IMG/VR virus record: IMGVR_UViG_3300031679_000007 | Span: 1 to 34,966 of that record | Strand: one strand, 5' to 3' | Length of the DNA: 34,966 nucleotides | Origin: a virus | Taxonomy: Duplodnaviria; Caudoviricetes | In this document: positions 1 to 34,966 of the stretch, piece by piece | Numbering within the stretch: position 1 is the first letter of the stretch | Layout: the number at the start of each line of letters is the position of its first letter | Notes under the pieces: generated by a model | Databases searched by the model: none | Seen by the model: only the letters and a program-made list of their open reading frames with translations | What the model was told of the DNA's origin: nothing | Translations under genes and position numbers: made by a program

Positions 1-1762
1 GGGTGGGACCGGGCCTGCCCGCCATCGGCGGCGGCCCACCCGGAGGCGGTCCACCACCTGGTGGGCCTCCTGGTGGTCCTCCACCTGGTGGTCCGGGGGA
101 TTGGCCCGGACCGTTGAACGCGCCTACCTGCATCATCCAGCCGAAGATCTGTGGATCGTACATGCTCAGACGCTTCATCACATTCGCCTGCACCATCAGC
201 GGGTGGTGATCCGCCGCTTCCTGGATCAACTCCTGGAAGGCGTCTTCTTCCGATTCGACCAGCTCCGGCACGTTGCGCCACGCGCGGGATTTGGAAATAA
301 AATTCGTCTGCACCAGCTGGTTGAGCGCTTGCGCGCGTTGCAGCACGTCCTGACCGAAGGCCGGTCCGAAACTGATGTCGCAGTCGTAGTAGCCGCGCAC
401 ATCCTCCGGTTTGAGGGTGATGACCTGCAGCGGTCGACCAGGATTGGAGCCGGCCTTGGTAGCCACCGGTAGCGTCACCGGTTGCTGGTACAGCTTCTCG
501 ACAATGATCAGCGCCATCTGCACGCACTTCTCCAGCGCCTGCTGGAGTGAGCGCAGCGCCGGCGCGACCTTGTTGCGGTCGGGGCCTTGCATCAAGCTGA
601 GCGCCTCGGCGGAACGCACGCCTGGGGGCATGTTGCCGGCGCTGGCGCCCAGCGCGTTCTGGCGGATCGCGGCCCGAATCCTGTCCCACGCCTCCCCGAC
701 CTGCGGCAGCGGCGCCTGGCCATTGAACGCTTCGACGGCCTCGCCTGGTCTGAGCGGGAATTGCCAGCCTGGGCGCTGCACGAACTTGCGGTTATCCAGG
801 AAGCGCGTCAACACCACCGGCCAGGCGGAGCGCGAGATGATGGTCAGGAACTGGGTGGCGACCGTCGACTCGGCGCGGTAGTCGTCGACGGCGTTACTGA
901 GAAAACCGCGGTAGCGGCGCTCCGGTTCGTCGACCGGCAGCTTGCGGAAGTGGACCGGCACAAACGGGATGAAGCCGTATTCGTTGCGCACCACGCCGCT
1001 CGAGCTGGAGGATGCGCCCGGCAGGATGGGCTGGTCCTCGACGTACACCGCGCGCCAGTCTTTACTCCAGAACGCGGTGAAGGTGATCAGCTCGTTGAAG
1101 CTGCGATTGGCGACGATGCGCGCCACCGCTGGAAAGCGCTCCGGTGGATACCAGTAGGTCAGGTCGGCGATGGTGCGCGTGAATTCCTCGAAGACGTACA
1201 GCAGCTGCGCGTTGGAGGTTTCGCGCGAGTACACGGTGCCGCGCGGCTTGATCTCGATGCTGAGCGGAATCCAGCTCTCTTTACGCGACTGCCACTCCGC
1301 CAAGCGCTGGTTGTACGAGTCCCAGGTCTCGTCGGCGTACGCGGTCGGCATCGTGTCGTCCGGCGGCGGGTTGTAGCCGACGAACAGCCAGCGGCGGCGC
1401 TGGACCAGGATGCCCCACAACAACTGGCGAATGAAGTCGTCCGGGTCGCGCCAGAAGGCGAGCAGCGCGCGGATCCACTTCTCGCGCTGGTCGGCGCGCG
1501 TCGACCAGTCCTGGGTGTCTTTGGGCGGGCGCACCTCGACGCCGATCGTGTCGCCCGGCGCGGCGGTCTCGAGCGCCTGGTCGACGTCGCCGGGCGCGGT
1601 GCCCAGGCGGATCGGCTGATAGCCCTCGGGCACCTCGACGTCGAATTGCTGGAAGTAGAGCGCTTCCTCGACGTCGATGGCGCGGTCCAGGCGCTGCTCT
1701 TCGCCGCGCAGCTCGAGCAGCCAGCTGAGGATCTGCGTGTGGCTGGGTTGGGCTTCGGTCAT
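1..1762 (-). CDS. Portal protein, 3' end truncated by the window edge
   Basis: Not in the ORF track because it runs off the left end. My translation from ATG 1762 (overlapping the upstream stop) is MTEAQPSHTQILSWLLELRGEEQRLDRAID...NEYGFIPFVPVHF...GVRSAEALSLMQ, open for >580 codons with a Gly/Pro-rich tail. The N-x-Y-G-F-I-P-F motif, size and position downstream of TerL fit a portal. Confidence 0.8.
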   Translation of the reverse strand, partial: MTEAQPSHTQILSWLLELRGEEQRLDRAIDVEEALYFQQFDVEVPEGYQPIRLGTAPGDVDQALETAAPGDTIGVEVRPPKDTQDWSTRADQREKWIRALLAFWRDPDDFIRQLLWGILVQRRRWLFVGYNPPPDDTMPTAYADETWDSYNQRLAEWQSRKESWIPLSIEIKPRGTVYSRETSNAQLLYVFEEFTRTIADLTYWYPPERFPAVARIVANRSFNELITFTAFWSKDWRAVYVEDQPILPGASSSSSGVVRNEYGFIPFVPVHFRKLPVDEPERRYRGFLSNAVDDYRAESTVATQFLTIISRSAWPVVLTRFLDNRKFVQRPGWQFPLRPGEAVEAFNGQAPLPQVGEAWDRIRAAIRQNALGASAGNMPPGVRSAEALSLMQGPDRNKVAPALRSLQQALEKCVQMALIIVEKLYQQPVTLPVATKAGSNPGRPLQVITLKPEDVRGYYDCDISFGPAFGQDVLQRAQALNQLVQTNFISKSRAWRNVPELVESEEDAFQELIQEAADHHPLMVQANVMKRLSMYDPQIFGWMMQVGAFNGPGQSPGPPGGGPPGGPPGGGPPPGGPPPMAGRPGPT

Positions 1763-2406
1763 GTTGGGGGTTGGCCGCTGGCGCCGAGCATGGCGTCGAG
1801 TTGCGCGAGCGTCTCGGTCACCTCCCAGCGTGAATCGAGCGTGGCGATGAAGGCCTGACCGGGCGAGCTGTCGCTGGCGATGTAGGTGCCCCAGGCGACG
1901 ATGGCCGAGATAGCCATGCGCACGACCACCAGGTCACCCCGCACCGGGTGAACGCTGATGCACGCCACCGTCGTAGCCGGCACGGCGTCATATTCGACCG
2001 CGTAGAGCCACGCCGACTGATCCGAGCCGCTGTTGCCGTTGTTGGTCGTCTGGGCAAAGAGATACTCGCCGGCGTCCAGCTGGAAGTCGAGGTTCTGCTG
2101 CTCGCTGGCATAGGCGCCCTGAGACAGGCCGCCCGAATGCGCGGCGATGATTGGCCCGAACTGGTCGCGGATGCTGCACGCCTGATCGCCGCCCTGCGCA
2201 TTCTGGGCAAAGACACCTCCCAGTTCGATGCTCGCGCGCCGCCCGCTCGGCACCGTGTAGCGCCACTGTTCGACGGCGCCCTGACCGGACGGAATCGTGG
2301 CGCGGAAATTCTCACGGATATCCAACGCATTCTGGGCGTTGGCTGGTACCGGCACGCTAATGGTTGCCGCAGCCGCAGCCGACCGGATGTTTGCCGGCGC
2401 CACCAC
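1759..2406 (-). CDS. Hypothetical protein, possibly virion-associated (beta-rich N-terminal domain)
   Basis: 215-aa ORF with GC3-biased codons; its stop overlaps the portal ATG. Confidence 0.65.
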   Translation of the reverse strand: MVAPANIRSAAAAATISVPVPANAQNALDIRENFRATIPSGQGAVEQWRYTVPSGRRASIELGGVFAQNAQGGDQACSIRDQFGPIIAAHSGGLSQGAYASEQQNLDFQLDAGEYLFAQTTNNGNSGSDQSAWLYAVEYDAVPATTVACISVHPVRGDLVVVRMAISAIVAWGTYIASDSSPGQAFIATLDSRWEVTETLAQLDAMLGASGQPPT

Positions 2407-2848
2407 CCTTGCCGGTGGGTTTGCTCGAGGCTTTGCCCAGTTTGGCGTTCGCCCTGGCTTTGATCTTGGCTCTGGCGGCCGGCGGCGCGTTGCCGATCAT
2501 GCTCAGCGCGGCGCGAGCGTGGTTCTTGTCGTTGACCGGGAAGGAGCGATTCGGGCCGGCGAAGGCGCTGTCGGGCAACGCCTTGCGCTCGGCCGCGGAC
2601 AGGCGACCGCCCTTGCCCACCTTGCGATCGCCACCGCCGCCGCCCACGTTTGGCAGGCTGGGCAGCGCGATGTTGGGCAACGCCATTGACGGAGAGGGCA
2701 GGCCGGCGCGACGGCGCTGCATCGGCGCCTGGCGCAGCGCCATGTTGGCCATGCTCGGCATCTGCATCGTGCTGGCCTTGGCACGCATCGGCGGGCGGAT
2801 ACGGCCGAGCGACGAGAGCTGCGGCTTGGGTGGCTGCGGGCGGCTCAT
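2357..2848 (-). CDS. Basic phage protein with DUF6582-like domain
   Basis: LSAAERKALPDSAFAGPNRSFPVNDKNHARAAL resembles the DUF6582 motif of phage head-region proteins (from recall, not searched). Confidence 0.65.
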   Translation of the reverse strand: MSRPQPPKPQLSSLGRIRPPMRAKASTMQMPSMANMALRQAPMQRRRAGLPSPSMALPNIALPSLPNVGGGGGDRKVGKGGRLSAAERKALPDSAFAGPNRSFPVNDKNHARAALSMIGNAPPAARAKIKARANAKLGKASSKPTGKGGGAGKHPVGCGCGNH

Positions 2849-2896
2849 ACCACCAGCCTGCGACAGCTAGCCTGTCATCACCAAACGAGACGGTCC

Positions 2897-3043
2897 CTAG
2901 CGGCGGGGGCTGAGGTTCAACGCCGCTTTGCGCCGCAGCGCCTCGCGCCGGCGCGCCTTGCACCGAACACAGCGCACCGACAGCTTGTGCCGCAGTCGGA
3001 ATGCGCCGCATTCAGGGCACAGCGGCAACAGATCCCGCTTCAC
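2897..3043 (-). CDS. Small Zn-finger protein
   Basis: GTG overlaps the upstream stop (GTGA); CPEC...CVRC followed by a basic tail. Confidence 0.55.
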   Translation of the reverse strand: MKRDLLPLCPECGAFRLRHKLSVRCVRCKARRREALRRKAALNLSPRR

Positions 3044-3438
3044 TCCTCGAGGAGCGAGTAGCCGCGTTGCTCGAGCGTTTGGAGCATCTGGGCGCACAGG
3101 AAGCGCACGTGCTGCTCGCCGGCCACCTGAGCGTCACGAATCACCTGCAGCACGCCCATACAGGCGCGCAGCGCCTCACCCTCACCGCTCTGCGCGGACT
3201 CGATCGGCTCGATGCGGTCGATCGTGCCCGAACGGTACACGGCGTCACCGATGGTGATGAACGCGGTGTTGTCGAGCGCGAAGCGCGTCTCGCGTGCCCA
3301 GAAGGCCCAGGCGTCCGGGCCATCGCCGAAGACCACCTCGCGCACGTCCTCGTGGCCGCTCGAGTCGACCACCTTGACCCGTCCCCGGCGTAATCCGGAT
3401 TCCGTTTGCGCCGGGATGGCCGGCACACGCTCAATCAC
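3040..3438 (-). CDS. Hypothetical protein
   Basis: GTG 3438 overlaps the TerL stop (GTGA); coding-like codon bias. Confidence 0.6.
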   Translation of the reverse strand: MIERVPAIPAQTESGLRRGRVKVVDSSGHEDVREVVFGDGPDAWAFWARETRFALDNTAFITIGDAVYRSGTIDRIEPIESAQSGEGEALRACMGVLQVIRDAQVAGEQHVRFLCAQMLQTLEQRGYSLLEE

Positions 3439-5648
3439 GCGATCTCCAGGTAGCTCTGGCCTTCCATGCGTCTGGGCATGAGTTGCAGGCGCACCGACTC
3501 CAGCCAGTTGGTGCCCTGGTAGCTGTCGCGCCCGGCGACGTCGACCTGCAGATACGTGCTGGCCTCGATGCCCGACTGCCATAGATGCCTGCGGTGCATC
3601 CAGCAGAAGTACCTGAGCACGTCACAGGCGTGGTCCTGCGTCCTGCGCACGATCAGCTTCGGGTCGACGTAGCTGGTGTCGCGGCGCCTGAGCTTGCGGT
3701 AGCTGATCAGCTCGCGCGCCAGGTTGGGGCAGCGCTCCTTGCTGATGCGGATGCCGCTGCAGTCGCGCAGCGCCTCCAGGTCCTCGCCGCTCAGCGCGGA
3801 ATCGACCAGGCGTTCCTCGAGGTCCATCGCGATCTGCGGGCGTATGCGTTCGGGCACCTCGTCGAGGCTCGCGAAGCCGGCGTCGCGCAGCACGCGCGTC
3901 ATCAGCTCGCGCTCGTACTGCCGCCAGCGCAGCGGGTTGCGGAACGTGTTGTTGACGATCGGCACGCTCGAGTCGAGGTCCGGCTTGCCGGGCACGATCT
4001 CGCCCTTGCGGTTCTCGCTGACGATCGGCGCGGCGGGCCAGTCCTGCTGCGCCCAGCGCATGATCTCGATCGGGTTGGCGCCCTGGTCCAGGTAGATGAC
4101 GCTCACCCAGTTGCGCCACAGGCGCTGGTCCAGCTCGGACGCGACCTCCTCGGCGGTCACGCCGGCGCGATAGAACTCGTCGACCACGTCGACACGATCG
4201 GCGCCGTAGTCCTGGAAGGCGAGCACGCAGTACTCGTTGATGCCGCCCGAAGGGTCAGCCACGCAGATGACGGGTTGCCAGGGATTGAAGGGCAACTCGT
4301 CGTACAGGTGCACGCTCGGCTTGTAGGCGTAGTAGATCCGATCGCGCTCGCCGGTCGGCTTGCCGCCGTAGATGGCTAAAAACGCGGCCGGGTCCCTGGC
4401 GTGCTCGCGCTCGGCGTCCTTGATCGCCTGCGACTCGCGGCCCTGCGGGAAGCGGTAGAAGTTGATCCACGAGGGCGAGTCGAACGTCTCCCAGTTCGGA
4501 TCCTCGTCGATGATCGCCTGCTCGACGCGCTGGTTGAACCAGGATTCGTCGCCCTGCTGGGCGCTCGAGATGATGAGCGCCTTGCCCATCTTGTCGGCCA
4601 GCGTGGGCAGGCACTTCTTGGTCCAGTCCTGTTCGGAGGCGTACTCGGCCTCGTCCAGGATCAGGAAATCGACGCCGGTGCCCGCGGCGCTCAGGTCGCT
4701 CGACAGGCTGATGCCGTGCAGCACCGAGCCGTTCTCCAGCTCGATGTAGCGATTGTCACTGGCGTTGCGCCACAAGCGCGCCGTCTTGCGATAGCCGCGA
4801 TCCCCGAGCTTTTCGGCCAGCACGTTGAAGCAGCGCCCGACCGCGTCGTCGGTCTTGGCCGTGCACCACACCACCGCGCGCTGGCGCACCAGGGCCAACG
4901 CGGCGCCCTCGGCCGCGGCGTACACGCTTTTGCCGCCGCGGCGACCCCAGCGCGCGATGCGAAAGCGCGCTTCGCTCCTGGCCAGCGCTTGCTGCCAGGT
5001 CCAGCGACCGGGCAACTCGTCGCGTGCCCACTGCTCGGTCTCGCGCTGATACACGCGATACGCCTCGTCGCGGTCGATCTCGTCGACGATCTGACCCAGC
5101 TCGCGCAGCTTGAAGGCGACCGTCGAGCCGAGCGCGGCGTCGTCCGGCACGTACAGCCCGCCCGGTACGAAGCCGAGCAACTGGAAGCCGCGAAACACGT
5201 CGGCGCGTGTCCAGGGACGGGACGCGGCGATGCGTCCCTGGACGCGATCCTGCAACTGATCGAGCGGGTTGTTGCCCGAGCGCGAGCTGAGGCGTGTCGC
5301 GTCCAGCGCACCGCGTGAGAGCTGGCCGTACAGCTCGCCCACCACGGCTGAGGTGGTCGTCTGTGGCTGGGGCGGCAGCATCTCGAGCGGCACGTGTTTG
5401 GTCTGCTTCAGGAAGAGCTTGTTGATCTCGCCGGCTTCGGCGTGGCGGGCGCGCTTTTTTCGCTCGCCGCGCTGCTTGTCGTAGCAGTGGCGGCACAGGT
5501 TCTCGTGGCCGACCGAGTTGTGCTTGTTTTGCTTGAACAGGCGGATCGGGCCGTTCTGGCCGCACACGCGGCAGACGCGCACCCCGATGCCTTCGGGGTT
5601 CGCCTCGCGATCCCACTCGATGCGTACCCACGGCCTGCTGACGCCCAT
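3435..5648 (-). CDS. terL: Terminase large subunit with N-terminal Zn-finger extension
   Basis: ATG 5648 in a TGATG overlap. Walker A WGRRGGKS, Walker B FLILDEAE, coupling motif LIISS, nuclease VADPSG and C-terminal DHACDVLRY. The longer start in the ORF track overlaps TerS. Confidence 0.92.
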   Translation of the reverse strand: MGVSRPWVRIEWDREANPEGIGVRVCRVCGQNGPIRLFKQNKHNSVGHENLCRHCYDKQRGERKKRARHAEAGEINKLFLKQTKHVPLEMLPPQPQTTTSAVVGELYGQLSRGALDATRLSSRSGNNPLDQLQDRVQGRIAASRPWTRADVFRGFQLLGFVPGGLYVPDDAALGSTVAFKLRELGQIVDEIDRDEAYRVYQRETEQWARDELPGRWTWQQALARSEARFRIARWGRRGGKSVYAAAEGAALALVRQRAVVWCTAKTDDAVGRCFNVLAEKLGDRGYRKTARLWRNASDNRYIELENGSVLHGISLSSDLSAAGTGVDFLILDEAEYASEQDWTKKCLPTLADKMGKALIISSAQQGDESWFNQRVEQAIIDEDPNWETFDSPSWINFYRFPQGRESQAIKDAEREHARDPAAFLAIYGGKPTGERDRIYYAYKPSVHLYDELPFNPWQPVICVADPSGGINEYCVLAFQDYGADRVDVVDEFYRAGVTAEEVASELDQRLWRNWVSVIYLDQGANPIEIMRWAQQDWPAAPIVSENRKGEIVPGKPDLDSSVPIVNNTFRNPLRWRQYERELMTRVLRDAGFASLDEVPERIRPQIAMDLEERLVDSALSGEDLEALRDCSGIRISKERCPNLARELISYRKLRRRDTSYVDPKLIVRRTQDHACDVLRYFCWMHRRHLWQSGIEASTYLQVDVAGRDSYQGTNWLESVRLQLMPRRMEGQSYLEIA

Positions 5649-6178
5649 CAGGCCGCCTTGCCCTCGAGCTGGGCGCGCACCGCGAGCATGATCCGCAGGA
5701 ACGTCTGGGGGTCCACGAAGGCCTCGACAATGCGCAATGTTTCCACAACCGCGGCATTGACCTCGGTCACGACGATTTCTTGCCGGCGTGCCTCGGTGTA
5801 GCGCTGCGCCTGCTCGATGAGTTTTCTGAGCACTTCGATGGCCTTGAGGTAGGCATTCACGGCCTTCTCGGCGGCGGCCAGCTGCGCCTGGGCTTCGATG
5901 ACGACCTGCTCGGGGTCGGCATCCTCGGCGAGCGCGATCTGGCGGGCGATGATCTGGTCGAGTGAGTCGAGGCCGCGGATGGCGCCGGTGGCCTCCATGC
6001 GCCGCACCTGGACGTACAGCCCAGCCGCCAGGTCGCACAGCAACTCGTACTGCGGGCCGCGGCTGGCGTAGCGCTCGAGCAGCGCATTGACCGTGTCGGT
6101 GTACAGCTGCGCCCACTGGCCGCGCAGACTCGAGGGGGCTGGCACGTTCCAGCGCTTGGGGATGACCAGCTCAGGCAT
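5648..6178 (-). CDS. Probable terminase small subunit
   Basis: Helical/coiled-coil 176-aa protein directly upstream of, and translationally coupled to, TerL. The function is inferred from position. Confidence 0.6.
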   Translation of the reverse strand: MPELVIPKRWNVPAPSSLRGQWAQLYTDTVNALLERYASRGPQYELLCDLAAGLYVQVRRMEATGAIRGLDSLDQIIARQIALAEDADPEQVVIEAQAQLAAAEKAVNAYLKAIEVLRKLIEQAQRYTEARRQEIVVTEVNAAVVETLRIVEAFVDPQTFLRIMLAVRAQLEGKAA

Positions 6179-6377
6179 CAGCGGGTTTATAGACCTCCAG
6201 GTGACTCTGGCACCGCGCAATGAGATTGAGCAACTTCAGGTGGCACTCGCCGCAGATGCGCCAGCGCCCGGTCTCAGGCAAGCGCGGTCCGACCAGCGTG
6301 AGCGCGACCGATGGCGGTAGCCACGAGTACGTCGAGGCGCACCAGTCGCAACGGCCGTAGTCACTCGATCGGCGCAT
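6171..6377 (-). CDS. Small Zn-finger protein
   Basis: MRRSSDYGRCDWC...ICGECH; fills the gap between its neighbours. Confidence 0.5.
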   Translation of the reverse strand: MRRSSDYGRCDWCASTYSWLPPSVALTLVGPRLPETGRWRICGECHLKLLNLIARCQSHLEVYKPADA

Positions 6378-6846
6378 CGGGTGCCTCGACTTTCCGCTTC
6401 GGCCTGGTCCTGAGTTTCTTGGCCAGCTCGGCGATGTAGTCGCGGCGGATGGTTCGCTCACTCTCGTCCTCGGCCATCGCCGCCGCCTGGGCGCGGCAGT
6501 CATCGCAGTGATTAGCCGGGTCATCAGCACCGGTGCAGACCGGACACGGCACCGAAAGCACGTTCGGCCCACGGCTGAGATGCTGCTTGCCCTTGCAGTG
6601 ACTGCAAGCGTTGAGAGCGAAGTCCTGCTTCGAGTAGGGCCGCTCGGGTGGTGGCAGCATCTGCTCCAGGCGGCGTTGACCCTCCAGGTCTTCGCTGAGC
6701 CAGCGCCGCGCGCTGTCGTACGACGGCTGATTCTGTAGCCGCTCGAAACAGGCGCGAATCGAGATTTCGTACGCCTCCCGGGTGCTGAACTGGGGCACGA
6801 ATTCTTCCATCAGCGCCCGGGCCTCTTCGGTGGTCATCAGGCCCAT
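6361..6846 (-). CDS. Zn-binding protein downstream of the initiator (possible helicase-loader partner)
   Basis: GGGGAGG RBS; CSHC, CPVC and HCDDC motifs; position after the initiator. Confidence 0.6.
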   Translation of the reverse strand: MGLMTTEEARALMEEFVPQFSTREAYEISIRACFERLQNQPSYDSARRWLSEDLEGQRRLEQMLPPPERPYSKQDFALNACSHCKGKQHLSRGPNVLSVPCPVCTGADDPANHCDDCRAQAAAMAEDESERTIRRDYIAELAKKLRTRPKRKVEAPDAPIE

Positions 6847-7433
6847 GTCGACCTCCCCGGGTGCGGCGACTCGATGCCAGCCGCGGTCATCACGGCGGCG
6901 ACATCGGACCGCGTCTCGTGCGTGCGTGCGTGCGTGCGCGCAGGGGTAGCTGCAGCAGCGGCTGCTGCTGCTTTAACCGGGTCGTTAACCGGGTCCGGGA
7001 CCTCCGAACCAACGCCGTGACTTACGCCGTGACTTACGCCGTGACTTACGCCGTTAGTTACGCCGTTAGTTACGGGCGCAGTTACGCCGTAACGCTGGCG
7101 CTGGCGCAAGCCACGCATGCGCTTGGCGGAGCCAGCCTTCTCGGCTATGACCTGTTCGCGTGACGGGTTGTATTCGAGGTAATCGTGGATCTCCCAGCCG
7201 CCGTCGAAGCGCACCCAGCGCCGCGCCAGGCGCAACTCGTCGAGTGTGGCGGACAGGTCGACGACGTCGACTTCCGCGGCGACGATGCGTACGTCGCGAT
7301 CAGTGAGCTTCCCGTCGCGCAACTCGCGCGCCGAGAACGTGATGCCAGCCAGGTCGAGCAGCTTTGCATCTTTGGACAGAGCCGCCGTTTTGTGATGGGT
7401 GAAGTAGCCATCATCAATGCGCGCCCAGACCAT
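6837..7433 (-). CDS. Phage replication initiator (replisome-organiser type)
   Basis: MVWARIDDGYFTHHK...GWEIHDYLEYNPSREQV N-terminal domain typical of high-GC phage initiators, followed by an iteron-encoded VTNG/VSHG linker. ATG lies in a TGATG overlap. Confidence 0.75.
   Translation of the reverse strand: MVWARIDDGYFTHHKTAALSKDAKLLDLAGITFSARELRDGKLTDRDVRIVAAEVDVVDLSATLDELRLARRWVRFDGGWEIHDYLEYNPSREQVIAEKAGSAKRMRGLRQRQRYGVTAPVTNGVTNGVSHGVSHGVSHGVGSEVPDPVNDPVKAAAAAAAATPARTHARTHETRSDVAAVMTAAGIESPHPGRSTWA
7012..7095. repeat. Seven 12-bp tandem repeats, probable origin iterons
   Basis: ACGCCGTGACTT x3, ACGCCGTTAGTT x2, then two degenerate units. TTAACCGGGTC x2 (6973-6995) and (CGTG)5 (6917-6936) lie nearby. 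Confidence 0.75.
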
Positions 7434-7525
7434 CAGCGCTGCCCGCGCGTCTTGCATAGGCATGCTAGGCAGGCTGTAGGATGGAGACACCCACGAAGGG
7501 TGCGTCGATGTGAAGGACCGGTCAT
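7433..7525 (-). CDS. 30-aa leader ORF coupled to the initiator
   Basis: Strong AAAGGAGGT RBS before ATG 7525; its stop overlaps the initiator ATG. Confidence 0.4.
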   Translation of the reverse strand: MTGPSHRRTLRGCLHPTACLACLCKTRGQR

Positions 7526-7762
7526 CCAGCGACCTCCTTTATGTCCGGCCGTCAGGCGGTTCACACGCCTGGCGGCTTTTCTTTTGCAGTTGACTGAACA
7601 TGGTACGCGCCTCGCAGAACGTCTGTCCGGGTGGGTGCCGGCCGCTGTCACGTGCGGGTAGCTGGGCCGATCTTTTCAGCATGGACCCACCCGCCTTGCC
7701 AGGCAAAACGAGACGGTCCCGCTCTCGCTGCCTAGGCGTCAGTGCGCTATGCTCTAGGCACT

Positions 7763-8188
7763 ATGCTCGAGGCCATCGAAGACGTCCGGGACGGCCAGGA
7801 CGAGGTCAGCTGGGCGGTCCCGCTGGACGGAGTCTGGCTCCCCCTGGCGGAAGCCGCGGTGGCGCTGGGGTGCTCCACCGACACGGTCAGGCGCCGCTTG
7901 AAGCAGGGTTCGATGCCCTTCAAACTCGAGTCCGGGCGCTACCTGGTGTTCTTACCCAACACCCAGCCGATCCGCCCGCTGATCGTCGAGGACGAGGTCA
8001 GCCCCAACGTCAAAGCCATCCTCGAGTTGCTGCGCGAGGACCGCGAGTTGCAGCGCCAGGAGAACAGCCAGCTGCACGAGGAGCTGGCGAAAACGCGCGC
8101 CGAGCTGGTCAAAGCCCAGGCCGCGCTGCCGCCCAAACGGCGTCTGAGCCTGTTCGAGTGGCTGAGCCATCTCTGGGCAGCACAGTAG
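7763..8188 (+). CDS. Excisionase/MerR-like HTH protein with coiled coil
   Basis: WLPLAEAAVALGCSTDTVRRRLKQG HTH followed by a heptad coiled coil; TATGCT -10 at 7748-7753. Confidence 0.8.
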   Translation: MLEAIEDVRDGQDEVSWAVPLDGVWLPLAEAAVALGCSTDTVRRRLKQGSMPFKLESGRYLVFLPNTQPIRPLIVEDEVSPNVKAILELLREDRELQRQENSQLHEELAKTRAELVKAQAALPPKRRLSLFEWLSHLWAAQ

Positions 8189-8376
8189 CGTCACAACCGC
8201 CGGCGCGCTGTCAGGCGTGCGGCCACGCTGGCTATCTGCACGCCTCGATCTACAGTCAGCAGGCGTGGTGCATCGCCTGGGATCAGGCGCGCGGCGTGTT
8301 CTGTGGCTGTGAGCGTCCTGTGAAGATTGCGTCAACCCACCACACCCTCACACAACCCACCACACACCCCGCCTGA
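8158..8376 (+). CDS. Small Cys/His-rich protein
   Basis: CQACGH..H...C...CGC pattern; the start codon is uncertain. Confidence 0.35.
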   Translation: MAEPSLGSTVASQPPARCQACGHAGYLHASIYSQQAWCIAWDQARGVFCGCERPVKIASTHHTLTQPTTHPA

Positions 8377-8384
8377 GGCGCGCA

Positions 8385-8588
8385 TTACTCGGCGATGACG
8401 CGCACCACGAGTGCCTCGAGCATGCCGACTGGCTGGCTCTGGGCGCAGCCGAAGCAGATCACGTGCGGCAAGACGAACGTGACACACGTGTTGCCTTTGC
8501 ACGCGCAGCGCATCGAGGTCAGCACCGGCTTGTACTGGTTGCAGTGCTCGCAACTGACGCACTCGACCAGGTCGACCGCCAGGCTCAC
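8385..8588 (-). CDS. Small Cys-rich protein
   Basis: GTGA-coupled start; CVSCEHC, CACK and CFGC motifs. Confidence 0.55.
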   Translation of the reverse strand: MSLAVDLVECVSCEHCNQYKPVLTSMRCACKGNTCVTFVLPHVICFGCAQSQPVGMLEALVVRVIAE

Positions 8589-8872
8589 GAGGGCACCGAC
8601 ACCGCGTTCAGCGTGTAGCGCCACAGGGGGGCGTTCGGCTGGGGGGACATGTACTGGTTGCGCCAGGGATAGTCGGGCGGCACCGCGTAGCGCAGCGCGT
8701 CGATGCTGGCGCTATCCGCGTAGCGTTGCGCTTTATTGATGTCCGCGTCAGAGATGATCGACCAGTCGATGTTGCCGGTGCCCTGGTCGTAGCTGACCAG
8801 GTACTGGCTGTCGTGGATGGTATGGAACTGCGGCGTCTGGAACAGCCCCACGATCTGAGCGACGTACGGCAT
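8585..8872 (-). CDS. Hypothetical protein
   Basis: 95-aa ORF with strong GC3 bias and globular composition. Confidence 0.7.
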   Translation of the reverse strand: MPYVAQIVGLFQTPQFHTIHDSQYLVSYDQGTGNIDWSIISDADINKAQRYADSASIDALRYAVPPDYPWRNQYMSPQPNAPLWRYTLNAVSVPS

Positions 8873-8875
8873 GCC

Positions 8876-9214
8876 TCACCCCACCGGATGCAGGAACCAG
8901 ATCAACTCGTGGTCGAGCAACTGGTCGAGGTGCTGCGCGCAGCCCCAGCGCGTGTGACCAGTCGCCACCGCCGCCCAGCGCGCCGACGTGCCGCAGCCCG
9001 CCTCGCACGCCTGCCCCACCGTGATCCTGGCGAAGAAGTCGCTCAGCTCAGAGGCGATGGCCGAGTCCTGGGGCTTCCTGGTCGCCAGCGGCTCGGCCGC
9101 CGGCACTGTGACCAGTTGGGGTGCTTTTGGAGGCCGCGTACTGGGCGGCCTGGCCTGGCCTGTGCGACGCGGACGACGAGTGCTGACTGGCGTGGCGGAG
9201 CTTCGAGGTGACAT
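8876..9214 (-). CDS. Hypothetical protein with C-terminal Zn-binding motif
   Basis: ATG 9214 downstream of a TATGAT -10 element; CEAGC...CAQH motif. Confidence 0.55.
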   Translation of the reverse strand: MSPRSSATPVSTRRPRRTGQARPPSTRPPKAPQLVTVPAAEPLATRKPQDSAIASELSDFFARITVGQACEAGCGTSARWAAVATGHTRWGCAQHLDQLLDHELIWFLHPVG

Positions 9215-9313
9215 ACGCGACCCACCCTTGTCCCGGAAAGAAACCCCGGCATCATAACGCGGTTTGCCTATGCACATAGGGTGAAGTGCCGCGCCTGGGT
9301 ATATGCTGTGAGG

Positions 9314-9502
9314 GTGTCCAGTTCACTGGTCAACGGTGCCGGCAAGCTGCCGTCCGGCAGGCGCTCGGATATGCCGATGCTCGTGATGCAGGAGGCTGAT
9401 CTACGCCGCACGCTGAAACGCTGGCTGTTCATCGGCTGGTGGCTGGGCGCGTGTTTCGGCCTGCCGGCCGGAATACTGGTGGGCTGGTGGAGGTGGGCGT
9501 GA
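9314..9502 (+). CDS. Small membrane protein
   Basis: GTG 6 nt after a TATGCT -10 element (alternative start ATG 9371); hydrophobic segment WLFIGWWLGACFGLPAGILVGWW. Confidence 0.55.
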   Translation: MSSSLVNGAGKLPSGRRSDMPMLVMQEADLRRTLKRWLFIGWWLGACFGLPAGILVGWWRWA

Positions 9503-9813
9503 ACGAGGTGAAGCTCGAGGATCAGGTGCGTGAAGCGCTGGACAAGGGCTATGCGCGCCGCAGGCGCCGCAAGCTGCGCGAGGTGTATGCCGAGGAGGGC
9601 GCGCTCAGCATCACCGCCGGCCGCTGGCTCTGGTTCTGTGTCATCAGCGCGCTGCAGATGGTGGCCACCCATCCGCAGGTGAAAGACCACGCGAGCCTGC
9701 AGCAGGCCGTCGACTTCGCCAGACAACTGTCTCTAGAGCTGGGCGAGGACGACGCGGAGCTGGGTGAGATCCTGGCGAGCGGCTGGCAGGATGTCGAGGC
9801 AGCAGGAGGGTGA
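9499..9813 (+). CDS. Hypothetical protein
   Basis: GGAGG RBS and GTGA overlap with the upstream gene. Confidence 0.65.
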   Translation: MNEVKLEDQVREALDKGYARRRRRKLREVYAEEGALSITAGRWLWFCVISALQMVATHPQVKDHASLQQAVDFARQLSLELGEDDAELGEILASGWQDVEAAGG

Positions 9814-9816
9814 TGC

Positions 9817-10299
9817 ATGGACAAGCCCCTGGCCGAGCAGGAGGTCAAGCGGCTGCGGACCGAGCTTCACCGTGTGGCCGAGAGCAGGCGCGGTCAGCGT
9901 GAGCGAGCCGAGCGAGCCGAAGCGGCCATCGAAGCGACCTGGCGACCAGAGGTAGAAGCGCTGCGGGGACGGATCCTGAGGTTGGAGCAGGAGTTGCGCG
10001 AGGTCAAGATCATGGCCGGGCACAGGTGGTGTGAGGAGACGATCTGGAAGCTGAAGCAGGAAGTCGCCCAGCTAGAGGCGCTGCCGCGTGCCAGCATGGA
10101 CCAACGCGCAGCCGAAGCACTGCAGGCACTGCAGGAAGTGACTGGCTCGAACAACCGCGACAACCCGTGGCTTGGCGTTGTGTCAGCGGTGGTGCTGCTC
10201 AAAGACGACATCGAGCAATTGCGCACCGAGCTACGCGGCTATGGGAGGCAGCATGAGTCTGAGCGTTATCCGCGTCAGTTTCTCGCGCCAGGCGAATGA
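9817..10299 (+). CDS. Coiled-coil protein
   Basis: GGAGG RBS; E/R/L heptad pattern. Confidence 0.7.
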   Translation: MDKPLAEQEVKRLRTELHRVAESRRGQRERAERAEAAIEATWRPEVEALRGRILRLEQELREVKIMAGHRWCEETIWKLKQEVAQLEALPRASMDQRAAEALQALQEVTGSNNRDNPWLGVVSAVVLLKDDIEQLRTELRGYGRQHESERYPRQFLAPGE

Positions 10300-10543
10300 C
10301 GGGGATTATGGGAGTGAAACGGCGCGCTGCGAGCTGGAGTACACCCTCACACCTGAGGATGACGCACTGGCGCGCAAGGAACTGCCGGAGCTGCTGTTGA
10401 TGGATGCGCGCAAGTTCGTGCATGCCGAGTTGACCAGGTCGTTCAACTGGAAGGTGCGCCGCGCGGTGGCCGAACCGGAGGTCAACAACGTCGCCCTGGT
10501 TGAGGGAGAAGGCGGCAACGAGCTTGAGGATTTGCCGCTGTGA
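10253..10543 (+). CDS. Hypothetical protein ending in an acidic DLPL tail
   Basis: GGGAGG RBS before ATG 10253; the C-terminus ELEDLPL resembles SSB-type tails. Confidence 0.65.
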   Translation: MSLSVIRVSFSRQANDGDYGSETARCELEYTLTPEDDALARKELPELLLMDARKFVHAELTRSFNWKVRRAVAEPEVNNVALVEGEGGNELEDLPL

Positions 10544-10662
10544 GCGGTGCGATCTTCCTGCCGCCGGGCGTCAAGGGTGCCACGGGGCGCCAGCGCTGGC
10601 TCAACGTCATCGTCAATCTACGCGGGGCTGACCCCGCGGCCGTTGACGCCGGGTTGCCATGA
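10540..10662 (+). CDS. 40-aa hypothetical protein
   Basis: GTGA-coupled start; translation MSGAIFLPPGVKGATGRQRWLNVIVNLRG...; below the ORF-track cutoff. Confidence 0.45.
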   Translation: MSGAIFLPPGVKGATGRQRWLNVIVNLRGADPAAVDAGLP

Positions 10663-10672
10663 CGGCTCGCAC

Positions 10673-10858
10673 ATGATTGATATTCAGTGTTCGGCGTGCG
10701 GCAACACGGACCACTTGCACGAAAGCGTACTGGCGAGCATTCCGGCACACGCCGTCATCGGGGGTCGTTGCCAGAAATGTCACCACATCAATCTGCTTGA
10801 CGCCAAAGAGCTACGCGCCGGGTTCGCCGAGATGCGGCGCCGGGGTTGGATTGCATGA
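10673..10858 (+). CDS. Zn-ribbon protein
   Basis: CSAC...CQKC motif; stop overlaps the next ATG. Confidence 0.6.
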   Translation: MIDIQCSACGNTDHLHESVLASIPAHAVIGGRCQKCHHINLLDAKELRAGFAEMRRRGWIA

Positions 10859-11049
10859 CATTGGACGAGGTGATCGCCGGCTGGAGCGAGGATGCGCTGC
10901 CAGAGGTGTGTCAGCAATTCGGCTGCCAGCGGCCGATGGAAACCTACTGCCCCCTGTGTCGATGTGTGTACTGCCACGAACACGACGAGCTGTACCCACG
11001 CCGCCGCCATGACTGTCTGCGCGGGCCGGCGCATGCCGAAGTTGGGTGA
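10855..11049 (+). CDS. Small Zn-finger protein
   Basis: CQQFGC..CPLCRCVYCHEH..HDC motif; ATGA coupling. Confidence 0.6.
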   Translation: MTLDEVIAGWSEDALPEVCQQFGCQRPMETYCPLCRCVYCHEHDELYPRRRHDCLRGPAHAEVG

Positions 11050-11518
11050 GCGCGTGGCCAGACACCAGCTCCTGGTTGTGCTGCACCTGGGCACGGATGG
11101 CAAAGCCACCTTCAAGCGCGTGCCACACGTGCTCGAGGAATTACAGAAGCTGGTAGGCGGCTACCTCGAGCCGATCCCGCTCGGCCCAACACTCAAGCAT
11201 CGCCATCTGCTCGGATTGGTGAACGAAGATGGTTGGGCGAGTGGCCTGCCACCCAACCCTTTCTCACGCACACTGCTGGCCGACCTGTTCGGCGAGCGAC
11301 TGATCGTGGGCGATGCGCTGGTGGTGCGCGAACGTGGCGCCGAGTTCGCGTCACTCACCGAACAGGACCAGCTCAACCTGCGCACCCTCCTGGAACGGGA
11401 TGGCGTGGCACCTCAGACGCTCGCCCACGCGCCTGCGCCACAAAACGCCGCACCATCTCCACATGTGAGCACGTCCTCACAAATCGAAAGCGCCGACAGT
11501 CACACCACTGAAGCGTAA
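11033..11518 (+). CDS. DUF3846-like protein
   Basis: LEELQKLVGGYLE...LVNEDG..GLPPN...IVGDALVV signature. Confidence 0.75.
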   Translation: MPKLGERVARHQLLVVLHLGTDGKATFKRVPHVLEELQKLVGGYLEPIPLGPTLKHRHLLGLVNEDGWASGLPPNPFSRTLLADLFGERLIVGDALVVRERGAEFASLTEQDQLNLRTLLERDGVAPQTLAHAPAPQNAAPSPHVSTSSQIESADSHTTEA

Positions 11519-11597
11519 CCAGATGCCACAACCCCTCGACCGACTTGCTCGGAATGGCATACGCGCGCTTGCCATCCTCATGCCGTGTACAGCGCAT
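11373..11597 (-). CDS. SWIM Zn-finger protein (start uncertain, possibly a remnant)
   Basis: RAYAIPSKSVEGLWHLVTLQWCDCRRFRFVRTCSHV matches the SWIM CxC-n-CxH pattern; it overlaps + strand ORFs. Confidence 0.5.
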   Translation of the reverse strand: MRCTRHEDGKRAYAIPSKSVEGLWHLVTLQWCDCRRFRFVRTCSHVEMVRRFVAQARGRASEVPRHPVPGGCAG

Positions 11598-12013
11598 CCA
11601 GCCACTGGGGAGCACGAGACGCTCACCGTCCAGTTTGAGATCCCCAGCCACGAATCCCTCGTCTTGCGCCTGCGAGACGTCATCTCCCCCGACCGTATCG
11701 CCGACCTGATCCGTACCTACGCCCCTACCCTTATCCCCCTCGAGAAAGATTGACGGATCCACATACCACCACAGTCTCACCTCACCACCCAGCCTACATC
11801 ACACCGGCGTCACAAATAGCACACGTGTCCTTCTCAAGATGAGACAACGTCGCGTGAAACATTGGCCGTGAAACATTCCACACGCTAGGGTGCCGTCTAC
11901 ACGTGCCCCGTTCTTTGAGGTTGTGACCTTCGGAGGGTCTGGCCAGGAACACCCGCACGTGTACTCCCCCACAACCCGCGGGGGTACTCCCCCAGCCTCC
12001 ACTGCTCCCCCGC

Positions 12014-12146
12014 GGGTCTCCGGATTTCAGGTTTCCCGTTTCTTCCGCAGCGGGTCCCCTCAGGAATTTCCGTTTTCCAGTTTCTTTCAAACTGGGTCCC
12101 AGCCAGGAGTTTCAGCAATCTCCTTTAGTTCAAATTGGGTCCCAGC
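12014..12146. repeat. Degenerate ~42-bp tandem repeat with GGGTCCC anchors and short T-tracts
   Basis: GGGTC(T/C)C at 12014, 12052, 12094 and 12137; TTCAAA(C/T)TGGGTCCCAGC occurs twice. Confidence 0.7.
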
Positions 12147-12270
12147 GTGATGCCGGAGCCGCCAGGCGCCCGTCCAACTCGCTCCGCTGACAGGCGCTGG
12201 CACACGCCGAGGCGCTCGTGGAGCTGCTGGCGAGGGGTGGTCGGCGGGATGAGGCCTCAGCTTGACAGAA

Positions 12271-12310
12271 GGGTTTGGTAGATGTTCTGCGAATTAGCTC
12301 TACCAAACCC
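12271..12310. promoter_or_regulatory. Perfect 12-bp inverted repeat next to TTGACA
   Basis: GGGTTTGGTAGA-N16-TCTACCAAACCC; TTGACA at 12262. Confidence 0.5.
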
Positions 12311-12575
12311 CAACAGGAGGGTTGCGCTGCTCAACCAACCCGGAAGTGATCACCCAAATGTCGCAATGTGATGGCTATGTGACGTCACATCAGGCTGATT
12401 TTCGTTCAGGTTCGAAGGTAGCTCTCTCCCGTCGTGCTGCTCCGTCGCCGAGTCGCCAGCCCCTCCGTCTTCGACGTTCTGATCTCGGCTCACTCCGGGG
12501 TTGGCTTACATGCCGGAACGCTGCCTGCCAACCAAACGGGCCACCTCACGGTGATGTGCGCGTGCTGGGCAGCAA

Positions 12576-12603
12576 CAAGGCCGCTAGGTGCCTAGCGGCC
12601 TTG
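12576..12603. terminator. 13-bp perfect hairpin, likely terminator of the minus-strand early operon
   Basis: CAAGGCCGCTAGG-TG-CCTAGCGGCCTTG, about 100 nt past the PAPS-reductase stop. There is no long U-tract. Confidence 0.5.
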
Positions 12604-12700
12604 CGTTGGCTGAGCGCGCTCCTGGCGCGATTTCAGCGGGGTTGGTCCGACGAACACGCCTTCCAGCGCACCTGGCGATCCTCTGAGCGCTGGCTGAGCA

Positions 12701-13594
12701 TCAGAGCGCCAGCGCCAGCTGCCGAACCTCGGGACGGTAGGTCTTGAGGCTGCGGTCAGTCTTGAAGGTGAAGTCGAAGCGTTCCTCGATCGCGATCAGC
12801 TCGTCGAGCAACTCAGGGTTGTGCTGGGCACCGACCTTGAGGTCGTTGTCACCAGCCAGGACGCAGAACTGGCAGCTCAGGCGTTCGTTGCCGAACACGT
12901 AGGCTGGGTGAAGCGACCAGCCCACCAGCGCTTCGGCGGCGCGGCCGGCCTGGTATACGGCGCGTCGCATGCGCAGATCCCGCAGCGTGTGGCCACAGGC
13001 CTCGAACACCTCGGCGGTCGTCCACTCCAGCAGCGGGTGCCAGCTCGTCGCCGTGCGCTTGGTGTTGTGGATCTGGCGGTACTCCCAGCTCGCCTTCTTG
13101 GCGCGGGCTGGGGATTCCTCGGCACGGATGCCGACCGCACACACCACGTTGGTGTAGCGGCGCAGGTACTTGTCGATGGGGTTGCGCTTGAGTTCAGCGG
13201 TGCAAAACCGATGCTGGCTGCTGCTCCATGGCCGACCACTGCCGCTCTCGGCCAACGTGTCCTCGCCGCGCTGAATCCAGCGGTCGATCATGTCCCAGCC
13301 GCGACCCTGGTCGTCGCGTCGCACGACGACCAGCGGGATGCCGGCATCGTCGGCGATCTTCTTGACGTGACCTGGCGTCTGTCGCCACTCGATGCGACCC
13401 AGGTCGGCATGGATGGCGAATACCTCGCCCTTCCAGCCGCGCTGGCGGTGTAGCGCGACAAGCGCCTCGGTCATCGCTTGCGAGTCCTTGCCGCCGCTGA
13501 TGCTGATGGCCAGCACCGCGCCGGCTTCGAGCTGGGCTTCGATGGCAGCGGGCAGTGTGACGCTGCGCGCTGAAAGCTCCTTGTTGACGTTCAC
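12701..13594 (-). CDS. Phosphoadenosine phosphosulfate (PAPS) reductase family protein
   Basis: PP-loop ISISGGKDS plus IHADLG, RFCTAELK, VGIRAEESPARA, WHPLLEWT and HPAY..GNERLSCQFC. Confidence 0.88.
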   Translation of the reverse strand: MNVNKELSARSVTLPAAIEAQLEAGAVLAISISGGKDSQAMTEALVALHRQRGWKGEVFAIHADLGRIEWRQTPGHVKKIADDAGIPLVVVRRDDQGRGWDMIDRWIQRGEDTLAESGSGRPWSSSQHRFCTAELKRNPIDKYLRRYTNVVCAVGIRAEESPARAKKASWEYRQIHNTKRTATSWHPLLEWTTAEVFEACGHTLRDLRMRRAVYQAGRAAEALVGWSLHPAYVFGNERLSCQFCVLAGDNDLKVGAQHNPELLDELIAIEERFDFTFKTDRSLKTYRPEVRQLALAL

Positions 13595-13607
13595 AAGACG
13601 GATGATA
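13577..13607 (-). promoter_or_regulatory. Early promoter module A
   Basis: TATCAT-N7-GTGAACGTCAACAAGGAG on the minus strand. Confidence 0.65.
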
Positions 13608-13689
13608 TGCAAAAGCCCCGCATTGCATAGGCAAATGCAGGGCAAATCGCGATGAGTGCGTAGGTTGTGGGGTGGTGCTGCCTAGGCGG

Positions 13690-13857
13690 CTAGTGCCAGA
13701 ACGTCAGGCTGTAGATGAATGCGCCGCCGAACAGCACGAGGATGCTGCCGATTGCCCAGCTGACGTTGCGATAGGTTGGATTACCACGCGAGCGCTCGTA
13801 GAGCAGGCCGGCGATGATGCTCGCGCCGACCAGCAACACAACCAGTGACTGGATCAT
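13690..13857 (-). CDS. Small two-TM membrane protein
   Basis: MIQSLVVLLVGASIIAGLLY...WAIGSILVLFGGAFIYSLTF; AAAGG RBS and ATGA overlap. Confidence 0.65.
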   Translation of the reverse strand: MIQSLVVLLVGASIIAGLLYERSRGNPTYRNVSWAIGSILVLFGGAFIYSLTFWH

Positions 13858-14075
13858 GAGCTGGCCTTTCCGACCGACCAGTCGACGACGATCGTGCACG
13901 CCGCGCCGAAGGCTTGCTCTTCGTCGATCTCGCCGGTGATGTCGTCGCGCGGCAGATCCTCGTTCCACTCGTCCTGGATCTCTGTCGCGATGGCCGAGAG
14001 CGCGTTGTCAGCTTCGTAGCCGTTGTCGGCCGCGAAGCGCACGCGCAGGGTGATGCTGCCTTCGTAGATGCTCAT
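13854..14075 (-). CDS. Small acidic protein
   Basis: ATGA-coupled; D/E-rich, 73 aa. Confidence 0.65.
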   Translation of the reverse strand: MSIYEGSITLRVRFAADNGYEADNALSAIATEIQDEWNEDLPRDDITGEIDEEQAFGAACTIVVDWSVGKASS

Positions 14076-14749
14076 GGCTGCGACGAGCGCCAGGCGGGCT
14101 CTGCATGAGCTGGGCGCAGGTACTGCGTCTCGGCGTACGTTTCCTCCTCACGGCGACGATCGGCGGCCGTGATGCAGTCGGAGCACGTGACCTCATCTTC
14201 GTCGTTGCTGAGCGCCAGCGGGTAGCCAAGCGCAGCGACCGCGCCACACTCGGCCAGGTCGGTCCATGTCGAGTCGTAGTGCACGATGATCGCTTCGGAC
14301 TTGACCGGGCGAAGCACCTCGACGTTGCGCCAATCGCCAGGCAGCACGATGACCTCGGTGTTCGGGTTGTTGTTGGCGATCGCGCGCTGGACGTCCTCAG
14401 CAGGGAACGTTGGGTCGAATGGCGTTGGAATGGCCGCGGTGCCGAACAGCTCGACAATCTTGTCGGTCTGCTTGTCAGCCTGGACGGCGAGCCAACCGCT
14501 CGCAGTACGGACGAGGATGATGCGATTCATGTGAGTCTCCTTGTTGACGTTCACAGGTTCAATGGTAGGCCGCGTGCCTAGCAATTGCCTGGAAAGCGCG
14601 AGTTCTGCGTTGCGCCGCGCGCGGTAGGCCTTCTCACGACAGGGTTGCGAGCAGTAGCGCTGATTGAGATGCCACCAGTGCTCGAACCAGCGCTCACACG
14701 TCGGCCAGGCGCAGCGCTGCATGCGGGTTGATAGAGTGGATGTAGCCAT
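14072..14749 (-). CDS. Hypothetical protein with two in-frame starts (14749 with a Zn finger, and 14530)
   Basis: GAGGAGG RBS before ATG 14749 (CAWPTC...RYCSQPCR), and a second AAGGAG RBS before the in-frame ATG 14530. Confidence 0.65.
   Translation of the reverse strand: MATSTLSTRMQRCAWPTCERWFEHWWHLNQRYCSQPCREKAYRARRNAELALSRQLLGTRPTIEPVNVNKETHMNRIILVRTASGWLAVQADKQTDKIVELFGTAAIPTPFDPTFPAEDVQRAIANNNPNTEVIVLPGDWRNVEVLRPVKSEAIIVHYDSTWTDLAECGAVAALGYPLALSNDEDEVTCSDCITAADRRREEETYAETQYLRPAHAEPAWRSSQP
14537..14567 (-). promoter_or_regulatory. Early promoter module B
   Basis: TACCAT-N7-GTGAACGTCAACAAGGAG; 19 bp are identical to module A. Confidence 0.65.
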
Positions 14750-14780
14750 TTCGGGAGGCCTCCTCTCCTTGAATTGGTCA

Positions 14781-14819
14781 GACCCAGCTCGACGGGCGGA
14801 TGACCGTTCGAGCTGGGTC
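14781..14819. terminator. Strong intergenic hairpin (terminator or RNA processing site)
   Basis: GACCCAGCTCGA...TCGAGCTGGGTC, a 12-bp perfect stem. Confidence 0.5.
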
Positions 14820-14831
14820 GAATGTGGATGA

Positions 14832-15038
14832 TCAGTCGGACGAAGTTGCCGGCACGATGGTGACGAACGGCTCGTCAGCGTCAGGAACGCCAATCGTGCG
14901 GTTGAGCTGGGTGGTGCTGGCGACCAGGCGGTAGTGCTGAACGATGGCGATCCCGATCGAGGCGATGTCGTCCTCGTTGTCGAGGTCGAAGGGGCCGTCG
15001 ATCACATTCCCATCGGAGTCGAACAGATTGACCTTCAT
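14832..15038 (-). CDS. Small acidic protein
   Basis: ATGA-coupled 68-aa ORF. Confidence 0.6.
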   Translation of the reverse strand: MKVNLFDSDGNVIDGPFDLDNEDDIASIGIAIVQHYRLVASTTQLNRTIGVPDADEPFVTIVPATSSD

Positions 15039-15349
15039 GCCGGCACCACCTTCAACCGACGCACGCGCCGCTCGATCTTGCGACCTTCGCGGTGCGCTGC
15101 GCGCAGCAGCACGCTCCGTGCCTTCTCAGATGCGACCAGGCTGTCCTTGATCGCATCCCACTGCTTCATCTTCTCGCCATGCGCACGCGCCTCGCGGTGA
15201 CCACGCTCGGTGAGCGTGTACGGAATCGGCGCGTGAAGCTGGCACAAAAAGAGCGCGCCAGACGCGAAGCGTGTGCATTCACACGCGGCGTCGACGCGCA
15301 TCGGGCGTGCTTTGGGAGTCACCCGCTCTCCCTGTGGATCAACGTTCAC
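15035..15349 (-). CDS. Hypothetical protein
   Basis: GTG 7 nt after a TATACT -10 element (alternative GTG after GGGAG). Confidence 0.55.
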   Translation of the reverse strand: MNVDPQGERVTPKARPMRVDAACECTRFASGALFLCQLHAPIPYTLTERGHREARAHGEKMKQWDAIKDSLVASEKARSVLLRAAHREGRKIERRVRRLKVVPA

Positions 15350-15401
15350 GCTGCCTAGTATATGCCATCACGCTACGCAGATGCCTAGTATTTGCTAGGC
15401 A
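15342..15401 (-). promoter_or_regulatory. Early promoter module C with TGCCTAG operator cluster
   Basis: TATACT-N7-GTGAACGT; TGCCTAG at 15352 and an inverted pair TGCCTAG-N6-CTAGGCA at 15382-15401. Confidence 0.65.
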
Positions 15402-15653
15402 AGCACCTCTCAAGTTTGTGACGCGGTGATGCAGTCGCGGCACCAGGCCGAGGTGGGCTTCAAGCGCGACAGATAGAAGGTGAGCGCGTGCCGGCGGCAT
15501 TTGTCACAGACCGAATGTCGGCAAGGTGCTCTCGACTGACGGGGCGGACACTGACCCGAACACCGTCAGGGCATGGGCCAAGGACTACGCGAACGCGATG
15601 AATCTGTCGCTCCCTAGCATCCAGGCACCGAAGAATCCTGCATCGTAAAACCG

Positions 15654-15683
15654 GAAAAACCAGAAATCCGATTTCGGTTTTTC
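15654..15683. terminator. A/T-rich bulged hairpin
   Basis: GAAAAACC(A)GAAATC-C-GATTTC-GGTTTTTC, immediately after the stop at 15685, flanked by A- and T-runs. Confidence 0.45.
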
Positions 15684-15684
15684 G

Positions 15685-15816
15685 TCACTTTTTTCGGTGA
15701 CAGGTGGGTAGTAATTTCGGCCGGGCGGTGTTGAAGTGTGGGTGACCGAAGCGCGGATAGGTGTGGTGCTGGCCATTCGGCAGTCTGACGACCAGCTCAG
15801 TAATGCGCCTGGTCAT
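15685..15816 (-). CDS. Small hypothetical protein
   Basis: TGATG-coupled ATG; MTRRITELVVRLPNGQHHTY... Confidence 0.4.
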   Translation of the reverse strand: MTRRITELVVRLPNGQHHTYPRFGHPHFNTARPKLLPTCHRKK

Positions 15817-16004
15817 CAGTGGCGCGCGTAAACCAGCGCCAGGAGCGCCACGGCCGCAGCGGTGAGCGCGAGTGACGCCCACGCGCCCCGCCCAGCTCGG
15901 CGGAAGGTGCGGAAGAACAGGAAATATTCCACCACGCCAACGAAGGCCAGCACGACGATCAGGGCAACGGCTGAGGCGGCATTGAAGCCAGGATCGAGTC
16001 TCAT
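15816..16004 (-). CDS. Small two-TM membrane protein
   Basis: Two hydrophobic helices separated by a basic loop. Confidence 0.6.
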   Translation of the reverse strand: MRLDPGFNAASAVALIVVLAFVGVVEYFLFFRTFRRAGRGAWASLALTAAAVALLALVYARH

Positions 16005-16019
16005 GTGCGTAGGCCCATT

Positions 16020-16256
16020 CTAGGCACGCGCGTCAATCGGGCAGTCCGGATCGCTGCACATCTCGACGTGTGGGAAGTAGGGCTGGCAGTGCTTGAAGCA
16101 GTCGTACAGCACACCAACGATCGACGTACGCGGTTCGCTGATCCAGCCACACCCGCAGCCGGCTAAGAACGAGCTGGCGCCGATCCTGACGTGCGTCGGC
16201 GCGTGTTCCCCAGCTCGATAGCTGGGTAAGGGACTTCTTCTTAATGCGACGTTCAC
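16020..16256 (-). CDS. Small Cys/His-rich protein
   Basis: GTG 6 nt after CATACT; CGCGW...HC...C...C motif. Confidence 0.5.
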   Translation of the reverse strand: MNVALRRSPLPSYRAGEHAPTHVRIGASSFLAGCGCGWISEPRTSIVGVLYDCFKHCQPYFPHVEMCSDPDCPIDARA

Positions 16257-16318
16257 ACGCTGAGTATGCCTGGGATTGTCCGGGGCGAACAGTATCTACT
16301 AGGCAGGTACCATGCAGT
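16249..16318. promoter_or_regulatory. Divergent promoter pair
   Basis: Minus strand CATACT-N6-GTGAACGT; plus strand TACCAT (16308)-N5-GTG; CTAGGCA at 16299 between them. Confidence 0.55.
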
Positions 16319-16831
16319 GTGAGCACAGACATCGAACCCGTGCCGATCCGCCAGCGCGGATCAATCGACGTCGAGATCGCGCCAGAGCTGGGCGCGGACG
16401 GCAAGCCAACCGCGGGCGGCTGGCGCTGGATCGGTCGCAAGCTGCGCGACAAGATGCCGACGCGCACCGCGCGCAAGCCAGGCGGAGCGCGTGACTACAT
16501 CACCGCGCGCCAGGTGCAGCAACGCCTGGATGACATCGTTGGACCGGGCAACTGGTCAACCAACCAGCGCGTGATCCGCGCCGATCATCCGGTAGCGATC
16601 GCGGTCGGACTGGCCATCTACGGCGTCTGGAAGTGGGATGTGGGCTACTCGAACAACCCGGACGCAGTCGATGAATGGCTCGAAGACACCGACGAGCAGA
16701 GCGGCGAGGTCAAGACCAGTCGCAACCGGGCATACGAGGACGAGCCACTCAAAGCCGCATTCTCGGACGGGTTGAAACGCGCGGCGGTCAACTGGGGTAT
16801 CGGCCGCTTCCTGTACCCGGAAATGCGCTAG
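16319..16831 (+). CDS. Rad52/Rad22-family single-strand annealing protein (Sak-like)
   Basis: DYITARQVQQRLDDIVGPGNWS and KAAFSDGLKRAAVNWGIGRFLY signatures. Confidence 0.9.
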   Translation: MSTDIEPVPIRQRGSIDVEIAPELGADGKPTAGGWRWIGRKLRDKMPTRTARKPGGARDYITARQVQQRLDDIVGPGNWSTNQRVIRADHPVAIAVGLAIYGVWKWDVGYSNNPDAVDEWLEDTDEQSGEVKTSRNRAYEDEPLKAAFSDGLKRAAVNWGIGRFLYPEMR

Positions 16832-17072
16832 GCACAGTCAGACACAGCAACGCTGCGGGTTGTGGCCAGACGCATAGGCAACTGTGAACGGTTCGTAAAA
16901 GAAACGTGAGACATTGATGAAGAATGCACCGTGCATGCGGATGTTCTAGGCAACCAAGGCGCGAAACGCCTAGCACGGCGCGTTATTATTCGCAGCTAGT
17001 TGTGAACACCTCGCCACGCACACGGCAGGCCTGGCTACTTCAGCTCGCAACGGAAGGACAAAGGTCGCGCCT

Positions 17073-17444
17073 ATGACGTCAGCACTCGTTCCCATTCCGT
17101 ATCCCATCGCCAACCCGGTCCCGATCACCCTCGCTGACGCGGAGGACGATGATGCCGCACCGACAATAGGTCAGCAGATCGCCGAGTTGCGCGAGCGCGT
17201 CGGTCTGTCGCAAATGGACGTCGCCGTGCTGTGCGGCGTCGACGTCTCGACCATCTCACGCTGGGAACGCAATCGCCACAAGCACACCCATCGCTCCAAG
17301 GACCGCCAGATTCGCGCTGCGCTGCAGGCGCTGACGTGGGCCGCCGAGTTGCAGGACGAAGATCCGATGCGTGTCCTGACGCGAGCTGAGGTCCAGGAAT
17401 ACATCGAGCGCCGTGAGCGCCAGCGTCAGCGTCGAGTGCGCTGA
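17073..17444 (+). CDS. XRE-family HTH transcriptional regulator
   Basis: IAELRERVGLSQMDVAVLCGVDVSTISRWER. Confidence 0.88.
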   Translation: MTSALVPIPYPIANPVPITLADAEDDDAAPTIGQQIAELRERVGLSQMDVAVLCGVDVSTISRWERNRHKHTHRSKDRQIRAALQALTWAAELQDEDPMRVLTRAEVQEYIERRERQRQRRVR

Positions 17445-17451
17445 CGGCGGC

Positions 17452-17501
17452 GCTGGTCGGTCGTTGTGAACGTCGATCTACAAGGAGACCGTCCGACCAG
17501 C
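17452..17501. terminator. Hairpin between convergent genes
   Basis: GCTGGTCGG...CCGACCAGC stem at the convergence point. Confidence 0.35.
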
Positions 17502-17993
17502 ACCACCCGCGTCGACAGTGTAAAGCGTGCCAGGCGGCTGTCTCAGCAAATTCCCGCGCAGCAGACGCAGTCCGGGCGTGACACGAAAGCGCTCTGCTTC
17601 GAGCAGCGCTGAGCCACACTGCTCGCAGTGATACCCGCGCGGCGGCGCGTTCAGGAACTCCGTCGCGCGCGAGCAGATGATGCACGTCACCGTCCAGGCG
17701 ACGAGGTACTCGTCTTCGGCGCCGCCGTGCGTCTGCGACCAGCAGCTCGGCGCGCCATGCTGGTAGCACACGCCGTCACGCAGCCGTCTGGGGTGCCAGC
17801 CACCTGTCAGTGTCTGGCAGCGCGGGCAGCGCACGTGACGCGCCTGGCACGCGGCTGAGCAGCGAAAGGTGCGCGCTGAGCTGGCGCCATGCACCACGCC
17901 CAGGTGGTGCCGACAGTACTCGCTCGAACGTCTGACCAGCTCGTCGCAGTCCGGGTAGCTGCACGGCCGATCGCGCGCCCGAGCGGCTTTCAT
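17478..17993 (-). CDS. Multi-Zn-finger protein
   Basis: CSYPDC..YCRHH, CPRC..CYQH, CIIC and CEQC motifs. Confidence 0.6.
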   Translation of the reverse strand: MKAARARDRPCSYPDCDELVRRSSEYCRHHLGVVHGASSARTFRCSAACQARHVRCPRCQTLTGGWHPRRLRDGVCYQHGAPSCWSQTHGGAEDEYLVAWTVTCIICSRATEFLNAPPRGYHCEQCGSALLEAERFRVTPGLRLLRGNLLRQPPGTLYTVDAGGAGRTVSL

Positions 17994-18196
17994 TGCGGGA
18001 GCTCCGGGAGCTCCGGGAGCTCCGGTGGCGCTTCTTCACGCTGGGCGCGCAGCAGCAACAGTTCAGCGTCACGCCGGAAGTGCCGCGCCCAGCCGTCGAG
18101 CCCGAGCTGGTTGGCCAGGTCGGCAACGCTCTCGAGCTGGTCCGCCAGTGAGCGACACACGTCGGCGCGCATGCTGGCCAGGTCGGCGTCGGTCAC
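17990..18196 (-). CDS. Hypothetical protein with PEL x3 tail
   Basis: GTGA/ATGA coupling; 9-bp repeat GGGAGCTCC x3 at 17997-18023. Confidence 0.6.
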   Translation of the reverse strand: MTDADLASMRADVCRSLADQLESVADLANQLGLDGWARHFRRDAELLLLRAQREEAPPELPELPELPQ

Positions 18197-18462
18197 CGAT
18201 AGCGAACAGCGGCCGCGGCCTGGTCTCGCCGATGCTCGTCGTCGATGCGCCGATGGCGCTTGCGCTCGTCTTCGGCGTCCATGATCTTCGCCAGCAGCAC
18301 GTCGTAGCCGCCGGCTTTGTCCATCAGCCGCCGGCCTTCTTCTTCGGCGCCGAGCTGGTACACCGCATCACCCCAGCTCGCGTGCGGACACAGCCACAGG
18401 TTGTCGGTGATCGGGAGCAGGCGGCACTTGAACCTACACCTGGGCGCGGTCACGTGGCGCAT
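18193..18462 (-). CDS. Hypothetical protein
   Basis: AAGGA RBS before ATG 18462; C-x3-C...CPH motif. Confidence 0.6.
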   Translation of the reverse strand: MRHVTAPRCRFKCRLLPITDNLWLCPHASWGDAVYQLGAEEEGRRLMDKAGGYDVLLAKIMDAEDERKRHRRIDDEHRRDQAAAAVRYR

Positions 18463-18673
18463 GACGTTCCTTTCGCGGCTTGCTGCGCAGGTAGCGCTCC
18501 AGCTCAGCGTCTTCTGGACGGCAGATCGCACGGATGGTCGACCAGGTCTGCTCGCCAACATCGTCGACGGTTTCGGTGCCTGGTACCAGTCGGTGGGCGA
18601 TCACGGCGGTGTTGTGCGTGGTGCCTTCGGCGGCCAGGTTCTCCTTGAGCGTGATCAGCAGATAGCGACTCAC
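18434..18673 (-). CDS. Hypothetical protein
   Basis: 79-aa ORF within the coupled gene chain. Confidence 0.55.
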   Translation of the reverse strand: MSRYLLITLKENLAAEGTTHNTAVIAHRLVPGTETVDDVGEQTWSTIRAICRPEDAELERYLRSKPRKERHAPRDRAQV

Positions 18674-18706
18674 GCGCCCAGCTTAGGTGATTCGCCTAGC
18701 TACCGC

Positions 18707-18892
18707 TCAGGGTGTGCGCCGGCTTTTCTTGGGTGTTGCCTTGCGCGCCGGCAGCGCCTTTTCGTTCACACCTCGCAATTTGTTCTTGGCCTCTTCAGGA
18801 CTGAAGCCAGCCACCTTGCCAGCTGCGGCGGCGCCGAACAGGCGCGCCTGGGCCTTGCTAGCAGGAGGTGTGTACTTTTTCCCGCCCGGCAT
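18707..18892 (-). CDS. Small basic phage protein
   Basis: AAGGAGG RBS; PPASKAQARLFGAAAAG motif of a kind seen in small late-region phage proteins. Confidence 0.7.
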   Translation of the reverse strand: MPGGKKYTPPASKAQARLFGAAAAGKVAGFSPEEAKNKLRGVNEKALPARKATPKKSRRTP

Positions 18893-18903
18893 ACGTCCTC
18901 CTT

Positions 18904-19668
18904 CTAGTGCGGGTGCGCCGCTGTTGGCACGAACATCACCACCAGCGCCCCACCAGCGTTCAGATAACACCCGCCATAGCCGGCGTAGTTCATCGTCACC
19001 GTCACGCTGCCCGAGCCCAGGTCATACTCGCGCCCACAGCCCAGCACGGCCGCGGCCTGGAACACGTCAGCGTGGCAGGACACGCCGTTATCCCCGTTGA
19101 CCGAGATGAAGATCGTCACGCCGCCAGGCTGCGTCTGATTGGTGCCCATGTTGTAGGCGTACAGCACATAGTGGCCTGGCTTGCTCAGCGTCAGCGTGGT
19201 GGTGCTGCTGTACGCGCCCAGGTTGTCGCTGCTCAGCCCCCAGCTCAGGTTGCCACTCGAGCCGACGCCCTGCGCATTGATGGTGACCACGGTGCGCAGC
19301 GGCGAGCCCGGCGGCTGCAGGTCTGAGGTCGCCTGCGAGTAGCCAGCGTTGTAGCGATTGGTCCACACGTTCGGATCGTTGTGCGCATCGGTCGACCACA
19401 GGTTGCCGCTGCCCCAGCCACCGCTGTCGTACGCCGCGTTGCGATCGGTCTCGAACGACTGGCCGACATTCCACTGTCGCGATCCACCCCAGGCGTTATT
19501 GGCGCGTCCCTGCCAAGTGGTAGCCGTGTTCTGGTTGTCGCTGGCCATCTGCTCGAACGAGGTGCCTGAATTCCACACCCGCGTCGGACCCCACGCCTGA
19601 TTCGCGCGCGAGGTCCACGTCTGCACCTGGTTCCACAGCGCGTGTGCCGAACTGGCCAGGTAGGTCAT
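18904..19668 (-). CDS. Probable virion/tail protein with Trp-rich repeats
   Basis: ATGA-coupled; internal repeat TW.SRAN.AWG..R.WN.G.SFE twice; beta-rich C-terminal domain. Confidence 0.65.
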   Translation of the reverse strand: MTYLASSAHALWNQVQTWTSRANQAWGPTRVWNSGTSFEQMASDNQNTATTWQGRANNAWGGSRQWNVGQSFETDRNAAYDSGGWGSGNLWSTDAHNDPNVWTNRYNAGYSQATSDLQPPGSPLRTVVTINAQGVGSSGNLSWGLSSDNLGAYSSTTTLTLSKPGHYVLYAYNMGTNQTQPGGVTIFISVNGDNGVSCHADVFQAAAVLGCGREYDLGSGSVTVTMNYAGYGGCYLNAGGALVVMFVPTAAHPH

Positions 19669-20336
19669 ATCGCGCGCCAATTGGTGAGGTCGGACTTGTA
19701 TGTGATCGCGTCGCCTTGCAGCACCGTGCCGTTGAGCACCGCGCCGCTGTTCGGATCGAACGAGCCACCGTAGATCGCGCCACCCAGCGCCGCGACGGCG
19801 ACCGTGCCACTCAGCGCGCTGATCGAGATGGGTCGATTCGTGCTGGCCGCGGCCGGTAAGGTGAGCGTGAACGCGGCGGTGCAGAACACGAAGTGGATGC
19901 CTGCCGCGACGGTGTAGGCGCCACCCTGCACGGTGGTGGCACCCGCGTAGAGGCCCTCCAGCGTGACGGGTGTGAGCACGCCGCCCTGCGACGGGCCGCT
20001 GTGGTTGTGCTGCGCCAGGGTGTAGTCGCTGATGCGCGGCGCCAGCAGCGTGCCACCCGCGTTGATCGCGAACAGCAGGTTGGAGCTGGAATCGCGCACG
20101 TCGAACAGATCGGCAGTCTGGCCCACCGCGCCGTAGATCGTGAACGGCACATTCGTCGGACCAGGCGCGACCTGGCTGACGCTGCCAACCGTGCTCAGCG
20201 CGCCTTTGACGGTCAAGTTGCGGCCGAGCGTGACGTCGGTATCGGTGATCACGCCAGCCAGCAGGTCATAGATATCCGTGATCCAGCGACTTTTCAGTCG
20301 CGCGCCAGGCTTGATGTTGCCACGATCGAGAGGCAT
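19665..20336 (-). CDS. Tail fibre/spike-like protein
   Basis: Gly/Thr/Ala-rich; FTLTLPAAAST segment typical of fibre modules. Confidence 0.65.
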   Translation of the reverse strand: MPLDRGNIKPGARLKSRWITDIYDLLAGVITDTDVTLGRNLTVKGALSTVGSVSQVAPGPTNVPFTIYGAVGQTADLFDVRDSSSNLLFAINAGGTLLAPRISDYTLAQHNHSGPSQGGVLTPVTLEGLYAGATTVQGGAYTVAAGIHFVFCTAAFTLTLPAAASTNRPISISALSGTVAVAALGGAIYGGSFDPNSGAVLNGTVLQGDAITYKSDLTNWRAI

Positions 20337-20341
20337 AGCTA

Positions 20342-22363
20342 TCAGGTATCCGGATCCAGGTATGTCTCGCCGTCCAGCACGGCAGCGCCGTCCGTGGGCG
20401 TCGGAATCTCGACGGCGTTCGCCTCGCCGTACACCAGGCCAGGAATCGCCTGGGTCAACTCGAGCCCCGCGCTGTACTCGGGCTGCACGCCGCCGCTCTC
20501 GCGCAGCACCGTCGCGTCGATGTTGTCGAGCAGCACGGTCCAGCTGTAGCCCTCACGATCGCGAAAGACGACCATCTCCTGCGTCTCTCTGAGCGCCAGC
20601 AGCTTGCGGTAGATCCTGAAGGCGTAGTCTTCTCTCTGCGCGAAGTTGTTCAGCTCCTGGTTCTGGCCGATGCTGACGGTCAGCGTCCAGCGCCAGCGAT
20701 TCTCGACCAGGATGCGCGCATGGATGACCACGTAGCGAATGATCGGCGTGTCGATCGGCGTGAAGGTGCGCGGCTTGTAGCGCAACTGGATCCAGTGACA
20801 GTGGCGCGTGGTGCGCGGAAAGAGCATGCGCGTCGACGGCGAGGTGTACGCCAGGTTGGGCACCAGGTCGGTGTGCCACGTCCCGTCACCGTCGAGCATG
20901 TAGTCGATGTAGACGTACTTGACCATGCCCTGCAGCCGCTCAGCGCCGAGCACCACCCACATGAGCGCCTTCTCGGTGTCCGGCAGGTTGAAGTCGAACG
21001 AGCTGGTGATCAACTCGACGTTGTCAGTCGCGGTCGTAAAGAGCGCATTCGGGTCACTGAGCGGGTCGTCGCCGGTCAGCGGCATGCCGATCCTGCCCAC
21101 CTGATTGCCGAAGCCGAACCAGAGCGTCGGCGGCCCGCTGCGCGTGTCTGTCGAGCGCTGGAACATCGTCTCGCAGTCCTGTTGACCGGGATACACCCAC
21201 GTGTGCCAGTGGCCGGTGCGCGTGTCCATCTTGTTGATGAACAGCTGCGGCGGGTTGAAGGTCGGGTCGCACAGCGCGGCGTACACGAAGCGCGCACTGT
21301 CGGCCAGCGCGCGCACCTCGCCACGCACGCGGCCGAGCTGCTGCGCGTCGCGCGCCGGGGCGATGTTGCTCGCCTCGCCAGAGGTCTGCGACGACGCCTG
21401 GAAGGTCCACAGACCGCGGCCGTTCGGAATGATCACGAGCGGGCCATGCCACATCAGCGGGCGGCTGTTGCGCGCGTAGCGGCGCTCGAAGGGCAGGTAC
21501 TTGGTCGCCGTGCCGCCGGCGCCGCTCGGAATGCCCCATAAGCCGTCCGTCTTGCCGATCCACAACAGCGACATGCCGCCACCTGGCGCCAGGCTGGTGA
21601 TCGGCGAGCTGGTGTCGCCCACGGTCAGCACTGGCTCGATGGCCCAGCCGACACCACTCACCGAGCCCTGGATCTGGTTGCCCTGAAACGAGCGGTACAG
21701 CCCCACCTTGTCGCTAGTCAGGCACGTCGCCGGATACGTGGTGCCGAACACGCTCGCCGTGCCACCGGCCAGATTGGTGACGTACTGCATGTTGGCCAGG
21801 TCGCCGAGCGCGATGAACGCCGTGCCGCCGAGTACCGCCATATCGGTCGCCAGTTGCGGAAACGGCGTGGTGTTGATCACCGACCAGGTGCCCGGCAGAT
21901 CGTCGCGGCGATACAGCGCCGTGCCAGCCGCGCACAGCAGCGTGCCGCCTAACTCGACCAGGCGCACGGGCGTGTAGCTGCTGCTCAGGCCAGGCAGCGC
22001 CTCGAGCACAAAGGGTGGCGACAGGATGATGCGCCCGGCCAGGCTGCCGTCGACGTTCAGGCCTTCGAGATAGCCGGCCCAGTACGCGCCTGACCAGCCG
22101 TCCGAGCTGACCGTGTGCGAGGCGCGCAGGTAGCCGTAGCCGGCCGCCCAGTTGGCCTGGGCGCTGGGGCTGTCGAAGGGCGACATATCCCCGTAGCTGG
22201 GGTCGCCCTGGCTGCTCTTGGGCGCGAACGGCGAGGCGGATTTGACGTGGTACTCGGCGCCCTGCTTGAGCATGAGCTTCTCGTCGTCCAGCTCGACCTG
22301 GCCTTCGGTCGGCATCTGGTAGGCGGCTTGCCCGCCGTAGGCGCGCAGATCGGAGAAGGTCAT
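20342..22363 (-). CDS. Podovirus-type tail nozzle/stabilisation protein (beta-propeller-like)
   Basis: 673 aa with repeated blade-like segments (LLWIGKTDGLW, LWFGFGNQVG); follows an adaptor-sized gene. The function is inferred from position. Confidence 0.6.
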   Translation of the reverse strand: MTFSDLRAYGGQAAYQMPTEGQVELDDEKLMLKQGAEYHVKSASPFAPKSSQGDPSYGDMSPFDSPSAQANWAAGYGYLRASHTVSSDGWSGAYWAGYLEGLNVDGSLAGRIILSPPFVLEALPGLSSSYTPVRLVELGGTLLCAAGTALYRRDDLPGTWSVINTTPFPQLATDMAVLGGTAFIALGDLANMQYVTNLAGGTASVFGTTYPATCLTSDKVGLYRSFQGNQIQGSVSGVGWAIEPVLTVGDTSSPITSLAPGGGMSLLWIGKTDGLWGIPSGAGGTATKYLPFERRYARNSRPLMWHGPLVIIPNGRGLWTFQASSQTSGEASNIAPARDAQQLGRVRGEVRALADSARFVYAALCDPTFNPPQLFINKMDTRTGHWHTWVYPGQQDCETMFQRSTDTRSGPPTLWFGFGNQVGRIGMPLTGDDPLSDPNALFTTATDNVELITSSFDFNLPDTEKALMWVVLGAERLQGMVKYVYIDYMLDGDGTWHTDLVPNLAYTSPSTRMLFPRTTRHCHWIQLRYKPRTFTPIDTPIIRYVVIHARILVENRWRWTLTVSIGQNQELNNFAQREDYAFRIYRKLLALRETQEMVVFRDREGYSWTVLLDNIDATVLRESGGVQPEYSAGLELTQAIPGLVYGEANAVEIPTPTDGAAVLDGETYLDPDT

Positions 22364-23397
22364 CGCGGAGGCGGCGTCCAGTTGGCAGACATGTAAAACG
22401 GATTACTGCCCCAGCCGGTGCGGCTCGGCACCGTCTCGGGCGTGTCGATCTCGAGCGGCGGCGGGGGCATGACCAGGTCGTTGCGCTGCTCCTGGGCGGC
22501 CTGCATCAACAGTTTGAACATGTCCGTGTTGCGCCCAGCCTGGTCGACGGGCGCGCCATCGGCGCCCTCCAGCCACAGGTACGCCTGGGCATAGGTCATC
22601 AGATACTCACCCAGGCGCAGATCGTAGTCGTCCTGGCCGACCGCGACGATGTCCGCGTCGCTTTGCAGCAGCGACTGGATGCCCTGGCCGATCAGGCGCA
22701 GCACGCGCGGCCAGGGCGGCACCGCGTCGAGCTGCAGCACGTGGGTGATCGTGCCATCTGGATTGACGTTCTCGCGCACCGTCCAGCCCGTCAGGCGATT
22801 GAACGGGAAGCCGCGCCCGTCCTGGCCCTGCGCCAGCGGACCCGCGCCGGACAGGTTCAGGCTGGCCTGCACGTACACCTCGAACAGGCGCGTCATGCCT
22901 GGCGGCAGCAGGTACGTCCAGGTGTTGTAGGTGGTCGTGATCGACGTGTCTTCGATCCTGCGCCAGAAGTTCTGGGGCAGGCGGCGGATACCGCGATTGA
23001 GCGCCGCGAGCTTGCGCCGCCGCGGCCAGCGCATGTTGACCGCGTACGAATCCCCCTGCGCAGCTGGTGCGGCCAGACCCGCGTTCGGGTTGGTGTTGCC
23101 GAGCAGGAAGCGCCCGACATTCACCGTGCCGTCGTAGCCGGTGATGCGCGTTTCGATGCCGATGTTCTGCTGGGCGGTCGGGCCGAGATACGTCAACCAG
23201 CCGGTGCGGAACACGTCGTCAGGCTCAGGGCGGGTGTTGTCGTCCAGGTAGGTGCCATCGCTTGCCGTCGAGCTGACCATGCCCGCGGCGTAGTCGCCCA
23301 TGCGAGCACCCAGCTCCTGGAGCAGCTGGCCCGTTGTAGAGCCGCCACCCACCGGTCCCGGCGGAAGCCAGACAGTGGGCTCGAGAACGATCGGCAT
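22360..23397 (-). CDS. Head-tail adaptor-like protein
   Basis: 345 aa; LLQELGARMGD...ALNRGIRRL...YLLP layout typical of podovirus adaptors (inference). Confidence 0.6.
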   Translation of the reverse strand: MPIVLEPTVWLPPGPVGGGSTTGQLLQELGARMGDYAAGMVSSTASDGTYLDDNTRPEPDDVFRTGWLTYLGPTAQQNIGIETRITGYDGTVNVGRFLLGNTNPNAGLAAPAAQGDSYAVNMRWPRRRKLAALNRGIRRLPQNFWRRIEDTSITTTYNTWTYLLPPGMTRLFEVYVQASLNLSGAGPLAQGQDGRGFPFNRLTGWTVRENVNPDGTITHVLQLDAVPPWPRVLRLIGQGIQSLLQSDADIVAVGQDDYDLRLGEYLMTYAQAYLWLEGADGAPVDQAGRNTDMFKLLMQAAQEQRNDLVMPPPPLEIDTPETVPSRTGWGSNPFYMSANWTPPPR

Positions 23398-23400
23398 GCG

Positions 23401-23796
23401 TCAGTTCGCGAGTTGATCCACGGCGTGCGCCGCCGCGAGAGCCCAATCAGCAGCGTGCTGGTCGTTGAGGGTCAACGTCTCCTGCGCGTCGAGGATGCTT
23501 TCGATGATGCTGAGCAGGCGCTGGTCGATGAGAAACCATTTGGTCGCCAGCGTCTTTTCGCGCAACTCCGCGTAGTCGGCATCCTCGAGAACAAGCACCC
23601 GTTCAGGCGTCTCGAGCGCGAGGTCGAGCGCGTTGAGGATACGAATGCCGCGCCGAATCTCGTCGATCGTCGCGCCGTTCTGGCGGTCCTTTGGCTGGCG
23701 AATCACGTCGCGAATGATCGTTTCGGTAGCTATCGCCGTCGTCGCCTGATTCGGCAAGTGTGGGTCGGGCAGCACCCGCAGAGCGATGCGCTTCAT
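23401..23796 (-). CDS. Hypothetical protein (possible tail-fibre chaperone)
   Basis: ATGA-coupled ATG 23796; helical, 131 aa. Confidence 0.65.
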   Translation of the reverse strand: MKRIALRVLPDPHLPNQATTAIATETIIRDVIRQPKDRQNGATIDEIRRGIRILNALDLALETPERVLVLEDADYAELREKTLATKWFLIDQRLLSIIESILDAQETLTLNDQHAADWALAAAHAVDQLAN

Positions 23797-24179
23797 CCGT
23801 CCAGTGCCGCCAGTACTGCTGTCTCGTCCAGCTGCCAGCGTTCCTCGCCATCCATAGCAGTCACCAGTTCCTTGACGTGGTCGATGGCCGCCTGGGAGGT
23901 GCGTGCCAGGGGCGCGTCGCAGCAGCAACCCTCCAGATCGATCTTTCGGACGAACATCTCCTGGCCCATCGGCGCGTCAGCCCCGCCACCCACTGGCCAG
24001 GTGGAGGTCGCTCCGCAGCCATCGGGACACGTCAACACGATGAAGTTGTGATTTTCCGTGCCATCTGGATTGGTGCTCCACTTCACCTCGGCGGCGGGGA
24101 TGTTGCCCATGTGGCCGCCTTCGTCGTAGATAACTTCAAGATCACCATTCGGTAAAAAGTTCGTGGGTCGGACTGACAT
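23793..24179 (-). CDS. Hypothetical protein with CPDGC motif
   Basis: 128-aa ORF in the tail cluster. Confidence 0.65.
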   Translation of the reverse strand: MSVRPTNFLPNGDLEVIYDEGGHMGNIPAAEVKWSTNPDGTENHNFIVLTCPDGCGATSTWPVGGGADAPMGQEMFVRKIDLEGCCCDAPLARTSQAAIDHVKELVTAMDGEERWQLDETAVLAALDG

Positions 24180-24181
24180 GG

Positions 24182-25021
24182 TTACGGATTAGCCTCCAGC
24201 GTGAATCCCGGTGCAGCCGGTGGGAATGCCGTAAACGAGCCAGCGGACGGCGTGATGAACACGACGAATGAGCCGGTGTCCTGGCTGTACAGGGCTGGCT
24301 GATAGTTGTTCCACGTGCCCACTTTCGTAAACGTCGGAGTCACGGGCTTGATCGCCCGATGCGCAAACGTGAAATAGGTATTGGTCGAAGTGGCTTGATA
24401 GCCGCTGAGAACCACCGCCGAGCCGTACGTTTCGTAATACCGCAGACACCGCGCTAAATCGTCCGCCGGATGCAGCGGCACGTAGTTGGCGGGCTGCGAG
24501 CCGACCACCAGACAGGCGTTGTCGATGTAGGCGGTGCAATTCTGCTGAAAGTCCACGACCACGTAAAGCGACGTGATACCCGTCGCCAATGTCCGAGTGA
24601 ACGTCAACGTCTGATACGTGCCATCACCGGTGTGATATGCCCCGTACGTGTAGGCGCCGTCATACATACCAATGTGAACCGCATTGGCGGTTGACGTGCG
24701 TACGCGGATGCTCAGGGATACCGTTCGACCGCGCAGGTTCAGATAGTCTTCTACTTTCTGTTGCACCTGCGTTGAGCCAGCCACAACAGCCGTGATACTG
24801 GCGGCGAAGCAACTTCCACTGCCGGTGTCCTGGTTGGTCGAGTCTTTCGAGACACTCATGCCGCCCGAGTTGAACAGCGACCACCGATCTGCCGCATACG
24901 CCTGGTTCGCCGTGAACGGGCCGTTGCCTCTCTGCCACCATTCGAAACCAGGATTGACGAGCAGATTGGCTCTGGCGACGTCGGGGCCGAGTTGGCGATT
25001 ATCGAGCAGAGGGGTGGACAA
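24182..25021 (-). CDS. Receptor-binding/tail protein with carbohydrate-binding-module-like domain (paralog 2)
   Basis: NLLVNPGFEWWQRG...YAADRW and HPADDLARCLRYYE motifs; TTG start. Confidence 0.75.
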   Translation of the reverse strand: MSTPLLDNRQLGPDVARANLLVNPGFEWWQRGNGPFTANQAYAADRWSLFNSGGMSVSKDSTNQDTGSGSCFAASITAVVAGSTQVQQKVEDYLNLRGRTVSLSIRVRTSTANAVHIGMYDGAYTYGAYHTGDGTYQTLTFTRTLATGITSLYVVVDFQQNCTAYIDNACLVVGSQPANYVPLHPADDLARCLRYYETYGSAVVLSGYQATSTNTYFTFAHRAIKPVTPTFTKVGTWNNYQPALYSQDTGSFVVFITPSAGSFTAFPPAAPGFTLEANP

Positions 25022-25023
25022 GG

Positions 25024-25875
25024 CTACGGGTTGGCCTCCGCAGTCCAGGTGGTGTACAGCGCGCTCGTTCCTACCGCAGTCGTTAAGCCGTAGAGATCCG
25101 TGCCGACGGTATTCGTGAAAGCTGAGTTAATGGTTCCGATATTGGTGGAACCCGTATCAGCCAGAGTGATGGTCGGACTCACGGCTTTGACGGCTTTGAA
25201 CGACTGCCACCACTCCAACTGACTCCCGGCTACGCCGTATTGAGCCGCACGAAGTTGCTGCTTCTCGTAATACCGCAGACACCGCGCCAGGTCGTCGGCG
25301 GGATGCATGGGCACGTAATCCGCTGGCGTCGAGCCCACCACCAGCATGGCGTTGTCGAGATAGGCCGTGCAGGACGCGGCAAAGCTTGCCCCAGCCCAGA
25401 TCTGAGATGGAGCTACAGGAACAGCAACCGAAACCGACAACGTTTCGAAATTGCCGCTGCCTGAGTGGTATGCCCCGTACGTCCAGGCAGTGCTGTTGTA
25501 GATGCCGAGACGTACGGCATTTGCCGTGGAGCAACGCACACGCATAGAAAGCGTGAGCGTCTTGCCGCCCAGTTGGTAGGTGTACGTCGTCTCCACCAGA
25601 TACTGATGGAGAATCGTGCCGCCGCCACCAGTGCCGAGCGTGAAGGTTACCGCTGCTTGAACACTTGATCCGGCATCGAGACTGGTCGAACTAGCGCTCA
25701 CGCTGATGGTGTCCGTGCCGATGATGCTGGTCCGCCAGCGATCAGCGGTATACACCCCATTGGCCGTGAACGGGCCGTTGCCTCTCTGCCAGATCTCGAA
25801 GCCCCCGTTGGTGAGCAGGTTGGGGCGCTGCGCGCTCGGCCCGAGGTTGGGGTTGGCGACCTGCTCGAAGGTCAT
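25024..25875 (-). CDS. Receptor-binding/tail protein with carbohydrate-binding-module-like domain (paralog 1)
   Basis: NLLTNGGFEIWQRG...YTADRW and HPADDLARCLRYYE motifs; the same EANP terminus as paralog 2. Confidence 0.75.
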   Translation of the reverse strand: MTFEQVANPNLGPSAQRPNLLTNGGFEIWQRGNGPFTANGVYTADRWRTSIIGTDTISVSASSTSLDAGSSVQAAVTFTLGTGGGGTILHQYLVETTYTYQLGGKTLTLSMRVRCSTANAVRLGIYNSTAWTYGAYHSGSGNFETLSVSVAVPVAPSQIWAGASFAASCTAYLDNAMLVVGSTPADYVPMHPADDLARCLRYYEKQQLRAAQYGVAGSQLEWWQSFKAVKAVSPTITLADTGSTNIGTINSAFTNTVGTDLYGLTTAVGTSALYTTWTAEANP

Positions 25876-26225
25876 ATTCCCCGCAACTGGGAGGGTGCGT
25901 GCTCCTCGTCCCACTCCTGTTGGGTAATCTGCACCTGTTCGCGCGGGAGAAGGCCGCTCTGCTGGTCACGGATATCTTGCTTGCGTTGCGGCGTGGTCGT
26001 CCCGTCCTGAAATTCGGCCGCGTATTCGGCGTCGGTCTTGTCGCGCATGGCGACGTGCGCGTCTACTACCGCTTGCGCCGCTGGCGGTAAATCGACGGGC
26101 TGCCCCTGCGCGTCGTAGGTGAAGATGGTGCTCGTGCTACCCGCGTAGGTCGCGCCGAGCGCCGTGACGCCAAGCTCGCTCTGGAGTTGATACAGGTTGA
26201 CTGGCCTTGAGGTGGTGACGCTCAT
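25872..26225 (-). CDS. Hypothetical protein, probable tail-fibre assembly factor
   Basis: ATGA-coupled directly after the tail fibre. Confidence 0.6.
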   Translation of the reverse strand: MSVTTSRPVNLYQLQSELGVTALGATYAGSTSTIFTYDAQGQPVDLPPAAQAVVDAHVAMRDKTDAEYAAEFQDGTTTPQRKQDIRDQQSGLLPREQVQITQQEWDEEHAPSQLRGI

Positions 26226-29200
26226 CGGTTCAGCACCTGCACGTAGAACGCCGAGTAATTGCCTGTACCCCAGTTGAGTTGTTGGCTCGTAGTTGAGAGC
26301 CAATACAGCGTAAACGTGTGCGTGCCTATCGACAACGCATTGTTGTAATAAAATGCGAAGCCCGCGCTCTGAGCGTAGCTGCTCGGCAACATGATGGAGA
26401 ATTGGCTCAGCGAAGTCATCCACAGCGCGCCATCGAGGCCAATAGCTAGCTGCCATAACACGGGATTGCTCGCCGTAGCAACAGGCGAATAGGTACTGAT
26501 AGTGCCCGAAAAAAGAATGCCGGTATGCCCGGATTGACAGTTAACGGTGATGCCTGTCGTGCCAAATGGGGCGGGCGCGGCTACAAAGCTACTACTCGTG
26601 GTCGAGCCACCTGGCGCGTTTACAAGACCGCCGTAGGATGACACGGCGTTATTCGCCAGATCGACGGTTTGAATGGTGCCATCCAGAATGCTTGCCGAGG
26701 TGACCGACCCGGTCGCGAGTCCGGGATTGGGCAATGTCCCGGTGAGCACGCCACCGAGGGTGCCCACGTTGCCCGCGGCGGCACCCGCGGCCATGTCCAC
26801 GGCGGCGATCGTCCCATCCACAATCATCGCCGAAGTAACCGAGCCCGTCGGCAAACTGGGGAGCACGGCTACTGGTAATTTGCCGTCCGAGCCTGCCACC
26901 GGAATGGTGTTGGCGAACGGCGCCACGGTAGCTGGCGCGTAGCCGCCGAGCGTCGCCGCGTCGGTACCGCCGCCGGCGATGTAGTCGACCGAGATACGCC
27001 CGTCTTCGCTGGCGCCGATGGGCACCGCCAGGGTGACCACCGCGCCCGCGAGGCTGTAGTGGCCCGCCGACTGGTACTGCACCACGCCCGAGCGGCTCAG
27101 CAGCGGGATGCCGCTGGGCGCGACGGGCAGGGTGATCGTGGTGGCGCCTGGGGCGAGCGTCGTCTCGTAGTGCGAGGCGTACTGCGCCGGATTGAACGGC
27201 GCCACCTGATACTCGACGTGCACGTCGTCGGCGGCCAGCGGCGTGGTGAAGGTGATCACCGCCCCCGAGATCGTCCAGTCGCGCGTGGCGATCAGCGCCT
27301 GGCCGTTGACGGCGACCTCGATCACGCCGTTCGACATTGGCGTCTGCGGCAGGGTGATCGTGCTGGCGGTCACCGCCTGGGCCTCGTACACCAGCACCGA
27401 GATGCCGCCCGCCGCGCCGCTCTGGTTGACCCAGCCAACGTCGTAGTTGGTGGCGGAGTTCTTCCCCAGCACCTGGTTGGCGCTGCCACCAGTCGGCACG
27501 CTGCCGTTGCCAGTGATCGCGCCACCCGTGACCGACACGCCGTTCGCAGCGGTCACCGCCAGGGGCAGCGTCAGAGCTGTGGAGCTCGCGGCCAGCACCT
27601 GGACACCGCCCGCCGCAAGGCTCAGTTGGTTCGCCGCTGGCGAATATGCGCCGGTGCCGGTCGAGGCACTGAAACTGAAGCTCGGCGCTGTGACACTGCC
27701 ATTCGGCGCCAGGAGCGGGTACGTGATGGCCGGCGCTGGAGTCGACCAGATCAGGTCGTAGTTGGTGGCCGAGTTCTTCGTCAGTACCTGGCCCGTGGTG
27801 CCACCAGTTGGCACCGAACCTGAGCCGGTAATCGACCCACCGGTGACCGAGATGCCGTTCTGGGCGGTGATGCCACCGACATGGGTAGTAGCCCCGCTGA
27901 CCGTCAGGGTGAGTGGGAGCGTGACGCCGCTCGAGGTCGCGCTCAGGACCTGGACGCCGCCAGCCGCCAGCGCGAGTTGGTTGGTCGCGGGCGAATACAT
28001 ACCCGTGCCAGGCGAGGCGCTGAAGCTGTGGCTGGGCGCGGCCACGCTGCCATTCGGCGCCAGTAGTGGCCAACTGAGCGCTGTCGAACTGACCGAGCCG
28101 GCCGCCAGACTGGGATTTGGCAGCGTGCCCGACAACGCACCGCCGAGTGTGCCCACATTCGTCGCGGCAGCGCCGGCGGCCATGCCTGGACTCGGCAAAC
28201 TACCCGTGAGCACGCCGCTGAGCGTGCCCACATTGGTGGCAGCTGCGCCGGCGGCCATACCAGGGTTCGGGTACGTCCCGCTCAGCACGCCGCCCGCCGG
28301 GCCAGCCGCGGCAGGCGTGCTCCAGATCAGGTCGTAGTTCGTCGCGGTGTTCTTGGTGAGGACCTGGCCCGCCGTGCCGGCGCTCGGCACCGAGCCCGAA
28401 CCGGTGAACGCGCCGCCAGTCACGGCCACGCCGTTCTGAGCGGTGACCGCCCCGACGTGCGTCGTGGCACCCGTCACGCTCAGCGTGAGTGGCAATGTCA
28501 CCCCGCTCGAAATTGCGCTCAGGACCTGGACGCCGGCCGCCGCGAGCGCCATCTGGCCGCCAGCCGGCGAGTACATACCCGTCCCGCTCGACGCGCTGAA
28601 ACTGTAGCTCGGCGCCGCGAGCGTGCCGTTGGGGGCCAGCAGTGGATACGCCACCGCGGCGGAGGGTGCGCTCCAAACGAGGTCGTAGTTCGTGACGCTG
28701 TTCTTCGTCAGCACCTGGCCGGCGGCACCACCTGGCGGCACCGAACCTGAGCCCGTGAACGCCCCGCCAGTGACTGAGATGCCATTCGCCGCCGTCAGCA
28801 GACCGCTGAGCGTGCCACCCGTCAGCTGCAGATAGCGGGCATCCGCTTGCGCCTGGGTAATGAACGACGCCGTGCTCGTGCTGATGGCAGTGTCCACGTA
28901 GCGCTTGGTCGCGGCCTGGGCCGGCCCTGAGGGATCACTCGCCAGCGAGAGCACACCGGTCATCGTCCCGCCAGCCAGCTGCAAGTAGCGCGCGTCGGCC
29001 TGGCTCTGCGTGTAGTAGCGCGCGTCGCCGGTCGACTGGGTCAGGTACTGCGGGTGCGGGTTGCCGGCTGGCAGGTTCGCCAGGGTGTTGTGGTCGACCA
29101 GCGGCTGGGATGGCTGGGAGATGGTGATCGCTTGCGGCGCATTCCAGGCTGGCTGGCCAAAGACCGTCCCGACGAAGGTCGGATCCGTGTAGATGCCGTC

Positions 29201-29509
29201 GACCGCCGCGGTGCTCCCCGCCGAGTCGGCGGTGACCGTCTTGCGCACGGTGTAGAAGCCAGGCGCGGTGACCTCGATGTCGAACTCACGCTCTTCATTC
29301 AGCCAGAAGTTGATCTCGCCCTCGAGGTTGGCGGGCACCGGGTTCGGCAGCGTGTTAGACGTGGTGCCATCGTCGACGTAGATCGGCTCGGCGATCGGGT
29401 TCGAGGTGCCCTGGTCGTAGACCGCGCACATCGCGTTGCCAGGAATAGCGAGCGCGCCGGTCGGCGTCCGCATGAACACCGAGTCTCGGAACTGGGCACG
29501 CAGACCCAC
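26222..29509 (-). CDS. Long repetitive tail fibre protein
   Basis: 1095 aa, Gly/Ala/Thr-rich; HPQYL and AATKRYVD fibre motifs; three ~110-aa repeats (PLLAPNG...GQVLTKN.ATNYD) and GTLGGVLTGTLPNPG-type repeats. Confidence 0.85.
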   Translation of the reverse strand: MGLRAQFRDSVFMRTPTGALAIPGNAMCAVYDQGTSNPIAEPIYVDDGTTSNTLPNPVPANLEGEINFWLNEEREFDIEVTAPGFYTVRKTVTADSAGSTAAVDGIYTDPTFVGTVFGQPAWNAPQAITISQPSQPLVDHNTLANLPAGNPHPQYLTQSTGDARYYTQSQADARYLQLAGGTMTGVLSLASDPSGPAQAATKRYVDTAISTSTASFITQAQADARYLQLTGGTLSGLLTAANGISVTGGAFTGSGSVPPGGAAGQVLTKNSVTNYDLVWSAPSAAVAYPLLAPNGTLAAPSYSFSASSGTGMYSPAGGQMALAAAGVQVLSAISSGVTLPLTLSVTGATTHVGAVTAQNGVAVTGGAFTGSGSVPSAGTAGQVLTKNTATNYDLIWSTPAAAGPAGGVLSGTYPNPGMAAGAAATNVGTLSGVLTGSLPSPGMAAGAAATNVGTLGGALSGTLPNPSLAAGSVSSTALSWPLLAPNGSVAAPSHSFSASPGTGMYSPATNQLALAAGGVQVLSATSSGVTLPLTLTVSGATTHVGGITAQNGISVTGGSITGSGSVPTGGTTGQVLTKNSATNYDLIWSTPAPAITYPLLAPNGSVTAPSFSFSASTGTGAYSPAANQLSLAAGGVQVLAASSTALTLPLAVTAANGVSVTGGAITGNGSVPTGGSANQVLGKNSATNYDVGWVNQSGAAGGISVLVYEAQAVTASTITLPQTPMSNGVIEVAVNGQALIATRDWTISGAVITFTTPLAADDVHVEYQVAPFNPAQYASHYETTLAPGATTITLPVAPSGIPLLSRSGVVQYQSAGHYSLAGAVVTLAVPIGASEDGRISVDYIAGGGTDAATLGGYAPATVAPFANTIPVAGSDGKLPVAVLPSLPTGSVTSAMIVDGTIAAVDMAAGAAAGNVGTLGGVLTGTLPNPGLATGSVTSASILDGTIQTVDLANNAVSSYGGLVNAPGGSTTSSSFVAAPAPFGTTGITVNCQSGHTGILFSGTISTYSPVATASNPVLWQLAIGLDGALWMTSLSQFSIMLPSSYAQSAGFAFYYNNALSIGTHTFTLYWLSTTSQQLNWGTGNYSAFYVQVLNR

Positions 29510-29515
29510 CGACGC

Positions 29516-29956
29516 TTACTCCGCGGCCTGGAGCGCTTCTTCGCGTTCGATGATCTGGCGGTGATCCCGCCTGGCGTGACCCGCCAGATGGAACTTGTCC
29601 ACGAAGTCTTTGCCGCAATGCATGCACTGCCACTCGATCGGCTGCAGCTCGGCGAAGCCGTCCTCGACAACCAGGTGCCACCGCGGCACCTTCTTGCAGT
29701 CGAAGCGCACGTTGCCGCCGCACGGGAACTTGCCGGTCAGGAACTGCTCCAGGACGTCGGTCTCGTACGCGCTCAGACAGATGACCACCTCACCCGCCGC
29801 GATCGCGGCCTTGATGGCCTCCCAGTCCGACTCGCGCCGCTGACCGACGTTGTTGACGATCTGCACCGCGCCGAACTGGCGCATCGCCGAGCGTCCCGGA
29901 ATCAGGATCTCCCGCCGCGACTGGCCATTCGTACTATAAATTGACAAGATTGGCAC
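29516..29956 (-). CDS. Late protein with C-terminal C2H2 Zn finger; its 5' end is supplied by the HNH insertion
   Basis: GTG 29956 preceded by AGGGA; MPILSIYSTNGQSRREILIPGRSAMRQF...CMHCGKDFVDKFHLAGHARRDH. Confidence 0.7.
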   Translation of the reverse strand: MPILSIYSTNGQSRREILIPGRSAMRQFGAVQIVNNVGQRRESDWEAIKAAIAAGEVVICLSAYETDVLEQFLTGKFPCGGNVRFDCKKVPRWHLVVEDGFAELQPIEWQCMHCGKDFVDKFHLAGHARRDHRQIIEREEALQAAE

Positions 29957-30600
29957 GGCAGAAGTCCCTATCCGAACGCTTCTGGGCCAAGGTCGAGAAG
30001 ACCGATGGCTGTTGGCTTTGGACCGGTGCCACCGTGGGCGACACCATTCGCTATGGGAATATCTCGCGCGGCCGAAGAGGCGAGGGCTACGTCCGCGCCC
30101 ACAAGCTTTCGTGGGAGCTTCACTTTGGCCCGATAGCGCCGGGCTTGGCGGTCCTTCACCATTGCGACATTGGACTTTGCGTCCGACCGGACCATCTCTT
30201 CCTTGGCACACAGTTCGAAAATGTCCAAGACATGATCGCCAAAGGTCGCGACCGGCGATGGCAACCCAAAGGCACGGCCAACGGAAGCGCGCGTCTTACG
30301 GACGACGAGATACGAGCAATTCGGCAGCACTTTCACGACGGGCTTTTGCAGCGCGACATAGCCGCCATTTACGGGCTCAGTGAGGGTTACATCAGCTCCA
30401 TCGTGCGCGGGCGAAACTGGACGCATATCGAAGGCGCGGCGCCGATCGTTGTCTCCACACATTGCGGGCGAGGCCACCTCTTGGATGACGCGAACACCCG
30501 ACTCTCGCGAGGGCGACGGGTCTGCCGTGCATGCGAACGAGAGAAGTCGCGTCGGCTCTATCACCAGCGGCGCGGCTGAGTAGACGCTGAGGAGCGGCAT
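29933..30600. mobile_element. HNH cassette bounded by a duplicated, recoded 8-codon gene start
   Basis: On the minus strand, MPLLSVYS at 30600-30577 and (M/V)PILSIYS at 29956-29933 bracket the HNH gene. Confidence 0.75.
29941..30579 (+). CDS. Free-standing HNH homing endonuclease (HNH domain + HTH + Zn finger)
   Basis: RFWAKV..CWLWTG..RAHKLSW..VLHHCD..CVRPDHLFLGT..EN..DM; HTH LLQRDIAAIYGLSEGYISSIV; THCGRGH...CRAC. It is the only convincing + strand gene in the late block. Confidence 0.92.
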   Translation: MTRLARQKSLSERFWAKVEKTDGCWLWTGATVGDTIRYGNISRGRRGEGYVRAHKLSWELHFGPIAPGLAVLHHCDIGLCVRPDHLFLGTQFENVQDMIAKGRDRRWQPKGTANGSARLTDDEIRAIRQHFHDGLLQRDIAAIYGLSEGYISSIVRGRNWTHIEGAAPIVVSTHCGRGHLLDDANTRLSRGRRVCRACEREKSRRLYHQRRG

Positions 30601-31070
30601 TACTTGCGCTTGCCCCCACCGATCTTCTTGCCGGCGCTGTTGATCCCTGGACGGTTGTTGCCCTTCGGGTCGCGCTGGCCACCCTTGACCGTCGTGCCCC
30701 TGCCGCGACCCCCGCCGACGCCTGGCACGATGGGTCCTGGTGTAGGCGGCCCAGCTGCCGGTGGAGCTGGTCGCGGGGCAGGCCTGCGACGCGGACGCGG
30801 AGGACGCACGCCAGGCGGCATGGGCAGCGGCGCTGGCGCTGGCGGCGGAGCCGCGCCGGCTGGCGGCGTGATCTGTGGCATAGCGCCGGCACCCATCGGC
30901 GCGGGTGGCATGCCCTGACCCTTGCCGACGCGGCGATTCCCACCTCCCTTGCCGGTGTCGGTGGGGAGCCCGCGGCGACGGTCAATCGCGTTGTCGCGCG
31001 GCGAGCCTTCTTTGATACCGCGCTTCTTGTCCCAGGCGGCGTCTGACGCTTCGGTCCACTTCTTAGCCAT
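30600..31070 (-). CDS. Basic Pro/Gly-rich protein
   Basis: MAKKWTEASDAAWDKKRGIKEGS N-terminus, low-complexity remainder; stop TAA overlaps the next ATG. Confidence 0.65.
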   Translation of the reverse strand: MAKKWTEASDAAWDKKRGIKEGSPRDNAIDRRRGLPTDTGKGGGNRRVGKGQGMPPAPMGAGAMPQITPPAGAAPPPAPAPLPMPPGVRPPRPRRRPAPRPAPPAAGPPTPGPIVPGVGGGRGRGTTVKGGQRDPKGNNRPGINSAGKKIGGGKRK

Positions 31071-31392
31071 GCTTGAAGATCGCCTCGTAATTGTTTCGGT
31101 AGGCTTCGCTCGGTGCGGAGACGTAGCGCTCGGTGCGCACGTCGAGCGGGATCTTGCCCAGCGTCTTGAGGCCAGCCGCCTCGTTGTGCGCCAGACCGCG
31201 CCTGGTGGTCACCGACCAGTTGGCGCCACACCCGTCGTTGGCCGAGCCCTTGCCGGCCCCGCCGCACACGTACGTTGCCCAGTCTTGCTGGTCGGTCGCC
31301 GGCGCGCCGTGCACGTTGAACGGCTCGTTCTCGGTGCCGCAATGTGAACACGTGTCGTAGGCGTAGCCCCTGTCCCCGATCGGTGCGCTCAC
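31063..31392 (-). CDS. Zn-ribbon protein
   Basis: CSHC...VC...GCG motif; GTGA coupling. Confidence 0.65.
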   Translation of the reverse strand: MSAPIGDRGYAYDTCSHCGTENEPFNVHGAPATDQQDWATYVCGGAGKGSANDGCGANWSVTTRRGLAHNEAAGLKTLGKIPLDVRTERYVSAPSEAYRNNYEAIFKHG

Positions 31393-32873
31393 GCCTCGAC
31401 CTGGTCCAGGAGCTTCACCCGCTCGCGTAATTCGTCGAGGTAGCCATCCAGCGCGGTCGGGCCGCTATGCGGGCAGTGGGCGTACTTGTCGTTGGCGAAG
31501 TCGAGCGTCACCTGGGCATCGGCTGTGATGGCCATGATCTCCTCGACGACACACTGGCAGCAGCACGTGTGGCGGCTGCACTCGTCGTCTTCACAACAGC
31601 GATCACAGTCGCAGCACTCCGGGCAGCAGGGCTCGGCGTCCAGGTCGCTCGGATCGTGGCGGTGCGTCACTATCGCTTGTTCCATCGCGCGGGCTAACCC
31701 CCTGGTCGAAACACGCAGGTCGTCGGCGACCTGCTCGAGCATCGGTTTCCAGTAGTGCTCGGCGACGATCTTCCAGTCGTACTGGCGCGCCCAGCTGACG
31801 ATCAGCTCCTGGTCGACATCAGTCGGCGGATGATCGTGCACGGCGTGCAGCGCATGCGCCAGGGCGGTGATGTCCTGCACCGCGACCCAGCTCATCATCG
31901 TCGTGAGCTGTTTCTGGAGTGGCGCGACGAGCGTGCCGTAGCCAGGCGCGACCAGCTCCGTCATGCTCGTCGCATCCACCGCGACCACAGGCGTCCCGCA
32001 CGCCTGTGCTTCGATGATCGGCAACCCGAAGCCTTCGTGGGTCGAGGCCTGCAGCAGGACGTCGAAGGCGTTGTACATGACCGCCATGCCCTGCGCTGGC
32101 ATGCCGATCGTCTGCAGGTACTGGTCGGAGAATTTGACGTACGGACCGATGCCCAGCGTTTCCGCCAGCACCATCAGGTGCGGCCCGCCATAGTCCGTAG
32201 TGACCAGCGAATGCACGAACAGACGCGCCTGCGGCACCCGCTCGCGCAGCATCTTGAAGGCCTGGAACGCCTCCGGGAAACCCTTGCGGGGCGGCCAACC
32301 TTTGTTGGCGCCGACCATGCCGACCACGAAATCGCTCGCCTCGAAGCCGAGCACCTCTTTGGCTTGCGCCCGCCCACCAGGCGGGAACGGGCGGTAGATG
32401 TCCGTGTCGACGCCGTGCGGGATGTAGCTACACGGCAGGCCGGTCTGTTGCACCAGCCGCTCGCCGAACTTGCTGTAGGGCAGCACACGCTTCATGTGCG
32501 GCAGTCTGGCGAGCACCAGGTCAGGGATCGGCTCCTGGTCGATCGGCGTCCAGGCCAGCCAGTTGAGCGGACGGTAGACCTCCGGGTTGCACACCCAGGC
32601 GTCCATCAGCGTAATGACGCAGTCCGCATCCCAGTCCCTGGCGTGTGCGGCGACCACGTCGTTGCCGTAGCGCTCGACGTGGCGCGGATAGTGAGTCAGC
32701 ACTGGCCCATCCTGCCCGCCGAGCGGCAGATCCACCTTGCCTCCTTCGAGACCGTAGAAGGCGAAGATCGCGATCTCGTGACCCTGCTCGACCAGGTGAG
32801 GCAGCAAGCCGCGAACCTGAACCCCGTAGCCCTGATGGGACCAACCGGAGTTGCTGACCCACAGTATCCGCAC
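31389..32873 (-). CDS. GT4 (GT-B fold) glycosyltransferase with Cys-rich C-terminal extension
   Basis: MRILWVSN..GYG, IPHGVDT, RKG and EGFGLPIIEAQACGTPVV signatures. Confidence 0.92.
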   Translation of the reverse strand: MRILWVSNSGWSHQGYGVQVRGLLPHLVEQGHEIAIFAFYGLEGGKVDLPLGGQDGPVLTHYPRHVERYGNDVVAAHARDWDADCVITLMDAWVCNPEVYRPLNWLAWTPIDQEPIPDLVLARLPHMKRVLPYSKFGERLVQQTGLPCSYIPHGVDTDIYRPFPPGGRAQAKEVLGFEASDFVVGMVGANKGWPPRKGFPEAFQAFKMLRERVPQARLFVHSLVTTDYGGPHLMVLAETLGIGPYVKFSDQYLQTIGMPAQGMAVMYNAFDVLLQASTHEGFGLPIIEAQACGTPVVAVDATSMTELVAPGYGTLVAPLQKQLTTMMSWVAVQDITALAHALHAVHDHPPTDVDQELIVSWARQYDWKIVAEHYWKPMLEQVADDLRVSTRGLARAMEQAIVTHRHDPSDLDAEPCCPECCDCDRCCEDDECSRHTCCCQCVVEEIMAITADAQVTLDFANDKYAHCPHSGPTALDGYLDELRERVKLLDQVEA

Positions 32874-32875
32874 GT

Positions 32876-33223
32876 CTAGGCCAGCCTGAACCACAGCGCC
32901 GCGGAGGCGTCCCAGACCAGCAGCCGACCCGTGAGCCCGGCAATCGCCGTGGCGCCGTCAGCGATGAAGCTGGTGCCCGCCGCGGCCGGCGTGATGGTGT
33001 TGGCCGCGATCGCCTCGTTGACCAGGGCGATGATCTGGCCGTTGAACAGCCCTTGCCCCAGGATCACGCCCGTGACCGCAGCCGCGGGGTTGAGCCGCAC
33101 CATGCCGATCGGCACGCCCGAGTTGTTGCTGGGAATGATGCCGCCGGTGGCGATCGGGATAGAGACGCCTGCGCCCGCGAGGCTGATCTTGTCTGCCCCG
33201 TGCAGGCTGTCGTACATGATCAT
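32876..33223 (-). CDS. Probable capsid decoration/cement protein
   Basis: TGATG-coupled to the MCP stop; small Ala/Gly/Ile-rich beta protein. Confidence 0.6.
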   Translation of the reverse strand: MIMYDSLHGADKISLAGAGVSIPIATGGIIPSNNSGVPIGMVRLNPAAAVTGVILGQGLFNGQIIALVNEAIAANTITPAAAGTSFIADGATAIAGLTGRLLVWDASAALWFRLA

Positions 33224-34458
33224 CAGTAGGTGCCTCCGCACTCGAGGCGCCACAGCCAGCGCTCGGTAGTACGTCCCCAGCCTGAGATCAAGTACCACCC
33301 ATGATTTACAAATCTCCCTAACACGTCAAACGGACCAGTCACGGTGGCTACACCGTATGGGCCAGTTTCTGAGCTAGCAGCTTTGGTAATTGATTGCGGA
33401 CCAAATATCGCTAACGGATACACATTCGCGCAGCCGCCCGTGTTCCACGCGGTCTTGACCGCCGTGCCCGAAGCGTGTGCGTAGCGCAGACCACCCGCGT
33501 TATTGGGGCCTGGATCGTAGGCCGTCACCGTGAGACCCGTACCACCCGCGCCCGCGGTGCCGACCGCGAGGACCTGCACCAGCTCGTTGGTATCGGACCA
33601 GACGTTGCCTGGCTCGGTCGCGTCCTGGATCACGATCCAGTCGCCGACGTTGATGTTGGTGACCGCCGTGACCTTGAGCGTGGTCGCCGCCGTGGTGCCG
33701 TCGCCGACCGCTGCCGCCGCGGCGAGCGTGGTGCTGGCCGCATTCGTCGGTGGCGCGCCGGCGCCCCAGAACGCCTTCCAGTTGCTGAGCACCACGAAGC
33801 GAATGCCCTGCCAGAAGCCGATCTCGCCGTTGAACAGCAGATCCGCCTTCTGGTAGACACCCAGGTTCTGCAGCACGCTGTCTTGCAAGAGGTCGTAGTG
33901 CATGTTGGGATGCATGACCGAGCCAAAGAAGCCGTCCTCGAAGCTGGGCGTCTTCGAGCCACGCGCGAGCGTTGCCAGGCGCAGCATGAGCGGCCCGGTG
34001 AGCTTGTTGGTGGACGTCAGCGCGGCGCGGTTCGCGGCGTTACCCGCCAGCACCACGCGCGTGCCCTGACCAAAGACCGGGCGCAGGATGAGGTCAATCG
34101 ACTCGGCCTGGTTGTTGCCGACCGCTTGCGCGGCCTGCTCGTACACGTCCGGGTAGGCCGTGGCTTTGACGAACCTGGTCACCTGGACCGCATTTCCGAA
34201 TTCAAACAGCGGGATAACCACCTCGCTGGCGGTCATCGGCACCGGCTGTACGTCGGACAGCTCCGAGAGCGCCGTGGTGGCCGGCTGCATATTCTCGAGG
34301 ATCGGGAAGTTGACTGACTGGCCGCGCTGACCGCCCATCACCTCACGCAGGTCGGTGAACTGGTCGAGACCAATCATCGACTGCGCCGCGAGCAGATAGT
34401 CGGCGTCGTAGAGCGGTTTAACTTCGGCGCTGAGCGCAGACGTGCCGGTTGCTGGCAC
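33223..34458 (-). CDS. Major capsid protein, N4-gp56-like (HK97 fold)
   Basis: GGAGG RBS; G.RGQSVNF...ATTALSE...FEFGNAVQVT, VMHP...YDL, GEIG.W.G.RFV and FD.LGR...GW motifs. Confidence 0.88.
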   Translation of the reverse strand: MPATGTSALSAEVKPLYDADYLLAAQSMIGLDQFTDLREVMGGQRGQSVNFPILENMQPATTALSELSDVQPVPMTASEVVIPLFEFGNAVQVTRFVKATAYPDVYEQAAQAVGNNQAESIDLILRPVFGQGTRVVLAGNAANRAALTSTNKLTGPLMLRLATLARGSKTPSFEDGFFGSVMHPNMHYDLLQDSVLQNLGVYQKADLLFNGEIGFWQGIRFVVLSNWKAFWGAGAPPTNAASTTLAAAAAVGDGTTAATTLKVTAVTNINVGDWIVIQDATEPGNVWSDTNELVQVLAVGTAGAGGTGLTVTAYDPGPNNAGGLRYAHASGTAVKTAWNTGGCANVYPLAIFGPQSITKAASSETGPYGVATVTGPFDVLGRFVNHGWYLISGWGRTTERWLWRLECGGTY

Positions 34459-34476
34459 TGGAAGGACCTCCGGTGG

Positions 34477-34605
34477 TTACTGCCGTCGTTGCTGGGTTTT
34501 CGGTTGTTTCCGGGGCGGCGCGCTCGCGCTGGGCTTGCGTCGTTTGGGACGGAGCACCAGCGGTCGCACCTGAGCGGCGAGGGCAGCGGTTCCGGTGGCA
34601 GGCAC
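34477..34605 (-). CDS. 42-aa ORF whose first 16 residues duplicate the MCP N-terminus
   Basis: MPATGTAALAAQVRPLVLRPKRRKPSASAPPRKQPKTQQRRQ*, compared with the MCP start MPATGTSALSAEVKPL. Confidence 0.55.
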   Translation of the reverse strand: MPATGTAALAAQVRPLVLRPKRRKPSASAPPRKQPKTQQRRQ

Positions 34606-34617
34606 TGCTTTCAGCTC

Positions 34618-34966
34618 TCAGCCAGGACGGAACGTGTTGGGACTCCCCAACAGCCCTTCTCCAGTCCGCATGCTCGGTGTGCGCGCAGCCAGGCTGTCGC
34701 GAACGGCCTGGAGCTGCGCTCTCGTGCGCGCCGGGGCGTTCTTGTTGCCCTTGTGCCACACGATGTTGTCCAGGTCAGCTTCAGTCGCTTGTGGATGGGC
34801 CGCGGCCGGACGGCCGCCGTCCCGGTGAGGGATGACGTAGCCCTGCTGTCGGCCCAGTTCCCCCATTGCGTCGTTCACGTTCAGGGTTCCTCCGGTCGAT
34901 TGCTGCTGACGCGCGGCCAGCACGCGCTGACCGCTCTGGACGAGCGCTTGCGGAGAAGTGAAATCC
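34618..34966 (-). CDS. Scaffolding-like protein, C-terminal part (5' truncated)
   Basis: Open from the right edge to TGA 34618; position upstream of the MCP. Confidence 0.55.
   Translation of the reverse strand, partial: DFTSPQALVQSGQRVLAARQQQSTGGTLNVNDAMGELGRQQGYVIPHRDGGRPAAAHPQATEADLDNIVWHKGNKNAPARTRAQLQAVRDSLAARTPSMRTGEGLLGSPNTFRPG

Follow-up and report, generated by a model that had tools for sequence, protein, structure and literature searches.

The window analysed here is a linear virus record of 34,966 nt that is about 55% complete. Internal to this record, within a minus-strand late region, an HNH nuclease gene lies antisense across the 5' end of a gene for a zinc-finger-like protein, here called the host gene. 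Its first eight codons occur twice, as an old and a replacement head. The features of the locus and its flanks are as follows, with the major capsid and glycosyltransferase genes assigned from the ORF list and Pfam/PHROG matches:

34458-33223, minus strand: major capsid gene
32894-31389, minus strand: glycosyltransferase gene, followed by small ORFs
30600..31070, minus strand: upstream Pro/Gly-rich gene of 156 aa, whose TAA overlaps the old ATG (TAATG)
30577..30600, minus strand: old head, codons 1-8 (MPLLSVYS), with the original coupled ATG; profile score 32.7, rank 1/59,636
29968..30600, minus strand: stop-free bridge frame of 210 codons, starting at the old ATG and codon-aligned antisense to the HNH gene
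29950..30579, plus strand: HNH (beta-beta-alpha-metal) nuclease with helix-turn-helix and C-terminal Cys/His motif; the longest ORF runs from TTG 29941
29965..29969, minus strand: AGGGA, a weak Shine-Dalgarno-like site ahead of the new start and within codons 9-10 of the HNH gene; -4.6 kcal/mol
29933..29956, minus strand: replacement head, codons 1-8 ((M)PILSIYS), with a GTG start; profile score 32.1, rank 2/59,636
29932..29952, plus strand: AT-rich patch, candidate -10-only promoter for the HNH gene, with no ribosome site
29516..29932, minus strand: host gene body, codons 9-146, an alpha/beta domain with a C2H2-like zinc finger (zf-C2H2 E 0.0019, below the cut-off)
29509-26222, minus strand: Gly/Ala/Thr-rich ORF of 1095 aa with a weak tail-fibre match

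Near-identical DNA of the window was present in 24 soil runs among the matches listed, and no RNA run was among these listed holders. Contigs from other public runs cross both junctions with 0-1 differences (29933: X10 record 1; 30577: X10 record 3 and X23 record 29), indicating that the locus is not misassembled. Furthermore, a second assembly (L082) is identical to the window over 10,438 nt.

Re-reading of the sequence confirmed the layout described in the initial annotation, with the coupled TAATG at 30600, both heads and the AGGGA at the positions it had given. The AGGGA (29969-29965) lies 8 nt ahead of GTG 29956, from where the replacement head, offset by 644 nt from the old one, runs in frame into a 146-aa ORF ending at 29516. 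All eight codons are changed between the two heads, 10/24 nt are identical and both serines of the replacement head use the other codon box. The recoding is not purely synonymous and includes the conservative changes L3I and V6I. The old head retains ordinary codons. The codon adaptation of the replacement head is low (0.26) and within the range of other ORF starts in the phage (0.20-0.65). The 21 nt from 29932 to 29952 have a GC content of 0.24, which places them in the lowest 0.02% of 21-mers in the window, and the opposite strand of the replacement head carries the HNH start and its upstream leader.

To score the heads against the host protein family, we compared the N-termini of 10 homologues with the 59,636 stop-free 8-mers of the window. 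The two heads reached 32.7 and 32.1, the next 8-mer of the window 22.0, and the top score among about 1.0 million background positions was 26.3. An unanchored flank-against-flank scan gave the head pair a score of 32, only at about the 90th percentile of HNH loci, and the peptide echo alone is therefore weak evidence. This unanchored scan was dropped as too noisy, and the anchored and profile tests were used instead.

The family itself supports a start at the heads. Nine out of nine close homologues start with MP-x-[LF]-x-V-Y and six distant members (P0141-P0146) retain the N-terminal segment, as expected from the prediction that homologues begin with MP-x-L-x-V-Y and not with the downstream MRQF. 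The model of the host protein has a pLDDT of 93, with residues 3-8 forming the predicted strand beta-1, and a fold search returned no clear structural match (best Z 2.9; Foldseek nothing at E 0.001). Relatives of the protein were absent from the searched viral contigs, genome contigs and annotated phages. In metagenomes, three of seven loci (L083, L085 and L086) contain an HNH-free junction, in which the same upstream gene is joined by TGATG to an uninterrupted host gene. The other four comprise two copies of the window phage, one locus cut by a contig edge and one spurious match. This agrees with the uninterrupted, stop-start coupled allele that had been predicted for HNH-minus relatives. As the three host proteins are only 53-66% identical to that of the window, they give the ancestral layout and not the exact crossover. 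The exact junction is uncertain by a few nucleotides because these empty alleles come from distant relatives and not from a sibling phage, and the same start peptide results whether the cut falls after nt 18-21, 23 or 24 of the old head. The joined empty form was not seen in contigs of four runs, of which 35-63% each was covered.

The nuclease gene itself is intact. Its ORF matches Pfam HNH_3 (E 1.8e-10, above the cut-off) and PHROG 826 (E 1.5e-35), and it is the only HNH_3 match in this roughly half-complete record; a sequence search against solved structures gave no match. The residues H73, C75, C80, H85 and N94, which we take to be metal-binding or catalytic after the His-Cys-box enzymes, are invariant in 8/8 aligned relatives. 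The stop codon TGA (30577-30579) is the reverse complement of codon 8 of the old head. A relative with 80% identity, P0013 (protein only), begins at the equivalent of TTG 29950 and shares the same C-terminal end, making TTG 29950 the likelier start. The HNH start thus still falls within the replacement head, as the initial annotation had placed it, most likely at 29950 and not at 29941. P0013, from a 4.1-kb contig, is possibly a second occupied allele and was not found in the viral contigs searched. The 212-aa protein as read from 29941 does not occur in the protein collection.

A ribosome site is absent at either TTG (anti-SD pairing of -1.5 and +0.5 kcal/mol). On the plus strand, the AT-rich patch holds three overlapping -10-like hexamers (TACTAT 29932-37, TATAAA 29935-40 and TAAATT 29937-42). 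A sigma-70 scan of the locus returned 0 two-box promoter sites and no -35 box at the patch. Judging from these motifs, the HNH gene may use a -10-only promoter with a very short leader. Pfam, Rfam and fold tests were all negative for a ribozyme, an intein or a transposase, in line with the first description of the insert. There were 0 Rfam matches at E up to 1 and the fold z was 0.17. An intein signal is absent: the length of 644 nt is not divisible by 3, the frame on the host strand ends at 29968, and no Hint match was obtained. A transposase signal was not found at the locus.

A feature that goes beyond the initial annotation is the stop-free host-strand frame, which runs from the old start as far as the new ribosome site. 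Its only stop, a TAG, overlaps the new AGGGA and is located 11 nt before GTG 29956. The bridge peptide gave no Pfam match below E 0.077 and no PHROG match.

Seen at the locus are this layout, a host-strand frame free of stops and intact nuclease motifs, and relatives carry the empty allele. Reading from the sequence, we consider it reasonably probable that it is a splice-free homing cassette inserted after codon 8, which consists of the antisense HNH gene, the bridge frame, a ribosome site and a variant head. During co-infection, the HNH protein would nick or cut the uninterrupted allele near codons 5-12, within a small predicted target of about codons 1-15. Repair would then copy the cassette, using the upstream gene with the old head and the gene body as homology arms, and the host gene would be restored by joining the replacement head to codon 9 onward. 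An identical head would rebuild the target; for a cut close to codon 8, one therefore expects the DNA to diverge while the peptide is kept. Exchange of a gene end for a resistant allele is the established logic of the yeast WHO elements, according to the accessible part of the source (PMC7282813).

On the side of translation, ribosomes would initiate at the old coupled ATG and proceed through the 210 codons of the bridge. After terminating within the new ribosome site, they would begin again at GTG 29956, so that coupling would be preserved and polarity avoided. The AT-rich replacement head may double on the other strand as the -10 box and the near-leaderless TTG start of the HNH gene. Most likely, this head would have been brought in together with the nuclease, from a phage allele that had diverged, and would have become AT-rich by later drift. 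The initial annotation had called it a recoded copy; the sister locus L126 suggests an imported allele and not recoding in place. In this way a selfish gene likely spreads without splicing and leaves the operon unharmed.

To learn whether the arrangement recurs, we surveyed 114 testable HNH clusters by start-anchored comparison with a score cut-off of 24. Duplicated heads scoring at least 24 were found in 11 clusters compared to 1.2 expected from cross-locus pairs, and some of the 11 look like chance. Convincing on inspection were L002 and L126 with an antisense HNH gene and L018, L042, L164 and L233 with a sense one; L018 and L042 scored below 24 and were counted by inspection. Seven further loci that had been examined for a possible head duplication (L008, L063, L091, L023, L113, L236 and L181) were left out of the count.

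In L002 (3483-2797, minus strand), the old head VADCFQGVAL is followed by an antisense HNH gene and the new start VTEDCFRGVAI. A 229-codon bridge overlaps this new start (GTGA overlap), and the HNH stop is the complement of an old-head codon, as in the window. For the downstream gene of L002, no relative was found except itself. In L126 (1352-400, minus strand), the antisense HNH gene lies between the old head MNRASATSLL and the new head MDRNSAVNLL. Relatives of this gene start with the first eight residues of the old head in 5/8 cases and share 24/36 nt with the old head compared to 16 with the new one, and the HNH gene is absent in all seven relatives with 1,200 nt upstream. As HNH-free relatives match the old head, it would belong to the resident gene, and the new head looks imported. 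In the sense version (L018:2986-3453, L164:2468-3049, L233:2369-2935 and L042:2926-3441, plus strand), the HNH ORF opens with the old head of the gene that follows it, and that gene starts again from a variant head. The recurrence in other phages indicates that the anatomy represents a class and not a one-off. A separate locus, L021 (around 2840-3470, minus strand), has an antisense HNH gene, an open host-strand frame and what appears to be a duplicate 3' end (LKYQPI-stop and LSMQPI-stop).

The pattern in L126 is predicted by homing with a variant end and would also be left by a single recombination. The insert might be a recombination scar, for which an ordinary free-standing HNH gene arrived a single time and carried along part of the allele of a related phage. 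The duplicated head would then be a by-product, and the nuclease would cut elsewhere or be no longer mobile. The imported look of the new head in L126 fits this explanation, as do the low frequency of duplicated heads (only about 1 in 10 related HNH genes) and the fact that empty alleles are known from distant relatives only. Flank co-conversion and transposition-like insertions are described for T4-type nucleases in the accessible text of a review of these enzymes (PMC2988022). Furthermore, free-standing T4 nucleases often cut away from their own location, as stated in the available part of another source (PMC12724721), and the target of the nuclease therefore need not be the head of the host gene. 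In contrast, a single event does not account well for two heads that share 10/24 nt yet keep the peptide, the second of them in the most AT-rich class of patches, which suggests selection, while the old head still has ordinary codons. The catalytic residues and the ORF of the HNH gene are intact, and L002 shows the same close fit between the stop and start of the HNH gene, the bridge stop and the ribosome site. On balance, we regard a one-time arrival as unlikely, though as an explanation to be taken seriously, and favour the homing cassette.

To see whether the bridge frame is a general property of such inserts, we collected 252 loci, 246 of which had a usable HNH match, and dropped 34 (28 with short flanks, 6 short or broken). 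The remaining 212 loci formed 176 clusters at 70% identity, and the window was excluded from the counts. Orientation was assigned by a simple amino-acid score of the flanks, which left 43 clusters as mixed. At the window locus alone, the open frame is only mildly unlikely (p 0.03-0.09). Across the HNH core, the host-strand frame was open in 28/50 clusters antisense to both flanks, 14/82 sense and 12/43 mixed clusters (antisense versus sense: p 6e-6), and the loci fetched later gave the same contrast by themselves (22/38 versus 8/48, p 9e-5). The effect was found at a GC content up to 0.60 (21/38 antisense versus 5/60 sense); above 0.60, the class that contains the window with its HNH core GC of 0.62, the difference was not significant (7/12 versus 9/22, p 0.48). 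An estimate of chance openness (7/31 GC-matched HNH genes open) was revised after orientation had been taken into account. On a weak tree of 133 rows, orientation switches 33 times, and a pair test corrected for ancestry contained two independent pairs on supported branches, an earlier tree being quick and poorly supported.

The start of the open frames lies within 15 nt of the upstream stop in 23 of the 28 cases (20/56 for other frames), a protein-like start is located at -15 to +20 of the bridge stop in 18/28 (101/401 for other stops), and exact -1/-4 overlaps occur at 7/28 bridge stops compared to 38/401 control stops. These data bear on a second alternative, in which the antisense frame of 210 codons is a genuine overlapping gene that encodes, for example, a nuclease inhibitor, with the peptide and not the openness under selection. 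The coupled ATG, the enrichment of open frames in antisense inserts and the fact that gene callers report the bridge frame as a protein, which is on record for 24 contigs, would agree with such a gene. It is nevertheless very unlikely, since the bridge peptide has no family match in Pfam or PHROG, the open frame is not always the same one (frame 2 in 3/28) and the frame ends vary widely in position, yet sit at host stops and starts. The bridge as a passage for ribosomes within the homing cassette remains the preferred reading.

Even less likely is a host gene that is translated from the internal ATG 29884 (MRQF) or silent, with a vestigial second head. Gene callers chose MRQF on 35 contigs (P0133), and the upstream GTG has a weak ribosome site; the site at MRQF, however, is no stronger (-4.0). 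All close homologues conserve residues 1-24, which make up two strands of the modelled fold, and the second head keeps its peptide through 14 base changes. The model of the MRQF-truncated protein has a pLDDT of 41, which was obtained without an alignment and is no fair comparison with the full-length model. Scarcely credible, finally, is that the insert escaped recognition as an intron or ribosomal-bypass element and is taken out of the RNA: the family start is restored in several registers when 644 nt are removed, and one register puts a G at the insert end, but this register has C at the exon end, where U is the rule for group I introns, the Rfam and fold results given above are negative, the interval is filled by an antisense ORF and splicing would leave the second head needless.

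Compared with known systems, the homing cassette is best read as a phage, 5'-end, antisense counterpart of the yeast WHO elements. The initial annotation had named the inserts in fungal mitochondrial atp6/atp9 as the nearest precedent, and the WHO elements are closer. In the accessible parts of the WHO papers, the nuclease gene of the FBA1 element lies inside a coding sequence with no splicing needed (PMC7282813; bioRxiv 10.64898/2026.08.13.744650), and the host gene is restored with a variant copy of one end while the old end is left as a fragment (PMC7282813). The WHO nucleases are LAGLIDADG enzymes with a zinc finger, related to HO, and these eukaryotic elements replace the 3' half (PMC7282813). 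They form tandem clusters, and cleavage as well as resistance have been demonstrated there (PMC7282813; bioRxiv 10.64898/2026.08.13.744650). Restoration of a gene end is found at the phage locus, at the 5' and not the 3' end; a LAGLIDADG nuclease, FBA1 and clusters are not. Unlike WHO, the phage insert carries an HNH gene in antisense, replaces eight codons only, needs a new start and ribosome site, contains a bridge frame and shows no tandem cluster in the record. The available text of the preprint calls this replacement mode rare and unique to WHO (bioRxiv 10.64898/2026.08.13.744650).

Fungal mitochondrial inserts in atp6, cox2 and rps3 likewise place an endonuclease gene between an old and a new, possibly foreign, gene end; they differ in affecting 3' ends, in their GIY-YIG or LAGLIDADG enzymes and in residing in organelle genomes, and the accessible part of the source describes no antisense 5' case (PMC4019555). 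With the free-standing homing endonucleases of phages (T4 mob/seg), the insert shares an intron-less HNH gene in an operon with overlapping host signals (PMC2988022). In keeping with a homing gene of this kind, its nuclease domain is intact, it does not lie in an intron or intein, and it is absent from the same site in distant relatives. According to the portion available, segD is antisense like the HNH gene of the window but sits between genes, whereas mobA and Aeh1 mobE lie inside coding sequences and leave two polypeptides that reassemble; a replacement head or a stop-free bridge is not described there for mobA, mobE or segD (PMC2988022).

The HNH inserts of ShiLan type in phage methylases are also neither introns nor inteins and keep the host frame free of stops (PMC11855218). 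They lie on the same strand, and the host frame continues across the insert into the remainder of the host protein (PMC11855218). In contrast, the insert in the window is on the opposite strand, its bridge stops before the gene body and the host gene restarts from the new head. The available text mentions no antisense or reverse orientation and no duplication for the ShiLan type (PMC11855218). Ambigrammatic narnaviruses, as far as the accessible portion goes, share a stop-free frame opposite a functional gene, of which translation itself may be the function; they differ as RNA viruses with a whole-genome reverse ORF and with no operon coupling or homing (PMC8316113). The design also parallels engineered home-and-rescue drives. 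Within the literature covered, which mostly excluded subscription papers and left out supplements, we found no 5'-end replacement in a phage and no bridge frame over an antisense nuclease.

End replacement is described as a rare solution, the third by which a homing gene can leave its host unharmed, and is known from 3' ends in yeast and fungal mitochondria. If the homing reading is true, a 5' antisense version in phages, present in about one tenth of a single HNH family, would turn end replacement into a common strategy and would explain how nuclease genes come to sit inside tightly coupled operons. A selected stop-free antisense frame would be a simple form of dual coding. The broadest version of the idea, which we offer tentatively and hold to be somewhat short of probable, is a widespread phage class of splice-free homing elements corresponding to WHO, in whose antisense form 24 bp serve as replacement N-terminus of the host protein, nuclease promoter and start, and immunity allele. 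Three codons would be avoided in the nuclease gene, so that ribosomes can pass over it on the other strand and restart the host gene. For annotation, the locus is misleading, as the bridge frame is called as a gene and the host protein is called in truncated form.

Elsewhere in the window, the terminase large subunit (3435-6116, minus strand) carries an N-terminal Cys-rich segment with weak endonuclease VII/HNH matches (ORF residues 163-279), and its true start is probably near residue 158. An AT-rich motif ending in TGGGTCCCAGC occurs at 12073-12150 in two copies with a spacing of about 43 nt, a possible operator or origin repeat. The region 24182-25914 (minus strand) contains two tandem paralogous tail-fibre-like ORFs (PHROG 4492), and a gene of the PAPS-reductase family (PHROG 424) is located at 12701-13645 (minus strand).
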